The position numbers were made by a program, and so were the translations under genes. The notes beneath the pieces are model-generated. The model was not told the origin of the DNA, did not search any database, and saw only the letters and a program-made list of their open reading frames with translations. This document shows positions 1 through 64,000 of a stretch of 64,000 nucleotides of DNA, in pieces. The stretch is from Candidatus Bathyarchaeota archaeon (GTDB taxonomy: Archaea > Thermoproteota > Bathyarchaeia > Bathyarchaeales > Bathycorpusculaceae), in contig CAWHVC010000002.1 of NCBI GenBank assembly GCA_963832745.1, positions 224,001 through 288,000 on the forward strand, written 5' to 3'. Each line of letters opens with the position of its first letter. Position 1 is the first letter of the stretch.

Positions 1-485
1 TCAAAAATTGCAACTGCCGCGTTAATGTTGCCTTCTTTATCGTATAGGGGTGTTGCACTGACATTAACAGTTAAATGTTTCTTATCTGTTAAGCGTTCAA
101 TTACTATTGGGAGATTAAGGATTGTTTCACCGTAAAATAAAGCACGATAAGTGTATAATTCCTTGGTTGGGTAAATGTTACTATTTAACTCAAAAATTTT
201 GAGGTCTTTTGCATGCTCATAAAATTCAAGCCCACATGGGTTAACGCCATGTAATTCAACAGTGCGCTGATTAACAAAAACGATTTTTCCCCGCGGTTTT
301 ACAATTACAATTACTGCGGATGGAATATTTTCTAAAATCGCTTCAAGCATATCCCTATTTAGGGAACGGTACTGGCAGGTGTCTGCTGTTTTAGGTAGTT
401 TTTTAGAGAAATTGTTTTTACCTGCATTATTTGAAGCTGCTTTAGACTTGTTTGTTTTGGTAGAGTAACCAGATAACTCCACCAT
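1..485 (-). CDS. PAS/PAC-domain sensor protein, probably a histidine kinase (runs off the left window edge)
   Basis: Hand translation from ATG at 485, with GGAGG upstream: ...MLEAILENIPSAVIVIVKPRGKIVFVNQRTVELHG...VNVSATPLYDKEGNINAAVAIF, a typical PAS/PAC pattern. Not in the ORF track because it is truncated. Confidence 0.75.
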   Translation of the reverse strand, partial: MVELSGYSTKTNKSKAASNNAGKNNFSKKLPKTADTCQYRSLNRDMLEAILENIPSAVIVIVKPRGKIVFVNQRTVELHGVNPCGLEFYEHAKDLKIFELNSNIYPTKELYTYRALFYGETILNLPIVIERLTDKKHLTVNVSATPLYDKEGNINAAVAIF

Positions 486-778
486 AAAACGATTCCTCCG
501 CTAAAAATTATAGAATCTTTCAATTAAAGAAACATTGTAGTGGTGAATTAAGTTTTTGTTTATGTTAACCTGTTATCTTAGCGAAAAGTTTTTGAAATTT
601 GGTTTAAGAAAATTTTAAGCAGAACCCTTTTTCTTTCGTTAACGGGTCTTCATTTTTTAGCCTGTTGAGTATACTTTTGCTTATGCCGTCTTGCAGCATT
701 TGTGGGTATTCATGTCTTTTGGGGCTTGATTAAAACGGTAAGGTTATAATGGAGAATTTTAACTAACGTTGTAACTGA

Positions 779-851
779 AGCCCAGTGGTGTAGTGGTCAA
801 GCATAGGGGCCTCTGGAGCCCTTGACAAGAGTTCGAATCTCTTCTGGGCTA
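779..851 (+). tRNA. tRNA-Gln(CUG), no intron, CCA not encoded
   Basis: Acceptor stem AGCCCAG/CTGGGCT, D arm GTGTAGTGGTCAAGCAT, anticodon arm GGGGC-CTCTGGA-GCCCT, T loop GTTCGAATC; TATA-like TTATAA about 30 nt upstream. Confidence 0.95.
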
Positions 852-924
852 CTTCTATTCTGGAAATTTTTTCAAGTCTATACTAAAAAGTTATTAAACA
901 TAGCATTATTTCTGAATCGTTACT

Positions 925-1806
925 ATGTCTCGTAACCCAACAGTTTTCAATGCCCATCAATCATCAACCTCAAAATACTTCAGCATAATATTCGTGCTAA
1001 TAATTGCAGTACCCATAAGCATCATATTATACTTGACACTTGAAGGGCCATTGATTTTTTCAGCCATCATGTCGGCTGTACTCATAGGACTTCTTGTTTT
1101 GTTGGCTTACCTTGCATTAGCAGGAGGTACCGCACGCTATGAAGTTTCATCAAAAGCGTTACGGGTCAATTTTGGGTTAATCAAAAAAACCATTCCTTAC
1201 AAAAGAATCATCAAAGCCGAAGTCGTGGACATGAATATTACTTTGCGGTTGTTTGGCGCTAGCCTTCCCGGGGTACATTTAGGCTTATTTAGAACAAGCA
1301 TTGGCAACGTGCATCTTTATGCCACCAAAATTTCAGGCAGTTTTGTCGTGCTAACTCTTGCTGATGGAGAAAAATATGCGCTTTCTCCTGAGGAGCCTCA
1401 TGGTTTGCTTGAAGCAATAGAGCAAAATCGTTCATTTTTCGGCGTGCAGGAGCCTGCAGAGATAGCTCAGAAAGAAAAGTCTCTTTCACGGCTTGTTTAC
1501 CTGCAGGTTACAGCTGTAACTGTAATGTACATTGCTTACTTGGCTTATTTTATTTGGGTTTATGTCTCATTGCCCCAGATTGTGCCGCTGCATTATGGTT
1601 TTAATGGTGTGCCAAACCGTTTTGGCGACAAGTCCGAACTGCTGTGGATAGCAGGCATTGCCGGGGTATTTCCAGTAATTAACGCTGTCTTATCTCTCAA
1701 ATTTGGCAAGCACGAACGCGGCTTTGTTATCATGCTTGGCGCCATATTCATAGCGGTCATAGCAACGTTTTTTGCTATAACTTATTACACTGTCGGCTTA
1801 ATCTAA
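925..1806 (+). CDS. Membrane protein, bacterial PH domain plus DUF1648-like domain
   Basis: Two N-terminal TMs, PH-like RLFGASLPGVHLGLF...YALSPEEP, then SLPQIVPLHYGFNGVPNRFG and three TMs. Confidence 0.75.
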   Translation: MSRNPTVFNAHQSSTSKYFSIIFVLIIAVPISIILYLTLEGPLIFSAIMSAVLIGLLVLLAYLALAGGTARYEVSSKALRVNFGLIKKTIPYKRIIKAEVVDMNITLRLFGASLPGVHLGLFRTSIGNVHLYATKISGSFVVLTLADGEKYALSPEEPHGLLEAIEQNRSFFGVQEPAEIAQKEKSLSRLVYLQVTAVTVMYIAYLAYFIWVYVSLPQIVPLHYGFNGVPNRFGDKSELLWIAGIAGVFPVINAVLSLKFGKHERGFVIMLGAIFIAVIATFFAITYYTVGLI

Positions 1807-1895
1807 AGCAAACCTTTGCCTCCAAGGTCTTTGTCACTATATCAACAAAAACTAATAATTCCCTGACAAACCAATTACCCTAAGGTAATAAACAG

Positions 1896-2768
1896 TTGAA
1901 CGGGAACGTAATTGTTCTACCTGACGGACGCAACCTCGGCTACATCAAAATCGGTGAAGGTACTCCAGTCATTTATTTTCATGGAACCGCCAGCAGCCGC
2001 CTTGAAGTTTTATTGCTAAAACGCCTGGCGGAAACTGCTCAACTGCAACTTATCGGTGTTGATCGCCCCGGTTACGGCTTATCAACCTATAAATCCCGAA
2101 AAAATCTCCAAGACTTCAATGTTGACCTCAACTATTTGGCTGATTCCTTGGGTTTGGAACGGTTTGCGGTTTTGGGGTGGTCAGGTGGAGGCGTTTTTGC
2201 CCTCGCATACTGTGCCTATAATCCTATGCATGTAACTAAAGCCGTTCTGGTTGGTGCGCCGTCATTGCCTTTTGACGTTTCCACTGCCCACAACATGCCC
2301 TTGGCACGTTATATCATGAAGCTTCCATACGTCGGCGAATTAGCCATGCGCCAGTTAAGCCGGCAACTGCTTAAAACTAACGGCGACACAGCAGCGTTTC
2401 TGGCGACACGACAAGGAAAACAGTTACTGCATGGGTGCTCAGAGGGCGACTTGAACTTTTTTAATAATTCGCAATGGCTTAGCAAGATGTATGAGTCAAT
2501 GGCAGAGGCTTTTCATCAAGGTAACTTGGGCGTAAAAACTGTAGTTGAGGAGCACCAACTTTTCATTAAGCCTTGGAATTTTCCTTTTTCAACACTTGAT
2601 GGCGGCAACGTATGGATTTGGCATGGGGCGCAAGATTTGACTTGTCGTGTCAGCAACGCTTATGCCAACGCAAAAGTTATCCCAAAATCTAACATCGAAG
2701 TTTTTGCTAACTCTGGACATTATGTAATGTTTGAGCAACTCGACAAGCTTGCTAATGTTCTCTCCTGA
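1896..2768 (+). CDS. Alpha/beta hydrolase
   Basis: FHGT, DRPGYG, GWSGG nucleophile elbow, WHGAQD, C-terminal GH. Confidence 0.9.
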   Translation: MNGNVIVLPDGRNLGYIKIGEGTPVIYFHGTASSRLEVLLLKRLAETAQLQLIGVDRPGYGLSTYKSRKNLQDFNVDLNYLADSLGLERFAVLGWSGGGVFALAYCAYNPMHVTKAVLVGAPSLPFDVSTAHNMPLARYIMKLPYVGELAMRQLSRQLLKTNGDTAAFLATRQGKQLLHGCSEGDLNFFNNSQWLSKMYESMAEAFHQGNLGVKTVVEEHQLFIKPWNFPFSTLDGGNVWIWHGAQDLTCRVSNAYANAKVIPKSNIEVFANSGHYVMFEQLDKLANVLS

Positions 2769-4047
2769 CTCCTCTATCGTTGCTTAGTATTCGTACACAG
2801 TTTAACGCTGACAATGCTGATGTTTCCATACTTGAAGTTGCTGATTCAATAGCGTTAACATAAAACAGCCCCTTATCCAGTTGAGTTGGCGGCAACTTCG
2901 AAATTGGCTTGAACTTGGGGTAGGCTGCTTTCCAAGTGTGTTCCAAAACTGGGGTGGCTTGGCTTTTGAAGACTTCACGGAATAGGTTGTCGGGTAATGG
3001 TTCTGTTGAAGTTAAGGTGACTATTGATTCTTCATTTTCAGTTTTTTGGATGCTGCAGTGCATTATTGGGTCAGCCTCTTTTGTTGTTAAAACAATTGCT
3101 GGTCTCTCGGAGGCAGTGTCTAAGCCAAAATAGGCTGGGTCAAAAATTCCCCGCATAACCTTGGTAAACACGGGCTGGTACTGTTGAGGCTTCCAATTGG
3201 AAACGATGATGCCTTCTAATTCTATGCCTGCTAACTCCAAGGGAGCTGCAATGATTACATTGTCAAAAACATCCGTTTCCTTTCCCGTGGATACTTTGTA
3301 GGCGCCTTTGGCTGTTTTTTCTATGCTTGTCACTTTCTGGTCCTGCTTAAACACGACGTTTGAAGCCTCAACTAAATGAACTGGAAAAGCGTTGTTGCCT
3401 TCGGTGAAACGATAAATTGGGTAGCCATAAACGCCAATTAATGAACTTAGACCTGCAAATCCGCCTAAATCCGCGTTTTGACTGTAAATTGTTCTTGTTA
3501 TTGGGGTTGCTATCTCGTTTATGAATGCTTGGCTTATTCCAGCTTCGGTTAGAAGGGCATTGTATGATTTTTGGTAATACTCTTTAAGGCCTGTGGATTC
3601 AAAGAGACTGTCTATGTCGATTGGGTGTTGCTGCTCTTGCACGTAAAATTCGGATAGTTGTTTTTTGGCCTTGTTTAAGAGGCGTAACAGGTTAAGAACG
3701 CTTGTTCGGTATCTAGAAAAAATCTTTAACTCATTAAGCAACCCGTTTCTGTTTGACCTAAAAACGGTTTTGGAGCCATCCCAAACCATAAAATCCCCAT
3801 ATTCATCTACCTGCTGAAAATTCAGCTTTAGGTCATTTACCAACTCAAGAATTGTCGTGTTAGCGCCATTGAAAAATGCGGCGCCCAGCTCCAAGTTTGT
3901 GCCGTAGGTTTTTTGGGTTAGGATTCTGCCGCCTATCCGTTGTTGCATGTCATAGAGGGTTACTTTTGTGTCTGGTAAGTATTTGTGGGCAAAATAAGCC
4001 GCTGAGCATCCTGCGATGCCTGCTCCTACGATTGCTATTTTGGTCAT
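2752..4047 (-). CDS. FAD-dependent oxidoreductase, prenylcysteine oxidase/lyase-like
   Basis: GAGIAG FAD motif, RIGGR, ELGAAFF, C-terminal YVNAIESATSSMETSALSALN. Confidence 0.75.
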   Translation of the reverse strand: MTKIAIVGAGIAGCSAAYFAHKYLPDTKVTLYDMQQRIGGRILTQKTYGTNLELGAAFFNGANTTILELVNDLKLNFQQVDEYGDFMVWDGSKTVFRSNRNGLLNELKIFSRYRTSVLNLLRLLNKAKKQLSEFYVQEQQHPIDIDSLFESTGLKEYYQKSYNALLTEAGISQAFINEIATPITRTIYSQNADLGGFAGLSSLIGVYGYPIYRFTEGNNAFPVHLVEASNVVFKQDQKVTSIEKTAKGAYKVSTGKETDVFDNVIIAAPLELAGIELEGIIVSNWKPQQYQPVFTKVMRGIFDPAYFGLDTASERPAIVLTTKEADPIMHCSIQKTENEESIVTLTSTEPLPDNLFREVFKSQATPVLEHTWKAAYPKFKPISKLPPTQLDKGLFYVNAIESATSSMETSALSALNCVRILSNDRGVRREH

Positions 4048-4170
4048 TCTGGGTCAAAGAAACGTTTAGGGTCGAGCAAAATAAATGTGCTTGGTTTGAA
4101 AGGTTTTTAGTTAACGGTTTGGCGTAGTTTTTATATATCATTTTATCAAATAGAACCAGAGTGAAAAGTT

Positions 4171-4287
4171 ATGGCTGATTTGAAAGGTTGCCCGTTTGGT
4201 CAAGACATAAAAAATGACTGTAAAAACTGTGATTACGGCAATACAAACCATTTTGACGCTGCATCCGGGCAATGCGTTAAACGCTGA
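4171..4287 (+). CDS. Small 38-aa Cys-rich protein
   Basis: MADLKGCPFGQDIKNDCKNCDYGNTNHFDAASGQCVKR; GAGTGA RBS-like element upstream, T-rich tract downstream. Confidence 0.55.
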   Translation: MADLKGCPFGQDIKNDCKNCDYGNTNHFDAASGQCVKR

Positions 4288-4315
4288 CTTTTCTTGCATT
4301 ACACAGTTTATTCTG

Positions 4316-4600
4316 TTAGCGTGATTGCTTCTTAGAATTTTTGAAATGTATGTTGCCTGTTAGAGTGACTGCGTTTAGTTTTCGTGCTGTCGCTAAAATG
4401 TAAGCGTCGGCTAACCCGAAATCTTTTAGTGTTTTTCGCATTTCGCAGTCTCGTTTGGAAAGAAAGCTCTTCATCGGTATTGATTATTGATGAATTACTT
4501 GTAATAATGTCGTATGCAAGTTCTACGTTCATGCCTTTGCTTGTAATTTCTGCAATAGTTAAGGCTGAAATGAAAATTTCCTGCCTTTCTTCAAGTAAAC
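4316..4600 (-). pseudogene. VapC/PIN-domain toxin remnant (5'-truncated, frameshifted)
   Basis: One frame gives EIFISALTIAEI...IINTDEELS; after a shift near 4450 a second frame gives KDFGLADAYILATARKLNAVTLTGNIHFK, the PIN C-terminal motif. Confidence 0.75.
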
Positions 4601-4637
4601 CCGCTTTGTTTTGTGAAAAACTTTCAAAACAAAACTT

Positions 4638-6095
4638 CTACTTCAAAGGTAGCTCTATGGTGAAGGTTGTGCCTTTACCGTTCTGGGTTCTGTACGTGAC
4701 TTCTCCATCTTGCGATTCAATCAAACGTTTTACAACTGCTAAACCAAAACCTTGCCCCTTAGATTTAGTGGTGAAAAGCGGCGTGAAAAGTTTGTCTTGT
4801 GCTTCTTGAGGGATACCTTCACCTGTGTCTTGAATGCTGATTTGTGCGTTGCCTTTTCTGGTTTGTGCATTAATTTTTAAGGTTCCACCGTTTGGCATGG
4901 CTTGAACCGCGTTTTGGATAAGATTGATTAATGCACGTTTAAGCATTGGAAAGTCAGTTTTGAATTCTGGGAAATCTTTTTCGATTGTTATGTTAACGCT
5001 GAGTTTGCTTGGGATGTTTACAATTAGCAAAGCTTCTTCGATTGCTTTTTCGACTTTGACAGGTTCCTTGTTGGGTTTTAATGGTTTAGTGTAATCCTGC
5101 AAGTCAGCCACAATCTTGTCAATATAATACAGGTTCTCTTCAATGCTTGTTATGTTCTCACGCAGGTTCGTTTTAGACTGACAATCCGGCAACGCATCAA
5201 GGTCACTCTTAGCTAAGTACAGTTCTCCCACAATTGCTTGCAGTGGGTTTCGGATATCATGTCCAACCATACCGGCGGTTTGTCCAATAGCTGCTAATCG
5301 TTCTGCTTGGCTGAGTTGTTTTGCCCGCGTTTCTGCAAGTGCCTCCATTCGGTCGGCGTATTCTTCAAGTTTTGTCTGGAACCTTTTTCGTTCAGTTGTT
5401 TCTACAAGCGAAAAAACTAAGCCTTCAACTTCTCCTTGAGCGTTTTTAACTGGTTGAAGCGTCCAATCCCAGTAGGTTGTTCCTCTTTCTTGTTGGTCAG
5501 GAAAAATGAATGGTTTATCTTTAAAACTAGCTGGTACGCCTGTGTCTCTTACTTTGAGGAAAATTGCTTCATTTTCTTCGTTTGGGTATAAATCAAAATG
5601 GTTTTTTCCAATCATTTCTTGGGGTTCATACCCGCAGGTTTCTGCGTAGGTTTGGTTGACCTGTACAAAATTGAAGTCGCGGTCCAAATATATTAGGTGA
5701 AAGTTTGAGCAATCCATTACTGTTTGAAGCAGGTTTTTTTCTTTTTCAAGTTCCTGTTCTGTGCGTTTTAAATCATTAATTGGTGTAAAGTACACTCGGA
5801 TTTTTTCTGAGTTTGGCACCAAAAAGAATTGTGTAATAAACCAGTCGGAGCCGATTTGGGTTTCTTTGTGTATACTTGTTACGGTTTTGTCTGTTAGTGT
5901 CTTTACTGTTTGATTCCACTCGGGGAATAAGAGTTGAATTTTGCGTTTTTTTTCTAAATCTGGAAAAACCGTTTTTGATGCTCTATTTGAAAATTGTATG
6001 TTGCCTTCAAAGTTTGCTTCTATTATAGGGTTAGGGTTAAGCATGGGAAATGAAACAGACGTCGAATTCACGTTGCCGTTAGAAGATATGTCCAT
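4638..6095 (-). CDS. PAS-domain sensor histidine kinase
   Basis: Two PAS domains, H-box GHDIRNPL, N-box NLIQNAVQAM, DTGEGI, F-box LFTPLFTTK, GQGFGL. Confidence 0.95.
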   Translation of the reverse strand: MDISSNGNVNSTSVSFPMLNPNPIIEANFEGNIQFSNRASKTVFPDLEKKRKIQLLFPEWNQTVKTLTDKTVTSIHKETQIGSDWFITQFFLVPNSEKIRVYFTPINDLKRTEQELEKEKNLLQTVMDCSNFHLIYLDRDFNFVQVNQTYAETCGYEPQEMIGKNHFDLYPNEENEAIFLKVRDTGVPASFKDKPFIFPDQQERGTTYWDWTLQPVKNAQGEVEGLVFSLVETTERKRFQTKLEEYADRMEALAETRAKQLSQAERLAAIGQTAGMVGHDIRNPLQAIVGELYLAKSDLDALPDCQSKTNLRENITSIEENLYYIDKIVADLQDYTKPLKPNKEPVKVEKAIEEALLIVNIPSKLSVNITIEKDFPEFKTDFPMLKRALINLIQNAVQAMPNGGTLKINAQTRKGNAQISIQDTGEGIPQEAQDKLFTPLFTTKSKGQGFGLAVVKRLIESQDGEVTYRTQNGKGTTFTIELPLK

Positions 6096-6220
6096 GAAAG
6101 CTGGGGCCTCTAAAATTCAACTTTAATACATTCGCTAAGATAAATATAAGAATTATCTGCGAAAACCATATTTGTTTATTTACTAATTTAGTGCAGTAAA
6201 ATTAGTTTTTTTTAAGTTGC

Positions 6221-6960
6221 TTATATATTGTTTTTCCAGAAAAGGTAAACTTTGGTTTGTGCACAGAAGCTTAACTTTTTCAGCACCTCAGCAAGCATCG
6301 TCTCATCTAATTGACTAATTTTATCCACAAATTCTTCATGTTTTGGATAAACATTTTTCAAATTAGCCAACCTTCTGCGGATTATTGCGTCGTGCTTTGA
6401 TAGTTCAACAAGAACGTTTTTGACGTTTTCTTGACCGACGACTTGAATTTTTTGTTCTGTCAAACCTGCCGCTGAAAGCAAAGTAGTATCAAAACCTAAC
6501 TTTTCAAGTTGTCTAAACGCTTGGACAACATGCGGGTTCTGCTTACTCTCTGCCACTTGTGTCATGCCTGCTTTTTCAAAAAACGGGTTATACTTCGCCA
6601 TAACCGCAACCGCCTCAACACAGGGCGTTCCAGCTTGAGACAGGGTTTCTTTGACAATTTTTTCTCCTAAACCGATGCTGCGGTATTTTGGGTGAACAAT
6701 AACACGGCTAATCAGGCTAACTTCCTCTTGGAGCTGTTTGATGTTGCCTTTCCAAACATTGCTTCTGCCAAACGTCACCGGCGAAGGGTAGCTGTAAACG
6801 CTGGCTGCACAGAGCTCGCCTTTTCGTTTGAGGATGAAGATTTTTCTTGGCGGCGGCAGGCGGTTTGTGCGATAATGGAACTGGCTCAAGGCTTTGTAGT
6901 CTTTGATTGTGCCTTGTTGGATGAACATTTGCCGTACAAGCGTGCAGGCTGCGGCCTTGG
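6221..6960 (-). CDS. GNAT-like acetyltransferase domain, probably a 5'-truncated remnant
   Basis: LSQFHYR, ISRVIVHPKYRSIGLG acetyl-CoA motif, AVMAKYNPFFEKAGM. The true start is unclear because the ORF-track 5' end overlaps the upstream gene. Confidence 0.65.
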
Positions 6961-6998
6961 CTTTAACTGCTTGATTTCCCGTTGGAGCTGCGACATCG

Positions 6999-7325
6999 TC
7001 ATTCTTTAGCAAGGCCATCAACAGTTTTCCGTAACGTATCAAGTTCATCCTTGATCTGCGAAACATCCTACGTCTTGCCGATACTGTTGATAACTTGGCT
7101 CAGGTAAGCGGTAATGCGTATCCAGTTTTGTTGTTCAACAGACTTTTTCCCTCTGACCGATTGGACTTGGGAAACTGCTATTTCTTGAAGTGCTTTGAGT
7201 TCCATTATTAATTGGGCGCGGACTCGCTGGCTGTCACCATCAAATTTTTCCGCTAAATTAGAAATTATGCGCTGCAGAAAACGTTTGGGCGCTCGTTTTG
7301 ACCTACCTCCTATAGGTTTCTGCAT
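6999..7325 (-). pseudogene. Hypothetical helical protein (mobile-element type) interrupted by an in-frame TAG at 7068-7070
   Basis: MQKPIGGR...YLSQVINSIGKT*DVSQIKDELDTLRKTVDGLAKE*; the amphipathic helix continues past the TAG. Confidence 0.55.
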
Positions 7326-7360
7326 ACTATTTCTATTAGGATCCAAATAGATTCGTCTCC

Positions 7361-7630
7361 TCACTCGCTCTTCTGAGAAATCAGAATCCCCGTAATCGTT
7401 CCCGCCAAGCCTGTAATTGCCGCGAAAACCTCGCTGTTCCATGTGCCAAGCAGGGCTAAATGGGCAATCTCGATAGCCGTAAAACAGGCTGTTAGGGCAA
7501 TCGCAAATTTGGTGCCTAAAACTAAGCGGCCGCTAGGCGCAACTTCCTCAACAGGAGCCTCAGCGTTTTCCTGCAACTGCGTCTTGTTGGTTATTCGCCG
7601 TGTCAAGGCGCGTTTTACCCAGTCAGTCAA
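7361..7630 (-). CDS. Small two-TM membrane protein
   Basis: Two hydrophobic helices; ATGA-type overlap with the upstream gene. Confidence 0.65.
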   Translation of the reverse strand: MTDWVKRALTRRITNKTQLQENAEAPVEEVAPSGRLVLGTKFAIALTACFTAIEIAHLALLGTWNSEVFAAITGLAGTITGILISQKSE

Positions 7631-8025
7631 TGGTTACGCACCCTCTGCTGGCGCCGGCAACGCCCAAAACTTGCGCCGTCATTTTTGGCTTTAGCGTTTA
7701 CCGTGAAGCTTTTCAGCAACACCTGAGCTTCCTCGGAGCCAACATGATTTTTCTGGATTATGCTGGCGCTGGTTGTCCATGGCAAAGGCACGGCAGTGTA
7801 GTCGATGTCGTATAAGCCGTCGCTGTAACGGAAACAGTTCTGGGCAAGAATGAGATGTTTGCGTTTTTGTCCAAGTTGCCCAATGAAGATGCCCCAGCTT
7901 TTAACGGGAACGTCTATGCCGTTGACGCCGTTGGATAAGCTTTTGCCGATGCTGGCGTCGCACCATTCAACGCAGATTAAATCGCCGGTTGTTAAGGTGT
8001 TTATTTGGTTTATGATTTCTTTCAT
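7627..8025 (-). CDS. Hypothetical protein (mobile-element type)
   Basis: 132 aa, GDLICVEWCDAS...VKSWGIFIG; first gene of a tightly coupled cassette. Confidence 0.65.
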   Translation of the reverse strand: MKEIINQINTLTTGDLICVEWCDASIGKSLSNGVNGIDVPVKSWGIFIGQLGQKRKHLILAQNCFRYSDGLYDIDYTAVPLPWTTSASIIQKNHVGSEEAQVLLKSFTVNAKAKNDGASFGRCRRQQRVRNH

Positions 8026-8345
8026 TTTTTATCTACCGTTCTGTGGATTTGGCGTTTGTTAATTAAAACTTAAGGAACAAGATTGTGATATTTATGCAAT
8101 TTTCAGCTTAAAAATGCATTATTTGCAAATTATTTTATAAAAAGTCAGATTTTTAAAACCATAAAAAATGTTGCACAAAAAGATGAAATTATGTAGCCCT
8201 CACTTAACATTGTATTACTGAGCTATTTTTAGGCATTAAATTCAACCTAAACAGGATGGTTGAATTGTGCGAAACTGTTTTTCACAGGCACACCTATAAA
8301 AGAGGGCAAAGCAACATGCTAAATGCAACAACTTGGGAAATTAGA

Positions 8346-8675
8346 ATGACTGAACAATCAAACGAGAAAAACCAACAAGTCCCAGAAAAACTAGAAATTG
8401 ATGACCCAGAAAATTTTCAGTTCCACGCAGCCTACTCTGTATATGCTGAAGCCTTTGACAAAACCTCAGACGGCGAAACAAAAGGCGAATTAAATCAGTT
8501 GATTTTGGACCTTAAAGAAAACAAAATGAACTACGAAACCTTCTACCGCGACGTAGCGCCTTTCAGAAAAATTGATGTACCCCGTCAAGAACGCTTCACC
8601 ATGCAGACTCAGCGTAAACGCGATTGGCGTAAGAAGACTCAGCGTCAAGACAGAATTAAGCGTCACAAGAAGTAA
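8346..8675 (+). CDS. Hypothetical protein with basic C-terminus
   Basis: Coding-like composition from MTEQSNEK; Arg/Lys-rich tail. Confidence 0.7.
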   Translation: MTEQSNEKNQQVPEKLEIDDPENFQFHAAYSVYAEAFDKTSDGETKGELNQLILDLKENKMNYETFYRDVAPFRKIDVPRQERFTMQTQRKRDWRKKTQRQDRIKRHKK

Positions 8676-8781
8676 GCGTTCAAAGGCTTAGTGTGGTTGC
8701 TTTCAAATTCAAGATTTATGCTTTTCCTATTTTATATTAGGCTCCCTGCTTTTCGACGTTTTTGCTGCCTGAATTTGTAAC

Positions 8782-8801
8782 TGTTTAAACATGTTTAAAC
8801 A
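8782..8801. promoter_or_regulatory. Perfect 20-bp palindrome upstream of the CoA operon (candidate operator)
   Basis: TGTTTAAACATGTTTAAACA just upstream of the BRE/TATA-like AAAGGCAAGTTTTATC. Confidence 0.45.
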
Positions 8802-8881
8802 ATTCAAAGGCAAGTTTTATCTACAAAGTCCACGTCACAACAGCATTAAACACCAGAAAAAAACATAAAACGTGGTAACTG

Positions 8882-9667
8882 TTGAATACTAGACTTAAAA
8901 CCCAAGACATCGCTGTAATAGCTATCTGTTCAGCACTTTACGCAGTATTTGGAATTTTAACTGGCGGCCTAACCTTTTTCGGAATAGGTTTTCTTCCTGC
9001 AGTTGTTATCCCCGCAGTTTTTGCTGCACTTTACGGTCCATGGGTTGGCGGCATAAGCGGTGCAATAGGCATTTTCATTCGAGACATGGTTGTCCACGGA
9101 AACCCCGCCTTAAGCCTCGCCGCTGGCGTTCCACCAAACTTCATATTATTCTTCATGATTGGCTACTTATACTCCAAAAACATCAGCTTAAAACAGGCTC
9201 TTGCAGGCGTAACAATAGCTGCTGTCGGGTTACTGGTTCCTTCATTAGTGTTCCTTCCAGATATGGCAGCTTATGGGGGGGAGAGTTTTACAAATGAAGC
9301 CTTCTTACTTACCTTTATGTTAACCATAATTGCCAGTTTAGTTATTATCACATTGATTTCTATTCGCTATACCGAATGGAGAAGCTACGCTATTGGCGCC
9401 GTGGTTGGTCAAATCGCAGGTGGACTTTTACTTTCTGTAATAATATGGCTAGTCAGTCCCTTGTTTCTGCAAACTCTTGGGCTTAGTGAACCTTTAGGTG
9501 CTGCTTTGATTTTGCCAATTTTTATTTGGACAATAGCAACAGAAATCCCGTTCATTCTCTTAGCTGGACCGCCAATAATTAAAACAGTACAAAAAGCCTT
9601 TCCAGCACTAAAATATAGGAATAAACCACAAGGAAAAGGCGGAATTGTTGCAAAAGAAAGTCGTTAA
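8882..9667 (+). CDS. ECF transporter S component, probably for pantothenate/pantoate
   Basis: IAVIAICSALYA, PAVVIPAVFAALYGPWVGGISGAIG; multiple TMs; overlaps the pantoate kinase gene. Confidence 0.75.
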   Translation: MNTRLKTQDIAVIAICSALYAVFGILTGGLTFFGIGFLPAVVIPAVFAALYGPWVGGISGAIGIFIRDMVVHGNPALSLAAGVPPNFILFFMIGYLYSKNISLKQALAGVTIAAVGLLVPSLVFLPDMAAYGGESFTNEAFLLTFMLTIIASLVIITLISIRYTEWRSYAIGAVVGQIAGGLLLSVIIWLVSPLFLQTLGLSEPLGAALILPIFIWTIATEIPFILLAGPPIIKTVQKAFPALKYRNKPQGKGGIVAKESR

Positions 9668-10601
9668 AGCTTTTGCGCCTGGAGCAATCTCCAGCTTCTT
9701 CGAAATTTTTGACACCAACTTAGACGGCACCCCAATCACCGACCTGTCACGTATGGGCGCAAAAGGCGGCGGCTTTGGACTCAACTGTGGCGTCCACACC
9801 AAAGTAACCCTCGAAGACGCCCCTGAAAACAACATCCAAGTATACATTAACAATCAGCCAGCATCAGGCGCTAAAGTCACCCAAAACGTAACCCAAACAC
9901 TCCTATGCCTAACCACCAAAAAATATGCAGTCACGGTTGAGCACAAAATTGATGTTCCTATCGGCATGGGTTTTGGCACCAGTGCAGGCGGCGCTTTAAC
10001 CACAGGATTGGCTTTCAAAGAAGCGATGGGTTTACCTTTGACGTATAACCAAATCGGCAAAATCGCACACATAGCCGAAATCCAGTCGCAAACGGGGTTG
10101 GGCACGGTTAGCTCATTAACTGTTGGCGGCGGTTTAATCCTTGTAACTGAACCAGGCGCGCCAGGAGTATGCCAAATCGACCGCATCCCCATCAACCCCG
10201 ACTACGTAGTTGTCTCAGGCTTCTATGACACAAGAATCTCCAAAACCCTGCTTTCCTCGCCTGAAAAGAAAATTGAGATTAACCGTTACGGCAAACAAAC
10301 ACTCGAACAAATTCTCAAAGACCCCAGTTTAGAAAATTTTCTCTCAAGCTGCTGGATGTTTGCCCAAAAAGCCGGTTTCGCATCCCAAGGTGTTCGTGAA
10401 CTGGTCAGGATAGCTGTGAAGGCGGGGGCGGTTGGTGCAGCCCAAAACATGATAGGTGAAGCAGTACACGCCGTGGTTTTGGAGGAAAACGCCCTTTCTG
10501 TGGCAGAAGCTTTTAAGCAAGTTTTACCAGAGAAGCAAGTGTTAATGTGTAAAGTGGATTTTCAAGGTGCCAGGTTGGTTGGCAATGAAGAAGCAATTTA
10601 G
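9645..10601 (+). CDS. pok: Pantoate kinase (GHMP family)
   Basis: AFAPGAISSFF, PIGMGFGTSAG GHMP loop, AHIAEIQSQTGLGTV, AAQNMIGEAV. Confidence 0.9.
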   Translation: MLQKKVVKAFAPGAISSFFEIFDTNLDGTPITDLSRMGAKGGGFGLNCGVHTKVTLEDAPENNIQVYINNQPASGAKVTQNVTQTLLCLTTKKYAVTVEHKIDVPIGMGFGTSAGGALTTGLAFKEAMGLPLTYNQIGKIAHIAEIQSQTGLGTVSSLTVGGGLILVTEPGAPGVCQIDRIPINPDYVVVSGFYDTRISKTLLSSPEKKIEINRYGKQTLEQILKDPSLENFLSSCWMFAQKAGFASQGVRELVRIAVKAGAVGAAQNMIGEAVHAVVLEENALSVAEAFKQVLPEKQVLMCKVDFQGARLVGNEEAI

Positions 10602-11067
10602 AAAAGTTGCGGTAGGCGGAACCTTTGACCAGTTGCACAAGGGACATAGGGAACTGTTAAGCAAAGCCTTTGAAGTAGGCGAATACGTGCTTATCGGGTT
10701 AACAAGCGACGAGTTTGTCGCAAACATGCATAAACCCCACAAAACCGCGCCTTACGCTGAGAGGTTTGCGGAGTTGACCGGTTTTTTGGATAAATCTGGT
10801 TTTAAGAACCGTTTTGAAATTTCTCAATTAAATAACTCGTACGGGTTAACCCTAAACAGGGACGGCTTAGACGCTTTGGTTGTCAGCCAAGATACAGTGA
10901 AAACTGGTGAATTAATCAACAAGAAACGTGTTGAGTCAGGATTGCCGCAGTTAAGTATAGTGGAAATTACTTTGGTGCCTGCAGAGAATAAGAAACCAAT
11001 TTCTTCCACACGTATTCACAATCATGAAATTGACAGAAATGGGCACCTGCTAAAACCCGAAGCCTAA
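10585..11067 (+). CDS. coaD: Phosphopantetheine adenylyltransferase (archaeal type)
   Basis: VAVGGTFDQLHKGH, GLTSDEF, LVVSQDT, ISSTRI. Confidence 0.92.
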   Translation: MKKQFRKVAVGGTFDQLHKGHRELLSKAFEVGEYVLIGLTSDEFVANMHKPHKTAPYAERFAELTGFLDKSGFKNRFEISQLNNSYGLTLNRDGLDALVVSQDTVKTGELINKKRVESGLPQLSIVEITLVPAENKKPISSTRIHNHEIDRNGHLLKPEA

Positions 11068-11072
11068 ACTGC

Positions 11073-12002
11073 CTATTGGATTTCGCCGACCACGTTGACG
11101 GGTTTAGGTATCAAATCTTTTAGGTCTTCTAAGCGTTCAGGGTCAACGCTTGCCAAAACCACTGTTGCTGGTCCCGCGGACTTGTTAAGGTCCAAGCCTT
11201 CAATGTCAAAGAGTTTTAGTTGCCTGCCAACTCCATACGCCATCATACGCGCTTCCGAGGCAATCCCAAACGTGCCAACAGCCGCAACGTCATGCACGTA
11301 CTTTCTTTGAACAAGCTGCCCCACATTACGCAAATCCGCAATCTCCCCACGCGCCTCAGCAGGAATAACTTCTTCACCAACCTTAGGCCGCCCAATTGCA
11401 ACAATTTTGTCGCCCGGGCACGTTCTTGCCAACCGCAACTCCGCCTCGTTCGCAAATCCAACAACGGTTAAGCCTACACCAGTTTGCAAGGTTTCCATGT
11501 TGTCTTCAGTGTTTTCCAGCAGAACCTGATTGGGGTCTAGGCCCAGTAGACGGGTTTCTTTGCGTATGCCTTCAAGGATTTGGTTGCCTGTTGGGTCTTT
11601 CTCGACGCCCAGAGTGGCTGAAATTAGTAGGGGGAAAGCGCCTGTTGCGGTTACGTCCATTAGTGCAACGCGGGCAAGGAATTTTCCGAGGACTGCGCCG
11701 GTGACTTTGATTTTGTCTAGCTCTTTGGAGCCGATTGCGCCGCTGCTGGTGGAGCCTGTGACTATGGCGTGTCCTGTTGGTACTTTTATGATTGAGACGT
11801 CGCCGCGTCTGGTGTAGTCCATCTGCGCTGGTTTTACTTGGAAGACGATGGGGCGTAGCATTGTGCCTACGTTTTCGATTATGTGTAGGTACATTGTGAG
11901 GGCTTGTCGTATGACTTCGCTTCTTGTTAACTCGTGTTTTTTGGCGAGGGCATCTACGTCGTTGGCGACTTTGTCGGGTAAGCGGACGTTAATTATTTCC
12001 AA
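11073..12002 (-). CDS. CopG/RHH DNA-binding domain fused to an alpha-ribazole kinase (CblS)-like domain; putative regulator
   Basis: N-terminal IINVRLPD...TRSEVIRQAL; the rest parallels 13475..14254 (SSGAIGSKELD, ARVALMDV, QTGVGLTV, KSAGPAT). Confidence 0.8.
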   Translation of the reverse strand: MEIINVRLPDKVANDVDALAKKHELTRSEVIRQALTMYLHIIENVGTMLRPIVFQVKPAQMDYTRRGDVSIIKVPTGHAIVTGSTSSGAIGSKELDKIKVTGAVLGKFLARVALMDVTATGAFPLLISATLGVEKDPTGNQILEGIRKETRLLGLDPNQVLLENTEDNMETLQTGVGLTVVGFANEAELRLARTCPGDKIVAIGRPKVGEEVIPAEARGEIADLRNVGQLVQRKYVHDVAAVGTFGIASEARMMAYGVGRQLKLFDIEGLDLNKSAGPATVVLASVDPERLEDLKDLIPKPVNVVGEIQ

Positions 12003-12011
12003 TCAAGTGCA

Positions 12012-12032
12012 CCTGTGTTACAATTGTAATAC
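12012..12032 (-). promoter_or_regulatory. Candidate RHH operator, copy 1
   Basis: Minus strand GTATTACAATTGTAACACAGG, with palindromic core TTACAATTGTAA, 10 nt before the start of the RHH fusion gene. Confidence 0.65.
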
Positions 12033-12142
12033 GTTTTGGGTTTTTATCTTTTTTACCTCTGCAGCCACATTTAGCAACTGCTGCGTGGTTCTTAGTAAAT
12101 TATTTAAACTAAAAACAATTGAATTATCTAAGGTGACTCTTT

Positions 12143-12826
12143 ATGCTCAAAAAATTGGTTGCAACCATAATTATCCTTAGCTTCTTGTTAACCGGTTGCA
12201 TAGGCATCGCCTTTTGTCAGGATTCGACTTCCATTGGCGTTAAGAAAGGTTACTGGATGGAATACACGGTTAGTGGATCAGGAAATCTTCCAGAAGGACA
12301 TGACATTGTTTGGGCAAGAATGGAAATCGTTGAGGTCGCACAAGACGGCAGCAAATTCTGGGCAAACATTGTTTCAATAGCGCGTAATGGTTCAATTTAC
12401 AGTTCGGTAAGAGACTTTGATTTTGCAGCTGGCGATGTTGAGGCTTGGATTATTATTCCTGCAAACCTTAACCCCGGCGAAAGTTTCTATGATAATTTGG
12501 CAAATAGTAGCATAACGATTCAGGGCGAAGAAACCAGAATGCTTGCAGGAGCCGACCGCACGGTTACTTACGCTAACACTACTGAGAGAGCTAAAGTCTG
12601 GGACAAAACTACTGGCATGTATGTTGAAACTATCGATACCTTGCCAGACTATCAGATTAGCGCGAACATGACTGCAACAAACATTTGGGAGCCGCAGGTT
12701 CTGGGTTTAGACCAAAGCGTATTCTACGTTGTTATAGCTGTTGTCGTTACAGCGATTGTTACGGCGGTTGTTTGTGTGCTTGTTGCTTGGCTGTTTATTA
12801 GAAGACGTGGCAAGGTGCAGCGTTAG
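12143..12826 (+). CDS. Secreted, C-terminally anchored surface protein
   Basis: Signal peptide, GVKKGYWMEY start, C-terminal TM followed by RRR. Confidence 0.8.
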   Translation: MLKKLVATIIILSFLLTGCIGIAFCQDSTSIGVKKGYWMEYTVSGSGNLPEGHDIVWARMEIVEVAQDGSKFWANIVSIARNGSIYSSVRDFDFAAGDVEAWIIIPANLNPGESFYDNLANSSITIQGEETRMLAGADRTVTYANTTERAKVWDKTTGMYVETIDTLPDYQISANMTATNIWEPQVLGLDQSVFYVVIAVVVTAIVTAVVCVLVAWLFIRRRGKVQR

Positions 12827-12871
12827 CGGTATTGTAGTTTCTCTTTTTCTTTCGCTTGTTTCCACTATTTT

Positions 12872-12892
12872 GTATTACAATTGTGTTACAGG
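12872..12892 (+). promoter_or_regulatory. Candidate RHH operator, copy 2
   Basis: GTATTACAATTGTGTTACAGG, 18/21 identical to copy 1, just upstream of the TATA-like TTTTATTT preceding cblT. Confidence 0.65.
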
Positions 12893-12941
12893 CGGCAACG
12901 CTTTTATTTTATCTATCCAGCAATAGCCAAAGTGAACGTTA

Positions 12942-13478
12942 ATGCAGAAACAAAAAACCCAAAGCAGAATCCCCAGTTACCTCTTCAGCAACCGACCAAG
13001 CGTACGAATCGCACGAATAGCCATCTTCACCGCCCTCGCCGTAGTCGGTTCATTCATAAAACCTGACCCTGCAAGTAGCATAGCCTTTGACTCCTTTGCA
13101 GGCTTCATTGTAGCTCTCCTCTTTGGCGCAACCGAAGGCGCACTCGTCTGCGGCTTAGGACACATGGCAACAGCAGTCGTCAGCGGGTTCCCATTGGGCA
13201 TCCTTCACGTTCCAATTGCAATAGGAATGGCAATCGCCGGAGCAGCCATAGGTGCAACAAACAAACTTAACCGCAAAGCGTTCATTCCAGCCCTAATCAT
13301 TGGCGTCATCATAAACACTGTAATGGTCTTCCCACTTGCCCCAATGTTGGGCGCCACTTTTGATGAAGGCTTAATCGTTGCAACCGCGCTGGCACCAGCC
13401 TTGCTTGTCGTCGCAAGCCTTAATGCCTTGCTTGCAGGCATAGTTTACATAGCAGTAAGAGGCAAAAAACCAGTTTGA
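12942..13478 (+). CDS. cblT: ECF S component, alpha-ribazole transporter CblT-like
   Basis: IAIFTALAVVGSFIK, SIAFDSFAGF, GHMATAVVSGFPLG..H; coupled to the cblS-like gene. Confidence 0.8.
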   Translation: MQKQKTQSRIPSYLFSNRPSVRIARIAIFTALAVVGSFIKPDPASSIAFDSFAGFIVALLFGATEGALVCGLGHMATAVVSGFPLGILHVPIAIGMAIAGAAIGATNKLNRKAFIPALIIGVIINTVMVFPLAPMLGATFDEGLIVATALAPALLVVASLNALLAGIVYIAVRGKKPV

Positions 13479-14254
13479 CAAACAAAACCAGTTTTTCTCC
13501 CTTTTCAATCCCAACCCCGAGAGACCTAAGAATTTTTCAGTTCACTCCCTCTGACGTAATGGTGATAGGCTGCGATTCAAGCGGCGCCATCGGACCCAAA
13601 CCCCTCGACCGCCTCAAAGTTGACGGGTATATTGTAGGAAAATTCGCCGCCCGAGTCGCATTAATGGAAGTAATTTCTACAGGCGCTAATCCTCTTTGCG
13701 TCGTCGACAACTTAAGCGTCGAACTGAACCCAACAGGTCTTGAAATACTGCGAGGCGTACGCGAAGAAGCAGTCCAAGCAGGCTTAGACCCAAAGTTGGC
13801 TGTAACAGGTAGTGCGGAAAAGAATTTTCCTTCTGACCAAACCGGCGTGGGCGTCACTGTGATTGGTATTTGCCGTAAAGACAGGCTGCGAATTGGCACC
13901 ATTCAAGCTGGGGCTGCTCTTGTGGTCATTGGCGCTCCTGCAGTGGGCTCGGAAGTGTTGGCGGGTGAAAAGCAGGGTTCTAACACAACAATTTTGGATT
14001 TGCAAAAACTTTTGGAGCTCCCGTTTGTGCATGAAGTTATCCCCGTAGGTTCCGAGGGTATACAGCGGGAAATCAAAGTTTTAACAGAAACTCTGGACCT
14101 GAAATTTGAGCCTAACCCGTCTTGCAAGGTGAGTCTTGAAAAGTCTGCGGGTCCAGCTACAGCCCTTTTAGCCAGCCTGCCAGTGGATAAAGCAGCGTGC
14201 CTTGAGGATTTATTTGATAAACCAGTAAACCTTGTCGGAACCATACTTAGCTAA
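13475..14254 (+). CDS. cblS: Alpha-ribazole kinase CblS-like (AIR synthase-related fold)
   Basis: RDL...VIGCDSSGAIGPKPLD, ARVALMEV, VTGSAEKNF..QTGVGVTVIG, EVIPVGSEGI, KSAGPAT. Confidence 0.8.
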   Translation: MTNKTSFSPFSIPTPRDLRIFQFTPSDVMVIGCDSSGAIGPKPLDRLKVDGYIVGKFAARVALMEVISTGANPLCVVDNLSVELNPTGLEILRGVREEAVQAGLDPKLAVTGSAEKNFPSDQTGVGVTVIGICRKDRLRIGTIQAGAALVVIGAPAVGSEVLAGEKQGSNTTILDLQKLLELPFVHEVIPVGSEGIQREIKVLTETLDLKFEPNPSCKVSLEKSAGPATALLASLPVDKAACLEDLFDKPVNLVGTILS

Positions 14255-14291
14255 TTTTTCTTTGAAAAAAAAGAAGTGTGGGTTGTTGTTT

Positions 14292-15551
14292 TTACCAGTA
14301 GAAGTGCAATGATTGGAAGATGTTTATCCAGAAGTTCAAAATGTTCTGGAAGAATGATGGCGTGTCTGGTTGTGTTGGTGTTGTTGTCGGTTTTGGGGTT
14401 GTTGATGGTTGGGCTGTTGGTTGTGTTGTGGGTTTTGGAGTTTGGGTTGGGGTTGGCGTTGTTGTTGGTGAAGGTGTTGAAGTTGGTTTAGGTGTTGGCG
14501 TTGGGGTTGCGGTTGGTGTCGGTGTGGGTGTTGGTGTTGTGGTTGGTGTGGGGGTAGCTGTTGGTTTGGGTGTTGGGCTTGGGGTTGGTGAAGGGGTTGC
14601 GGTGGGTGTTGGGGTCGGTGTTGGAGTAGCTGTAGGTGAGGGTTTTGGAGTAGGCGTAGTTGTTGGAGTTGGGGTTGGTGTTGTGGTTGGTTTCGCTGGC
14701 GCTGTTACTGATGGAAAGTCAAGTCCAAGCTGTTGATACTTGGGCATGTTGTTGAGGTTTTCATTCATCCAAACCGTGTTGCCGATACCCATAGATGCAC
14801 ACTGTGATAAGAACTGGTTTAGTTCACCAACAGTTGAGCTTGTGAATGAAGAATACTCGTTATAGTCTGCGCCGACTTCTGTGTTGATTAGTTTTATTCC
14901 TTTAGATTGAGCAGTTTGCATCTGTGAGATTGCGCCTGAAACACTCCAACTGTTGAAGTAGTAGTGGTATCCTTGGTATGTGTTGTCTAAGGGGTCATTT
15001 ACTTTGGTCCATGGTTGATTCCATTTGTCAAAGAGTATTCCGTTTGTGTAACCTGCTGCGCGAATGTCAGTTACAAGGCTCTGCATTCTTGAATAGAAGT
15101 CGTTTGAAACATACTCGTTTACTAACTCAACAATTACTCTTGGATTGTTTGGGTATTCTTGCAGAACTTCAAAGACGCTGTTCTTTGCTGCTGCCCAATT
15201 GTTTTGTGCTGCTGTTGCTGATGCTTCGGTTGGCGGATAAAGGTGGTTGCGGTCAACAATTATGGTGAAGTCGCTGTGGTCAAGGAAGTACTGAACGAAT
15301 TCTTTGTGGTAAGGATGTGGACCGCTTGACCATACTGGATTTGCGCTCATGCGGTAAGTGTTTAGTCCGTTGGCTTTCATTGTGCTGATGATGCTGTCGA
15401 TTTGGGCTGTGCTGGTTGGGTACCCGCTTAAGCCCATAAAGACTTTGTTTGTTGTTTGCGTTGTTGCGGCGTTTGCATAGAAGGATACTGCGCTAAACAG
15501 TAGCGGTAGTATTATGCTAAGAGTTATTATGGCTGTTACTATTTTTTTCAA
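14292..15551 (-). CDS. Secreted GH5-like glycoside hydrolase with Pro/Thr linker and aromatic tail
   Basis: Signal peptide, GLNTYRM, ELVNEY acid/base motif, YHYY, NTEVG nucleophile motif, long PT repeat. Confidence 0.8.
   Translation of the reverse strand: MKKIVTAIITLSIILPLLFSAVSFYANAATTQTTNKVFMGLSGYPTSTAQIDSIISTMKANGLNTYRMSANPVWSSGPHPYHKEFVQYFLDHSDFTIIVDRNHLYPPTEASATAAQNNWAAAKNSVFEVLQEYPNNPRVIVELVNEYVSNDFYSRMQSLVTDIRAAGYTNGILFDKWNQPWTKVNDPLDNTYQGYHYYFNSWSVSGAISQMQTAQSKGIKLINTEVGADYNEYSSFTSSTVGELNQFLSQCASMGIGNTVWMNENLNNMPKYQQLGLDFPSVTAPAKPTTTPTPTPTTTPTPKPSPTATPTPTPTPTATPSPTPSPTPKPTATPTPTTTPTPTPTPTATPTPTPKPTSTPSPTTTPTPTQTPKPTTQPTAQPSTTPKPTTTPTQPDTPSFFQNILNFWINIFQSLHFYW
14370..14700 (-). repeat. 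Pro-Thr low-complexity linker (coding)
   Basis: PTPTPT repeats inside the GH5-like gene. Confidence 0.85.
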
Positions 15552-15878
15552 TTTTCCTCTCTCTCTTGACCGCTTAACGGGTTAACGGTAATTTTTAATA
15601 ATTTTTGAGAAAAAAATTTTACAACATTTGTTAATTGTCAGCGGTTTTAAGGAGAGCAGAAAGGCAACCTTTGAGAAGCTACCTTCTCAAAGAGATTTTA
15701 GGCGTTTGATTAAAAGCTTGGTTACTATCTCAAAACATTTTAGTCTATATAGAAGTCAACTGCCCTATAGCTCACTTACATTTAAACAACAAGAATCAGA
15801 AAAACGGTGACGCACCAAAGTTGTCACTTCTAATCTTAGCAAATTTTTTAATAAAAAGGGTTGTGGGGTGGCTACTTC

Positions 15879-17432
15879 TTACCAGAAGAAGAAGTGCCAA
15901 ATGCTAAAGTGCATTGGGAAGTAGTAGGTTCTCCAGAAGTGCCAGGATTGGAACGGATGAAATATTGACGGTATGCTTAGTTGTGTTGGCGTTGTTGTCG
16001 GGTTTGGAGTTGTTGATGGTTCGGTTGTAGGTTGCGTTGTCGGTGTTGTTTGTGGGTCATCTTGTCCTGAACCGATTGGAGTTGTAGTTGGTGTTGGTGT
16101 CTGGGTTGGTGTTGGTGTTTCAGTTGGTGCTGGAGTCGCTGTTGCAGTAGGTGTTGGTGTCGGAGTTGTGGTACCAGTTGGTGGGAATACTTTCTGTTGT
16201 TGTAGGTATTGTTGTGTGATTACTCCGCCTGCTGTCGGTGCAAAGTTTGGTGCACCAGTGTGTAGCCGGAAGATGCCGATGTCTCGGAACCAGTGGACAA
16301 TCCAGTTGATTCCCCATTCATTGAAGATTTTCAGTTCATTAGCTAAGGCTTGTTGTTCATAGTTTGCTTCTGCGCCGCTTTTGTCCATGTTTGCTCCGCA
16401 TTCAGTTACGAATATTGGCTTGTTTAGTGTGTTTAGGACGTAATCGATTTTTTCTGCGGTAAATGCGCGTTTGAGTTCATTGTAGTCGTATGCGTGGTTT
16501 GTTCCCCATTTGGCGATTGAGTCTGGGTTTGAGTAGATGCCTGTTTGTCCGTATTCGCGGTAGAGGTGTGTAACGTAAACCAGATTGTTTGTTGGGTCCT
16601 GAAGGTTTGCAGTGTTTACCCAGTCCATTGTTGAACCGCCTCCATAGTCTAGGTCTACCCAACTGCCCATGTCCCATTGTGCAAGGATTAGGTTTTGAGC
16701 GCCTGTTCCACGGATTGCGTTGATTACTTGTTGTTGTACGCCAAAGTATTCTTGAGCTGCTGCACCGTCTGCTTTTGGTTCATTCCAGATTTCAAAGAGT
16801 ACGTTATTGTAGCCTTTGAGTTCGTTTGCTACATCAGCCCACCAGTTTACAAAGTCCTGTTTGCTGGTTATGACTGAAGATGCTCCTGCCGATGTTTGGT
16901 ATGGTGGGTATGGCAGTGGATCTTGGTTTCCTCCGTTGAAGTAGTTAGTTACGCGGTAGCCGGTGAAGATTACGTACATGTCGCGTTCTGCAGCGAATTC
17001 AATGAGGCGTTTTACCGCTTCTCGGCTTGAAATGCTTGAATAAGGTGTGCTTAAGTCATATTTCCAGTTGTCAACAGATTGTATGCAACGGATGGTGTTT
17101 GCGCCCCAAGATTTCATTTGGTCAAGTTCAGCTTGAACGTTGGCGTCGCTCCACAGTGCGTTACCATTCCAGGTTCCATCTGGGTCGTCGGCCAACTCAA
17201 CTTTTTGTAGGCCTCGTAGGTAAATTGTGTTTCCAGAAGAATCTTTGATTAGTTTTCCTTCTGTGTGAAGGGGCAGTGTACTTGTTGATGTTGCTGCTTG
17301 AACTCCAGTAGCCATAAGTATTGATACCATGCTCAAAAGTAGCACGAAAGACAAGCATATGACTATGGGTTTAGCAAGCGTGTGAGTGGCTTTTAGGGGT
17401 AGCAGTGATTTAGCTCTTGTTTTTAGTTTCAT
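15879..17432 (-). CDS. Secreted GH5 cellulase-family glycoside hydrolase with Pro/Thr linker and aromatic tail
   Basis: LHTEGKLIKDSSGNTIYLRG, WGANTIR, FEIWNEP, HLY, PIFVTECG, PT linker. Confidence 0.9.
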   Translation of the reverse strand: MKLKTRAKSLLPLKATHTLAKPIVICLSFVLLLSMVSILMATGVQAATSTSTLPLHTEGKLIKDSSGNTIYLRGLQKVELADDPDGTWNGNALWSDANVQAELDQMKSWGANTIRCIQSVDNWKYDLSTPYSSISSREAVKRLIEFAAERDMYVIFTGYRVTNYFNGGNQDPLPYPPYQTSAGASSVITSKQDFVNWWADVANELKGYNNVLFEIWNEPKADGAAAQEYFGVQQQVINAIRGTGAQNLILAQWDMGSWVDLDYGGGSTMDWVNTANLQDPTNNLVYVTHLYREYGQTGIYSNPDSIAKWGTNHAYDYNELKRAFTAEKIDYVLNTLNKPIFVTECGANMDKSGAEANYEQQALANELKIFNEWGINWIVHWFRDIGIFRLHTGAPNFAPTAGGVITQQYLQQQKVFPPTGTTTPTPTPTATATPAPTETPTPTQTPTPTTTPIGSGQDDPQTTPTTQPTTEPSTTPNPTTTPTQLSIPSIFHPFQSWHFWRTYYFPMHFSIWHFFFW

Positions 17433-17705
17433 TTTTGTCTCTCTCTTCCTGAATTTTCGAGCCTACTAATCATTTGATGGATTTTATAGGTTTTTGCAAA
17501 GTCCAGTTATCGTGATTGTTAAGTTCAATACGCCTGTTTTTGCAAAGGCTATTTGGCAAAAAATGGGTGTTGTGAGTGTATTATAACAGTGTAATGAATC
17601 GTAAAATTGTGAGGTTCACTTAAAATTTAACCCTTATGTGTTAGAGCAATAAGCACAAGTATTATATGCATCATACAGCTAAAAATCAGGATAGGATGCG
17701 AGATA

Positions 17706-18692
17706 TTGAAAAATAAATCCATTGCCCTAATCCTAATTATCATATTAACATCAACCACCATTTATTTAACATCAAATACAACAACCCAAGCAGCAGTCGG
17801 ACAAGGAGACTGGATAACAAAATACCGAATTGAAACTGCAGATACACACCAACTACTTCTGGAACAAGACTTTGCCACAGGCACAACCAGCGGAAGCGGC
17901 GCAATAGCCCAAGGAGCAGACTTAATGGTGACCGTAACAATAAACATCGGTCTCAGCCAGCCAAGTCTCAACCTTAACCTTGCAACTGAACTGCAAAAAT
18001 CTTCAGGAAAAGATTACTATTGGTCACATGACACAAGCGACGGTTACAGTCTTGGAAGCTATAATCCAAATTCTCAATCGTTTAGTTTCCCTGAAAATGC
18101 TGGAACCCTCACAATCGTATGTTATGGAACTGTGCCCTCTGGTAAAGTAGTTCAAACAGTCGGGAACGTCACCTTACACAAGCCAACACCAATCGGTCTA
18201 GTAATTCTCAAAGACCCAAGTGGAACAGTTCTTGACCAAGTTAAACCATACATTACAGACGGCAAAATCGATGAATACAACACCCTTCTGAAGGAAAAAC
18301 AAGACAAACTGGCCAGCCTCCAAGGCTCTGGAGCCTCACCAAGCTTTGTTCAAGCATTCCAAAACACAATCGATGCTTCACAAACAGTGGCCCAAGAAGG
18401 ATTTGCTGACAACGCCATCGCCATGCTTAACGCTTTTAACGTTCCAGACCCCGCAAGTGCAACTTTGGAAATTCTCTTCATACCCTTAATTGCAGTGTTT
18501 GCGGTGTTAGCAGGCGTTTTCGGATTCATGTTCATGCGTTCACGCGGCAAAGTAGGCTACTACAAACTTGTTGTAGAAGACCAAATCAAAGACTTAGAAG
18601 GCATAACTCTTAGAGCCTCAAAAATCGATAGAAGTATGGGCGCCAATTTAGAAAGCGTAAAAGACCGTTTGAAACGGTTAGTGGGGATGTAA
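17706..18692 (+). CDS. Exported protein with C-terminal TM and cytoplasmic helix
   Basis: Signal/anchor, beta-rich domain, helical segment, TM, coiled-coil tail; directly upstream of the tubulin-like gene. Confidence 0.8.
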   Translation: MKNKSIALILIIILTSTTIYLTSNTTTQAAVGQGDWITKYRIETADTHQLLLEQDFATGTTSGSGAIAQGADLMVTVTINIGLSQPSLNLNLATELQKSSGKDYYWSHDTSDGYSLGSYNPNSQSFSFPENAGTLTIVCYGTVPSGKVVQTVGNVTLHKPTPIGLVILKDPSGTVLDQVKPYITDGKIDEYNTLLKEKQDKLASLQGSGASPSFVQAFQNTIDASQTVAQEGFADNAIAMLNAFNVPDPASATLEILFIPLIAVFAVLAGVFGFMFMRSRGKVGYYKLVVEDQIKDLEGITLRASKIDRSMGANLESVKDRLKRLVGM

Positions 18693-18719
18693 ACTACGGT
18701 TAGAATATACCAAAACAGT

Positions 18720-21401
18720 GTGCAACTAATCGGGTTAGGTTCAGCAGGAACCAACATTGTAGAAGCATTCATGAACAATAAAAAAACAATGGACCTCATG
18801 CAAAATGAGTTAACCCGCCTCTCTCTTTTGGCAATAGACATCGCTGACCCCGAAATCCGTGCTCTACAGGAAACAAGCGAAAAAATCACCAAACAAATGA
18901 TTAAAGCCGGCATTCCAGCTGAAAGAATGCGCCTAATTGCGCAATCAGTAAAGTTTCCAACGGCAGAAGCAATGTTTGACTTCATCAACCAAAAATACAA
19001 CGAGTACTTGGTCGGTGAAGGCGCAAAACTAACTGATTTTATTCCATGGTTGCAATCCACTATGGCAATTCCGCCGATGGCCGGCGGAGCTGGACGCAGA
19101 CGCGCACTTGCCAAAGCAATCTACGCCCTGAACTATTATCAACTTGGCATCATAAGAAGCTCAATTAACGCCTTTAAAGAACAAGCTCTCTCATCAATTC
19201 TCACACCAACAGTCATTCTGGTTTACGGTTTAGGCGGCGGAACCGGAAGCGGCATCTTCTTTGACTTTGCAAGACACCTAAGAAAAGTTCTAGGCTCAGG
19301 AGTACCAATCATAGCTTTCGTGGTTACCCCATGTGGCGGTGACGATCCACCAGCAAAGGGTTGTAGCGCATTTACCTCCATGAATGAACTTGCATTGCTA
19401 CTAAACAAGGATTACAATGAAGTTGTAACCAAAGAGTTCGGTGATGTATACCGCAACCCATTAAACGCGTTAATCTACTTGCCACTGCTTCCAGCATTCT
19501 CTAAAATCGGCAACATACTAACAGCCCGAAGAGAAATGGACGAAATGGTTGTAGATATGCTGTATATGCTTATGGATTTTGACTTAGCAGACTTAATGGG
19601 TGGAATAGGCACCGAAGTGGGATTAACCTCCAATTCAGCTCACACACTGGGACTGCAGAAAGTTGTCTACCCTGTTGATGATTATATCGCCGCTTTCAAA
19701 ATCAATTTTGAAGCCCTTCAAATGCTTCAGGAACACCGCAAAGAAAAACTTGAAATCCTTGACGACATTAACTGCATAATCAAAGTTAACTCGGATGTTG
19801 CAAGAAATCATCTCAAGAATTACCTGATTAAAACAGGCACATTTAACGAGGATCAGTTTGAGGATAAAGTTAAAACCATAATAAACAGCAACCCGCGCCT
19901 TGAGGACGACGTTGCCCTGCACGTTAAAGGCATCGAAATTCAAGTTAAAAATTGGATAGCAGAATTAACAAGGTTCCTTTCAACGGTTAAATTCGTGGGC
20001 AAAACTGGACCTATTGAAGAATCAATAATCAACTTGATCATCAAAAAAGATGGTCAAAGAAAAATTGACAACCTTGAAGCCCTATTGACTAACCTAACCA
20101 AGACGCACCTTGAATTTTCTGAACGCAAAGAAGCCATAGTTGAACGCTTACGACAGCTTATACCCAGTTCACAAGTCTTCACTGTACGTCAAAAGAAAAT
20201 TTTAGACGACTACGTGATGATTGCTGAAATAGCTGAAAAAGCGTTAGACGTACTGAAATTCTATGATGAAACCAGATACTTAACAGACGCTCTTGTCCGT
20301 TACTATGAAGCGCTTCCGGAATGCCAATGCGAAAGAGACGAACTCTGTGGAATCCAGTCTGAACTGGCAACTTTGTACCTGATGGTTCAGTTGATGCTGC
20401 GTACGCCTCAAGACGAAGCAAAAATGGTTGATGAACACTTAGCCTACATTAACGGTGTCATGGCAAAACGTTTGGAGAAAAGAGGCGTCGCTGACAACGA
20501 GGTTATGCGTATACAAGAGTCAAAGAAACGTAAAGAATTCGACAAATCCAAAATGGAGCTGCAGGTCCGAAAAGTTTTCGGTTCTAAACGTTATGCCCGC
20601 GAGCAACTTTTAGATATAGACCGTAGTCTTAAACGTGTTGAGCAAGAAGAATCCTTTGCGTTGGAAACTCTTGAGCAGCTTGACAGTACTATCCGCCGTT
20701 ACGAGAAACTGGCTAAAAAGATAGAGTTAACCTCGAGTTACCGTAAACGTTTAGCTAAAATCGTTGACTTACAAGACGATTATGATGAACGTTTGGCTGC
20801 AATTGTTAAACCTAAACGGTACTTTGAGAGAAACGCTGAATTAACTGAGCAAGAGCAACGCAAGATTCTCTTCAAAATCGTAACTGAACAAGAAGACACC
20901 TTAACCCGTGATGTAATCTTCAGAGACATCCTTGACATGGACCACTTCAAAGACTACATAAAAAGCGTAGTCCGAGCATTCAAAACACCAAGCATAATGG
21001 GTTACAAACCATCATACAAAACCGACTACATCTGGGTAACCGTTTCCACGCCGCCAAACATGTGGACTGAAGATATGAGCCAAGAAGTCTACACTTCACT
21101 TGCAGGCTACGTAACAAGCGAAGTTTCAAGAACCATCACCGTGCGCCTAATCGATTCACGTGAACCTTGGACAACAAGCATTCTTGTGGTCGGGGGAAGA
21201 GGCAGACCCGAAGACATGGAAGCATTCGACGAAATGCAGTTACTCTACAGCAAATCAAACGATTTCGAAAGACACCTATCACGCAGCTACTTACTAGAAC
21301 ACGGCGTTAACGCAACAAAAATTGTTAAACAAATTAACGCCCAAAACGGTATGGTTGCAAACTTAAACGGCAACGGCAAAACAGCAGATAAGAAAGCCTA
21401 A
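18720..21401 (+). CDS. Tubulin/FtsZ-like GTPase with a long coiled-coil insertion
   Basis: LIGLGSAGTNIV, GGAGRRR, signature GLGGGTGSG, several hundred aa of helical sequence, C-terminal tubulin-like strands. Confidence 0.85.
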   Translation: MQLIGLGSAGTNIVEAFMNNKKTMDLMQNELTRLSLLAIDIADPEIRALQETSEKITKQMIKAGIPAERMRLIAQSVKFPTAEAMFDFINQKYNEYLVGEGAKLTDFIPWLQSTMAIPPMAGGAGRRRALAKAIYALNYYQLGIIRSSINAFKEQALSSILTPTVILVYGLGGGTGSGIFFDFARHLRKVLGSGVPIIAFVVTPCGGDDPPAKGCSAFTSMNELALLLNKDYNEVVTKEFGDVYRNPLNALIYLPLLPAFSKIGNILTARREMDEMVVDMLYMLMDFDLADLMGGIGTEVGLTSNSAHTLGLQKVVYPVDDYIAAFKINFEALQMLQEHRKEKLEILDDINCIIKVNSDVARNHLKNYLIKTGTFNEDQFEDKVKTIINSNPRLEDDVALHVKGIEIQVKNWIAELTRFLSTVKFVGKTGPIEESIINLIIKKDGQRKIDNLEALLTNLTKTHLEFSERKEAIVERLRQLIPSSQVFTVRQKKILDDYVMIAEIAEKALDVLKFYDETRYLTDALVRYYEALPECQCERDELCGIQSELATLYLMVQLMLRTPQDEAKMVDEHLAYINGVMAKRLEKRGVADNEVMRIQESKKRKEFDKSKMELQVRKVFGSKRYAREQLLDIDRSLKRVEQEESFALETLEQLDSTIRRYEKLAKKIELTSSYRKRLAKIVDLQDDYDERLAAIVKPKRYFERNAELTEQEQRKILFKIVTEQEDTLTRDVIFRDILDMDHFKDYIKSVVRAFKTPSIMGYKPSYKTDYIWVTVSTPPNMWTEDMSQEVYTSLAGYVTSEVSRTITVRLIDSREPWTTSILVVGGRGRPEDMEAFDEMQLLYSKSNDFERHLSRSYLLEHGVNATKIVKQINAQNGMVANLNGNGKTADKKA

Positions 21402-21425
21402 GCTTTCTTTCCCATTTTATATTTT

Positions 21426-23366
21426 TTAGCTTGTTAATTTTTTAACTATTTCTTTCCATTCATCTTCTTGTATAAAACCGTTTTTGACTGCTCGGTTCTT
21501 CATGGTGTTAACTTTCTTTTCAATGGTGCTGAACATTTTTGTGGTGTTAAAGCCGCCGATAAATAATGCGATGTCTATGCGGTCGCTGTTGTCTTCAACG
21601 TATACTGGTTCTGCGACATGGATGGATTTGAGGGTGGCTTTGTCTTTAAACCAGTTGGCTGCAGCCATTTCGATTTTTCCACGGGGTACTTTTTCTTTAA
21701 GATTATACGGCACTCTTGCCAGTATATACAGTAATTCAGCACTTGATATGTCAAATGACAGGAACTGTTTGAATAGCATCGTGTCTAAGATGTTTTCGAT
21801 TGACCCGTAAACTCGTAGGCTTGCGCCTGTGCCAAACATGAGCGTGAAGATTGGTGAATCAAAGGTTTTGGTTAATTCACTAAATTCGTCAACGAACGCT
21901 TCTTTTGACAGCATCAAGTCAACAAGGTAATTGACTGCCGCTGTACCTTTTATCATGTTGCCTTTTCGGTCTACTCCCAAATAGTTTTCTATGCTATCTC
22001 TGTCTAAAAGCACAACAGGAGTTGAACCGTGCAGAGTGCATTTTCCTATGGCTGCAAAAGCGTTAAACTGACTCTCCAACGACTGGACTTTTGAAGGAAA
22101 CAGGGCTAAAGCGGCACAGTTTATTTTGCGTTCGTTAAGCTCTGCGATCATTGTGGGTAATAATGCGCTGCCGACTCCATCCCAGATTGATGCAACAATA
22201 AGGCTTCTTCGTAGTTGATTGATTGGTTTGTTTTGTAATCGTGACAAAAATGGGCTATCCTTTGACACGTTTGGCAGTATGTTAAACCAGAAGTGAGCAT
22301 CTAACTCAGCGTCTAACCCTACAATAAAGTCTGGGTTAACACGGTTTTTGCTCTCTTTTATTATGTCTTGACTGGATTTATCTATAAACAGTGGCAATAC
22401 GCCGTCAGGTTTACTTGCAAAACGACTCTTCAACAGTAGATGAACTGGGTATTCACCGATTGACAAAACCGCTTTTTCTGGAAACCTTGAAGTGTCATCT
22501 TTGGTGAATTTGCCAATTTGAACGATTCCATCAAAAAATGGCGCCTGCGAATTAATTAGCTCTGCACCCTCAGAAGCTGGAACCTGCAAATCCACAACAG
22601 GCTTAACGGTTTCATCAAGGATCACAACTGATTCAGCAATCACCTGCGTTTGTGTTTCTGCTTCCTTCAAAGCCAAATCATGTAACACAGGCTCTTGCTC
22701 TACTGGAGCTTCCGACAAGTTTGCAGGCAAAGCATCTTGTAAGTCAACTTGAATATCTGAATTTTCTGTTTGATTAATCGGTAAACTTGTTTCAACGAGT
22801 TTAGGTTTTGCCTTTTTGTCTCTTCGTAGAAAACCAAAGAGTCCTTTTTTCTTTGGTTTCGCTTCTTCCACTGGCTTAGGTTCAACCATCAACTCATTTG
22901 TCTCTTCATAAATGTTATCAGCCACGACAGGTTCAATCTGTTGAGGCTCATCCTCAATGGGTTGCACCTGTTCAGCAATGTTCACCTCAACGGTCTGTGT
23001 TTCTTCTGGTTTTTCAACCATTGGCGGTTCTGTTTCGGCAGTTACCGTTAGCTCCTCAACAGCCTCAACTGGCGCTTGCGTTTCGGCTGCTGGCTCGACA
23101 TTTTCGGTTTTGATTTCTTCAACCGTTGGCACTTCAACTGGTAGAGGGACGTTTGGCATCTCGCTTTTGATTTCTTGCGGGGGCATCTCTTTTTTGGGGG
23201 CAGACTCCTTTTTCTTCGATTGGCCAAATCCAAAACGGCTTTTCTTTTTAAGCCTGCGATTTACATTCTCAAAATAATCATCAGTACTCTTGTTTTCTGA
23301 CGATTTTTCGTTTTCTTTTTGCGAATCTACGTTACTACTGTTTGGCTGTTCGCTCTCAGATGCCAT
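21426..23366 (-). CDS. Divergent tubulin/FtsZ-like protein with an acidic disordered N-terminus
   Basis: About 290 aa rich in E/P/V, then SIWDGVGSALLP (degenerate signature), ALFPSK, NAFAAIG, VLLDRD, DIALFIGG. Confidence 0.65.
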   Translation of the reverse strand: MASESEQPNSSNVDSQKENEKSSENKSTDDYFENVNRRLKKKSRFGFGQSKKKESAPKKEMPPQEIKSEMPNVPLPVEVPTVEEIKTENVEPAAETQAPVEAVEELTVTAETEPPMVEKPEETQTVEVNIAEQVQPIEDEPQQIEPVVADNIYEETNELMVEPKPVEEAKPKKKGLFGFLRRDKKAKPKLVETSLPINQTENSDIQVDLQDALPANLSEAPVEQEPVLHDLALKEAETQTQVIAESVVILDETVKPVVDLQVPASEGAELINSQAPFFDGIVQIGKFTKDDTSRFPEKAVLSIGEYPVHLLLKSRFASKPDGVLPLFIDKSSQDIIKESKNRVNPDFIVGLDAELDAHFWFNILPNVSKDSPFLSRLQNKPINQLRRSLIVASIWDGVGSALLPTMIAELNERKINCAALALFPSKVQSLESQFNAFAAIGKCTLHGSTPVVLLDRDSIENYLGVDRKGNMIKGTAAVNYLVDLMLSKEAFVDEFSELTKTFDSPIFTLMFGTGASLRVYGSIENILDTMLFKQFLSFDISSAELLYILARVPYNLKEKVPRGKIEMAAANWFKDKATLKSIHVAEPVYVEDNSDRIDIALFIGGFNTTKMFSTIEKKVNTMKNRAVKNGFIQEDEWKEIVKKLTS

Positions 23367-23422
23367 GTTTTCTCGATAAGCTTAAGAATGCTTTAGCAAA
23401 ATAAGGTTTTAGGTATTATCAC

Positions 23423-25828
23423 TTGAAAAGAGTAAAGGGTTCAGTTGGCAAGGTTCCAAAGGTTTCCAAGTTTACAGGTTGGGTCAGCAACCGAAGACAG
23501 AAAGGTAAAGAAAAAGAAAAAATCGAACGCACAAAGGAAACAATGCAGCTAAAACTGCTTACGTTTGTTTTTACGTTTGCAGCTATGGGTTTAGCGCTCT
23601 CAGTTATTCCGTTGTTTCCTCAACCGTTGCCGTTGCTTTTAGCGGCGTTGATAGCGTTTGTAAGTTTTAAATCACCACGAATCGGCATTCCAGCAGGAAC
23701 CACTCTTATTGGACTTGGCTTAATTTATCACCTTTCAGAAATAAACTTTATAGCGTTAATTGGTGAAGTGCCAAACCGCGTAGTTTTCACCGTAATTTGG
23801 ATGGCGCTTTTTGTTGTCCCGCCCATATTTTTCCATCGTCACAAAACAGCAATCGCAATTGATTTGGGCATAATTGCGGCCATGGTACTGTTTTATGCGC
23901 CCATTTACTATTTGGCAATCCCTATAATTTTGACTTCAGCGGTTTTCTTTAAGAAAAGTGCCGCGACAACCCTTCTGTATTACGTTTTAATTGCTTTGCC
24001 TCTGCAAGTAGTTCAATACTTCAACTATATCAAGGCAATTCCACAGCAGGAATGGTGGATTGTGCCCGGCTCTAGTCCGCCAGTTATGGTTCCGTTAGAC
24101 GGACTTCTTAAAGGGCTTCAAAGCTCGATGACTCAGTTTAGGCTTTTTGATACTGCCCAATTTGTTAACGTTGTTTATTCGCAATTTACCATATTTCCTG
24201 ATGTGTTGGGAAAAACTTTGAGGTCAGCTTTTGTGCAATATTTAGATTCGTTCCCCGGCATTTTTATGTTCATAATAATTATTGCCGGCATAGTTTTAGC
24301 GTTTGTTTTCTTCGCAAGAGTTTTCATCCAAGAAGCTAACATGCCCTATGGTGACCAGTTACTTGCGCCAGTTACAGCGATAATCACAACCGCTTTGTTC
24401 TTTATCCTGTTGAATGTTCTGCAAGAACCTTTAGCTTTTACCGCTAACATTGACGCCGGCACCATTCTTTTTGCTACCCTTGCCACAGCCGCGTTTACGT
24501 TGCCTCTATCATTTTTGACTACTGCACCAAAAATAACCGCTACAGGCGAAATGATTATTGCCAAAGCAAACGAGCTTAAAGCTGAACTAAAAGACTTCAA
24601 AACCAGCTTAGACACGGTAAAAGAATCCATTCCAGTAAACGTTAGCTCCCCCGAAGGAAAAATGTTAATCCTCTATGACAAACTAAACGATATCCTAAAC
24701 AAATCATCATCCGCCTTCTTTGCAGAAGAAGACTTAGACCGCATATACACCGATCTAAGCAAAAACACAAGCCAAGAAATCAAGAACCTCTCAGAGGAAC
24801 TTAACCAGATTCTTGGTGAGTACCAGATTTTTGTTAATGGCGAATACTCCGACTGGTCAGGCAAGCTAAAACAGGCAGGACTAAAAATCAGCAACAACAT
24901 AAGAATTAGTCCTCAAAAGGAAATGCCCCTGCAAGAACGGATTAAAAGCATTCAAGCAGTCCTTATTGAAAGCAGAAACATGGCAAACGATGTAATCAAC
25001 ACTGCTGAGCCAATCTACAACATTATCCGTGCACTTTACGATCCTGACCTGCCAGAGGATTGCCAAGTTGTAGATTTTGCAAGAGAAAAACTGCACAACA
25101 AAGCACCCTTCCATGCTATAAGCGGTTTGTACAGTGGCCTTATGAATTGGCGTAAGCAGTACAGCAAACAAGTTGAGCAGTCAATTGAGCAGCTTAACAA
25201 GTCGTTATTCTCAATTATTGAATTGGGAAAATCACCTGACAGTTTAGCAATTATTTTCGGCGACAAGTTGCCAATGATTCTTGCTGGCGCTAAACGTGCA
25301 GAAAGTATCAGGAAAACCAGCGAAACAACCCGGTTAAGTGTTCTTAACCTTATCACGCTTCGGGAAATGCTTGAAAGCTTTATTGAAACCTCAAAGGATG
25401 TCCTTTCGGTACTGTACGAGGAAATTAAGGATAAAGAGCAAACTATCGAAGACTTAACCCCTGCTGAGGATACGCTTTGGGAGAAAAACGCCACCTTACG
25501 CGAACGAATGACAGCCGCTATGCAGGAACTCTACAACCCTAAGACTCCACTTGACCAAATCATGGTGCATCTTCCCAAATATTTAGACTACATCGACGAA
25601 GCAGTACAAACACTTGTTGCATATAACGACCGAAAGGAACTCCTGTTAAACTATCCAATGGCAGAAACAGCGATTCTTGAACAACTCAAAATCAAAACCA
25701 AACTAACGCCACAGGACCTGCCGTTCCAACACAAGTATGCTCAAGAATACCTGCGGTTGTTCTACATGCAACGGTTCAGCCAGTACAGTTTTGACCGCCA
25801 AAACGCTTGGTTAATGAAAAAGGAGTAA
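23423..25828 (+). CDS. Polytopic membrane protein with a large helical C-terminal region
   Basis: About 9-10 TMs in the first 370 aa, then ~430 aa of helical sequence. Confidence 0.8.
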   Translation: MKRVKGSVGKVPKVSKFTGWVSNRRQKGKEKEKIERTKETMQLKLLTFVFTFAAMGLALSVIPLFPQPLPLLLAALIAFVSFKSPRIGIPAGTTLIGLGLIYHLSEINFIALIGEVPNRVVFTVIWMALFVVPPIFFHRHKTAIAIDLGIIAAMVLFYAPIYYLAIPIILTSAVFFKKSAATTLLYYVLIALPLQVVQYFNYIKAIPQQEWWIVPGSSPPVMVPLDGLLKGLQSSMTQFRLFDTAQFVNVVYSQFTIFPDVLGKTLRSAFVQYLDSFPGIFMFIIIIAGIVLAFVFFARVFIQEANMPYGDQLLAPVTAIITTALFFILLNVLQEPLAFTANIDAGTILFATLATAAFTLPLSFLTTAPKITATGEMIIAKANELKAELKDFKTSLDTVKESIPVNVSSPEGKMLILYDKLNDILNKSSSAFFAEEDLDRIYTDLSKNTSQEIKNLSEELNQILGEYQIFVNGEYSDWSGKLKQAGLKISNNIRISPQKEMPLQERIKSIQAVLIESRNMANDVINTAEPIYNIIRALYDPDLPEDCQVVDFAREKLHNKAPFHAISGLYSGLMNWRKQYSKQVEQSIEQLNKSLFSIIELGKSPDSLAIIFGDKLPMILAGAKRAESIRKTSETTRLSVLNLITLREMLESFIETSKDVLSVLYEEIKDKEQTIEDLTPAEDTLWEKNATLRERMTAAMQELYNPKTPLDQIMVHLPKYLDYIDEAVQTLVAYNDRKELLLNYPMAETAILEQLKIKTKLTPQDLPFQHKYAQEYLRLFYMQRFSQYSFDRQNAWLMKKE

Positions 25829-25851
25829 CCCTCCATTTTTGAGGGCACTTT

Positions 25852-26145
25852 TTATTCTTTACATTGTCTTAGGTCTTTGATTTCAACTTGGGATTTGTTA
25901 AGGATAGCCGTGTCACTTATCGAGCTAATAGTTGAGACAGGCAGACAAACCATAACTTTACCCATAAACGGCTGCTTCAAGTTAAGCAAAGCAGCTGCTT
26001 GATCAGTTAAGTTAACATAAAAGTTGGTTATCTGCCAAGTTTTTTGGTCCAGTTCTGCACTTTGAGTTTCTCCAAGTAGAAAACCGTCTGAAGTATACAC
26101 TTTTTTCCAAAAAAGCCTACTAATTTCAACCATAAAAATCGCCAT
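25852..26145 (-). CDS. PRC-barrel domain protein
   Basis: LFWKKVYTSDGFLLGE...WQIT...LPVSTISSISDTAIL. Confidence 0.8.
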   Translation of the reverse strand: MAIFMVEISRLFWKKVYTSDGFLLGETQSAELDQKTWQITNFYVNLTDQAAALLNLKQPFMGKVMVCLPVSTISSISDTAILNKSQVEIKDLRQCKE

Positions 26146-26261
26146 AAAAGCTGTTACTTACTTCTTCGTTAAGCGGTTATATTTATTTTGCGTTGTTGGC
26201 TGTTGAGCGTTTGTAAAATTCTTTTTTACCTTCAAGATACACTTTTGTTTGGTGAATTATT

Positions 26262-26639
26262 TTGGTTGCACCTAATGAAATTAAAGAGTTAACTCCTGAA
26301 GAAAAATCAGTTATAGAGGACAAAGGCACTGAAACTCCCTTCACAGGTAAATATTACGCTTTCTGGGAAAAAGGAACCTACGTTTGCCGACGCTGCCGTT
26401 CTCCGCTGTATCGGTCTGAGAACAAGTTTGAAGCAGGATGCGGCTGGCCAAGCTTTGACCAAGAAATCCCAGGTGCAGTAAAACGCTTGCCCGACCCAGA
26501 CGGAAGACGGATAGAAATACAATGCGCACACTGTGGTGCTCATTTGGGACATGTTTTCACAGGTGAACATTTTACTGAGAAAAATACTCGGCACTGCGTG
26601 AACAGTATATCTATGGAGTTTGTTCCAGACCCAAAATAA
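26262..26639 (+). CDS. msrB: Methionine-R-sulfoxide reductase
   Basis: GTETPFTG, two CxxC, GCGWPSF, HLGHVF, RHCVNS. Confidence 0.95.
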   Translation: MVAPNEIKELTPEEKSVIEDKGTETPFTGKYYAFWEKGTYVCRRCRSPLYRSENKFEAGCGWPSFDQEIPGAVKRLPDPDGRRIEIQCAHCGAHLGHVFTGEHFTEKNTRHCVNSISMEFVPDPK

Positions 26640-26706
26640 TCAAGCCTTTGCTTTATAGAAAGAGTTATAGGCACACTTTAAGGCAGAATAGTATTGAGAA
26701 CGCTTT

Positions 26707-27525
26707 ATGTCTACAGTTGAACCCACCCTTACGTCTTCCCCTACGGCGGCCAGCAACATCATGGGGTTGGATATCACTTTAAGCCAAATTATTTGGTTAG
26801 TGCTAATTGCTGTAATCGCTATAGCTTTAGAACGGTTAATAACACGGTACCTGTCAGGTTTCGCTAAAAGGGCTAGACTTGAAGCGAATGCTGCAAACAA
26901 TTTAACCCTAACTTTTCGCATTCTCATTTTAGTCGGAGCTTTACTTGCTATAACCGAAATTGGCGGTTTCCCCGCAGACCTGCTCATATCTATTTCAGCT
27001 ATCAGCGGTGCAGCGGTAGGTTTTGCTTCTCAAAAAACCATAGGCAACTTTGTTGCAGGACTTTTTCTGCTTTCAGCCCGACCCTTCAAAGTAGGCGATT
27101 ACGTAAAAATCGGAACAGTAGAAGGCATAGCCCAAGAAATCACCCTAAACTACGCCAAAATATTAACCGCAGGCAACAGCGTCGTCGCAATAAGCAACCT
27201 CCAAATGCTCGACCAGAACATAACCAACTACCTTAATGTAAGCAAAACAAAAGGCAGCCTTTACTGTTACACGTTTGAAATTGGTTTTGACCATTCAGTT
27301 TCAACACACAAGATAATGGAAATCTTTAACACAATATTTGACCACTATGAACGTATCTTGCCGAAACGACCTTTCTGTGTCTTAACACGTTCAAGTGCTT
27401 TAGAAAGAGTTTATACAGTTTACTTCTATGTGGAGCAGGCAGGTGACATATTCACGATAAGGCCCCAGATTGCCGATGAAGTCTTCAAACGTTGGGATGA
27501 AGAAAGAGCAAAACTAAAGAAATAA
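26707..27525 (+). CDS. mscS: Small-conductance mechanosensitive channel family protein
   Basis: Three TMs, VGFASQKTIGNFVAGL..RPFKVGDYV. Confidence 0.85.
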   Translation: MSTVEPTLTSSPTAASNIMGLDITLSQIIWLVLIAVIAIALERLITRYLSGFAKRARLEANAANNLTLTFRILILVGALLAITEIGGFPADLLISISAISGAAVGFASQKTIGNFVAGLFLLSARPFKVGDYVKIGTVEGIAQEITLNYAKILTAGNSVVAISNLQMLDQNITNYLNVSKTKGSLYCYTFEIGFDHSVSTHKIMEIFNTIFDHYERILPKRPFCVLTRSSALERVYTVYFYVEQAGDIFTIRPQIADEVFKRWDEERAKLKK

Positions 27526-27549
27526 TTACTGTATCTCTCAAATAGTTTA

Positions 27550-27891
27550 ATGGCACATTTTATGGATAACCAAAATCAGCTTGAAGCCCAAGCAAATAAC
27601 CTGTCTAGTCTAATCAGTTATCAAGAAGGTGCAGTTGTAAGCAGAACAGTCATCGATAAGACAGCTGGAACCGTCACGCTTTTTGCTTTTGACCAAAAAC
27701 AGGGCTTAAGCGAGCACACGGCACCATTTGACGCCATGGTAATCATTTTAGAAGGCACGGCAGAGGTCACCATTGCAGGCAAACCCGTCACGTTAAAACA
27801 GGGCGAAACAACCATAATGCCCGCAAACAAACCACACGCTCTCACAGCGGTAACCCGATTCAAAATGCTCCTAATCATGATTAAAGCCTAA
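27550..27891 (+). CDS. Cupin domain protein
   Basis: LFAFDQKQGLSEHTAPFDA, MPANKPHAL. Confidence 0.9.
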   Translation: MAHFMDNQNQLEAQANNLSSLISYQEGAVVSRTVIDKTAGTVTLFAFDQKQGLSEHTAPFDAMVIILEGTAEVTIAGKPVTLKQGETTIMPANKPHALTAVTRFKMLLIMIKA

Positions 27892-28499
27892 AACGGCTTA
27901 TCCCAACAATCCCGAAAACAAAACTCTTTGACACTTTTCTTTTCTTGGTCAACTGGTTTCTCATCAGGGTATCCCATTAAAATTATTGCTTGAGGCTCAA
28001 CCGCTTCGGGAACACTCAAAACTTTCCTGACGGCTTCTTTGCAGAACATTGGCGCAGAAAACCAGCATGCCCCCAAACCGTTTCCGCTGGCAGAAAGCAA
28101 CAAGTTCTCTATTGCTGCGCCCAAGCTTTGAACCGCCAAATCCCTCTCAGCCGACATGCCTTTCTCATCAGAATACCGCCTCATACCTTCAAGGGTTAAG
28201 CATGCAACAACAAGAACAGGCGCCTTGCTGAAACGGTGAATGCTAAAATCAATCTGCGACTGCTCAACCATAACGCCGTCTTTGGCGCAATCAGAAACCC
28301 AAGCAACTGCCATAGCCTCAGCCAAAACCCGCTTAACCGCCAAGTCAGAAACAACAATGAAACGCCAAGGCTGAGCATTATGCGCCGAGGGTGCCCAACC
28401 TGCAGCTTCTAAAGCCTCTAAAACAAGCGTGTCCGGTATAGGTTGACTTGTGTATTTGCGGATGCTCCGCCGTTGCTTAAGCAAGTCTTTGATTGACAT
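27888..28499 (-). CDS. Nitroreductase family protein (FbiB C-terminal-like)
   Basis: RRSIRKY, APSAHNAQPWRF, GLGACW, MGYP. Confidence 0.9.
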   Translation of the reverse strand: MSIKDLLKQRRSIRKYTSQPIPDTLVLEALEAAGWAPSAHNAQPWRFIVVSDLAVKRVLAEAMAVAWVSDCAKDGVMVEQSQIDFSIHRFSKAPVLVVACLTLEGMRRYSDEKGMSAERDLAVQSLGAAIENLLLSASGNGLGACWFSAPMFCKEAVRKVLSVPEAVEPQAIILMGYPDEKPVDQEKKSVKEFCFRDCWDKPF

Positions 28500-28539
28500 A
28501 AAAGAAAGAATGTAAGTTTGGGTTTTTATTGTTTACAAG

Positions 28540-29568
28540 TTAATGCTTATTTGGTTCAAGAATCACTTTGAGAGATTCGCCTGCGTTTGCCATAAGTCGG
28601 AAGCCTTCTTGAGCTTCACGCAGAGGCAGCCTGTGGGTTATCATGTCTTTCACGTTTAGTTTTTTGGTTGAAAGAATCGCTAAGGCTTCTTCAAGATCGT
28701 TGGGTGCTGCACCGTAACTTGTGCGAATCGTGATTTCATTTCTCCAAAACTGGTTAATCGGCAAAGAAATCTTCACTGTAGGATCAGGAACCGCAAAGAA
28801 CAAAATAGTGCCGCCTTTCTCAACACATTCAACCGCTGACGTCACGGCTGAGGTTGCTCCAGTGCAAACGATAACCTGGTCAGCTAATCGTCCATCATTT
28901 AAGGACTTTATTTTCTGTGACAAATTATCTCTTGCGTCAAGCGCAAAATCCGCACCAAACTGTACTGCAAGCTTCATACGGTACTCGTTAATGTCTGCAA
29001 CAATGACTTTTTTTGCACCCTTGAATTTCGCAAGTTGCGTATGCAAAATCCCTGAGATGCCGCTGCCGATAATCAGCACAACGTCGTCTTTTTGGATGTT
29101 TGCTATTCTTTGGCCTCGGGCTACACAAGCTAAGGGTTCAATAAATGTGCCTTCTTCAAAGCTCATGTCATCTGGCAGCTTGTAGACGCCGTATTGGACA
29201 TTGATTTTTGGAACTTTAATGTATTGGCTGAAGCCGCCGGGATAATAGTTTGTGTTGTGTAGGGTTTCGCAGGCTGTATGGTGTCCTTTTTGGCAGTGAA
29301 CGCAGACGTTGCAGGGTACATGGTGGGAAACGAAGACTCGGTCGCCGACTTTTAGGTTGCTAACTTTTTTGCCTACTTGGTCGATTACGCCAGTGGCTTC
29401 ATGACCCAGCACACGTGGAGCCTTAGGGAGACGGTACCATTCCAAAACGTCGCTTCCACATATGCCGCTTGCCATAACCTTCAGCAAAACCTCTTCTTCA
29501 CCGATTTCAGGCATCGGGAATTCTTCAACACGGACATCTTTGTTATTGTAATAAACAGCAACAAGCAT
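28540..29568 (-). CDS. Zinc-dependent alcohol/sugar dehydrogenase
   Basis: GICGSD, GHEATG, CxxCxxC structural Zn site, GSGISG. Confidence 0.92.
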   Translation of the reverse strand: MLVAVYYNNKDVRVEEFPMPEIGEEEVLLKVMASGICGSDVLEWYRLPKAPRVLGHEATGVIDQVGKKVSNLKVGDRVFVSHHVPCNVCVHCQKGHHTACETLHNTNYYPGGFSQYIKVPKINVQYGVYKLPDDMSFEEGTFIEPLACVARGQRIANIQKDDVVLIIGSGISGILHTQLAKFKGAKKVIVADINEYRMKLAVQFGADFALDARDNLSQKIKSLNDGRLADQVIVCTGATSAVTSAVECVEKGGTILFFAVPDPTVKISLPINQFWRNEITIRTSYGAAPNDLEEALAILSTKKLNVKDMITHRLPLREAQEGFRLMANAGESLKVILEPNKH

Positions 29569-29593
29569 ATAGTTCACCAAAGCAAAAGGGTGG

Positions 29594-30391
29594 TTAAGCT
29601 TTTCCAGCTATAACCTGATTGTAGAGGTCCTCAGCTTCCTGTGGTGTGAAGCTTTCATGAATTATTGCACGGATAGCTCTGATTGATGCAACTGGATGCT
29701 CTGTTTGCCAAATGTTTCTACCCAAATTAACGCCGATAGCGCCTTTCTGAATGCCATCATAAACGAAGTCAAAGACTTCTCTTTGAGTTTCAGTTTTAGG
29801 TCCACCAGCAATAACAATGGGGACTGGGCAGCCTTCAACAACTTTCTCAAAGTGTTCTTTACAGTAATAGGTTTTTACGACTCGAGCGCCAATTTCTGCT
29901 GCGATACGTGCTGCAAGGGCCAGGTATCTTGCTTCTCTTTTCTCAAGCTCTTTGCCAACCGCGCAAACTGCCATGACTGGAACGCCGTATTCCTCACAGT
30001 CGTCAACCAGTTTGGACAAATTCGTTAAGCTTTTGTTTTCGTATTTTGAGCCAACAAAAACTGACATGGAAACTGCGCTGGCGTTTAGCCTGATGATTTC
30101 TTGTATGCCGGTTACGATGCTTTCGTTTGCAAGGTCTTCTCCTACTACTGAGACTGCGCCTGAAACCCTCATGATGTAAGGTTTTTCGATGGCTGGGTCC
30201 ACACAGTTGCGTAACACGCCACGTGTTAGCATCAAGGCGTCTGCATATTGATAAATTGGTTTTATGGTTTCTGCTGGCTTTTCAAGGCAGTGAGTTGGGC
30301 CTTGGAAGTATCCATGGTCGATTGGTAAAAAGAGGGCTTTTCCGTCTTTCTGGATGAGCTTGTTTAATCTGTTTTGCATACCCCATTCCAT
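29594..30391 (-). CDS. lsrF: LsrF-like class I aldolase/thiolase
   Basis: MEWGMQNRL, DHGYFQGP, VVKTYYC, VIAGGPK, GRNIWQ. Confidence 0.85.
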   Translation of the reverse strand: MEWGMQNRLNKLIQKDGKALFLPIDHGYFQGPTHCLEKPAETIKPIYQYADALMLTRGVLRNCVDPAIEKPYIMRVSGAVSVVGEDLANESIVTGIQEIIRLNASAVSMSVFVGSKYENKSLTNLSKLVDDCEEYGVPVMAVCAVGKELEKREARYLALAARIAAEIGARVVKTYYCKEHFEKVVEGCPVPIVIAGGPKTETQREVFDFVYDGIQKGAIGVNLGRNIWQTEHPVASIRAIRAIIHESFTPQEAEDLYNQVIAGKA

Positions 30392-30510
30392 AATGAATTC
30401 TCCGTTAGACTGCTTTCTTGTTTTAACTGTATAATAAGTTTAGTGATAAATCACGCACTGGTTAAAGATGACAAAACAGGGTTAAGAAGAGAAATTTGTT
30501 TAAAAAAGTG

Positions 30511-30990
30511 CTAATTGTTTTTTTTAGCGGGCTTTTTGTCTGTCGATTCTAACTCTTTTATGCGTGTTTCAATAAATTCAACAACATTTTCTTCGCAGGA
30601 CAGCTTCTCTTCTTTCTGTTTTTGCAGTTGGTCTTTGATAGTGTTAAGAATTTTTTCTACATCAAAAGGCTTCATTACGTAAGCGTTTGCTCCATTGTTA
30701 ACGGCGCTGATGGCGTTTTGCAAAGTTGGGTAACCTGTTACGATGATTTTGCGCATTTTAGGTTTAGTTGAACGTAACTTTGGCAATAATTCAATTCCTT
30801 CCATGTCAGGCAGGCGAACGTCGACTAATGCAATGTTGAAAAAGGCGTTTTCGCTTTTTTCTATACCTCTTGTCGCTGTATCGGCGCATTCAACGTTGTA
30901 GCCTTCATCTGTAAGTATAGTTTCAAGAACACGACGTATGTTTTCATCATCATCGATAATGAGAATTCTTGCATTTTCAGGCATTTTCAC
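30511..30990 (-). CDS. Response regulator receiver protein
   Basis: ILIIDDD, LVDVRLPDMEG, TGYP, KPFD. Confidence 0.92.
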   Translation of the reverse strand: MKMPENARILIIDDDENIRRVLETILTDEGYNVECADTATRGIEKSENAFFNIALVDVRLPDMEGIELLPKLRSTKPKMRKIIVTGYPTLQNAISAVNNGANAYVMKPFDVEKILNTIKDQLQKQKEEKLSCEENVVEFIETRIKELESTDKKPAKKNN

Positions 30991-31125
30991 ATTTCACCTC
31001 CAAGGTTAACACGTTGGCTGATTGTTAGTGCACGTTTTACACTGACAACCTTCATTACTTCCTAAACGTTAACTCCTTTTGATAAAGCCTTTATGAACCT
31101 TTAATCTGAATTGTCAAGTATTATT

Positions 31126-31533
31126 TTACTCGGGCTGTTTCATGTAAGCTTGTTTCATTTCTTTTATATAGCCAACAAAACAAACTTGACCCGTGTCTAC
31201 GGTTATTGAGCTGCCAACTTTTAGATACAAATTTTTCATTATTAAAATTTCAAGAAACCGTGCACCTGAACCAAAAATCTGCTCCATTGCTTCTTGAAAC
31301 TTTGTTAGCCTACTTGGAATTTGATTTCTTTTTAGGCAAAATTTTTCTTCGAGGTGAAAATAAATAGATTTTTTCACGGATTCACCTAAACTGAAAAATG
31401 CGTTGTCAATAGATGATAGCAAGAGTTCATCAAATTCTTTGGCTTTGGGTGTTTGTTGGTTTGTTCCTCGAGCGGTTGGCATTGTATTAAGTATATACTT
31501 TTTATTTGCTTTTAAATGTACTTCCCTGTTCAA
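31126..31533 (-). CDS. DUF3227-like archaeal signalling-associated protein
   Basis: IDNAFFSLGESVKKSIYFHLE...FQEAMEQIFGSGARFLEILI. Confidence 0.7.
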   Translation of the reverse strand: MNREVHLKANKKYILNTMPTARGTNQQTPKAKEFDELLLSSIDNAFFSLGESVKKSIYFHLEEKFCLKRNQIPSRLTKFQEAMEQIFGSGARFLEILIMKNLYLKVGSSITVDTGQVCFVGYIKEMKQAYMKQPE

Positions 31534-31564
31534 CTTTCAGGTTACTTCTGTATGTTTAAAAACT

Positions 31565-31768
31565 TCACTTTTCAGGAAAACAATTGCCAACGTCAGAGCG
31601 TCTCTTCTTGTGTAAAGCCTCAGTCATCAAACTTACCTCTTTAACATAGTCCATCAAAGCCAACCGCAACGCTTCACTTTCGCTAGTTCCCAACCGAGTA
31701 GCCAACTCAACAAGTATCTCACGCTGCTCCCGACTTAACACCACTTTAACCACGACTTTTCTAGCCAT
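31565..31768 (-). CDS. Small ribbon-helix-helix protein
   Basis: VVVKVVLS...LATRLGTSESEALRLALMDY. Confidence 0.75.
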   Translation of the reverse strand: MARKVVVKVVLSREQREILVELATRLGTSESEALRLALMDYVKEVSLMTEALHKKRRSDVGNCFPEK

Positions 31769-32042
31769 TACATTTCACACTTTTTCCTTAAATCAACCCA
31801 CAGGAAGGTCCCATGCAGGCCCTTGCGCAGTCATACAGGTTGTACCATTCAACTTTTTGGTTTCCAAGTATATTAGTGAAGTATCAGAAATGTGAGGTCA
31901 AACACAAAATGCCTTGGGAAACAACCGAAAAATGCCTCAAAAGCGGGTACAAACCAGTTGAAAACTTTCAACAAGATGGCGTTTACACCAATCATTTTCC
32001 CATAATTTTTAGCACATTAAAAACTGTAGAGGTTGTTTGTAC

Positions 32043-32282
32043 ATGAGACGATTAAACGATAGAATGGATTTAGCCAAAACCGTACTAAAAGAGCTTAACA
32101 GAGAGCAGCTTTCACGCACTGAACTTGAAAACCGAACCGTCCGCAAAAGAGGCACACACGCCACCTTTGAAGGCATATTTCGGTACTTAGTTCAAGGAGG
32201 CTACATAGAAAAAAGCGAACAAAAACACCGTTCAAACTACAAAGTAACCGAAAAAGGCGCCAAACTTTTGGAGGCCATCTAA
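32043..32282 (+). CDS. Small winged-helix DNA-binding protein
   Basis: LSRTELE...FRYLVQGGYIEK...YKVTEKGAKLL; GAGGT RBS. Confidence 0.75.
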   Translation: MRRLNDRMDLAKTVLKELNREQLSRTELENRTVRKRGTHATFEGIFRYLVQGGYIEKSEQKHRSNYKVTEKGAKLLEAI

Positions 32283-32604
32283 AATGATCCCTATATTGCA
32301 AAAGTTTCTTGAAGCTTTTTCGCCAAAACGTCCCGCTCTCACTTTTCGTTACAATCGCTTTGGCGGCTACGCAAAAGCACTACTTTCAAGCTTCAAAGAC
32401 ATTGCTGAAAGTTTTGCTCTTAAAATTACTGTAATTGGCTACGGTTCAGCACCTATTTTGGCCAATCAAAAAATTAAAATAGCACTTGAAAAAATTTGCC
32501 TGTTTTTTTACTTTTTTTCCTGTTTTTCTGACCATTTTGAGGGAGTTATTTTTATAATTGAATCACAGTATGGTTCAGACGAAAGAGACGAGGGATCCAT
32601 TTAG

Positions 32605-33291
32605 TTGACAGTAATAGTTGACGACGCCGGCAGCGGAGACTTGCTTTTTGGCGTTGTAGTCGGCGCTTACCGTGAAGAAACAGGCGATTTCAAATACGAC
32701 CTCATCGATGTACGGTTCTATCAGGAGAACTTTAAAGAAAAAGAGTACCTTCAAGAATCCTCACGGGTTGTTTCAAAACTCGTAACCGGCTTTAACCTTG
32801 CACCAGACGAAGAAATCCACATTTGCCAAGGATGCATTTTCGACGTAGCCGCAGAAGAACTCCGTAAAATTTACGGTGAAGACCGAGTAAAACGTATCCG
32901 GGTCGAAGGCGAAGCTCAACGCTTAATCGAAATAGCCTATTTGGATGAAATCCGTAATTTGGGTTATGAACCATTGGCTGAACGTGAAGAGAAACGGGGT
33001 AAAAGCTTCTTTCATATGATGCGTTGGCTAAAAGATAACCCCGAAATGCTCCGGTACGCGAAAACTGGCTGGCCTAAACTGAAAAATTATCAGTTATTCC
33101 GGAAATTCCACATTCCAACTGAACCTGTTCAGGTGTATAAGGCGGTTTGCGCTGAATGCGGTGTTGAATGTGAAGTGCCTTTTCAACCGAAAACCGATAA
33201 ACCGGTCTACTGCAAAAAATGTTGGTCCCACCACAAACCCCGTAAAAACAACCGCTACAAAAAGAGTAAAACGGTAAAAAATAAAAATTAG
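32605..33291 (+). CDS. RNase H-like fold protein with a C-terminal CxxC-x17-CxxC zinc ribbon
   Basis: VIVDDAGSGDLLFGVVVG resembles the RNase HII first motif; CAECGVECEVPFQPKTDKPVYCKKC. Confidence 0.7.
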   Translation: MTVIVDDAGSGDLLFGVVVGAYREETGDFKYDLIDVRFYQENFKEKEYLQESSRVVSKLVTGFNLAPDEEIHICQGCIFDVAAEELRKIYGEDRVKRIRVEGEAQRLIEIAYLDEIRNLGYEPLAEREEKRGKSFFHMMRWLKDNPEMLRYAKTGWPKLKNYQLFRKFHIPTEPVQVYKAVCAECGVECEVPFQPKTDKPVYCKKCWSHHKPRKNNRYKKSKTVKNKN

Positions 33292-33300
33292 GTAAAAAAA

Positions 33301-33612
33301 ATGAATGTATTTTTTGATTTTAATTCAAGCTGGTATGTGCTTTTGTTTGCTTTTCTTGGCGCATGGGCACTGCTAATGTTTGTACGGAAACGATGGACTA
33401 AGCATGAAGTGAAAGAGCAAATGTTTCTGGCTTTGGGCGGCATGACGGCTCTGGGACTTATGGAATTCTTCGCCGTATCCACCGGCCTATGGAATTACAC
33501 ACCCGGCAACTGGCCAGTCATCCTATGGCCCACCTACTTCGCAGCAATACTATTCGGATACCAACTACTGAGATCAATAGAAGGACTACTACTAAACAGG
33601 CGCATACTATAG
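33301..33612 (+). CDS. Small three-TM membrane protein
   Basis: Hydrophobic helices, MEFFAVSTGLWNY. Confidence 0.7.
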   Translation: MNVFFDFNSSWYVLLFAFLGAWALLMFVRKRWTKHEVKEQMFLALGGMTALGLMEFFAVSTGLWNYTPGNWPVILWPTYFAAILFGYQLLRSIEGLLLNRRIL

Positions 33613-33828
33613 ATAAAGTTTATAGCTGCCTGAAACTTTTTTTCGAACTAATGCAGCATAAACAACTTTTAGTTAAATCTTCTTATTCTATATGTAAAAC
33701 AGAGTGTGTAAGATTATGTTGTTCTTTTACGTTTGTCTGCCTTTGGCTTATGTGGCAGCTTGTGTACCATAAGTATTTTTGTTTGCTTGTTATCCGACCA
33801 ATTTCTTAAGTGTATAAAGAAATAAACC

Positions 33829-34131
33829 CTATCCATTGTTGCTTCTTAAATTAAGAGACTGTTGTTTACTTATTTTGATATTTTTGTTTTTTAACGCTAC
33901 AACGGCAACTGCAAGTACAGCTATGACTGCCACAACTGAAGCCAGTATTATATACGTTAAAACGTTATCAGTTTTTGGAATTAGTGAGTATGGGTCAGGG
34001 GTTGCTTGAGGGTTCTTTTCAGTCAAGTAAGGCTTAAAGTTTAACGTTCCCAAAGTGAACTCGTACTTGTCATCAAAAAGAGATTTGCTGATTGTTTCTT
34101 CGTTTGTTGTTTCCCACCAATTTAGTTTCAT
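33829..34131 (-). pseudogene. C-terminal fragment of a TM-anchored surface protein
   Basis: LNFKPYLTE...TPDPYS followed by TM and a basic tail; no signal peptide; upstream frame broken. Confidence 0.5.
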
Positions 34132-34399
34132 CCCAATCTTTGCTTGAAGGCATAACCGAATTTCGCCACCAATAAGTTAAACCTGCTCATTGACACTGCC
34201 TTTTGCATTTAAAGTAACCATCAACCTGCAAAAAGTTTTGTTCCTTCGTTATTAAGATTTTGAAAAAGTATTTTGTAAAGTTAAACAAATGTTTAATGTT
34301 AAAAAGATGGTGGGATCATGGTAACGTCGAACTGATCAACAAGTCCTTTTACAAAGTTCTGCAGTAAGTTCAAGCAATGCTCAAATTTGGGGCAGCCTC

Positions 34400-34635
34400 A
34401 GTTTTCAAGCTGGTGGTAGTGGTTTCACGTCAGCGCCAAGCGTTACAATAACTGGTAACTGTTCAGGTGCAACTGCTGTATCTAAACTGAAAGTTTAACG
34501 AATAAACGTTTTATATGGTGGTCAGGTGCAAGTCTTCAGGCTAAAATGTCAGTTTGGAAAATCAATATTACCAATTCTGGATCAGGTTACACTTCTAATC
34601 CTAATGTTACAATTGATTCTCCAACAGGTCCATAG
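34400..34635 (+). pseudogene. Degraded GSG(Y/F)TS.P.VTI-repeat structural protein fragment
   Basis: Hand translation gives AGGSGFTSAPSVTITGNCSGATAVSKLKV* and, in a second frame, SGASLQAKMSVWKINITNSGSGYTSNPNVTIDSPTGP*. Confidence 0.6.
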
Positions 34636-34813
34636 CTGTCCGAAATTGGGCAGATGCTTACTCAAAATTAAAACCAGATGGCTCTGTTGACGTGAGTTGA
34701 CAGGGTGCAATAAATCTAAACTATGGATTATCTGGTAAACCCATATTATCATCACCGCCAAGTATTCAACTATTTGCTTCCGAAACGCCGTATCCATCAC
34801 ATCAGGAAATACT

Positions 34814-34996
34814 TTGCCACCAAACTCTGAGAGAAGTCCAAACATACAAAGTGTTTGTGCTGACTGTGGTAGCGAATGCGAAATACCTTTCCAACCAAAA
34901 ACTGACAAACCAGTATACTGCCAAAAATGCTGGACCAATCACAAACCACAAAAAAACAGCCGCCACAAAAAAAGAAAAACGATAAAAAAAATTTAG
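34814..34996 (+). pseudogene. Second copy of the CxxC-x17-CxxC zinc ribbon
   Basis: VCADCGSECEIPFQPKTDKPVYCQKCWTNHKP, close to the C-terminus of 32605..33291; the preceding EVQTYK lies in another frame. Confidence 0.6.
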
Positions 34997-35319
34997 TCTA
35001 TATCAGAGATAGTTATCTCTTTTTGCCTCACTCTGACGTAAAGGTGTTGGCAAACGATTGTTAGCCCTCTATATGAGTAAAGGGTATGCAAGTAAATAGA
35101 GATTTTTGTCTTTATACAATGCCTAAGTATTGTAAGAATAATTCATAGGGTTAACAGTCCTTTTTGATATCTGGTTTAACAGATGATATCTAACCTGTGT
35201 TTTTATGCTTGTAACACACCTAACTGCTTTTTCTTAAGCTTTTTATGTTTGAGGGTCTTTTGAATAAGCCTTATTAGCATGTATAGGTCGGTTTTTAATT
35301 GTGGATGCTCGGAGGATTA

Positions 35320-36004
35320 TGATGGCTAAAATTCGAAAGTTTGGCTTGGTTTTAGTGGGGATTTTACTTGCCAGTGGTTTATTGCTGTCATTTAATGTTC
35401 ATGCCGAGCCTTCAGTTGACCCGCCGCCTTTCCCAACTTTTACCGTTAGTCTGGTGGACTTCTCCTATGATGTACCAGTCTGTAACAAACCCTTATAACG
35501 GCAATATTACGACTCCAGACTCATAATGTTACAGAATATCAGTTAGAGCTCAAAATTAAAAATGTTCATGTTCCCTACAAGGAAGTATACTATAACATAC
35601 AAACCAAAGGTTTCTATGAGGATATATGGACAAGCCACTCACGAAATAGGGCATCTGATTCAGAGTACACTATGGTTCACCTTTCTGCAGAGTATAGTGT
35701 TGGTGATAAAATAGATATTCAAGTGCAGACGGAAATTGTGTACCAATATGAACAAGCTCCAATCTTGCCTAATCATGATTCGACCTTTTTAACTGGCTAC
35801 CAAAAAGGCAGTTGGAGCCCAACTCAAACTTTCACAATGCCAGACACATCCACGCCATCATCGACTCCAACATTTAGCGCCCCAGAATTTACCGCACTTA
35901 TAACAAATCCATTGGCAATCAGCATTATAGTCTTAACAATAGGCTTTATATTTGTAGCATTTGTGTTAAAGAAAAAAACAACCTCTAATTTCCACAAAAG
36001 CTAA
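35320..36004 (+). pseudogene. Secreted TM-anchored protein broken by frameshifts
   Basis: Signal peptide and PTFTVSLVDFSYDVP, then out-of-frame TNPYNG / LELKIKN / YYNIQTKG segments joining the 35672 ORF with its C-terminal TM. Confidence 0.7.
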
Positions 36005-36415
36005 CCTGATTAAACTGAGTTTTATTTGTCGTATCTTAAAAACATGAATGAAAAAGACCTCGCTAAACTGCTTGGGCACCAATATGTTGATTATAGAAGA
36101 ACTCACAAATTGTCACCAATTTACTAAATATTAAACAGAACCTTACTGTTATAAGATCACGGCATAATGCAATTTTAATATTTTGAAATTATTGTCATTA
36201 TTAAATTGTTGTTAGTAAATAATACATTTTATTATGCAAAATAGTATAAATTGTGCGATAACTTCTCGTTTTCTGATAAATATGACAAAATTATTAAAAC
36301 AATCAGTCAGAAGCTTTTTGAGAACAAAAGCACTAAAAACTGCGCGAACAGTCTTTTTCAAAAAAACCACATTTTCACATAACCTTTCGAGTACCAATTA
36401 TGAGGTGAAAAATCA

Positions 36416-38011
36416 ATGACATGTTACAGAAGATCACACATTATACAGCAGCGAGCAGGCGCTGGTACAGGTTACCAAATCAAAATTATTGTTCACAGTG
36501 GAAACGGAACCACTCAGAACGGAACCAACGAGCTATGGTGTAATAACCATTGTAAAAACGATTTTAGTGATATTAGATTCACTGCAAGCGATGGCTATAC
36601 ACCGTTACCTTTTTGGTGTGAAAGTCTAACCCAAGCAGACCAAGCTGTTTTTTGGGTTAAAATTCTTGATGATCTCAGTAGCGCGAACAGCACAATTTGG
36701 GTTTATTACACTCTCAATTATGATGCTACATATACCCCTTATCCATCAGCAAACAATGGTAAAGAAACTTTTCTATTTTTTGACGATTTCGCAGGATACC
36801 TAGATCCTTTGAAATGGAACACTTGGAAGGAAGGCGGTACGGGGGGCGGTACCGAGGTTAATCAAAGTGAATTGCGTGTAACCGGTGTCTCAAATTGGCA
36901 AAAAGTCGGTTCTAAAGTCATGTGGGGTTACCCAGTAGCTTTCCGTTATAAAGGTCGATTTAGTGAAGCAGGTTATTGCCAGATAGGTGCAGATGATGGT
37001 ACAGCAAGCAGTACTGGTGATGGATATAATGGGGTGGATCAAGCAGCCTTTAGTTATGGGAATAGCACGAAATCATATCGGTTTTCTAGACAAGGTGGCT
37101 ATACTACGATTTCAAGAACGTCTAATTTAAGCTCAAACACAACACTGGAAATTTGCAGACTCAAGAAATAGATACCGCAGACCCCTAAAAAAATCTACTT
37201 CTATGAAAATAATGTCCTTAAGGCATCGAATCAGAGTAGTGGTGTTCCGCTTAATGATCAAGGTCTCTATTTTGCGGCATATGGGTCAGATGTGTATCTT
37301 GATTGGTGTTTAGTTCGCAAGTTTGTTGACCCTGAGCCTGCTCATGGAGACTGGACAGGCGAAGATGTTGGGACAGATCAACCGGTTACAGGTAATTTGT
37401 TAGTGGCAGGAACAGCAGTAATAAATGGTCCCATCACAACAGGTCACGCAACACTTACTGGTTGTATGCAAAGTAATGAACATTGGGATAGCTTAGGATG
37501 GAACGATTTTTTGGACGCTATGAAATATCACAGGTTTTCTAATACAGTAGGCAAAATTCGTTTCCATGATTTAGCTGGTAGTGGTGATGTAGATCTTCAT
37601 GGTGCCTCGTTGGGTGATCCTATATTGGTTTGTACTCAACATTTCGCTGTAGAAAAAGACTTGTTAGCCACTGGAATGTTAAACAGTATTGAAGGAGAAT
37701 TATGCCTTAATGCAGGCAAATACGCTCCAAATTGGGCATGGGAAATCGTCAGCACTCATACACCTCTTACAACGGGTGAAACTACTACAACAAAGAACCC
37801 TTTCATTTGGCTAGCACAAGGTGGAATCTTTGGAAATTATAACACTTTGGAAATAAGAGTAACTGGAGACGCTAATGGAAACTGGAACTGGGGAAATTTT
37901 GCATGTGGAGACATAACAAGTTACGGAAACCTGCAAGTAAACTCGATAGTATTACCTACAAATCGTGCATCGCCTGCTGATGGTGAAATCTGGTTATACT
38001 CTGGAGCGTAA
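36416..38011 (+). pseudogene. DUF2341-type adhesin/virion fibre-like protein A, single in-frame TAG at 37169-37171
   Basis: GAGGTG RBS; YRRSH..GAGTGYQIKI..DFSDIRFT..FWVKI..NGKETFLFFDDF. The frame stays open for 40 codons past the TAG into the 37292 ORF (LDWCLVRKFVDPEPAHGDW...SPADGEIW). Confidence 0.75.
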
Positions 38012-38086
38012 CAAAATGTCAAATGACTTACTTAATGGAGAGTTTTTTTCTTCTCTCTTTTTTTATCAAAACAACTGTGAAATGAG

Positions 38087-39945
38087 GTGTTACTTGGGAG
38101 TTGGTTGACTGGTTGGACTAATAGAAAGTCTCATTTGATTACTGGTGCTACTGGTGCAGGTAACGATTACCAAGTAAAAATTATCGTTAATTATGGTTCT
38201 GGTAGCGATAGTGGTAACAGTGTTTATTGTAGCAGCAATTGTGGTCAGGATTTTGGTGATATACGTTTTACTGGTTCAGATGGAACAACATCACTTCCGT
38301 ATTGGATGGAGAAAAAAACTGATGGAACCAGCGCAGTCTTTTGGGTTAAAGTATTAGCCGATTTAAGTTCTAACCTAAACTATCTATGTCAACTACAATA
38401 AACCCAGCGAAACAACCACAAGTAACGGTACTGACACTTTTGACGTTTTTCGCAATTTAGTCGACAACTTCTATGCTGCTTTGGGAACAGTTAACCTTAC
38501 CATTTACAATAATGGCCAAGATCCTGGAGACTACTTTATCGCTTCACAAACTGTAAATTCAGTGAACATTAGCCCCTGTATCTACTTCAGAGTTTATGGT
38601 GGCAAAAAATATGCCGTATCTTTGTCTAACCTGTACTTTGAGGGTTTACTTGGTGGTGGAAACTATGGTATCTGCGGAATAGACCTACGCAACCGAACCT
38701 GAGCTGCTCCAACAGGCTGGAAAACATCAATGGCCTACACTGCAAATACAACGCTAAACAAAAAACACGTTGTTGTACTCGATTACTTAAAGGCAGGCAC
38801 TGGCAGTGGATCTATCGTGTTCTATTCAAGCTGGTCTAATCCTGATGATATACCTGAAGGTACATCTGCTTTAAGCCAAAGCCTTTCTTCCACGTCAAGG
38901 GCTGTCACCGAATACTTATACAATGGAAGCGTTTCGCACATTAGAATATCTGGTGAACCAAATTCCCAAGTTACCGCTTACTCTGCAGTATACGCGGTAG
39001 GTAAATATGTTAACCCTGAACCATCACATTCAACCTGGGGCAATGAAGAGTCTTCAGGTGGCGGAACAATACCTGATCAATCCAGTTTCCTACGTTTCAA
39101 GCGGGCTGACGGAGTTTACGCGCTTTGTGTTGTACCTAACGGTCAAGGTGCGGCCAGCATGGGTGGAATACCCAAAGTACGAAAAGACGGTGTCACATAT
39201 GACATCTATCTTGTTGAAACAAACGACGCTTTTGCAAGCCCTGTTAGAGTTAAAACCAGTGCTGGAACAAAAGCCGTACGATACTACACGAGCTCACAGT
39301 GATTCAGTGCACTCGGACGTAGCTCACAGCGATAACAGTTCTCACAGTGATGTCCCATTTTCAAATGTTGTGCATTCTGACTCTTCAACTCACAGCGATG
39401 TTGCTCATTCCGATGTTTCCGCTTTTTCCAACTGGGTAGAGCACTACGATCACAGTGACAGCCCACATAGCGATATTACTCATTCAGATGCCAGTAGCGC
39501 CCATAGCGATACGGCATTTAGTAACGTTGCTCACTCTGATACTCAACCCCAGTACTATTACGATGCCGCCCATTACTGGGATGGTTATTACCATTTGGAC
39601 GCGACTGGCGGTACCCCGATTGAACACTACGATTACAGCGACACTCCACATTCTGACGTTGTACATAGTGATGCTTCATCTCACAGTGATACGGCATTTA
39701 GTAACGTTGCTCATTCCGACACTCAACCTCAAGGATACTATGACCAATACAGTTGGTGGGACCAATATGACCACACAAATCATCAAAATGTTCCCTTTAG
39801 TAACACAGCACATTCAGATAGCACTCCTCACAGTGATGTTACTCATTCAGACGTACCCCACAGCGACACCGCGACAACACATAGCGATACCCCACATTCA
39901 GACTCTGTACATTCAGATACAGCAGAAGGCATAATCGCCTTCTGA
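38087..39945 (+). pseudogene. DUF2341-type protein B with a C-terminal His-Ser-Asp repeat tail (frameshift ~38378, in-frame TGA 38700-38702, frameshift ~39291)
   Basis: WLTGWTNRKSH..GAGNDYQVKI..DFGDIRFT..FWVKV; shift into TIYVNYNKPSETTTSNGTDTF; KYVNPEPSHSTWGNEE; ASPVRVKTSAGTKAVRYYT; shift into AHSDSVHSD... Confidence 0.7.
39292..39945 (+). repeat. Aromatic-X-Asp/Asn tripeptide repeat region (23 HSD, 5 FSN, ~10 variants)
   Basis: Counted from the translation; varied synonymous codons; exact 26-bp duplicate GATACGGCATTTAGTAACGTTGCTCA at 39508 and 39688. Confidence 0.9.
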
Positions 39946-39963
39946 CCTTTCGGGGTGAATATT

Positions 39964-41246
39964 ATGGCTATAATTGTAGTTCCAAATTTAAGTTGCAATA
40001 TCGGCTGCAAATACTGTTTTGCCCACGGCTACAGTTGGGTTGAAAACTCAAAAAAGAGTTACAACCTTAACGCTATGCTGGAATCAATGGAAAAGATGCA
40101 CAAACAAACCGGCGGTGACCTATTTTGTATGCATGGCGGCGAATGCACGTTGATAGATCGAAGTGACTTTGAAACCATCCTTAAAAAAATGTATCAGTTA
40201 CAGGGCAAATCATCTATTCAAACTAACGCTTACGAAATTGACAATGACTTAATTCGGCTATTCAAAAAATACAAAACTTCTGTTGGGGTAAGCATTGACG
40301 GAGACGGCGAGTTAAACTCCTTAAGAGGGTTCCCTTGTAACAAAGAAATGTCCAGCAAATATACCAATGTTGTTCTCAAGAACATGTTTGAAATGCAAAA
40401 ACAAGGCATCAATGTTGGCGTAATCACTTTGTTGCATAAAATTAACGCTGGCACTGACGAGGCACTTGACAAACTAGTTGACTTCATTTTGATGTTAAGA
40501 GCCAATAACATCAGAGGCGGCAGACTAAATTTAATGTGGACAAATTATCCAGAAGTAAAACAATACGAATTAACTCCACAAGAAGCTTCAAATGCATGGC
40601 TATACCTCTATGGCAACCTTAAACATTACCTGATTTAGAGTGGCAACCCTTCAGAGAATTCGCCGATAACCTTCTTGGTTATGGTCATTTTAGCTGTTCC
40701 TTTGGTAAATGTGATTACTTCTGCACAATGGGTGCTAAAGTCATACTGCCAGATGGTTCACTTGGAAATTGTGACCGCACTCATCAGGAAGGAGTTACAT
40801 ACACTAGAGCAACTGAGTCTCCTACATACGAACGATATGAAGTGTTAAAAGAAACAGATTGCAGTAATTGCAGATTCTGGAACATATGCTATGGCGGTTG
40901 CCCTTCTGAAGGTGACAACAGCGACTGGCGAAACAAAACACGATGGTGTAAACCAACATACGACCTCTACAGCGTTATTGAAGCCGATATACGCGCCCTT
41001 TTTCCTAACATAAACCTTGTAACCGATTATCATGGCAAAGAAGACTACTTTGATATGGTAAAAAAAGGCGTATACATCAAAGCATTCAGTAAAATGACCT
41101 GGGAAACAGCATGCAACCCTTCTTCATGGAAACACACTCAAGAAAAGCAGCCTTGGGGTACAAATCAATCCCGTCAACCTGTTTGCAATCCTCATGGCGA
41201 TTCTCCTCATGGTGACTTTACAAACAATGGTGGTGAAACCAATTGA
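39964..41246 (+). pseudogene. Radical SAM/SPASM maturase, split by a 1-nt frameshift at ~40630
   Basis: CNIGCKYC, HGGE, QTN, VSIDG. Adding one C at TACC|TGAT gives KHYPDLEWQPFREFADNLLGYGHFSCSFGKCDYFCT, which runs into the SPASM domain (GNCDRT, CSNCRFWNICYGGCP..WC). Confidence 0.85.
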
Positions 41247-42040
41247 CAGACCTTAACCCGTTTTTTAAAATATCTTGGAACAACGCCAATATCAGAAATA
41301 CATACGACAAAATAATTGCTTCAGCCAACGAATTAAGCTACAGAGCAGAATATGAAATGGTAAAGCTTGGGCTGCGACAAGCAAACGTGTACCACATGAC
41401 TCCGAATAGCTTTGACAAACAAATCGAAACCATAACAAACGATGGATTGGTTTTCTTGCCAATTCTTAGAAGCAAGGCATACAGCGGATTTAGCCACAAA
41501 CATTTTCCAGTTGACAAGTTAGACAGCGATACATTCGTATTTGGAGTAGTTGCCCAAAGCATTGAGATAGCCCAAAAATTCAAAGCTGCCTCCCTTAAGG
41601 GTGACCATATTACTCAAGGTGAACTGCTTGGCTACCCCAAATGCTGTTGTGAAGCATTCAGCAAAAACTGGTCTAGCAATAAACTTGATCCATGTTATGA
41701 ATCGGCAGTCAACACACCTGAAGCTACTTTGGATTACACTAAAGAAAAAGTACACGTTAATGGCGATGCATGCCTTAATACTATGCTTAGGTACTTTGGG
41801 GTGAGAATAGTTCCTTTCTTCCCGTGTAGTTACCAATGCAGCGAAGCTTTGGATGTCAGCAAGAACTGGTTTGAAGTAATGAAATCCTTAAACAAAGATG
41901 TTACTTTAAAAGTCAAGGAACTGCTTGAACAACCACTAACATGGGTATTTAACAAAGGCATAATCTACATAACAACTCCCATTATGCGAGCTGTTGTGAA
42001 CGGATATGAATGTGAAAGGAAGAGTGTACTATGGCAATGA
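41243..42040 (+). CDS. Cys-rich hypothetical protein, DUF483-like
   Basis: GELLGYPKCCCEAF and PFFPCSYQC motifs; TTGA overlap with the rSAM stop codon. Confidence 0.65.
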   Translation: MTDLNPFFKISWNNANIRNTYDKIIASANELSYRAEYEMVKLGLRQANVYHMTPNSFDKQIETITNDGLVFLPILRSKAYSGFSHKHFPVDKLDSDTFVFGVVAQSIEIAQKFKAASLKGDHITQGELLGYPKCCCEAFSKNWSSNKLDPCYESAVNTPEATLDYTKEKVHVNGDACLNTMLRYFGVRIVPFFPCSYQCSEALDVSKNWFEVMKSLNKDVTLKVKELLEQPLTWVFNKGIIYITTPIMRAVVNGYECERKSVLWQ

Positions 42041-42744
42041 CTGAAGAAAAGCAAAAGTATGCAATTGATTTCGTCAAAAAGACTCTTCCAGCTGATGCTG
42101 AAATACTCTTCTTAAGCTTGACTGGCAGTAGAGCATTTGGATGGGCCGATGGCGCTCAAGACTATGATGTTCATGGTGTCTTTCTATGTGATAACTATTG
42201 GGATTGGGTTCATTATGGAAAAAATATGTTTGATATTAATCTCTATGAGCTTCACCATATACAATCCGATATAGTTTGTTAGCATTTTGAGGAATTCATG
42301 AACTTTTCTAATCCATTCTATGTAAACCCCAAATTTGATTATGACGGATTGATGTCTTTTTGCACAAATGATAGTGTCAGACAAAAAGATGCTGATATAG
42401 AATCGCAGATAAACCGGTTTAAGTACGACGGATCACCAAGGACTGCTTTGCATGCCTACAGAATACTTATGGTGCCTTTGTATTTCATTGAAAATCGAAA
42501 GTTTAAGCTGAACATTTTTGAAATCAACGGACAGGACGCATTTGGTTTTTCTGAATTGAATAACTTAAAAGCTGCATATAATCTTGGGCATTCTAGTTAT
42601 AATAGAAAAAAAGTGCTTTCTGATTTAGAGTATTTGCACAATCTCTGCAAAGAAAAAATTGCTAAGTTACCTGCTGAAAAACCGGATATGGAGAAGGCTA
42701 AGATTTGGCTTAAAAATGTTAAGGGGGGTTTATTGCAAAAATGA
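42037..42744 (+). pseudogene. Pol-beta superfamily nucleotidyltransferase (RlaP/YcgL-like), in-frame TAG at 42280-42282
   Basis: LTGSRAFGWADGAQDYDVHGVF, DINLYEL; TAG CAT TTT GAG GAA TTC ATG joins the 42298 ORF in frame. Confidence 0.75.
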
Positions 42745-42971
42745 GTAACGAACTAAACCCTTATCAGGATATGTCACCAATGAACGGTAAATTAAATGTT
42801 GAAATGCAACGGCAAATCGCTACTTTGAACGCTCGGATTAACAATGCTACGTTAGCTTATGATGATTTGCTTAAAGAGATTAATTGCGTCTTTAAGATGA
42901 TGCTGAATACAATCGAAGTCCTGCAAAGGGAAGCTACTGAAATTAAGGCCAAGGCTCAGGATAAAGCCTGA
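42741..42971 (+). CDS. Small coiled-coil protein
   Basis: ATGA overlap, heptad-like helix; last gene of the operon. Confidence 0.6.
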   Translation: MSNELNPYQDMSPMNGKLNVEMQRQIATLNARINNATLAYDDLLKEINCVFKMMLNTIEVLQREATEIKAKAQDKA

Positions 42972-43411
42972 ATCTTGGTCTGTTAATCTATTATACTTAT
43001 GTATTGTAAATTAAAAATTTGTCAATGGATGCTTTTTCTTAATTTTTATGAACATTTCTCAACACATTTTAAATATGCTTGGACAATTAACATGTTTTTA
43101 GAGCACACAAAAAAGTGTATGTGAGTTTCATGGCAGGTATAGTTTGGCAATTCAAGCCTTTTTGCCTTGTTAGTCACCTTAACAAGCGCCTCTGATTCCG
43201 CACACTCGAGTACCCAGCGAGCAGTGTCAACGGGTAGTATGCCGTGTATAGCTTGATAATTTTGGATTGCCAAGCAGCTACCGCCATCCTCCGCTCTTCC
43301 TGCATGCAAATTTTTTGTTTCAACTTATTTTTTACGTGTATATGAGCATGTTACATAATTTTATATTCAGATTCCACAGATGAACAAAGTCTTCAAGGAG
43401 GCGAAAAAACT

Positions 43412-43537
43412 TTGCTGAGTAGAGACTGCGACGGATGCGCCCAACTGCACATGTGCAGCGAACGATACCGCCGCGTAAACAAAAACGAAAAGGTTTACTG
43501 CCCAGACGGAACAGCCCACCTAGTAGACCAAAACTAA
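43412..43537 (+). CDS. Small 41-aa Cys/His protein (putative Zn-binding)
   Basis: GGAGG RBS, TTG start, MLSRDCDGCAQLHMCSERYRRVNKNEKVYCPDGTAHLVDQN. Confidence 0.65.
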   Translation: MLSRDCDGCAQLHMCSERYRRVNKNEKVYCPDGTAHLVDQN

Positions 43538-43555
43538 CCGCTATTTTCCAATTTT

Positions 43556-45062
43556 TTAAAATAACTTATGCATTGTTTTCGCTGTTTTTGTTTTTTTTCG
43601 TCGAAAGACCATAATTATTAATATGATAATTATGCTTGCAGCAACTACCGCGGCTATCCAAAGGGGCGGTTGATATGACAATTCTTTTGCTTCGTTTTGG
43701 ATTAAGCCCTGATTTGTTACGGTTATGGTGCCGCCGGATGTTTGGTCAAAAACAGTTGTTTCGCCCCCCAAGTTCATGAGGGTTTGCGCATCGACGTTTT
43801 CTATGAAAGAAGTTGTAAATGAAATGTTTGCCATATTGTTAAACACGATTTTCGCTGCTTCGCTACTTGTTTTTATCATCCATTCGTCAGGCGTAGATTG
43901 ATTTGCTGTTTAGTATGTTCATGTTTGCGTTACTTGTGAATTGAGTATTGGTGATGTCTAAATTACCGTTGTTTGCCATGTTGTGTATGTTGCTGACGTT
44001 GCAGTTTGTGAATGAGAGGTTGCCGGCGGTGTTGAAGCTGTTTATGTCTAACAGTTTGGTGCTGATGAATGTAGCTGTGCCTGCATTATTGTAGTTGTTC
44101 AGGTTTGTGATTGTACAGTTAGTCATTGTCTCGGCACCGTTAGTGTTGTAATTTCCGATGCCGCTGAAATTGCAATCATCCATTGTGTTTTCTATTCCGT
44201 AATCGCTGTAGATTATGTTGGCTGATGTACTTTCTATTATGCTGTTTTTCCAAGTTGCTTGCCCTGTTAAGATGCTGATGCTTGCGGTTTTTCCGTGTGA
44301 TGCTCCTGAGGCCGAAAAACCGCCTGAATCCACCGTTAATGTGCCGTATTGGCTGTTTAAGTTTATTGTTCCGCCATAATTGGCGTCCATTATGCAATGG
44401 GTAAGTTGGAGGTTGCCTTTGTTTGCAATGTTTTGTATTCCCCTGGCTCCGTTCGCGGTGAAGCCGGTGTTTGTTAGGGTTGCATCTTTGTTGTTTGTAA
44501 AGAATGTGCCGTCAAATTGGTCTTTAAGCTGCCAATTGTCCGCGTTTAGGGTGCCGTCATTGGTGATGTAGGCGACTCCCCCGTAAACGTTGATTCCCGC
44601 ATTTTTTACGATGAGGGTCTCGGTGTTGATTATGTGTAGTGTTGAGTTGCCTGATAGGTTGATGTTTTCGTCTTGAATAGTTAAGGTTCCTTTGTTTAGT
44701 ATGGTTAAGTTGGCTTGGGTGCATTGGATTTCTGCTTTTATGGTTAATTCGCCGTTGTTTATGATTTCTAACAGGGTTTTTTGGTTGTTTGTTCCTTGGA
44801 CGTTAATGTTGTGTTCAAGATTGCTTTTTTCGTTTGCCTCAATGGTTACTGTTGTGTTAGAAGTGATTGAATCGTTCATGTCTGATAAAATTTCGTTAGC
44901 TTGAGTAGTTTCAACAATAGAAATAGTTAAAATTATTATGATTAATGCACAAATTACCCTGTTTTTGTTCAATTTGAAATGCCTTCTCCCTTGAGGTTTT
45001 ATTATGTTTTGAGTGTTTATTTGTTTTTTGGGCTGGTTAATCACCGGTTGCTTGGGAAACAT
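43556..45062 (-). pseudogene. Asn/Thr-rich beta-helix-like surface protein split by a 1-nt insertion at ~43889
   Basis: N-terminal TM and N/T/G repeats; removing one base gives SIYADEWMIKTS, matching the internal LNADNWQLK and joining the C-terminal TM+RRKK part. Confidence 0.7.
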
Positions 45063-45086
45063 AAAAATTAAAGACTACATGATTGT

Positions 45087-45644
45087 TTGTTAGTATTCTC
45101 TGGTGAATTACAATTGGATAAAGCTGATTATTTAATTTGGAGCCGCAAATACGACAAAGCCTACGGTTTTCTAGCACAGCGCGAACGAGAGTTAGGTTCC
45201 AAGTTTCGAAAAAAGAAAATGATGACTAAAGCGGATTTGGCAGCGATTGTTGAATGGAAATTCAAAGATGAACCTGACAAGAAGATGCATGCTTTAGAGT
45301 TGGTAGAACGAAATAGTGAGGAAGCGGTGGAACGTATTTCGAGTCAAGTTTTCAACCTGCCTGCAGGCGATGACGTTTACCGTATGAATTGCTTAACAAC
45401 CCTTGAAGGTGTTAACCCAGTGCTTGCAAGCATAATTTTGGCCTTCTTTGACCCTAAAATTTATGGAATTTTTGATGCTCGTGTTTGGAAACCAGTGCTT
45501 GGTAATGCTCCTTCTGGTCTGTTAACTACCTCGAATTATCGGACCTTATTGTTAGCTCTTCGAAAGACGGCTGCTAAACATAATTTAGACGTTAGAGTAA
45601 TTGATAAGGCGCTTTACAAGAAAAGTTTGGATGCGTCCAGTTAA
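45087..45644 (+). CDS. Hypothetical protein with a helix-hairpin-helix glycosylase-like motif
   Basis: IVEWKF, LEGVNPVLASIIL, IFDARVW, RVIDKALY. Confidence 0.65.
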   Translation: MLVFSGELQLDKADYLIWSRKYDKAYGFLAQRERELGSKFRKKKMMTKADLAAIVEWKFKDEPDKKMHALELVERNSEEAVERISSQVFNLPAGDDVYRMNCLTTLEGVNPVLASIILAFFDPKIYGIFDARVWKPVLGNAPSGLLTTSNYRTLLLALRKTAAKHNLDVRVIDKALYKKSLDASS

Positions 45645-45685
45645 GGAAAAAGGAATTTAAAAATTGTTAAAGAAATTGATTGTTT

Positions 45686-45994
45686 TTAGATTAGTTCTAT
45701 GGTTACGTGTACTTCTTCTGGTACGCGTATGCGCATGATGCGTCTCATGACCCGTTCTTCTGAGTCAATATCGATTAAGCGTTTGTGAATGCGCATTTCC
45801 CATCTGTCCCATGTGGCTGTGCCTTCGCCGCAGGGTGTTTTCAGAACTGGAACACGTAGGCGTTTTGTTGGTAGTGGTACTGGACCGTTGATTTTTACGC
45901 CTGTTTTTGTAGCTATGCTTTTGAGTTCCTCACACACTTCTTCAAGTTTACCGTAATCGGTGCTTGTGAGGCGTATTCGTGCTTTTCTTACCAT
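45686..45994 (-). CDS. rpsJ: 30S ribosomal protein uS10
   Basis: [39 protein letters not shown]. Confidence 0.98.
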
Positions 45995-46053
45995 TTTTGA
46001 ACGTCAATCCCGCTTTGTTGCAATCCTTAGACACAAAAGCGGAACATAAAAAC

Positions 46054-46255
46054 CTATCGTAACACAAGGATGATGTTATGGCGTAGATTTTGGGTTATTT
46101 CGCTATTGTGGATACATTTTTTGGGTTTAATTTTATGTCTAACGGCTTGTTGGCGAGGGTTTGACAGTTTTGTACATGTTTTAGCTTGCTTTTGAACCAT
46201 TAGGCACCTACCCCCTATAGGTTTTCTGCATAGATGGGTATTAGGATCCAAATAG
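46054..46255 (-). pseudogene. Degenerate homologue of the 6999..7350 gene start
   Basis: 46206-46255 matches 7301-7350 (ACCTACC.CCTATAGGTTT(T)CTGCATA...TATTAGGATCCAAATAG). Confidence 0.55.
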
Positions 46256-46314
46256 TTTGCTCAAAAATTTAACGTAAATTCGACAAAATAAAAAGAAGCA
46301 AAAAAGAAAAGAGT

Positions 46315-47370
46315 TTACTCTTTCTTTTGTTTGTTGGGACGTAGTGAACGTACGGTTGCGCCTGCACGCCACAATTCGCTGTTGCCCATGGCTTTTAGTT
46401 CGTCTGAGAGTTTCTGTTTATAGTTTTCTTCTTTGCTGCGTTCTAGGACAATGCGTGATTCTTCGCCTGCCGCTGTAAGCTCATAGAGTGAGTCAAACAC
46501 TGGTTTTGTTGCGCTGCGGAAGCGTTCTTTCCAGCGGAGTGCGCCGATGCGTGCGGTTTCACTGCAGTTGTTGTACATCCAGTCCATGCCGTTTTCGTCG
46601 ACGAGGCGGATGAGGCTTTGTGTGAGTTCTTCGACTGTTTCGTTGAATGCTTCGCTTGGGCTGTGTCCGTGCTCGCGTAGGGTTGCGTATTGGGCTTCAA
46701 TTATGCCTGCGAGTGCACCCATTAGGGTTCCGCGTTCGCCTGTTAGGTCACTGTATGTTTCTTTTTCAAAGGTTGTTGGGAACAGGTAACCGCTGCCGAT
46801 TGCGATTCCCATGGCTTTTGCGCGTATTTCTGCTTTGCCTGTTGCGTCTTGGAATATTGCAAAGCTGCTATTGATGCCGCTGCCGTCAAGGAAGTTTCTG
46901 CGGACACTGGTGCCACTGCCTTTTGGAGCGACCAGTATAACGTCTATGTCTGCTGGCGGGATAACGCCTGTCTGTTCTTTAAATACGACGCTGAAGCCGT
47001 GGCTGACGTAAAGGGCGTCTCCTTTCTTGAATGAAGTTTTGACTTTGGGCCATTCTTCTTTTTGGCCTGCGTCTGTGAGTAGGAACATTTTGATTGTTCC
47101 ACGTTTTGCGGCTTCTTCTACAGTGAACAGGGTTTCGCCTGGAACCCAGCCGTCTTTAACTGCAAGGTCCCATGTTTTTGAGCCTTGCCTTTGACCAACA
47201 ATTACTTTGATGCCTTGGTCGCGCATGTTTAACGCTTGTGAGCGCCCCTGGATACCGTAGCCAAGGGTTGCGATGACTTCGTTTTGTAGGATTTTTTGTG
47301 CTTGTTCAACAGTGAACTCTTTTCGTGTGACAACGTTTTCTTTAACGCCGCCAAAATCCAATTCGACCAT
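46315..47370 (-). CDS. ilvC: Ketol-acid reductoisomerase
   Basis: LGYGIQGRSQALN, SHGFS, VAPKGSG, SDLTGERGTLMG, EAFNETVEE. Confidence 0.95.
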   Translation of the reverse strand: MVELDFGGVKENVVTRKEFTVEQAQKILQNEVIATLGYGIQGRSQALNMRDQGIKVIVGQRQGSKTWDLAVKDGWVPGETLFTVEEAAKRGTIKMFLLTDAGQKEEWPKVKTSFKKGDALYVSHGFSVVFKEQTGVIPPADIDVILVAPKGSGTSVRRNFLDGSGINSSFAIFQDATGKAEIRAKAMGIAIGSGYLFPTTFEKETYSDLTGERGTLMGALAGIIEAQYATLREHGHSPSEAFNETVEELTQSLIRLVDENGMDWMYNNCSETARIGALRWKERFRSATKPVFDSLYELTAAGEESRIVLERSKEENYKQKLSDELKAMGNSELWRAGATVRSLRPNKQKKE

Positions 47371-47458
47371 TAATGATTCCTCGTTAACCTTTTTCTACAA
47401 TTTTGAAGAGAACGCAGTAAATAAGAATTTTCCCTGAAAAATCTGGACAGGCACTTGA

Positions 47459-47947
47459 TTACTCTTTAAGTTGCAGCCATAAATTAATTATCCATGCTTC
47501 AGGTGAGGTTTCTTGCTGCCAGTTAACGATTTCTTCAAACCCTGCAGTTACCCAACCGTAGACTCGCCTGATTACGCCTGCCTGCTTGTAACCAGCAGAT
47601 TCTACCATGCTAAACAGTGCCTTCCAGCCTTGCGGGATTTCAGCGATGCCTTTAACGCGCAATGATGCGTAGAGGCCTTCGGGTATGTTTCGGATTACTA
47701 CTTCGCTTGATGATTTAACGTCTTCTTTAATGGTTAGGTAGTATTCGTAACCGTGGGGTTCAGGTTGGTCTGTGGGGTAAAAGTTTCTTCCAAACAACCG
47801 CACGCCCGATTTATCAGTTAAGCCATTGTTTTTGGCATATTCAAAAATTTTGTCGAATGCATCCTCTTCAGGATTTTCGGCTTGTGATTGCACGTTCGCT
47901 GCCCGTATCATTTTGAATCGTTCCATCTTTAATTCTACGCTAACCAC
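47459..47947 (-). CDS. GyrI-like small-molecule-binding protein
   Basis: RLFGRN, HGYEYYLTI, IPEGLYASL..G...IPQGW; GTG start after GAGGCG. Confidence 0.8.
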   Translation of the reverse strand: MVSVELKMERFKMIRAANVQSQAENPEEDAFDKIFEYAKNNGLTDKSGVRLFGRNFYPTDQPEPHGYEYYLTIKEDVKSSSEVVIRNIPEGLYASLRVKGIAEIPQGWKALFSMVESAGYKQAGVIRRVYGWVTAGFEEIVNWQQETSPEAWIINLWLQLKE

Positions 47948-48062
47948 ACATTTCGCCTCAGCAGATAACAGAAATCTTTGCATTAAACATAAATAAATTT
48001 TATTCCAAATCACGTTTTCTGCTACAAAAAAGCTAATTAGCATTTTGCAGATAATACAAAAT

Positions 48063-48551
48063 ATGGCCAATACCCAGTTTAAAGTTGACCTGATTGCACC
48101 CTGCGGCATGAACTGCGGTGTCTGTAAAGCGTACCTTGCCTACTCACGTAATGTTCCATACAAGAAGGGCAAAGTATACCATTGCCCAGGCTGTAGAGTA
48201 CGCGACAAAAATTGTGCCTTTATCAAACGTGATTGCCACAGAAAAGTTGGCAAACAACTAACATTCTGTTTTGAATGCACTGACATGCCCTGCAAAAGAT
48301 TAGTCAAACTAGACGAGCTTTACCGTGCACGTTATGGAATGAGTATGGTTGAAAACTTAAAAATAATAAAAGAAAAAGGAATAAGTGAATTCATTAGAAG
48401 TCAAACAGAAAAATATCGATGCCCAAGTTGTGGCGACGTGGTTTCTGTGCATGATGGGAAATGTTACGCTTGCGGCTTTCAAGGTGAAAAACCAAAAGGC
48501 ACAAATCCTAAACACCGATGGGTACCCAACAAAAAACAAGCGAAAACCTAA
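48063..48551 (+). CDS. DUF3795-like Cys-rich protein
   Basis: IAPCGMNCGVC, CPGC, FCFECTDMPC, CPSCG..CYAC. Confidence 0.85.
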   Translation: MANTQFKVDLIAPCGMNCGVCKAYLAYSRNVPYKKGKVYHCPGCRVRDKNCAFIKRDCHRKVGKQLTFCFECTDMPCKRLVKLDELYRARYGMSMVENLKIIKEKGISEFIRSQTEKYRCPSCGDVVSVHDGKCYACGFQGEKPKGTNPKHRWVPNKKQAKT

Positions 48552-48641
48552 ACCATAAGAAACCTGAGATTTTTTGAGTTTGTCTTCTTGGTTGATATAA
48601 AAGCTTTTAGGCAATTAACACATCTTTAGCTTTGACCAACA

Positions 48642-49049
48642 ATGTCAAAAATTGTCCGTGTAGGCGTAACGTTTCCACCTGACTTGCTTAAGGATTTTGA
48701 CGAAATAATAAACACAATGGGTTATGAAAGCCGAAGCAAAGCCATCCAGGACTCAGTGAGGCTGTTTGTTTCTGAACGTAAATGGCTAAAAGAAGAAGAC
48801 GCAAACCAAACTGGCGTAATCCTAATGGTTTATGACCATGATGTCCGCAATCTGGAAAGCGACCTGACAGACTCTCAGCATCATCACTCTGACTTAATCT
48901 CATCAACTATGCACATACATCTTGGCGAACATGACTGCCTTGAAGTAATAGCTGTAAAAGGAAAAGGTTCAGAAATAAGGCACTTAAGCGATGAACTTGC
49001 AACAAGAAGAGGAGTAAAAATCCTCAAAGCAATGATAGTAAACGTCTAA
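48642..49049 (+). CDS. nikR: Nickel-responsive regulator NikR
   Basis: RVGVTFP RHH, SRSKAI, YDH, HIHLGEHDCLEVI. Confidence 0.93.
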   Translation: MSKIVRVGVTFPPDLLKDFDEIINTMGYESRSKAIQDSVRLFVSERKWLKEEDANQTGVILMVYDHDVRNLESDLTDSQHHHSDLISSTMHIHLGEHDCLEVIAVKGKGSEIRHLSDELATRRGVKILKAMIVNV

Positions 49050-49056
49050 AGACGTT

Positions 49057-49968
49057 TTAGCTTTTTACTTCAAACATCCTTTCTAATGAAGCCCGCGCCT
49101 TCTTTGCAACAGGTTCGGGTATCTTTATCTGATGCTTTTCCTCTTTCAATGAAGCATAAATCCTCTCAAGCGTTGTTAGCTTCATGTTGGGGCAAATTGC
49201 GCCGTCATATGCAATGATGAATTCTTTGTCGGGGTTTTCCTTTTTGAGTCGATGCATGATGCCGTCTTCGGTGCCGACGATGAATTTTTTAGCACTGGAT
49301 TCTTTGACGTACTTACACATTTTTGAAGTACTGCCGATAAAGTCAGCAACTTTGCGGGTTTCGTAGCTGCATTCTGGATGAACCATAACAAGCGCATCTG
49401 GATGCTGCATCTTTAAAACCGCAATGTCCTCAGGCTGGAACAGCAGATGTGTTGGGCAGAATCCCCATTCTGGAATTGGAATAATTTTTTTGCCAGTTTT
49501 TTCAGCAACGTATTCGCCTAGGTTGCGGTCGGGGCCAAACAGGATGGTGTCAGCGTTAAGGGATTCAACTACTTGAACAGCGTTGGCGGAGGTGCAGCAT
49601 ACGTCACTGCAGGCTTTTGCAGCAGCCAAAGTATTTACATAAACTACTACAGGCGCATTCGGATACAGGGCTTTGACGCGTTTTATTTCGTCAACTGTTA
49701 ACATTTGAGCCATTGGGCAACGTGCGCCAGTACAAGGTAAGAGAACCTTTTTTTGCGGATTCAAAATGGCAGCTGATTCAGCCATAAAATCCACGGCTGA
49801 GAAAACAATCAGTTCAGCATCCTTTTCTTGCATGGCTTTGCGGCTAAGCTCAATGCTGTCGCCGACGTAGTCTGCTATTTCTTGGACTTCTGGACGCTCG
49901 TAGTTGTGTGCAAGAATTATTGCTTTTTTCTCTTTTTTAAGGTCAAGGATTTTCTGCGTTAAATCCAT
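49057..49968 (-). CDS. nadA: Quinolinate synthase
   Basis: ILAHNYE, GDSIELS, FMAESA, CPMA, YVNT, CTSANA, HPEC, CPNMK. Ala appears in place of the first cluster Cys (FSAVDFM). Confidence 0.93.
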   Translation of the reverse strand: MDLTQKILDLKKEKKAIILAHNYERPEVQEIADYVGDSIELSRKAMQEKDAELIVFSAVDFMAESAAILNPQKKVLLPCTGARCPMAQMLTVDEIKRVKALYPNAPVVVYVNTLAAAKACSDVCCTSANAVQVVESLNADTILFGPDRNLGEYVAEKTGKKIIPIPEWGFCPTHLLFQPEDIAVLKMQHPDALVMVHPECSYETRKVADFIGSTSKMCKYVKESSAKKFIVGTEDGIMHRLKKENPDKEFIIAYDGAICPNMKLTTLERIYASLKEEKHQIKIPEPVAKKARASLERMFEVKS

Positions 49969-50206
49969 ATTCTGCGCCTTACAACTAATGATAAAAAAAT
50001 ACAAGGATTAATTACAAGATATAATCTTTACCCCTTCAAAAGCCTTTTTTGACATAATGCTCAAAAAATTGGCTTAAGCAACCCCTAACAGTTGGTAAAA
50101 AGCTCCAAATTCACAATAGAGGTCATAATAAGCCGTAAAAAGACGGTTTTTTAAGCAATAAGATTTTAAACGTTAAAGCAAGGATTGATTTTTAGGAATT
50201 AACCAA

Positions 50207-50926
50207 ATGCAGATTAAAGCAGTACTGTTTGACATGTTTGATACTTTAGCGTTAATTGACAACGACTACGAATTCTACAATCATGCAGTAGTCCGAATGC
50301 ACAAATACTTAACAGAACAAGGGGTAAACGTGGCTTTTGAGCCGTTTCGTGACGCCTACATTAAAGCACGTGATGAAATCTATGCTGCTGCAGACAAGAA
50401 CCTTGAAGAACCCCACTTCAACGTAAGAATACAAAATGCCCTACAACTTTTAGGCATCAATATTGACGCTTCAAACCCAACTGTAACTGGGGCAACATGG
50501 GAGTTTTGCCAAGAATTCCTTAACCACGTAAAAATCGACGAAAACGCCGCTAAAGTCCTGCAAAGCTTATACGGCAAATATAAACTGGGAATAATCTCTA
50601 ACTTTGCAATCCCCGAAGGAGTATACCATTTTCTGAAAGCAAACAAAATAAACGATTTGCTTGATTTGGTTGTAATTTCTGGTGAAGTGAATAAGCGCAA
50701 GCCTAGCCCAGAAATTTTTAAAAGTGCACTTAAAATGTTGGGTTTGTCGTCTGATGAGGCGGTTTTTGTTGGTGATACGGCAGATGCTGATGTTGCGGGG
50801 GCTCATGCTGTTGGTATGAAGGTGGTTTATATTAAGAGGCGTTTTGAGCAGACTCTTGAAAGGTTTACGCCGGATGTGGTTATTGATAGTTTGGCTGAGC
50901 TGCCGTCTGTTCTTAAAGGCATATAG
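50207..50926 (+). CDS. HAD-superfamily hydrolase
   Basis: FDMFDTL, ISN, KPSPEIF, VGDTADADVAGA. Confidence 0.92.
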   Translation: MQIKAVLFDMFDTLALIDNDYEFYNHAVVRMHKYLTEQGVNVAFEPFRDAYIKARDEIYAAADKNLEEPHFNVRIQNALQLLGINIDASNPTVTGATWEFCQEFLNHVKIDENAAKVLQSLYGKYKLGIISNFAIPEGVYHFLKANKINDLLDLVVISGEVNKRKPSPEIFKSALKMLGLSSDEAVFVGDTADADVAGAHAVGMKVVYIKRRFEQTLERFTPDVVIDSLAELPSVLKGI

Positions 50927-51134
50927 TGGCAACGGGTTTTTTGGCTGTATTTTTGTTGTTTTTATCGACAACAAACGGTAATACTTATATTACGATTCAA
51001 TATTCAAGCAATTGTCAAACAAAAGAGGGCTCAAAATGGAAAATAAAACAGAAATCCAATTCCAAATAATAAAAGCAATGCTTGACGAGTTCCCAGAATT
51101 AAAACAAAAAGTACGAGAATACTTTGGCGAAGTT

Positions 51135-51473
51135 TTAGTTTCTGCGTACTAAGAGTTTTTTGGGCATTTTAACGCCATTCTTGCCGGTCTCGCAACCATT
51201 TATCAACTCAACAAGTTCACCGTGTCTTTCAAGAAAGTTAAGACCTTTCTGGGTTGCACCGTAGACTTCTCTTCCAGATTCAGCGAATTTTTCAAGCAAA
51301 TCAGTACTTGACATGAAGGATAAGTATTCTCCGAGTTGTGTAAAGCTAAGGTTTGCTTTGTACATAATTTGTGTTTTTAAAGCGCCATCTTTGGCGATGC
51401 CGATTATTTCTGCGATTATGCTTAGTTTGTCTCTTCTTTTTGATTTTTCTTCAAGAGAGATAAAGGGGTTCAT
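51135..51473 (-). CDS. Archaeal winged-helix transcriptional regulator
   Basis: RRDKLSIIAEII, KTQIMYKANLSF, TQKGLNFL. Confidence 0.88.
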   Translation of the reverse strand: MNPFISLEEKSKRRDKLSIIAEIIGIAKDGALKTQIMYKANLSFTQLGEYLSFMSSTDLLEKFAESGREVYGATQKGLNFLERHGELVELINGCETGKNGVKMPKKLLVRRN

Positions 51474-51644
51474 TTTTCTGTTTTCCTCTTTCAGATTATT
51501 GTTCTATATGCTTCTTCCTCAAAGTCAATATTAAGTCCTGTTTCATACGACAAAATATTCCCAAATCGGAATACCAAAAAAGCGCCAAAACAAAAAACGA
51601 AAAACCTTAACTTCACCCACAACAACACCAACAAGTGATAAGTT

Positions 51645-52142
51645 ATGCTAATCGGCTTAATCTCAGACACCCATGACAACCTTCCACAAATCGAAAAAGC
51701 CGTCAACTACCTCAACGCCATAAAAGTCGACTTAGTCCTGCATGCAGGCGACTACTGCGCGCCCTTCACACTTGCCAAATTCAAAGCTCTAAACTGCAAA
51801 CTTATCGGCGTATTTGGCAACAACGACGGCGACCATGAGCTGCTTAAAAAAAGGTTCAGCGAAACCCAAAACTGCGAAGCACACGGCAGATTTGCCCAAG
51901 TCAACATTGACGGCTATAAAATTGCCCTACTACACGGCGACGAGCCAGAACTGCTTTTCGCTTTAATCGGTAACCAATGCTTCAACGCAGTCGTGCATGG
52001 ACACTCCCACAACAAGGGCATTGAGCAGCGAGGAAAAACGCTAATCATTAACCCTGGTGAGCTTTGCGGGTACTTAACAGGCAAATCCACCCTTGCCCTG
52101 CTTGATACAAAGAAAAATGAAGCAAAAATAGTGGACCTCTAA
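51645..52142 (+). CDS. Metallophosphoesterase (MJ0936/YfcE family)
   Basis: ISDTHDN, HAGD, GNND, HGHSH, NPGE. Confidence 0.93.
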   Translation: MLIGLISDTHDNLPQIEKAVNYLNAIKVDLVLHAGDYCAPFTLAKFKALNCKLIGVFGNNDGDHELLKKRFSETQNCEAHGRFAQVNIDGYKIALLHGDEPELLFALIGNQCFNAVVHGHSHNKGIEQRGKTLIINPGELCGYLTGKSTLALLDTKKNEAKIVDL

Positions 52143-52147
52143 AGCGT

Positions 52148-54055
52148 TTACTGTTTGACGCTTGGCTGCTGTTGCGAGATGCAGTGAAGTGTTCCAAAAC
52201 CATAAACCAAATATGAGCAGTCGATGCCGACAACTTTTCTGTCAGGGAACAGTTTCTGTAGTATCTCAAGCGCTTTGGCGTCGTTTTTGTGGTTGAAAAC
52301 TGGCATGAGCACTTTTGTGTTGCCTATGTAGAAGTTGGTATAGCTTGCGGGTAATCGGCAGTCGCATCCGGTGACGTTTCCGGGCATGGGCAGCTTGACA
52401 ATGCTGAGGTAGTTGCCGTCTTGGTCGGTTGCTTCCGTGAGAAGTTCATAGTTGGCGTTTAGTGCAGCATAGTTTTCATCTGTCTGGTCATCTTCGTAGG
52501 CACAGACTATTGTTGTAGGGTTTACAAATCGTGCGAGGTCGTCTATGTGTCCGTCGGTGTCGTCTCCGCAGATGCCGTTTTTGAGCCAGATGAAGTGGGT
52601 GATGCCGAGGTTGTCTTTTAGGTATTTTTCTATGTCTGTGCGGGTCATGTCGGGATTTCTGTTTGGGTTAAGCAGGCACTGCTCGGTAGTTAGAAGCGTG
52701 CCTTTGCCGTTAACGTCAATAGAACCGCCTTCCATAACAACGTGCGGCCTAAAACAGGGTAACTTTAGGGTCTTGTTGATTATTTGGGGGATGTCTTTGT
52801 CTTTTAGGAGGATATCGTATTTGTCGCCCCAAGTGTTGAAAATCCAGTTAACCATAGCAAGCTTTCTCTGGTCATTAATTACGAAGGTTGGTCCATAGTC
52901 ACGGAACCAAACGTCAGCGTATTCAAACATGAAGAAACTGATTTTGCCAAAATCAACATCAGCCTTCTCAAGCAGCCATGTGACTTTTTGTTTCATGTCT
53001 TCGTCTTTAACGAAGAGGTTGACGTTTTCGCTTGTGTGGATTTCTTTGATTATTTGGACGTAGGTTGCTTCTACTTTGTCGACGCAGTCTGGGAAGGTTA
53101 CGGGGTCGTGTGGCCAGCTTAACCAGATTGCGTCATGTTTTTCCCATTCTGCTGGCATGCGGTATCCCTGTTCAATAGGTGTCCCTAAGGAAAGAGGGTC
53201 GGTTAAAGGCTTGTAAGTGTCAGGTCGCCTGTTCTTTAGGAATCCCCACCCTTCACGAATCCGCTTGTTAAATGATAAGTCAACTTTGGCGATTACGGTT
53301 TCTTCTTTGTCGCCCGCTTCGGCAAGAATCTCCCCGAATGCGTTGCACACAAAGCTGCCTCCCCAAAATTCAAGTTCGTCTTCTTCTCCAACGCGGTTAA
53401 CTGCGGCTATGTGTACGCCGTTTGTGATGGCGTGTCCACGCTGAACAGTTTTCCAAGCGTCATGCCAGTCGCCGTCGGCTGAGGTGTGGTCTTTGATGTA
53501 GCCTATTGCAGTTGGGTAGAAGATGATGTCGGCGCCTTTTAGGGTGCAGATTCTTGCTGCTTCAGGGAACCATTGGTCATAGCAGATGAGTACGGCGATT
53601 TTTGCGTAGGCTATAGAATATATTTTGTAGCCTAAGTCGCCTAGTTCGAAATAGTTTTGTTCATAAAACAGGGGGTCTTGTGGGACATGGATTTTGTGGT
53701 AAGTGTCAAGTAGTGTTCCGTCTGCATCTATTACGACTGCAGAATTGTAGAATTTTCCGTCAAGGTTCCGCTCGAACAGGGGTATGATTATGACTATTTT
53801 GTATTTTTTGGCAAGTTCAGCAAAAGCGGCTGTAGATTCGCCGGGTATGGTTTCAGCGTATTTTTGGGCGTCTTGGCATTCTTCTTGTGGGAAGTAGCGA
53901 GTATGGTAAAGTTCTTGCAGACAAATGATTTGGGCGCCTTTTTGTGCGGCTTCCTCAACCCGTTGCAGGGTCTTCTGCAGATTTGCCGCCATATCTTCTG
54001 AAACCACGGTCTGAATTAGCCCAACTGTCACAATTTTCCCAGTTTTTGAGTTCAC
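52148..54055 (-). CDS. aguBA: N-carbamoylputrescine amidase / agmatine deiminase fusion
   Basis: Nitrilase triad (LQEL, HKIHVP, ICYDQWFPE), then MPAEWE, WFRDYGP, EGGSID, DTDGHID, GTLHCISQQ. Confidence 0.92.
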   Translation of the reverse strand: MNSKTGKIVTVGLIQTVVSEDMAANLQKTLQRVEEAAQKGAQIICLQELYHTRYFPQEECQDAQKYAETIPGESTAAFAELAKKYKIVIIIPLFERNLDGKFYNSAVVIDADGTLLDTYHKIHVPQDPLFYEQNYFELGDLGYKIYSIAYAKIAVLICYDQWFPEAARICTLKGADIIFYPTAIGYIKDHTSADGDWHDAWKTVQRGHAITNGVHIAAVNRVGEEDELEFWGGSFVCNAFGEILAEAGDKEETVIAKVDLSFNKRIREGWGFLKNRRPDTYKPLTDPLSLGTPIEQGYRMPAEWEKHDAIWLSWPHDPVTFPDCVDKVEATYVQIIKEIHTSENVNLFVKDEDMKQKVTWLLEKADVDFGKISFFMFEYADVWFRDYGPTFVINDQRKLAMVNWIFNTWGDKYDILLKDKDIPQIINKTLKLPCFRPHVVMEGGSIDVNGKGTLLTTEQCLLNPNRNPDMTRTDIEKYLKDNLGITHFIWLKNGICGDDTDGHIDDLARFVNPTTIVCAYEDDQTDENYAALNANYELLTEATDQDGNYLSIVKLPMPGNVTGCDCRLPASYTNFYIGNTKVLMPVFNHKNDAKALEILQKLFPDRKVVGIDCSYLVYGFGTLHCISQQQPSVKQ

Positions 54056-54165
54056 TTCTGCTATTTTTTATTCCTGCCTTAATTTTCATCATATAATACT
54101 TTAGAGGGAAAAACCTTTCTGAAAATCAAAAACAAAATAACAGGTAAACGAGGCAAAAAAGAAAG

Positions 54166-55470
54166 TTATGGCTTCGCCCTGCTGGAGTGTTTTCTTTGGT
54201 AAATTATCAATCCAGCGATAACAGCTATTACTGGAATAGCAATCAGGGCAGCATACTCAATTGGAAATGCGGAGTCGGTGTTTGTTATGTTTGTTACTGA
54301 ATCGTCTTGGGTAGTGGTAAACTTGGCAAGCCACAAGTAATTACCAGACGAACCATTTGCTTGAGGATTAGTGAGAAAACGAACATTTAGCGTGCCTGAA
54401 ACTACAAAACTATTGTTGCTTGAAGGGGTAATTGATTTAAGTGCACTGCTTTGTCCATCAGTGGTTTCTCCATAATGGCAATCAGCAATTTTGTTGCCGA
54501 CATTGTCGAGTTTAACGATATATGATTGGTTGTTTTGCGCTCCAACGGCGATGTAGGCATTTGATATTTCGGTAACTGAATGAAAGATTGCAGGTTCGTA
54601 AAGTTGGTACCAGTTTATGTTTCCAGTTGAATCAGTCTTTAAAACAAGGCCATGATTGATGTTTCCACCAGCAAAGATAAAACCAGTATCAACTGTTTCA
54701 TAAATGTCAAGCAGCGGAACTGTAGATAATTCATTAACATGAATTGTTTTCCATAATTGCGTGTTCCCATCGCTGTCAGCTTTTACAAGTAATCCTTCGT
54801 TATCGCGTGAGCCGGCTATGGCATAATTGTGGTCGCTTGTTTCTATCAGGTTTGTAAAGAATATTTTTGATGAGTCTTCGCCAAAAGTTTTACTCCAAAC
54901 TATACTGCCGGTTTCGTCTAGCTTTATAAGAAAGCTGTCGTCGCCATTAAAGTTGTTTTGTTTACTACCAGTTACGATGAAGTTTCCGTCACTGTCTTGG
55001 ATAACACAAGGACCGTCTATAGCCAATGTTTTATTCCATTGAATTGAACCATCACTACCAGTTTTTAGTATGTAACTTTCAATAGTGACGCCAGTTTTTA
55101 GTATAACATTTGAGTTGGATTGAGAAGAAGAATATATAACACATGCCATAACAAAGCCGCCATCTACAGTTTGCGCCACAGACCGTACACCTACTAACCC
55201 CGATAGCTCAAAGGTTTTGCGCCATTCCATTTCGCCTAAAGAATTCGTTTTAACCAAGACAGGCGCTATTTGTGAGGATGGATACATTGTCAATGAAGCG
55301 TTACTTCCAACAATTGCATAACCGCCATCACTTGTGCTAATTGCATAACCACTCCAGCCAGAAAATGTTTTGCTCCATTGCATCTGAAAGGAGCCTTCAG
55401 CGTTAACTGTACAAATTGAGGCTAAGAAAAGTAAACAAACCAGAAGCAATAATGCGTTTTTTCTCTCCAT
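54166..55470 (-). CDS. Secreted beta-propeller-like protein with C-terminal TM
   Basis: Repeats of T.DGG(Y/F)...L.K.DS.G...W.K; signal peptide; TM anchor. Confidence 0.85.
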   Translation of the reverse strand: MERKNALLLLVCLLFLASICTVNAEGSFQMQWSKTFSGWSGYAISTSDGGYAIVGSNASLTMYPSSQIAPVLVKTNSLGEMEWRKTFELSGLVGVRSVAQTVDGGFVMACVIYSSSQSNSNVILKTGVTIESYILKTGSDGSIQWNKTLAIDGPCVIQDSDGNFIVTGSKQNNFNGDDSFLIKLDETGSIVWSKTFGEDSSKIFFTNLIETSDHNYAIAGSRDNEGLLVKADSDGNTQLWKTIHVNELSTVPLLDIYETVDTGFIFAGGNINHGLVLKTDSTGNINWYQLYEPAIFHSVTEISNAYIAVGAQNNQSYIVKLDNVGNKIADCHYGETTDGQSSALKSITPSSNNSFVVSGTLNVRFLTNPQANGSSGNYLWLAKFTTTQDDSVTNITNTDSAFPIEYAALIAIPVIAVIAGLIIYQRKHSSRAKP

Positions 55471-55668
55471 TTACATTACCCGGGCAGCAATTATATATCT
55501 TTTAAGCGTTTGATTAAATAGTTATTTCAATAAATAAGTTTTAAGACAAAAAAAGAAAAAAGGTCTTGACAAGCGGCAGTATTCTGCTAAAAAAGGTATA
55601 TTGATTTATTAGTCGTAGCATTCTAAACAGTAAAAGCAAGAATCAGACTTACAGGAGGTAGTTTAACG

Positions 55669-56850
55669 TTGATGTCTCATCAAAGTGTATTCAAAGACGA
55701 ATCAAAATTAGACATAAACTACCTTCCAACCCGCATGCCTCACAGAGACCGAGAACACCGCCTCTTAATGGAGTTCTTCAGTTTCCTAACCCGGTACCCT
55801 GACCGTATGGCACAACGTGTAATCGTCACCGGCGAAGTAGGAACTGGAAAAACCGCGCTATGCCAAAACTTCGGCAAAGACATCAGCATCGAAGTAGGTA
55901 AAAAAGGCATAAAATTCCGTTACATCCATGTTAACTGCCGCGAATACCGCGGAAATCTCGCTCCGATTCTACATCAAGCTGTCACCATGTTTCGACCAAA
56001 CTTTCCAGCACGCGGCTACTCAGCAGAAGAAATCCTCAAAACACTACTGCAAGTGCTCGAAGAAGAGCAGGCATTTATTATTTTAACACTTGACGAGTTT
56101 GACAGCCTCATCGAGAAGGAAGGCTCAGATGCCGTCTACAAGCTGACACGTTTGCAGGAGATGCAGGCAGGCAAGCCTCAGAGGATTTCGTTTATTTTTA
56201 TTCAGCGTGACCTTTCACCGCTTAAAGCCTTGGATGACAGCGCCCGAAGTACACTGCAACGCAACATCGTCAGCCTCGAAAGGTACAGCAAGGAACCGTT
56301 AACAGACATTCTTAGTGACCGTGTGAAATTGGCTTTTGAACTCTCGGCTGTTCCCGAAGACGTAGTTGGCTTAATCGCTGAACTAGCCGCTACAGAGACA
56401 GGAAACGCACGGTTCGGCATCGAACTGCTTTGGCGTTCCGGCAAGTATGCTGACGCCCAAGATTCCGAGCGAGTTGAACCAGAATTTGTACGGCAAGCAG
56501 TCTCAGCCATCATACCCACTGTTAAACGCAGTGAACTCAGCGGACTGGGCATGCACGAAAAAATGCTTCTGCTTGCAGTTGCCCGCTTCTTTAAAGAGAA
56601 CAAGGACGCTTTTGCCACACTCTCAGAGATTGAGGAGGCATACGGAGTCATCTGCGAAGAGTATGAGGAAACACCGTATAGTCACACCCAGCTTTGGAAG
56701 TACCTGCAACGTTTTGTGCAAATTGGACTTGTGAAAACTGAAGTAGGCGCTGCCTCTTCACGTGGGCGTTCAACCATGGTTTCTCTGCCAGCGGTTCCAG
56801 CAGCTGAACTTGAACACGAGTTGTCTACTTTGCTTGCGATGGAGCGGTGA
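55669..56850 (+). CDS. cdc6: Orc1/Cdc6 replication initiator
   Basis: VFKDESKLDINYLP..MPHR, GEVGTGKT, VNC, LDEFD, GNARFGI, C-terminal winged helix with RGRST. Confidence 0.93.
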   Translation: MMSHQSVFKDESKLDINYLPTRMPHRDREHRLLMEFFSFLTRYPDRMAQRVIVTGEVGTGKTALCQNFGKDISIEVGKKGIKFRYIHVNCREYRGNLAPILHQAVTMFRPNFPARGYSAEEILKTLLQVLEEEQAFIILTLDEFDSLIEKEGSDAVYKLTRLQEMQAGKPQRISFIFIQRDLSPLKALDDSARSTLQRNIVSLERYSKEPLTDILSDRVKLAFELSAVPEDVVGLIAELAATETGNARFGIELLWRSGKYADAQDSERVEPEFVRQAVSAIIPTVKRSELSGLGMHEKMLLLAVARFFKENKDAFATLSEIEEAYGVICEEYEETPYSHTQLWKYLQRFVQIGLVKTEVGAASSRGRSTMVSLPAVPAAELEHELSTLLAMER

Positions 56851-57125
56851 TTGAGATGGAGCTTGAAGAAGTTTTCTCATCTAAACCCCGCATGAAAATC
56901 CTAAAACTGCTTGACAAGCTCGGGCAGCTTAACGTTTCGGACATTGCTCGGCGAATAAAAATGAATTATACTGTTACTGACGAGCACTTGCGGCTTTTGG
57001 AGTCTGAGGGCATCTTGAAACAGTACACTTATGGCCGAATCCGGTTGTACAGTTTTAATTTAGCTTCTGAAAAGGCGAAAGCTGTGCAAAACCTAATACA
57101 AGTGTGGGAACAAAATAAACAGTAG
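56847..57125 (+). CDS. ArsR-like winged-helix protein
   Basis: VFSSKPRMKIL, LNVSDIARR, HLRLLESEG, YGRIRLY; GTGA overlap with cdc6. Confidence 0.85.
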   Translation: MIEMELEEVFSSKPRMKILKLLDKLGQLNVSDIARRIKMNYTVTDEHLRLLESEGILKQYTYGRIRLYSFNLASEKAKAVQNLIQVWEQNKQ

Positions 57126-57136
57126 AGGAACCATTT

Positions 57137-57574
57137 ATGGCAATGATTGATGTTTCTGGAAAAGCTGAAGTTTTACGAGAAGCCACCGCTTCAGGCACAA
57201 TCCATCTTAAACCTGAAACCATAAAACGCATCCAAGAAGCAAAAATCGCTAAAGGCGACCCCCTGTACACTGCAAAAATCGCCGCAATCTTGGCAGCAAA
57301 AAAAACCAGCGAGCTAATTCCACTTTGTCACCCGTTGCCTTTGACTAACGTGGAGGTTTACCCAAAAGTTCTCAACGAAACAACTGTAGAAGTCACTGCA
57401 ACGGTTAAAACTCGTGCACAGACGGGCGTGGAAATGGAAGCACTCACGGCGGTGTCGATGGGTTTGTTGACGGTTTGGGACATGACTAAACAATACGAAA
57501 AAGACGTCAACGGGCAGTATCCTTCAACTGCAATTCAAGATATTCATGTTATCCGCAAGTTTAAGCAGGTTTAA
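57137..57574 (+). CDS. moaC: Cyclic pyranopterin monophosphate synthase
   Basis: MIDVSGK, LIPLCHP, TGVEMEAL, WDMTK. Confidence 0.95.
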   Translation: MAMIDVSGKAEVLREATASGTIHLKPETIKRIQEAKIAKGDPLYTAKIAAILAAKKTSELIPLCHPLPLTNVEVYPKVLNETTVEVTATVKTRAQTGVEMEALTAVSMGLLTVWDMTKQYEKDVNGQYPSTAIQDIHVIRKFKQV

Positions 57575-57577
57575 CTT

Positions 57578-58114
57578 ATGAGTGAAACTTCAAAACAGCA
57601 CAAAGAACATGCACCAAAAAAACTCAACTTTGCAATCTACACATGCAGCACCTCACGTTATCACCAATTTGAAAAGGGCGAAAACGTCACTGACCTTGGC
57701 GGTGACACTATCCAAAACCTTGTCCAGTCGGCTGGGCACCTCGTGTTGCGTAAAAAAATTATTTTAGATGACACGGTAATGATTGCTAAAGCTTTTGATG
57801 AATGTTTAACTTCTAAAGACTTGGATGTTGCCATTTTTTCTGGCGGCACCGGAATCACACCCACAGACGTAACGATTGAAGCTGTTTCGCCGTTACTGGA
57901 GAAGATTTTGCCGGGTTTTGGCGAGTTTTTTAGACGCATTAGTTTTGACGAGGTTGGTCCAGCGGCGGTGTTATCTCGCGCAGTTGCAGGCGTCGCGGGA
58001 GGTAAAGCGTTTTTCTGCATTCCAGGTTCTCCAAACGCTGTGAAGACTGCGGTGGAAAAACTTATTTTGCCCGAGTCGCCTCACATCGTTAAACATGCAC
58101 GTGAACAGCGATGA
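57578..58114 (+). CDS. moaB: Molybdopterin adenylyltransferase (MoaB/MogA)
   Basis: SGGTGITPTDVT, LPGFGEFFR, SRAVAG, IPGSP. Confidence 0.93.
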   Translation: MSETSKQHKEHAPKKLNFAIYTCSTSRYHQFEKGENVTDLGGDTIQNLVQSAGHLVLRKKIILDDTVMIAKAFDECLTSKDLDVAIFSGGTGITPTDVTIEAVSPLLEKILPGFGEFFRRISFDEVGPAAVLSRAVAGVAGGKAFFCIPGSPNAVKTAVEKLILPESPHIVKHAREQR

Positions 58115-59043
58115 ATTTAGTCGACAACTGCGGCAGACCCCTTCTTAATTTAAGAATTTCAGTTACACAACGATGCAATTATCACTGTACATACTGTCAC
58201 AAGGAAGGCGAAGTTGAACGTGCAAACAGCGCTGCAGAAATACTAACTCTGCAAGAAATTGTGCGTATAGCCAAAACCGCAATCGACTTGGGTATATCAC
58301 GGATTAAGCTTACAGGCGGCGAACCCTTAATGCGCAGTGACATCTGCCAAATTGTTGCGGGTATCTCTGGCATTCCGGGACTGCGGGACCTTTCGTTAAC
58401 CACGAACGGTTTAATGCTGGCGGACATGGCTAAAGAATTGCACGCCTCCGGTTTAGGTAGAATAAATATTAGTTTAGCCTCGCTTAACCCTGAAACATAC
58501 GTTAAACTTACCGGCGGCAATCTTGACAAGGCACTATCTGGCGTTAAAGCCGCTGTTGAAGCTGGATTTAACCCCGTCAAGCTTAACATGGTTATTCTCA
58601 AAGGCGTTAACGTGCATGATGTCGCAGACATGATTGCATACGCAAAAAAAATGGGCGTAATCCTGCAGCTTATCGAGCTTGACCCCGTAAACGTCAGCCA
58701 CAATTACTATTCACGGCATCATCGTGGTCTTGAAGATCAGGAAGAAATGCTTCGTCAAAAAGCCGTTGAAGTTGAGCAGCGCCGCTTTATGCATAACCGC
58801 TTAATCTATCACTTGCCAAACGTGACAGTTGAAGTTGTTCATCCGATTGAAAACACGGATTTCTGCATGCACTGCACAAGGCTACGTGTTACCAGCGACG
58901 GGAAACTCAAGCCGTGCCTGATGAGAAACGACAACCTTACTGATATTCTAACGCCTATGCGGCAAGGAGTCAGCGATGAGGACCTCAAAAAATTATTCAT
59001 TCGAGCTAACCGGTTGCGGGAACCCTACAACAAATGTGTTTAA
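58111..59043 (+). CDS. moaA: GTP 3',8-cyclase
   Basis: LRISVTQRCNYHCTYC, TGGEP, FCMHCTRLRVTSDGKLKPCL. Confidence 0.95.
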   Translation: MNLVDNCGRPLLNLRISVTQRCNYHCTYCHKEGEVERANSAAEILTLQEIVRIAKTAIDLGISRIKLTGGEPLMRSDICQIVAGISGIPGLRDLSLTTNGLMLADMAKELHASGLGRINISLASLNPETYVKLTGGNLDKALSGVKAAVEAGFNPVKLNMVILKGVNVHDVADMIAYAKKMGVILQLIELDPVNVSHNYYSRHHRGLEDQEEMLRQKAVEVEQRRFMHNRLIYHLPNVTVEVVHPIENTDFCMHCTRLRVTSDGKLKPCLMRNDNLTDILTPMRQGVSDEDLKKLFIRANRLREPYNKCV

Positions 59044-59121
59044 CCATTTTTAGGGGGTGTAAAAGTGCCTTTCAATTTGAAAGGCTTATTGGGGTTAAAA
59101 AGAAAACTGGAAAGTTTGGGT

Positions 59122-59190
59122 TTATTTCTTTCCGGTTTTTTCTGCGTGTTTTGCTTTCTTTGCTTTGTTTTTCTTTTCTAATGATGGCAC
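59122..59190 (-). CDS. Putative 22-aa Lys-rich micropeptide
   Basis: AGGTGA RBS, GTG start, MPSLEKKNKAKKAKHAEKTGKK, followed by a T-rich tract. Confidence 0.45.
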   Translation of the reverse strand: MPSLEKKNKAKKAKHAEKTGKK

Positions 59191-59582
59191 AATTTTCACC
59201 TGACGTTTAAGGTTTTTAAGTTAATAAGCCCCCTAAAAACCTGCCTATCCAAAAAAAGAGGAAAAACAGTTTTTGGTTCTTGAAAATAGGGCAGAAAAGC
59301 GGAGTATGCTCATTTTATCGGCATGTTTGGCGTCTGTTAGGGCTCTGCTTCAGGTTTATTGCTGAAACTATGGAGGCGTAGTCTGTGTTTGCAGTGTTGA
59401 TGGTTCAAAAAGCAGTGTCTTGAATTTGTTCTAGAAAAATGGTTGATTGTTGAGAGATTCGGGCAGATTTTCGTCAACCGCTCGCTTTAAGTGGATTATG
59501 ATGGGAAAACTAAAGTTCCGTAGCCCTTTTTGCCATAAAAACGTTTTTAAATCAATACTGCACTCACTAAATCCGACATTAA

Positions 59583-60152
59583 ATGATACCAAAATACTTC
59601 TTTCTAACAAAAGGAGTTGGCAAACACAAAGAACAACTCCAATCATTCGAATTAGCCCTACGAGATGCAGGGATTCAAATGTGCAACCTAGTCGCAGTAT
59701 CAAGCATTGTTCCACCCGGATGTGAACTGCTAACTAAAGAAAAAGGCTTAAAAATGATTCACCCCGGCGAAATCACCTTCGTTGTCATCGCACGCAATGC
59801 AACCAACGAGCCACACCGCCAAGTCGCATCATCAGTCGGCGTAGCTATCCCCTCAGGCAAAAACCAGTACGGCTACCTCAGTGAACATCACAGTTTCGGA
59901 GAAACAGATGAAACCGCAGGCAACTATGCAGAAGACTTAGCTGCAACAATGCTTGCAACCACCATGGGCATCCAGTTTGATCCAGAAACCGCTTGGGATG
60001 AACGCAAACAACTTTTCAAAACTACTGGTTTAATCATTAAAACATCAAACAGTACTCAGTCAGCGGCAGGCGACAAGAACGGGCTCTGGACAACAACCGT
60101 TGCAGCTGCAGTCTTTGTCCCACCAGAAAACGGCGAACCAACAAAGGAATAA
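59583..60152 (+). CDS. pdaD: Pyruvoyl-dependent arginine decarboxylase
   Basis: [21 protein letters not shown] self-cleavage site, YGYLSEHH. Confidence 0.93.
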
Positions 60153-60211
60153 AAAATTGCCAGCAAGTTTTTTCACACTTGCTTTCCTTTAACTTTTTGG
60201 CGCTTTTTGCT

Positions 60212-62659
60212 TTAGGGTTTTTTGAAGACAATGTTCTTGTGGTCAATTAACTTGTAGAAGTACACTTTCAGAAAGTCAGTGATGACAAAAGCCAGCAACG
60301 CGTAACCCCAAACAAAACCTGCCAGCGTCCAACCAATGGGTGCGACAAAGACGCCGTAAACCACAACCAATGTTGCCATTAGTTTGGTGATTACTGCTGA
60401 CCAGAAAAGCAAGCCGCCGGGTCGGATTGACCAGAAGTGTCCTCTTGTTCGGGTCACAAAGATGGTTAAGTGCCCAGCAACAGCTAACTTTAGGAAAATG
60501 AAGGATTGCAGCACAGGTAAGGGTAACTGCAAAACTACTTCACCTATGTAGAAGATGAAGAAGGATGCAAAGACGCCTACGATGCCCAGCAGGGTTGAAA
60601 TGATTAGGACGTTACGCATGTTCCATTTCTCGGGTTCATTGGAGTACTTGACGTTATCATACGCGATTGCCATGATTGGCACGTCGTTAAACAAGGCTAA
60701 GAGTACAATCATGACGGCAGTGACGGGGTAAAAATTGAACACAATAATCGAAGTTACAATAAAGAATAGGACACGTATGGTTTCAGCTATGCGGTAAATC
60801 GAGTAATTGTTCATACGCTGGAAAACCTTGCGGCTTTCCTTAATTGCATCAATAATTACTGATAAACCAGGTTTGGTGAGTACAATGTCGGCTGCTGATT
60901 TGGCGGCGTCAGTAGCGCCCGCAACAGCTATACCCGCGTCAGCCTCCTTCAAAGCCGGTGCATCATTCACGCCGTCACCAGTCATACCAACAATATGATT
61001 ATCATCTTGCAACAGTTCAACAATCTTATACTTGTGCTCAGGAAAAACTTCAGCAAACCCATCCGCAGCCTCAACAACCTTGCAAGCCTCCTTATCGCTA
61101 AGGTTAAGAAAAGTTTCCGGCAAAGCAATCTTGTCACCCAAGTTTACTTGACCAGCAATTTCTTTAGCAATTGCAATATGGTCGCCAGTAACCATTTTTA
61201 CTTGTAAACCCATGTCTTTGGCAGTTTGAATGGTTGAAGCCGAATCTTCGCGAGGAGGGTCATAAAGTGCAAGCAGTCCAACATATTGCCAGACGCCTTT
61301 CTCGTCGGTTTTTGCAACGCCAAGTGCACGGTGCCCCTTAGAAGCAAAATCCACAATAACTTTGTCAACCTGAGAAGTTAGTTTTTCCTCTGCGTTAACC
61401 AGTTGCATGATAACTTGAGGTGCCCCTTTAGAAACTTTGAAGCTAACGCCTTGAGGGTCTTGAACTGTTGCTTCGGTACGTTTTATCACTGGGTCAAAAG
61501 GCTTGAAAGACTGCACTTTAAAGGTTCCAAGCTGTCCCGAGACAGTTGATTCGGCCTTAGCACGGGATATTACGGCGTTGTCAATTGGGTCTTTATCTTC
61601 TTGCCGGGAAGCTAAAGCACTAAGAAACAGTACATCAGCAGTTCTAAAACCACTTGCCGGGTTAATTTCTGCAACGGTTAATTCATTTTTGGTTATGGTT
61701 CCTGTTTTATCGGCACAGAGTACATCAACGCCCGACATTTCCTCGATAGCGGCAAGTTTACTTACAATCGCTTCTTTTTTCGCTAAAGCGATGGCGCCAA
61801 CTGCTAAAGTAACCGACAGCACTGCCGGTAAAGCTGCTGGAATAGCGGCAACAATCAAAATTAAAGCGAACTCTAAAGTGTCAACGATGCTTTCCTGCCT
61901 AAACAGGGCAACCATGAAAACGACGGCAACCAGTACCACAGCCAAAACGATTAGGTAATCGCCGATTTTGACAACTGCTTTTTGGAAGTGACTTTTTGGT
62001 TGAGCTTGCTCTACAAGCTTTGCGGTTTTCCCAAAATAAGTATGCATGCCAGTGGTTACAACTAAAGCGTCCATTTCACCTTGCCTTACAATAGACCCCG
62101 AGTAACCAACGTCAGAAACGTGTTTTTCCACTGGCAACGATTCGCCAGTTAATGCTGATTGGTCCACTGACAGGTAGTCGCCTTCGACGAGTTTAATATC
62201 TGCAGGTATCACGTCGCCTAAACGGATTCTTACCACATCGCCGGGCACCAATTCTCTTGAGGGAATCTCTATCCATTTATCATCACGGTGAACACGAGCG
62301 TTTAGGGCTAAACGCTTCTTTAACAGTTCAATTGCATTGTCTGCTTTGCGTTCCTGCCAAAAACCAACTACAGCATTAAGCATTAGCAAAGCAAAAATTA
62401 TGCCGAAATCTTCCCAGTGATTTATAACTGCAGAGAGGATAACGGCTGCTTCAATCATAAAAGGAATTGGACCCCAAAAATACCGGAAGAACTTTTTTAA
62501 GGGGTTAATTTTTTTTTCTGATATTTCGTTTGCGCCATAAGCTGTTAGGCGTTGTTTAGCTTCTTGAGTGCTTAAACCATTTTTGCCACTGGATAGAGTG
62601 TTAAACAACTCCTCGGGGGAGGCTTTTTTTACGTTTTCAACAGATAATGTCTTTTCCAT
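60212..62659 (-). CDS. Plasma-membrane H+-transporting P-type ATPase (type IIIA)
   Basis: LTGES, DKTGT, KGAPQ, DPPR, TGDH, FPEHK, MTGDGVNDAPAL. Confidence 0.95.
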   Translation of the reverse strand: MEKTLSVENVKKASPEELFNTLSSGKNGLSTQEAKQRLTAYGANEISEKKINPLKKFFRYFWGPIPFMIEAAVILSAVINHWEDFGIIFALLMLNAVVGFWQERKADNAIELLKKRLALNARVHRDDKWIEIPSRELVPGDVVRIRLGDVIPADIKLVEGDYLSVDQSALTGESLPVEKHVSDVGYSGSIVRQGEMDALVVTTGMHTYFGKTAKLVEQAQPKSHFQKAVVKIGDYLIVLAVVLVAVVFMVALFRQESIVDTLEFALILIVAAIPAALPAVLSVTLAVGAIALAKKEAIVSKLAAIEEMSGVDVLCADKTGTITKNELTVAEINPASGFRTADVLFLSALASRQEDKDPIDNAVISRAKAESTVSGQLGTFKVQSFKPFDPVIKRTEATVQDPQGVSFKVSKGAPQVIMQLVNAEEKLTSQVDKVIVDFASKGHRALGVAKTDEKGVWQYVGLLALYDPPREDSASTIQTAKDMGLQVKMVTGDHIAIAKEIAGQVNLGDKIALPETFLNLSDKEACKVVEAADGFAEVFPEHKYKIVELLQDDNHIVGMTGDGVNDAPALKEADAGIAVAGATDAAKSAADIVLTKPGLSVIIDAIKESRKVFQRMNNYSIYRIAETIRVLFFIVTSIIVFNFYPVTAVMIVLLALFNDVPIMAIAYDNVKYSNEPEKWNMRNVLIISTLLGIVGVFASFFIFYIGEVVLQLPLPVLQSFIFLKLAVAGHLTIFVTRTRGHFWSIRPGGLLFWSAVITKLMATLVVVYGVFVAPIGWTLAGFVWGYALLAFVITDFLKVYFYKLIDHKNIVFKKP

Positions 62660-62816
62660 GATTGTTCGCTTTACACAGTTTAACGGACACAAAACGTATT
62701 AGCGTTCAAAATAGAAAGGGCTAACACGGTTACTTAACTTTGTGTTGTAGCTTAGATACAATAACAAAAGCACTTATGCAAAACAAACAAAAAAAGGCTA
62801 ACTTAAAAAACAGTTT

Positions 62817-63347
62817 TTATTTGAAGTGCAAGTTGAAACGTTGCATTGCTGCTTCTACAATCTGTTTAGCGTTTTCTGCGTTGCGCCAACCCTTGACTTT
62901 AGTCCATTTATGTGGCTCTAAGCGCTTGTAGGTTGTAAAGAATTCTTGAATCTGATTTAATTGATACTCATGAACGTCAGTGATATCATTGTAGCCTTCG
63001 AATCGGGCGTCATTTGCAAGGACGGATAAAATTTTTTCGTCTGGACCATTTTCGTCTTCGATATGAAGAACTCCGATTACGCGAACGCGAGCAATTGCGC
63101 CAACTTCAAGGGGTTCATAAGTTAAAGTCATAATGTCTAAGGGGTCATCGTCTTCTGACCAGGTTTGGGGAACAAAACCGTAATCAACAGGGAAAAAGAC
63201 TGCTGACGGAATAATTCGGTCAAGCACAAAAGCTTCCCAGTCTGACTTGTACTCGTACTTGTCGCGTGAACCGCTTAAAACTTCAATAACCATGTTAAGG
63301 TGTGTTGGTGGATTTTCGCCGGCGGGGATTTGTTTCCATAAATTCAT
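62817..63347 (-). CDS. ppa: Inorganic pyrophosphatase (family I)
   Basis: KYEY, YGFVPQT, DDDPLD, DEKIL, FFTTYKRLE. Confidence 0.95.
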   Translation of the reverse strand: MNLWKQIPAGENPPTHLNMVIEVLSGSRDKYEYKSDWEAFVLDRIIPSAVFFPVDYGFVPQTWSEDDDPLDIMTLTYEPLEVGAIARVRVIGVLHIEDENGPDEKILSVLANDARFEGYNDITDVHEYQLNQIQEFFTTYKRLEPHKWTKVKGWRNAENAKQIVEAAMQRFNLHFK

Positions 63348-63410
63348 AACAAATAACCATATGGTTTGAGTTTAACAAGCATAAAAGTTTACCGTGAAGT
63401 TAACTCAGAT

Positions 63411-63875
63411 TTAACTTTTAAGTTCTTTCGCCATTGCCACCGCTAAAAGCCTCCAAACCGCCGAATCTTCACAACACAAAGAATCCGCAAGCATCTGTGC
63501 CTCAACTGGTGAAATTTTTTCTTTTCCGTGGTCAACATGGACTGCTTCAAAATTCAGCCTTGAACCACCATTTTTTGGTTGAATCTCATAGAGAAATTGA
63601 GAGTGCATGTTTGTACCTGTAATGTGTGTAGAAATCCAGCTGAATCTGTCTGGGTAAAGATGCACCAGTTTCTGCTTTTCAACAACACCGTCTGCAGTGT
63701 GAAAAACATCCTTCAAAACCATTACATCGTTAGATACACGCATAACTTGGCGTTCAGCCGTTGCGTGACCCATTAACTGATGGTCTATTGGCGAGAAGTC
63801 TGTGCACCACAAAAACGCCTCTATAGCCGAAACAGCAAAACTTTGGCTAAACCTATAACGAACTGTAACTGGCAT
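63411..63875 (-). CDS. Hypothetical protein, SRPBCC-like
   Basis: AFLWCTDF, beta-rich core, C-terminal helix. Confidence 0.6.
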   Translation of the reverse strand: MPVTVRYRFSQSFAVSAIEAFLWCTDFSPIDHQLMGHATAERQVMRVSNDVMVLKDVFHTADGVVEKQKLVHLYPDRFSWISTHITGTNMHSQFLYEIQPKNGGSRLNFEAVHVDHGKEKISPVEAQMLADSLCCEDSAVWRLLAVAMAKELKS

Positions 63876-64000
63876 AAACAGCCCTTAAGTTAACCAAATA
63901 TTTAGTGGTTGCGTTTAACCGAAAAAGTCAGACATACGCTTCTGATAAAGCGCACGCTTAAGCAATTCGCTCTGCCGTATCCAACGTCCCAACGGAATCT

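Follow-up and report, generated by a model that had tools for sequence, protein, structure and literature searches.

The fusion gene and its neighbours

The window (the whole stretch of 64,000 nucleotides that was analysed) carries on its reverse strand a gene that the list of open reading frames places at 11073-12002, with a TTG start codon at 12002 and a stop codon at 11073-11075, encoding a protein of 309 amino acids. Residues 4-39 (11886-11993, reverse strand; confirmed in the translation) match the ribbon-helix-helix (RHH) family RHH_1 of Pfam (PF01402; E 6.3e-8; 32.7 bits, cut-off 20.5). After a linker of some 20 residues comes a CblS-like, putative sensor domain of PurM-superfamily fold (residues 62-309; 11076-11819, reverse strand), assigned from its identity to a neighbouring kinase and from an AlphaFold2 model. 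Indeed, the protein is 41% identical, gap-free over 241 residues (E 5e-57), to the 259-residue kinase encoded at 13475-14254 on the forward strand, and in a phylogenetic tree one branch within the archaeal CblS-like group has all 28 fusions to one side. By sequence, the second domain is thus a member of the CblS family, and the first-pass annotation was right to describe an RHH domain fused to a paralogue of the nearby CblS-like kinase. The Pfam match to AIRS is weak (residues 100-154; 23.3 bits, below the cut-off of 24), and RHH and AIRS-type matches are the only ones that the protein has in Pfam and NCBIfam, none of them to the families of RbkR or ThiR. Our literature search found no description of an RHH-CblS fusion.

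The AlphaFold2 model of the fusion (pLDDT 93, from an alignment of 80 rows) has its best Foldseek matches in SelD (3u0o, E 7.3e-15), PurM, ThiL, HypE and PurL. As a homodimer the protein scored an ipSAE of 0.83 (median of three runs, versus 0.00 for the best of three controls); of proteins with solved structures, 20 of 30 pairs and 1 of 23 single chains reach the ipSAE mark, and passing it may mirror likeness to the RHH and PurM-superfamily dimers that have already been solved. At least 90% of the contacts agree between runs and the pLDDT of the partner is at least 87. The predicted interface is formed by residues 1-43 (the RHH domain) and 54-187 (the N-subdomain of the kinase-like part), and the fusion is therefore predicted to dimerise through both.

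The neighbours of the fusion gene are coaD, an open reading frame of 227 codons and the cblT-cblS pair. The 227-residue product (12143-12826, forward strand), encoded between the fusion gene and cblT, shows by eye a signal-peptide-like N-terminus and a hydrophobic C-terminal stretch and has no match in Pfam or NCBIfam; whether its gene belongs to the regulon discussed below is uncertain. The cblT-like gene (12942-13478, forward strand) encodes an ECF S component of 178 residues (PF12822, 42.6 bits against a cut-off of 30.7) that shares 44-47% identity with the S-component half of the CobY::CblT fusions which other Bathyarchaeia encode in cobS operons. The cblT stop codon and the TTG start of the kinase gene overlap. 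Over 85-92% of its length, the kinase shares 31-37% identity with genes in the X position of Firmicute cblT-X-cobS-cobC and X-cobU-cobS-cobC loci; tblastn against plasmid records gave 35.5% (E 9e-31) for the gene flanked by the S component and cobS on Lactobacillus plantarum pMF1298-5 and 33.5% (E 2e-28) for the gene before cobU-cobS-cobC of Listeria monocytogenes. The closest Atlas clusters are named alpha-ribazole kinase/CblS (score 0.97). Moreover, other Bathyarchaeia have the kinase embedded in cobS-cobY::cblT-cblS operons; at 14 places, from 13 genomes, it follows cobS downstream at a distance of 1.13-1.21 kb. Its identification as CblS-like stands. The pair in the window is unlinked to cobS, which in this genome forms part of a cobT-cobS-cobY-like cluster; three EcfT-type genes are also present.

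The sensor domain retains 30 of the 39 positions that are conserved in the kinases. The kinase motif CDSSG (13571-13585, forward strand) aligns with STSSG in the translation of the fusion gene (11739-11753, reverse strand), as the first-pass annotation had seen. The aspartate of this motif (D34), kept in 99% of 134 kinases, is retained in none of 28 fusions, being replaced by T in 22, S in 5 and I in 1. Serine 113 is likewise kept in 0 of 28, C33 in 2 (S in 21) and R16 in 3 (G in 24). The fusions thus depart from the CblS family at its near-invariant residues R16, C33-D34 and G112-S113, which are 84-99% conserved in the 134 kinases. D34 aligns with the aspartate of the ICADTLVAGRHF stretch of ThiL, a lead only, given a weak profile match (E about 0.1). 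Since the fusions have lost the CDSSG aspartate and its neighbours, they probably bind a ligand without phosphorylating it. Not every substitution points to inactivation, because the change of E65 to D restores an aspartate typical of the superfamily.

A conserved palindrome at two promoters

The 21-bp site GTATTACAATTGTNNNACAGG occurs exactly twice in the window, with 0 mismatches, at 12012-12032 (reverse strand) before the fusion gene and at 12872-12892 (forward strand) before cblT-cblS, in agreement with what had been reported from the bare sequence. Allowing up to 3 mismatches yields no further match in the window (0.09 expected), and two or more matches arose in 0 of 100 shuffled windows. 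The idea of a shared 21-bp operator has to be trimmed: comparison of orthologous loci shows that the conserved element is an 18-bp palindrome, RYAYTAC-N4-GTARTRY, whereas CAATTG in its centre and AGG behind it vary. This palindrome is the putative operator of the fusion. Operator 1 (GTATTACAATTGTAACAC, 12015-12032, reverse strand) and operator 2 (GTATTACAATTGTGTTAC, 12872-12889, forward strand) are its two copies in the window.

In the genome of 3.02 Mb, the core TTACAATTGTNNNAC is found with 0 mismatches at only 3 places, and the 21-nt palindrome with at most 2 mismatches gives 3 forward and 3 reverse matches, versus 0 and 0 in the reversed control. A position weight matrix, built with these three sites included, scores at least 20 bits at 3 places, followed by 15.2 bits for the next one, and its best score in the reversed genome is 18.4. 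Operator 1 has the top score and operator 2 the third-best. The three strong sites precede the fusion gene, cblT-cblS and a gene elsewhere in the genome that encodes a membrane protein of 208 residues.

The two sites of the window differ in their placement relative to the TATA-like boxes read from the sequence, again as the first-pass annotation stated. Operator 1 sits between the box of the fusion gene (AGATAAAA, 12042-12049, reverse strand) and the TTG start, and in orthologous fusion loci an ATAAAAG-type box is found 6-10 nt upstream of the operator. Operator 2 lies exactly 10 nt upstream of the box of cblT-cblS (GCTTTTATTTTATC, 12900-12913, forward strand), which is followed by the cblT ATG at 12942. 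The same exact spacing, from operator to a GCTTTTAT-type box, recurs in 14 of 14 stand-alone transporter promoters that we read. The 10-nt spacer (12890-12899) could hold a BRE. From its geometry, repression through BRE occlusion would be as compatible with operator 2 as activation. For RbkR, operators 1-12 nt upstream of promoter elements were read as activation (PMC5397151).

Conservation upstream of orthologues, on which the first-pass annotation had staked its proposal, is clear. The site is present in 7 of 7 named fusion loci, and 19 of 22 orthologous loci have the 18-bp element (at most 2 mismatches) between TATA-like box and fusion start, in the interval from -41 to -19. One genome (G259) has no recognisable operator before its fusion gene. 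Genomes without the fusion gave 0 matches in the 21.3 kb of 6 kinase loci, and G129, which also lacks the fusion, has no operator before its transporter of the 208-residue type. The converse case is G019 (98% complete), in which a perfect operator and the 10-nt spacer precede the transporter and a fusion gene was not found at E 0.01.

Distribution and regulon composition

More than 1000 homologues of the fusion exist, mostly of 309 residues and about 80% identical; the few named by organism come from Bathyarchaeia or Bathyarchaeota MAGs. Of the 301 genomes of the class, 24 have a full-length orthologue, and, judging by source names, the architecture is also present in Asgard, Methanophagales and Methanomethylicota MAGs. 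In all 11 genomes with both, the fusion gene is divergent from cblT-cblS, directly in 9 and with one inserted open reading frame in 2; G259 carries a non-homologous insert at the position of the 227-codon frame. In two families outside the class the fusion gene is likewise linked to a CblT-like S component. The homologue of G519 has an RHH match of 23.8 bits, and in G663 the S component beside the fusion gene is followed by a PfkB kinase rather than CblS. Association with CblT and nucleotide-loop genes, a trait of the CblS family, is shared by the fusions. CobS is encoded by 39 of the 43 genomes that have either gene (fusion or kinase) versus 53 of the 258 that have neither, a comparison in which related genomes are not independent.

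The first-pass annotation had the fusion repress its own gene and perhaps activate cblT-cblS. An operator indeed precedes this pair, but the regulon is wider, and 13 of the 24 fusion-bearing genomes have no separate CblS, which makes the fusion more than a regulator of cblT-cblS. The 208-residue membrane protein behind the third operator has no Pfam, PDB or profile match, and its nearest named Atlas clusters are QueT or ECF-S-like (0.91-0.93). An operator is found upstream of 14 of 14 of its orthologues (family f1). Transporters of this type occur in 12 of the 13 genomes with the fusion but without CblS, versus 1 of the 11 that have both; the exception, G017 (97% complete), has the fusion, and neither CblS nor the transporter was found in it. 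The genes divergent from the fusion gene in G247 and G262 are cobT (TIGR00303; 394 bits, cut-off 240) and, behind it, a transporter of the 208-residue type. Judged by these sites, the regulon would include the 208-residue protein and, in relatives, cobT.

Proposed role and comparison with known systems

We consider the fusion most likely to be a previously undescribed archaeal transcription factor, in which an RHH domain is joined to a probably disabled copy of a cobamide-salvage kinase. As to its role, we lean towards a sensor that responds to alpha-ribazole or its phosphate, regulates its own gene and controls salvage of the cobamide lower ligand. Arc, MetJ and CopG suggest by analogy that a pair of dimers would bind the 18-bp palindrome at its two half-sites, which are spaced 11 bp from centre to centre. 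Operator 1 covers the probable transcription start of the fusion gene, and binding there should repress the protein's own gene. At genes for lower-ligand supply, namely cblT-cblS in the window, the 208-residue transporter (a new family) encoded elsewhere in this genome and the cobT-transporter operons of relatives, the operator 10 nt upstream of the TATA-like box would occupy a position typical of activators in archaea, or else repress by occluding the BRE. The ligand would most likely be alpha-ribazole or alpha-ribazole-5'-phosphate, possibly together with ATP; both routes, by CblS and by CobT, yield the phosphate. In this way the fusion would tune uptake and activation of the lower ligand, and most likely the genes marked by its operator are those for import and activation of the lower part of B12.

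Could the fusion instead be kinase and regulator in one, phosphorylating alpha-ribazole or a related riboside and serving as the only such kinase where CblS is missing? The absence of a separate CblS-type match from 13 of 24 genomes would fit, as would the kinase-family residues that the fusion keeps (D17, S35, K42, D45, E115, N117, T123 and E199) and its DX4GAXP-type aspartate; RbkR is both active kinase and regulator (PMC5397151). Against it stand the replacement in every fusion of the CDSSG aspartate and Ser113, and the partner found in genomes without CblS, which is the 208-residue transporter, twice in an operon with cobT. Because the phosphate is the direct product of CobT, the latter genomes can do without a kinase, and we regard a bifunctional protein as unlikely, if a serious contender. 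Less probable still is that the same regulator and operator answer to another effector (a complete cobamide, a corrinoid precursor or a nucleoside-like compound), with the 208-residue protein importing something else. That protein has no assigned family and is nearest to QueT or ECF-S-like clusters, the ligand pocket cannot be mapped because there is no CblS structure, and the PfkB kinase of G663 stands where CblS might be expected. Yet all partners with an assignable function (cblS, cobT, cobS and cobY::cblT) belong to lower-ligand or nucleotide-loop metabolism, and in the tree the sensor domain derives from CblS itself.

It is very improbable, in our view, that the palindrome serves a different factor or belongs to the promoter as such, and that the fusion is antitoxin-like or an enzyme with a structural N-terminal extension. 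The operator of G019, which has no detectable fusion gene, could be taken in this sense, as could the sub-threshold NCBIfam matches to RelB/VapB antitoxins and to aCcr1. But in 19 of 22 loci the operator accompanies the promoter of the fusion gene itself, and it is absent from the six kinase loci of fusion-less genomes and from the G129 transporter, and the open reading frame lists of the window and of the relatives' loci contain no toxin-like neighbour. A RelB/VapB-like RHH antitoxin was considered and rejected, as the matches score 17.2 and 16.8 bits where the cut-offs are 50 and 60, and no toxin gene is adjacent.

Food for thought is a broader and distinctly more speculative version of the alpha-ribazole-5'-phosphate sensor, in which it is widespread in archaea and switches the direction of transcription at a shared, bidirectional TATA box, with a new importer family and alternative CobT and CblS routes. 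Bound 10 nt from the box, it would block its own gene and favour or permit the divergent lower-ligand genes. If true, this would be an archaeal counterpart to the role of the bacterial cobalamin riboswitch, the regulon would reveal a new family of importers for the lower ligand (benzimidazole or riboside), and the two routes would serve as alternatives. The first-pass suggestion that the factor replaces a B12 riboswitch is best taken as an analogy. An Rfam scan gave no match in the window region, and a scan of two Firmicute loci placed their only cobalamin riboswitch downstream of cobC, not before cblS.

Salvage of alpha-ribazole by CblT and CblS has been described in Firmicutes, whose genes at these cobamide loci bear those names (Gray and Escalante-Semerena, 2010; Mattes and Escalante-Semerena, 2017; as relayed in PMC6167548, PMC6461909 and PMC6722938). 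The S component and kinase at 12942-14254 share this arrangement, at the 31-37% identity given above. Unlike the Firmicute genes, the pair is archaeal, is unlinked to cobS, has no riboswitch match and has a kinase paralogue fused to an RHH domain. Among RHH regulators, NikR combines the domain with a C-terminal, ACT-like nickel-binding domain and recognises half-sites about two helical turns apart. The fusion resembles it in carrying a C-terminal sensory and oligomerisation domain and a putative palindromic operator, but its sensor would be an enzyme paralogue and its half-site centres are 11 bp apart. With the Arc, MetJ and CopG repressors and aCcr1 (NCBIfam match 29.2 bits against a cut-off of 60) it shares RHH_1, half-sites one helical turn apart and a placement suited to autoregulation; those are small proteins without an enzyme-like domain. 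For TrmBL1/Tgr and SurR, archaeal factors, the position of the operator relative to TATA and BRE sets the effect. Here too sites lie downstream of TATA at some promoters and upstream of BRE/TATA at others, although these families are unrelated and a dual action of the fusion is suggested by site position alone.

The closest parallels in function would be the archaeal vitamin regulators, from whose families the fusion stands apart. ThiR, the archaeal thiamine regulator, has a sensor derived from ThiN; like it, the fusion would use an enzyme-derived, probably non-catalytic sensor to control archaeal vitamin biosynthesis and transport genes, but DNA-binding domain, sensor fold and vitamin all differ. 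As in both RbkR and ThiR, a DNA-binding domain is fused to a homologue of a pathway enzyme, and a conserved operator is found at the factor's own gene and at transport and biosynthesis genes. RbkR (PMC5397151) joins a DNA-binding domain to the kinase domain of the vitamin pathway that it regulates, controls its own gene along with transporter and biosynthesis genes through lineage-variable operators a few nucleotides upstream of promoter elements, and does a job done by a riboswitch in bacteria. There the resemblance ends, as RbkR consists of a winged-helix domain and an active CTP-dependent riboflavin kinase (PMC5397151), whereas the fusion has an RHH domain and an enzyme domain of PurM/ThiL fold in which the near-invariant aspartate is missing, and its vitamin would be a cobamide.

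The fusion locus in the window

The fusion gene (11073-12002, minus strand) is an ORF of 309 aa in which the RHH domain announced by the first-pass annotation, made from the sequence alone, is borne out by Pfam (RHH_1 at residues 4-39, 32.7 bits, cut-off 20.5); a match to AIRS at residues 100-154 is weak (23.3 bits, cut-off 24). The paralogy claimed with the neighbouring CblS-like kinase (259 aa, 13475-14254, plus strand) also holds, with residues 68-308 of the fusion aligning to the kinase without a gap at 41% identity (E 5e-57) and STSSG standing at the position of the kinase's CDSSG. The kinase start is overlapped by the stop codon of a cblT-like ECF S component gene (12942-13478, plus strand; PF12822). 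Both copies of the 21-bp site GTATTACAATTGTNNNACAGG, on which the idea of a common operator was built, are present without mismatches, at 12012-12032 (minus strand) and 12872-12892 (plus strand), and no further match was found in the window with up to three mismatches allowed. By chance 0.09 matches would be expected, and two matches occurred in none of 100 shuffles. No Rfam family was found between 10500 and 14800, even at E 1. An inserted ORF of 227 aa (12143-12826) separates the fusion gene from cblT; by eye, its start resembles a signal peptide and a C-terminal stretch is hydrophobic. Another genome with the fusion (G259) has an ORF of similar design at the equivalent place, unrelated to that of the window (E 0.45). 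A search of sequencing runs gave three DNA runs with 6-9% of the sampled words, and no RNA run was among the matches.

The genes at 8882-11067 overlap head to tail and resemble an operon for the salvage or synthesis of coenzyme A. They encode an ECF S component (8882-9667), then a pantoate kinase (9645-10601), and lastly a phosphopantetheine adenylyltransferase (coaD, 10567-11067). Pantoate kinase and coaD are convergent to the fusion gene in most relatives of the same family (f1) as well. No operator was found at these three genes; coaD and the pantoate kinase were considered as members of the system and rejected, their arrangement being one of synteny only. On the minus strand, 14292-15551 and 15879-17432 encode two large secreted-looking proteins with long Pro/Thr-rich linkers and near-identical C-terminal tails.

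A CblS-like kinase and its fused relatives

We accept the assignment of the kinase as CblS-like, judged from its Firmicute homologues, its place in a protein-language-model Atlas and its linkage to cobS. Pfam and NCBIfam searches reached no CblS model, and sequence searches of the PDB gave weak matches to PurM, SelD and ThiL and nothing stronger. A tblastn search of plasmid records with the kinase matched seven of them, with 31-37% identity in alignments that cover 85-92% of its length. In L. plantarum pMF1298-5 the matching gene, unnamed in the record, lies between an ECF S component and cobS with a histidine phosphatase, and in an L. monocytogenes record the match sits before cobU-cobS-cobC. 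A paper on this L. plantarum plasmid names the pMF1298-5 operon CblT, CblS, CobS and CobC (PMC6722938), and the biochemical role of CblS is taken here from passages in citing papers. The Atlas clusters closest to the kinase are called 'alpha-ribazole kinase' and 'CblS' (score 0.97); ten bacterial kinase clusters bear only the names 'AIR synthase related' or 'selenophosphate synthetase-related', never CblS. The family is small: a search of 1.84 billion proteins gave 492 representatives with E of 0.001 or below.

In 13 Bathyarchaeia genomes there are 14 places where cobS is followed, 1.13-1.21 kb downstream and in the same orientation, by the kinase gene. Between cobS and cblS, G165 (L070 329-1462) encodes a single protein that joins a MobA-like (CobY-like) nucleotidyltransferase to a CblT-like S component, both domains confirmed with Pfam; the equivalent 374-aa ORF of G315 (L073 338-1462) has a CblT-like C-terminal half, the Pfam check having covered the G165 protein only. 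Encoded in the order cobS-(CobY-like::CblT-like)-cblS, this is an enzyme-transporter fusion in another Bathyarchaeia family. Of the 43 genomes with fusion or kinase, 39 gave a CobS match, against 53 of the 258 others; the counts include related genomes, which are not independent of one another. In the genome of the window, cobS stands in one row with an archaeal cobT (TIGR00303) and a CobY-like gene, and there are also three EcfT-type genes and a further cobS paralogue. The CobS paralogues of this genome (C3:650446-651141 and 678312-679088; 141 and 94 bits) form a pair that recurs in 30 of the 32 CobS-positive f1 genomes.

The fusion has more than 1000 homologues; among 120 listed, most are 309 aa long and about 80% identical or more, and the few listed with an organism name are Bathyarchaeia or Bathyarchaeota MAGs. 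Their source names read 'CopG family', 'hypothetical' or 'selenophosphate synthetase-related'. Among 301 genomes sampled evenly from the class, 24 have the full-length fusion (two cut by contig ends) and 19 more have the kinase without the fusion. There are six further fusion clusters at 50% identity, five of them assigned by source name to Asgard/Wukongarchaeota, Methylarchaceae, Methanophagales, 'Halobacteria archaeon' and Methanomethylicota MAGs, the sixth (P0245) having no source name. In an unrooted FastTree of the kinase-like domain (162 rows: 28 fusions, 131 non-fused representatives of 235-300 aa, the window kinase and two Firmicute genes; 13 of 150 representatives were left out for length), all 28 fusions fall on one side of a branch with support 95 and are nested in a 41-row group (support 98) that includes the window kinase. 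The tree is compatible with a single origin of the fusions.

Across 134 kinases, 39 alignment columns reach a conservation of 80% or more. Of these, 30 are retained in 80% or more of the 28 fusions; the other nine fall below that level. Asp34 of CDSSG, found in 99% of kinases, is T in 22 fusions, S in five and I in one, and Ser113 (99% of kinases) is kept in none of the 28. Arg16 (94% of kinases) is Gly in 24, Cys33 (87%) is Ser in 21, and Glu65 (99%) is Asp in 25. On the alignment this last replacement is a conservative change; a profile alignment to PurM sets Glu65 against the Asp of the PurM-superfamily motif DX4GAXP. ThiL gave a weak profile match, to be read as no more than a lead (E about 0.1), in which Asp34 aligns with the Asp of ICADTLVAGRHF, one of the Mg-ATP ligands of that enzyme. 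Because near-invariant kinase residues are replaced in the fusions, loss of catalysis is plausible and, on balance, probable. The same replacements weigh against a fusion that acts as kinase and regulator at once, a reading worth keeping alive given that more than half of the fusion-bearing genomes are without CblS.

A structure model of the fusion from an 80-row alignment reached pLDDT 93 and pTM 0.79 (an alignment-free fold gave pLDDT 35.5), and predicts an N-terminal strand region, two RHH helices, a less confident linker (41-60) and an alpha/beta domain. Foldseek places the model in the PurM superfamily, with SelD 3u0o at E 7.3e-15 followed by PurM, PurL, ThiL and HypE. The homodimer prediction passed (ipSAE 0.83 against 0.00 for the best control), with at least 90% contact agreement between runs and pLDDT of at least 87. 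Among proteins of solved structure, 20 of 30 pairs and one of 23 single chains attained the mark. The predicted interface is formed by RHH residues 1-43 and the N-subdomain (54-187), STSSG loop included. Since RHH dimers and PurM-superfamily dimers have both been solved for relatives, the pass may reflect likeness to these structures.

The putative operator and the genes that it precedes

The site is kept upstream of the fusion orthologues at all seven named loci. In the form RYAYTACNNNNGTARTRY, with up to two mismatches, it is present at 19 of 22 fusion loci, at -41 to -19 from the start, with an ATAAAAG-type box 6-10 nt upstream of it. The exceptions are a degenerate palindrome in G188, a 5-nt spacer in G197, and G259, where no operator was found upstream of the fusion gene; this absence of the autoregulatory site counts against the model. 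What is conserved is less than the 21-bp unit of the first-pass annotation: the palindrome arms stand, but the central CAATTG does not, as the middle four bases vary. Four hits to RYAYTACNNNNGTARTRY in 83 kb of fusion loci have no explanation, and none was found in 21.3 kb of six loci from genomes with the kinase and without the fusion. The degenerate operator pattern with one mismatch is as common in five relatives (4-13 per strand) as in a reversed control (4-13), and therefore cannot define regulons alone; the analysis ran from gene to upstream region.

The fusion gene is divergent from cblT-cblS in all 11 genomes that have both fusion and kinase, directly so in nine and with one unrelated ORF inserted in two, the window genome among them; in six with an unambiguous ORF call the intergenic region is 75-91 bp. 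At the nine directly divergent loci, read by eye, there is one operator and one A/T box for both genes, the order being box, 10 nt, operator, about 9 nt and start toward the fusion gene, and operator, 10 nt, GCTTTTAT and cblT in the other direction. Two fusions outside the class also adjoin a CblT-like S component. That of G519 forms a divergent pair with it and has its own palindrome, GTAACAC-N4-GTGTCAC; in G663 (L128 33-2454, a distant Thermoproteota genome) the S component and a PfkB-family kinase lie downstream of the fusion gene in the same orientation, and this kinase may be a non-orthologous replacement of CblS.

In its own 3.02-Mb genome the window's operator has only three strong places: 12015-12032 (minus strand) and 12872-12889 (plus strand) in the window, and C5:466023-466046, before the gene of a 208-aa membrane protein (C5:466105-466728; L011 1580-2206). 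The product of a gene that ends 57 nt before this third operator (L011 179-1465) combines zinc ribbons with a TackOD1 domain and an Mrr-like nuclease domain. The 208-aa protein has 774 homologues, the five with an organism name being Bathyarchaeia, Bathyarchaeota or Methanocella MAGs; we found no Pfam family for it, no PDB sequence match at E 10, no profile similarity to CblT, and no similarity by BLASTP. It occurs in 16 of the 301 genomes, 13 of which have the fusion, and is present in 12 of the 13 genomes with fusion and without kinase and in one of the 11 with both, that of the window. For this transporter, a draw of one genome per genus (3 of 61 genomes) was uninformative. All 14 f1 orthologues have the operator, directly upstream in 12; in G247 and G262 it precedes a cobT-transporter operon divergent from the fusion gene. 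G129, which belongs to another family and lacks the fusion, has an orthologue at which no operator was found. Each of the 14 stand-alone transporter promoters that were read (12 f1 orthologues of the 208-aa protein, the window's cblT and that of G259) has exactly 10 nt between the core and a GCTTTTAT-like box. Two genomes count against the model: G019 (98% complete, 70 contigs) has a perfect operator, the 10-nt spacer and GCTTTTAT before its transporter gene (L114), and its fusion gene was not found even at E 0.01; in G017, which has the fusion, neither CblS nor the 208-aa transporter was found.

A probable regulator of lower-ligand salvage

The palindrome thus precedes, at fixed spacing, genes assigned by sequence to two alternative routes to alpha-ribazole-5'-phosphate: an S component with CblS, and a putative new transporter, sometimes in an operon with CobT. 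The 208-aa protein is a candidate for a new lower-ligand importer, and the fusion is very probably an autoregulated transcription factor of these salvage genes. By analogy with Arc, MetJ and CopG, whose operators show the same 11-bp distance between half-site centres, two fusion dimers would bind the two half-sites. Bound over the probable start site, they would repress their own gene; bound 10 nt upstream of the box, they could either recruit TBP and TFB (activation) or occlude the BRE (repression). TrmBL1 and SurR are precedents for activation from such an operator position. RbkR operators at similar positions were read as activation by the authors of that work (PMC5397151). On these precedents the fusion may activate the transporter promoters, repression being about as compatible with the geometry. 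The ligand could be alpha-ribazole or its phosphate, possibly with ATP, an assignment for which the balance is about even.

These results give a first hint that alpha-ribazole salvage of the CblT/CblS type, known from Firmicutes, may be common in Bathyarchaeia, and that it may alternate there with a route of CobT plus transporter. Cobalamin riboswitches are, to our knowledge, generally absent from archaea, and the control of cobamide supply there is little understood. A testable candidate protein for control of the lower-ligand branch, with a small regulon and an 18-bp operator already defined, would offer a functional handle on two unannotated families, the fusion and the roughly 200-aa membrane protein, while the fixed 10-nt spacing to a TATA-like box common to divergent genes would make a compact system for archaeal activation versus repression. 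Full-text searches of a limited library found no description of an RHH-CblS or RHH-AIRS fusion regulator or of its operator. The design principle is already known from RbkR, ThiR and NikR, and the fusion would be one more case of a recurring archaeal design in which a duplicated pathway enzyme becomes the sensor of a transcription factor.

What the first reader, a model, noticed from the sequence alone, without database searches (positions are those of the whole stretch)
36416..42971. Candidate new system: radical SAM/SPASM maturase operon targeting a His-Ser-Asp poly-repeat tail on an adhesin/virion-like protein
Seen: a co-directional operon of DUF2341-type protein A, DUF2341-type protein B ending in ~38 aromatic-X-D/N triplets, an rSAM/SPASM gene starting 18 nt after that tail, a Cys-rich DUF483-like gene, an RlaP-like nucleotidyltransferase and a coiled-coil gene; the last four overlap by TTGA/ATGA. 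Known: SPASM enzymes such as XyeB, GrrM and FxsB cross-link aromatic residue 1 to the C-beta of residue 3 in three-residue motifs, and the His-Xaa-Ser (Hxs) system pairs His repeats with rSAMs. Inference: the substrate here is not a short leader-core RiPP but the C-terminal domain of a large archaeal surface or virion protein, which would become a rigid poly-cyclophane or metal-binding rod. No protease, exporter or RRE gene is visible. I do not know a description of this arrangement, but cannot confirm novelty without a search.
Basis: partly seen in the sequence, partly recalled or inferred. Interest (0 to 1): 0.92.

Follow-up and report, generated by a model that had tools for sequence, protein, structure and literature searches.

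The report
Broken phage-type His-x-Asp repeat maturase cluster
This archaeal gene cluster is a decayed copy of a three-gene module, common in phages, in which a radical SAM enzyme and an unknown-fold partner always sit beside proteins packed with His-x-Asp motifs and probably cross-link them.

Summary
Protein B ends in exactly 38 aromatic-x-Asp/Asn triplets. It is followed by an rSAM/SPASM gene, a DUF483-like gene, an RlaP-like nucleotidyltransferase and a small ORF.

This copy is broken by four frameshifts and three in-frame stops.

The proposed enzyme-substrate link holds up in comparisons:
- All 80 viral contigs found through the DUF483-like gene carry a homologous rSAM beside it, and 75 of 80 have an HxD/N-repeat ORF within 4 kb.
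- In an rSAM-first metagenome scan, 38 of 38 loci with room on both sides have the DUF483-like gene and 31 of 38 a separate repeat ORF. The other 7 carry 5-8 HxD/N motifs on the rSAM's own tail.
- Cultured Thermus phage Cumys has the module behind its baseplate and tail-fibre genes.

The rSAM reaches no curated family cutoff. Its model is closest to the cyclophane synthase ChlB and to anSME. The DUF483-like fold matches nothing solved.

Best reading: repeated aromatic-to-Cβ cross-linking of repeat proteins encoded in phage tail-fibre gene modules. The chemistry is inferred, not shown. A 2024 preprint noticed the module but guessed DNA modification.

The parts
36416..38011 (+). Protein A: DUF2341/LamG-like surface-type protein, one frame, interrupted by an in-frame TAG at 37169-37171
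   Evidence: Pfam DUF2341 62.5 bits. A single-frame translation continues through the stop. The codon was read.
38087..38401 (+). Protein B, piece 1: DUF2341 N-terminal part, 53% identical to protein A. The frame is lost near 38370-38380.
   Evidence: Sequence read.
38379..39302 (+). Protein B, pieces 2-3 in one frame. There is an in-frame TGA at 38700-38702. The frame holds the end of the LamG-like part, then a roughly 70-aa pre-tail domain (about 39078-39290) that is 59% identical to the N-terminus of the intact stand-alone repeat protein of L092.
39295..39945 (+). Protein B tail: 216 residues with 38 aromatic-x-Asp/Asn triplets (23 HSD). It is reached only after a further frameshift near 39280-39295. 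This is the proposed substrate region.
   Evidence: counts and shuffles.
39955..40638 (+). Radical SAM core (CxxxCxxC). Start is the GTG at 39955 or the ATG at 39964. The frame is lost within 40623-40636.
   Evidence: Pfam Radical_SAM 53.3 bits; NCBIfam; reading against the intact L092 homologue.
40623..41246 (+). SPASM half of the same rSAM in another frame. It includes the enzyme's own two HGD motifs at 41193-41216.
   Evidence: TIGR04085 27.6 bits against cutoff 27; 7-Cys pattern invariant in alignment A6; tail printed.
41243..42040 (+). DUF483-like partner protein, 265 aa, intact. Its start overlaps the rSAM stop (TTGA).
   Evidence: PF04467 30.4 bits. 89 homologues. AF2 model pLDDT 93.5. 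It is the only copy in the genome.
42031..42744 (+). RlaP-like nucleotidyltransferase, one frame, with an in-frame TAG at 42280-42282 that aligns with Gln in the intact L092 homologue. An optional accessory of the module.
   Evidence: Present in 10 of 73 metagenome loci.
42741..42971 (+). 76-aa ORF with an ATGA overlap. Not conserved in any related locus, so its membership in the module is doubtful.
   Evidence: No phmmer hit.

Best explanation
The window holds a decayed copy of a conserved module that is mainly phage-borne. The module has three parts:
1. A protein carrying many aromatic-x-Asp/Asn motifs, mostly His-x-Asp.
2. A radical SAM/SPASM enzyme.
3. A DUF483-like protein of unknown fold.

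Shown here: the three genes travel together, in a few proteins the two enzyme domains are fused, and the enzyme usually carries HxD motifs on its own tail.

Inferred mechanism:
- The rSAM abstracts a hydrogen from the beta-carbon of the Asp/Asn at position 3.
- It joins that carbon to the ring of the aromatic residue at position 1, as in a three-residue cyclophane.
- It repeats this at every motif, on a whole protein rather than a short peptide.
- The DUF483-like partner, often fused to a methyltransferase, helps with recognition or adds a second modification.

In phages the products are probably accessory proteins of the tail-fibre module.

In this archaeal genome the module is fused to a DUF2341 surface-type protein. 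It is now inactive because of four frameshifts and three in-frame stops.
For: Gene linkage:
- 80 of 80 viral loci found through the DUF483-like gene have a homologous rSAM next to it. 75 of 80 have an ORF with at least 9 motifs per 60 aa within 4 kb.
- Such ORFs are 94 of 2032 six-frame ORFs near the module against 1 of 1306 farther away.
- rSAM-first scan of metagenome contigs: 73 loci, 38 with room on both sides. Of these, 38 of 38 have the DUF483-like gene and 31 of 38 a separate repeat ORF.
- The 7 without a separate ORF have 5-8 HxD/N motifs in the rSAM's own last 70 residues (L145 read).
- Of 121 distinct full-length rSAMs, 104 have at least 1 and 83 at least 3 HxD/N motifs in the last 70 aa. 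The mean is 3.8 there against 0.13 per 70 aa in the catalytic part. The window's enzyme has two.

Motif grammar, over 159 repeat ORFs and 33,733 residues:
- 5052 of 5227 His have D/N at +2.
- Glu at +2 occurs 29 times against 138 expected.
- Position 2 is free (S, T, G, A, D, E, V...).
- F, Y and W replace His, and F goes with N (odds ratio 5).

Enzyme:
- CxxxCxxC and all seven SPASM cysteines are invariant.
- Best curated-model hits are cyclophane or peptide maturases (DynA, AmcB, YhhB) and anSME.
- The AF2 model's best solved matches are ChlB (E 9e-17, TM 0.74) and anSME (E 2e-16, TM 0.73).

Fusions:
- rSAM+DUF483: P0127, P0212.
- rSAM+DUF483-like+methyltransferase: P0232.
- PqqD/RRE+DUF483-like+methyltransferase: P0244 (the Pfam domains, the DUF483-like stretches from the A1-profile matches).

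Phage context:
- Thermus phage Cumys has, in order, baseplate genes, a tail collar fibre gene and one further small hypothetical gene, then a 344-aa protein with about 54 HxD/N motifs, the rSAM and the DUF483 gene.
- Among the 48 nearest upstream genes scanned, most named PHROG hits are tail fibre or tail proteins.

Precedent:
- His-C2 to C-beta cross-links on H-x-X motifs by rSAM triceptide synthases are established (PMC11499958, text read).

Decay of this copy:
- Lesions were read.
- The 19 ORFs of 300 aa or more elsewhere in the window total 9148 aa and are uninterrupted.
Against: - No chemistry was measured.
- The rSAM reaches no curated family cutoff: 27-110 bits against 300-650. It is as close to anSME as to ChlB.
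- The DUF483-like fold gives no functional clue.
- The repeat regions were defined by the motif itself, so the motif statistics are partly circular.
- IMG/VR and JGI metagenome contigs overlap, so the two locus sets are not independent.
- Virion incorporation of any repeat protein is not shown.
- Only some repeat proteins have recognisable tail-fibre domains. Of 51 scanned, a few match 'tail fiber', 'central tail fiber J' or 'host specificity' PHROGs, and the commonest hit is a PHROG of unknown function (8 of 51).
- No viral hallmark gene was found next to the window's cluster.
- The lesions could not be checked against reads.
Confidence: 0.55

Rival explanations
1. Same enzyme-substrate pair, different chemistry. 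The rSAM attacks the Asp/Asn beta-carbon, or the ring, but makes something other than a C-C cyclophane. Candidates are a C-N or C-O link, an oxidised or decarboxylated Asx such as aminomalonate, or a metal-binding site. The DUF483 and methyltransferase part then adds methyl groups.
For: - Asx, not Glu, is required at position 3, and His dominates position 1. That would also suit a built chelating site.
- Methyltransferase fusions to DUF483 are common.
- Canonical archaeal DUF483 genes sit beside a methyltransferase-like gene in 27 of 31 loci.
- Asp-to-aminomalonate chemistry exists in RiPPs (PMC12186529, search listing and abstract start only). An rSAM route to it is my recollection and was not checked.
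Against: - Phe, Tyr and Trp freely replace His. This fits a ring-carbon partner better than a metal ligand.
- The closest structural match is a three-residue cyclophane synthase.
- The short DUF483-like form in this window has no methyltransferase domain.
Confidence: 0.25
2. The rSAM and DUF483 pair does not act on the repeat protein at all. It modifies DNA, as the Thermus phage preprint proposed, or another molecule. The HxD repeats are only a metal-binding or structural stretch that happens to be encoded nearby.
For: - The preprint reports homologues beside deazapurine DNA-modification genes in cyanobacteria (passage read). I could not see its Figure 3B or its supplements.
- Methyltransferase and glycosyltransferase fusions exist.
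- One locus has a sulfatase-family gene beside the rSAM.
Against: - HxD motifs sit on the enzyme's own tail in 104 of 121 rSAMs, and are most numerous where no separate repeat gene is present.
- A PqqD (peptide-binding) fusion to the DUF483-like domain exists.
- The rSAM belongs structurally with peptide- or protein-modifying SPASM enzymes.
- The module sits in tail-fibre gene blocks, not replication blocks.
Confidence: 0.07
3. The cluster in this window is intact in the organism, and the seven lesions are assembly errors in a hard-to-assemble stretch.
For: - The assembly has only 5 contigs. My inference is that it was built from long reads.
- The same-genus relative G011 also shows a frameshifted rSAM, at a different place. 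That could reflect a shared type of error.
Against: - Three of the seven lesions are base substitutions to stop codons (TAG, TGA, TAG), which indel-prone reads do not produce.
- The rSAM frameshift is not at a homopolymer.
- 19 ORFs of 300-893 aa elsewhere in the window are uninterrupted.
- Intact homologues exist in other archaeal assemblies.
Confidence: 0.12

Closest known systems
Triceptide (three-residue cyclophane) synthases: rSAM/SPASM enzymes such as ChlB, YhhB, HaaB, HtkB, XyeB and GrrM/OscB
   Same: - rSAM/SPASM enzyme with no RRE domain found.
- Substrate motif is aromatic-x-X3, repeated.
- His is accepted at position 1 in HaaB, HtkB and YhhB (PMC11499958).
- ChlB is the best structural match to the model.
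- Weak HMM hits to AmcB, YhhB, XyeB, GrrM and FxsB.
   Different: - Below every curated cutoff.
- Position 3 is Asp/Asn.
- Substrates are whole proteins with tens to more than 100 motifs, not leader-core peptides released by a protease. PMC12912966 states that all characterised triceptides are cut before the first motif (passage).
- An obligate DUF483-like partner.
- The enzyme carries its own motifs.
- Mostly on phage contigs.
Anaerobic sulfatase-maturating enzyme (anSME)
   Same: Same rSAM/SPASM architecture. Sequence hit to 4k36 (E 3e-7). Fold match TM 0.73.
   Different: - 57-90 bits against the 349-bit cutoff.
- No sulfatase in the cluster.
- Position 2 of the motif, where Ser is common here, is variable across the family and includes Gly. 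Ser or Cys oxidation therefore cannot be the general reaction.
His-Xaa-Ser (Hxs) system, HxsB/HxsC
   Same: A His-containing tripeptide repeat paired with rSAM chemistry. Weak HMM hit to HxsB (27-44 bits).
   Different: - The cutoff of 370 bits is not reached.
- There is one rSAM, not a pair.
- The motif is H-x-D/N, not H-x-S.
- What is known of the Hxs system beyond the NCBIfam names is my recollection.
'rSAM module' of Thermus phages Cumys and phiMa (bioRxiv 10.1101/2024.08.14.607894)
   Same: The same three genes. The window's DUF483-like protein matches Cumys, phiMa and phiLo at 29-31% identity.
   Different: - The preprint proposes DNA modification.
- In its main text, searched, the word 'histidine' does not occur and none of the 'repeat' passages concerns this protein.
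- It reports prophages and cyanobacteria but no archaeal copies, in the passages I read.

Membership tests
Radical SAM superfamily (PF04055) | CxxxCxxC cluster motif and a Pfam score above the gathering cutoff | tested here: met
   53.3 bits against 29.5. C17, C21 and C24 are invariant in A6. The motif was read in the window ORF.
SPASM domain (TIGR04085) | Seven-Cys pattern C..G-x4-C .. C-x2-C-x5-C-x3-C .. C for two auxiliary clusters | tested here: met
   27.6 bits against cutoff 27 on window 40623-41246. C249, C254, C273, C301, C304, C310, C314 and C330 are invariant in A6. In the window the domain is in a different frame from the core.
Triceptide synthases (3-CyFE) | Scores above a curated family model (XyeB, GrrM/OscB, FxsB, YhhB, AmcB) | tested here: not met
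   Best scores are 27-96 bits against cutoffs of 310-450.
Triceptide synthases (3-CyFE) | An adjacent substrate with aromatic-x-X3 motifs | tested here: met
   38 motifs in the window. 75 of 80 viral loci, and 31 of 38 metagenome loci plus 7 with motifs on the enzyme's own tail.
Triceptide synthases (3-CyFE) | Formation of a ring-to-C-beta bond (-2 Da per motif) | not testable with these tools
   Needs co-expression with MS and NMR.
Triceptide synthases (3-CyFE) | A short leader-core precursor released by a protease | tested here: not met
   Repeat ORFs run from 45 aa (contig-edge fragments) to 1428 aa, and the intact Cumys repeat protein is 344 aa. No protease in the cluster.
Anaerobic sulfatase maturase (TIGR03942) | Curated score, and a sulfatase partner with the C/S-x-P-x-R motif | tested here: not met
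   57-90 bits against 349. No sulfatase in the window cluster or its flanks.
His-Xaa-Ser system (HxsB, TIGR03978) | Curated score, and a paired second rSAM (HxsC) | tested here: not met
   27-44 bits against 370. The cluster has a single rSAM.
DUF483 (PF04467) | Pfam gathering score | tested here: met
   30.4 bits against 25. It is a separate branch. 31 DUF483 loci from genomes titled Woesearchaeota, Nanoarchaeota/Nanoarchaeia, Methanosarcinales and one unassigned archaeon have no rSAM within the fetched flanks. 27 of those 31 have a neighbouring gene of one cluster whose one scanned member (L097) scores just under the Pfam methyltransferase cutoff (24.4 bits vs 27).
RlaP nucleotidyltransferase (PF10127) | Pfam gathering score | tested here: met
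   26.3 bits against 23 on the first piece. The gene is interrupted by a TAG.

The most novel reading that the evidence does not exclude
Many tailed phages, and a few archaea and bacteria that took the genes over, run a protein-scale RiPP-like pathway. A two-part maturase consists of an rSAM/SPASM enzyme with a built-in substrate-like HxD tail and a new-fold DUF483 partner. It would install tens to more than a hundred His/aromatic-to-Asx cross-links along proteins encoded in phage tail-fibre gene modules. The result would be a new kind of rigid, protease-proof or metal-organising fibre. That would be the first radical-SAM cross-linking of phage structural-module proteins, and the largest known cyclophane substrates.
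Probability: 0.4. Interest if true: 0.9.

Novelty: new variant of a known kind. Interest (0 to 1): 0.75.

Why it matters
If the inference holds, radical-SAM cyclophane chemistry is not confined to small secreted peptides. Phages would use it on whole structural-type proteins, at a density of one cross-link every 3-6 residues.

Consequences:
- It gives a function to a widespread gene pair of unknown role. A profile of the DUF483-like protein finds 2605 clusters at 50% identity, 553 of them at E <= 1e-30. At least 109 IMG/VR contigs carry it.
- It corrects a published guess of DNA modification.
- It offers enzymes that process very long repeat substrates.
- It is directly testable, because cultured Thermus thermophilus phages carry intact modules.

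For this genome alone the finding is modest. It is a rare, horizontally acquired and now dead copy. The DUF483-like protein was found in 0 of 400 other sampled genomes of the class with this query.

Tried and rejected
- Complex prediction of the intact L092 rSAM (alignment A6) with its DUF483-like partner (A7, residues 1-270): 'no answer', score 0.00 against a mark of 0.32, controls not run. It is listed here only and used neither way.
- The look-up of sequencing runs for 36416-42971: no run was listed and no RNA holder was listed. Read laying was therefore not used and the lesions stay unchecked.
- Fold searches of the DUF483-like model (pLDDT 93.5) gave nothing at E <= 0.001, either against the PDB or BFVD. 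The best were 2guk (target TM 0.64, an unknown-function protein) and a weak NleE match. I draw no function from these. The A1 profile against PDB sequences gave only a chance-level hit.
- The listing of cluster members gave no organism names.
- PHROG scans of the window's own proteins and neighbours gave nothing viral; the single hit was to an unknown-function PHROG, for 45087-45644. I therefore do not call the window region a provirus.
- Stop-codon recoding was considered, because TAG at 42280 aligns with Gln and there is a second in-frame TAG at 37169. I rejected it because an in-frame TGA and four frameshifts occur in the same cluster.
- A pentapeptide-repeat beta-helix fold for the tail was considered. 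I set it aside because motif spacing across the family varies: 3 (1065 cases), 4 (781), 5 (2926), 6-9.
- Ser-to-formylglycine oxidation at position 2 was rejected because position 2 is variable.
- A sequence-similarity network or tree with characterised cyclophane synthases was not built, because no reference sequences of those enzymes were available to me.
- Literature searches found no description of HxD-repeat proteins matured by rSAM enzymes. Only the Thermus phage preprint mentions the module. Its figures and supplements could not be seen and may show more loci.

Full report
WHAT IS IN THE WINDOW

Between 36416 and 42971 all ORFs run on the + strand.

- **Protein A (36416-38011).** It has a DUF2341 domain (62.5 bits). 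It is a single reading frame broken by an in-frame TAG at 37169-37171.
- **Protein B (38087-39945).** It starts with a DUF2341 domain that is 53% identical to A.
  - It changes frame near 38375.
  - It has an in-frame TGA at 38700-38702.
  - It changes frame again near 39290.
- **The tail of B.** Its last 216 residues carry exactly 38 [HFYW]-x-[DN] triplets: 23 HSD, 5 FSN and 10 others.
  - Shuffles give 9.6 +/- 2.4, with a maximum of 20 in 10,000.
  - 28 of 29 His are followed by x-D/N.
  - At DNA level this is not a tandem repeat. I infer that the pattern is held at protein level.
- **The rSAM.** It begins 9 nt (GTG) or 18 nt (ATG) after the tail's stop.
  - It has the CxxxCxxC motif (Radical_SAM 53.3 bits).
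  - It loses its frame within 40623-40636 and continues as a SPASM domain (TIGR04085 27.6 bits, cutoff 27).
  - It ends with two HGD motifs of its own.
- **Downstream genes.**
  - An intact DUF483-like gene (30.4 bits, cutoff 25).
  - An RlaP-like nucleotidyltransferase (26.3 bits, cutoff 23) with an in-frame TAG at 42280-42282. That TAG aligns with Gln in an intact homologue.
  - A 76-aa ORF without relatives.

IS THE COPY ALIVE?

Seven lesions fall in 6.6 kb: four frameshifts and three stop substitutions. The rest of the window has 19 uninterrupted ORFs of 300-893 aa.

Stop substitutions are not typical assembly errors, and the rSAM frameshift is not at a homopolymer. I read the cluster as pseudogenised.

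No public run was listed, so this could not be checked against reads.

- The genome (3.02 Mb, 5 contigs, 99% complete) has no second copy of the rSAM or the DUF483-like gene.
- Of 40 sampled relatives, one same-genus genome (G011) has the pair. Its rSAM is frameshifted at another position and it has only three HxD/N motifs upstream.
- In 400 further sampled genomes of the class the DUF483-like protein was not found with this query.
- Four assemblies titled Candidatus Bathyarchaeota carry the rSAM/DUF483-like pair: the rSAM reads as one open frame in three (L092, L094, L095) and is split into two frames in the fourth (L093).
- In L092 the order is: a 397-aa protein, a 327-aa repeat protein, the NTase, a 427-aa rSAM and the DUF483-like gene, all open.
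- The N-terminal 70 residues of that repeat protein are 59% identical to the stretch just before the window's tail.

The distribution is patchy, as expected for an acquired element.

THE MODULE ELSEWHERE

The DUF483-like protein has 89 homologues in the large protein set. A profile of it finds 2605 clusters at 50% identity, 553 of them at E <= 1e-30.

**Viral contigs.** A scan of IMG/VR found 109 contigs, of which 80 were fetched.
- In 80 of 80 a homologue of the window's rSAM lies beside the DUF483-like gene, mostly directly upstream.
- In 75 of 80 an ORF with at least 9 motifs per 60 residues lies within 4 kb.
- Of the other five loci, three are cut by a contig end beside the module. Three of the five rSAMs (L013, L035, L086) carry 4-6 HxD/N motifs on their own tails.
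- Such ORFs are 94 of 2032 six-frame ORFs of 100 aa or more near the module, against 1 of 1306 farther away.

**Starting from the rSAM.** A scan of metagenome contigs used the family-specific motif after the last SPASM cysteines and gave 73 loci.
- Of the 38 with room on both sides, 38 have the DUF483-like gene and 31 a separate repeat ORF.
- The seven without one have 5-8 HxD/N motifs on the rSAM's own C-terminus.
- Some of these contigs are the same as IMG/VR contigs, so the sets are not independent.

**The enzyme's own tail.** Across 121 distinct full-length rSAMs, 104 have at least one and 83 at least three HxD/N motifs in the last 70 residues. That is 3.8 on average, against 0.13 per 70 residues in the catalytic part.

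**Cultured phages.** Thermus phages Cumys, phiMa and phiLo carry the pair.
- In Cumys the order is: baseplate genes, tail collar fibre gene and a small hypothetical gene, then a 344-aa protein with three G-S-x-W repeats and about 54 HxD/N motifs, the rSAM and the DUF483 gene.
- phiLo has HxD motifs on the rSAM tail and two further large HxD proteins.

**Phage gene context.**
- Among the 48 nearest upstream genes scanned, most named PHROG hits are tail fibre, tail, collagen-like minor tail or virion structural proteins.
- Of 51 repeat proteins scanned, a few match tail-fibre or host-specificity PHROGs, Phage-tail_3 or Laminin_G_3. Most match nothing named.
- Many repeat proteins begin, right at the start codon, with a conserved triple G-S-x-W domain that looks like a leader.

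MOTIF GRAMMAR

The figures below cover 159 distinct repeat ORFs and 33,733 residues of repeat region.

- 5052 of 5227 His have Asp or Asn two residues on.
- Glu at that place is depleted (29 against 138 expected).
- The middle residue is free: S 1639, T 1062, G 757, A 482, D 418, E 396, V 329.
- Phe, Tyr and Trp replace His. Phe prefers Asn and His prefers Asp (odds ratio 5).
- Spacing between motifs is 5 (2926 cases), 3 (1065), 4 (781) or more.

The regions were defined by the motif, so the percentages are partly circular. The free middle position, the exclusion of Glu and the exchange among aromatic residues are not circular.

This grammar is that of the aromatic-x-X3 motifs of triceptides. 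In those, an rSAM joins a ring carbon to the beta-carbon of residue 3, and His-C2 links are documented for HAA, HNR and HTK motifs (PMC11499958, main text read).

The grammar argues against a plain metal-binding stretch. It also argues against anSME-type oxidation of the middle Ser.

THE ENZYMES

**The rSAM.**
- The family keeps CxxxCxxC and all seven SPASM cysteines. No RRE domain was found.
- Five intact members and the window's pieces hit DynA, AmcB, anSME, YhhB, TIGR04083, DarW, PapB, GrrM, XyeB, FxsB and HxsB. Scores are 27-110 bits, far below the cutoffs of 300-650.
- By sequence the only solved relatives are anSME (E 3e-7) and ChlB (E 1e-3).
- An AF2 model (pLDDT 76.8, disordered after residue 360) matches ChlB best (E 9e-17, TM 0.74). 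anSME is next (E 2e-16, TM 0.73), then SuiB, CteB and SkfB.
- It is therefore a separate family within the protein-modifying SPASM group, next to a known three-residue cyclophane synthase but not a member of any named family.

**The DUF483-like partner.**
- It folds with high confidence (pLDDT 93.5, pTM 0.89) but resembles nothing in the PDB or BFVD.
- Its invariant residues include a G-x-L-L-G-Y-P-x-C-C stretch and further Cys and His.

**Natural fusions tie the parts together.**
- rSAM+DUF483: P0127, P0212.
- rSAM+DUF483-like+methyltransferase: P0232.
- PqqD/RRE+DUF483-like+methyltransferase: P0244.
- Glycosyltransferase+DUF483-like: P0147, P0197.
- The DUF483-like stretches of P0232, P0244, P0147 and P0197 come from the A1-profile matches.
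- DUF483+methyltransferase in two of the long viral forms scanned (L046, L052).

Inteins interrupt the rSAM in L047 and the DUF483-like protein in P0118 and P0123.

31 DUF483 loci from genomes titled Woesearchaeota, Nanoarchaeota/Nanoarchaeia or Methanosarcinales, plus one unassigned archaeon, have no rSAM within the fetched flanks. 27 of the 31 have a neighbouring gene of one cluster; the one member scanned (L097) scores 24.4 bits on Methyltransf_31, just under its cutoff of 27.

MOST LIKELY MECHANISM

Shown: the genes co-occur, the domains fuse, and the enzyme carries the motif.

Inferred:
1. The rSAM cleaves SAM.
2. The 5'-deoxyadenosyl radical takes a hydrogen from the Asp/Asn beta-carbon.
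3. The carbon radical adds to the imidazole or benzene-type ring two residues upstream.
4. An auxiliary cluster takes the electron.
5. The enzyme moves to the next motif.

The enzyme's own HGD tail may be a built-in first substrate or a plug for the active site. The DUF483-like protein may hold the substrate (a PqqD fusion points to peptide handling) or add a further group (methyltransferase fusions). The NTase is optional.

The product would be a stiff, protease-resistant stretch whose free imidazole nitrogens and carboxylates might still bind metals. In phages it probably belongs to the tail-fibre apparatus. Virion incorporation is not shown.

RIVALS

- Another chemistry on the same motifs: 0.25.
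- A different substrate such as DNA, as guessed in the Thermus phage preprint: 0.07.
- Locally, assembly error rather than decay: 0.12.

KNOWN OR NEW?

Seven full-text searches found no account of rSAM-matured HxD-repeat proteins.

The preprint 10.1101/2024.08.14.607894 (passages read) describes the three-gene 'rSAM module' in Cumys and phiMa. It notes similar loci in prophages, and DUF483 fusions to methyltransferase or rSAM domains. It suggests an unknown DNA modification. 'Histidine' does not occur in its main text and none of its 'repeat' passages concerns this protein. Its figures and supplements were not visible to me.

I therefore rate this a new variant of a known kind. The chemistry is probably familiar. 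The substrate class, the partner protein and the biological setting are new.

VERDICT

It is unproven in its chemistry.
- The local copy is dead.
- Interest is high for the family and modest for this genome.

Noticed in passing
window 41193-41216; rSAM tails in loci L010-L208: The rSAM enzymes carry HxD/HGD motifs on their own disordered C-terminal tails (104 of 121 distinct enzymes). There are up to 8 where no separate repeat gene is present. The window's enzyme has two.
   Followed up: yes
L047:6488-9142; proteins P0118, P0123: Inteins (LAGLIDADG plus splicing domain) interrupt the rSAM in one viral locus, and the DUF483-like protein in two representatives.
   Followed up: partly
protein P0244: A fusion protein combines a PqqD/RRE peptide-binding domain (Pfam), a DUF483-like domain at residues 129-389 (A1 profile match) and a class I methyltransferase (Pfam).
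   Followed up: partly
L097-L131 (DUF483 loci titled Woesearchaeota, Nanoarchaeota, Methanosarcinales): Canonical DUF483 genes have no rSAM nearby. In 27 of 31 loci they sit beside a small gene of one cluster; the one member scanned (L097) scores 24.4 bits on Pfam Methyltransf_31, below its cutoff of 27. DUF483 plus a methyltransferase-like gene may be the older pairing.
   Followed up: partly
repeat proteins in L044-L090 (alignment A5): Many repeat proteins start with three tandem copies of a roughly 35-aa unit with invariant G-S-x-W, directly followed by the first HxD motif. It looks like a leader. It has no Pfam family.
   Followed up: partly
window 39295-39945 and all repeat ORFs: Position 1 and position 3 co-vary. 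His goes with Asp and Phe with Asn (odds ratio 5 over 159 ORFs). In the window all five Phe motifs are FSN.
   Followed up: partly
L145:3907-4608 and 7792-8601: In one viral-type locus a sulfatase-superfamily gene lies just upstream of the rSAM. By my reading it has a Thr, not Cys/Ser-x-P-x-R, at the nucleophile site. A GT2 glycosyltransferase lies downstream.
   Followed up: partly
window 32605-33291 and 34814-34996: A protein with a treble-clef zinc finger (PF23477) lies upstream. A 60-aa ORF 1.5 kb further on repeats its C-terminal zinc-finger part. The stretch 33.3-36.4 kb has only short ORFs and may hold more decayed genes.
   Followed up: no
window 43887-45062 (-), 35672-36004 (+): The flanking ORFs have no family hits. 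By my reading they look like archaeal surface proteins (Asn/Thr-rich repeats, C-terminal membrane anchor). The cluster seems to sit in a surface-protein island rather than a recognisable provirus.
   Followed up: partly
L123:6668-10537 (Myxococcota genome record): One open frame of 1290 aa holds two Radical_SAM stretches, a GFO_IDH_MocA oxidoreductase domain and a DUF483 domain. It is either a giant fusion or several genes without intervening stops.
   Followed up: no
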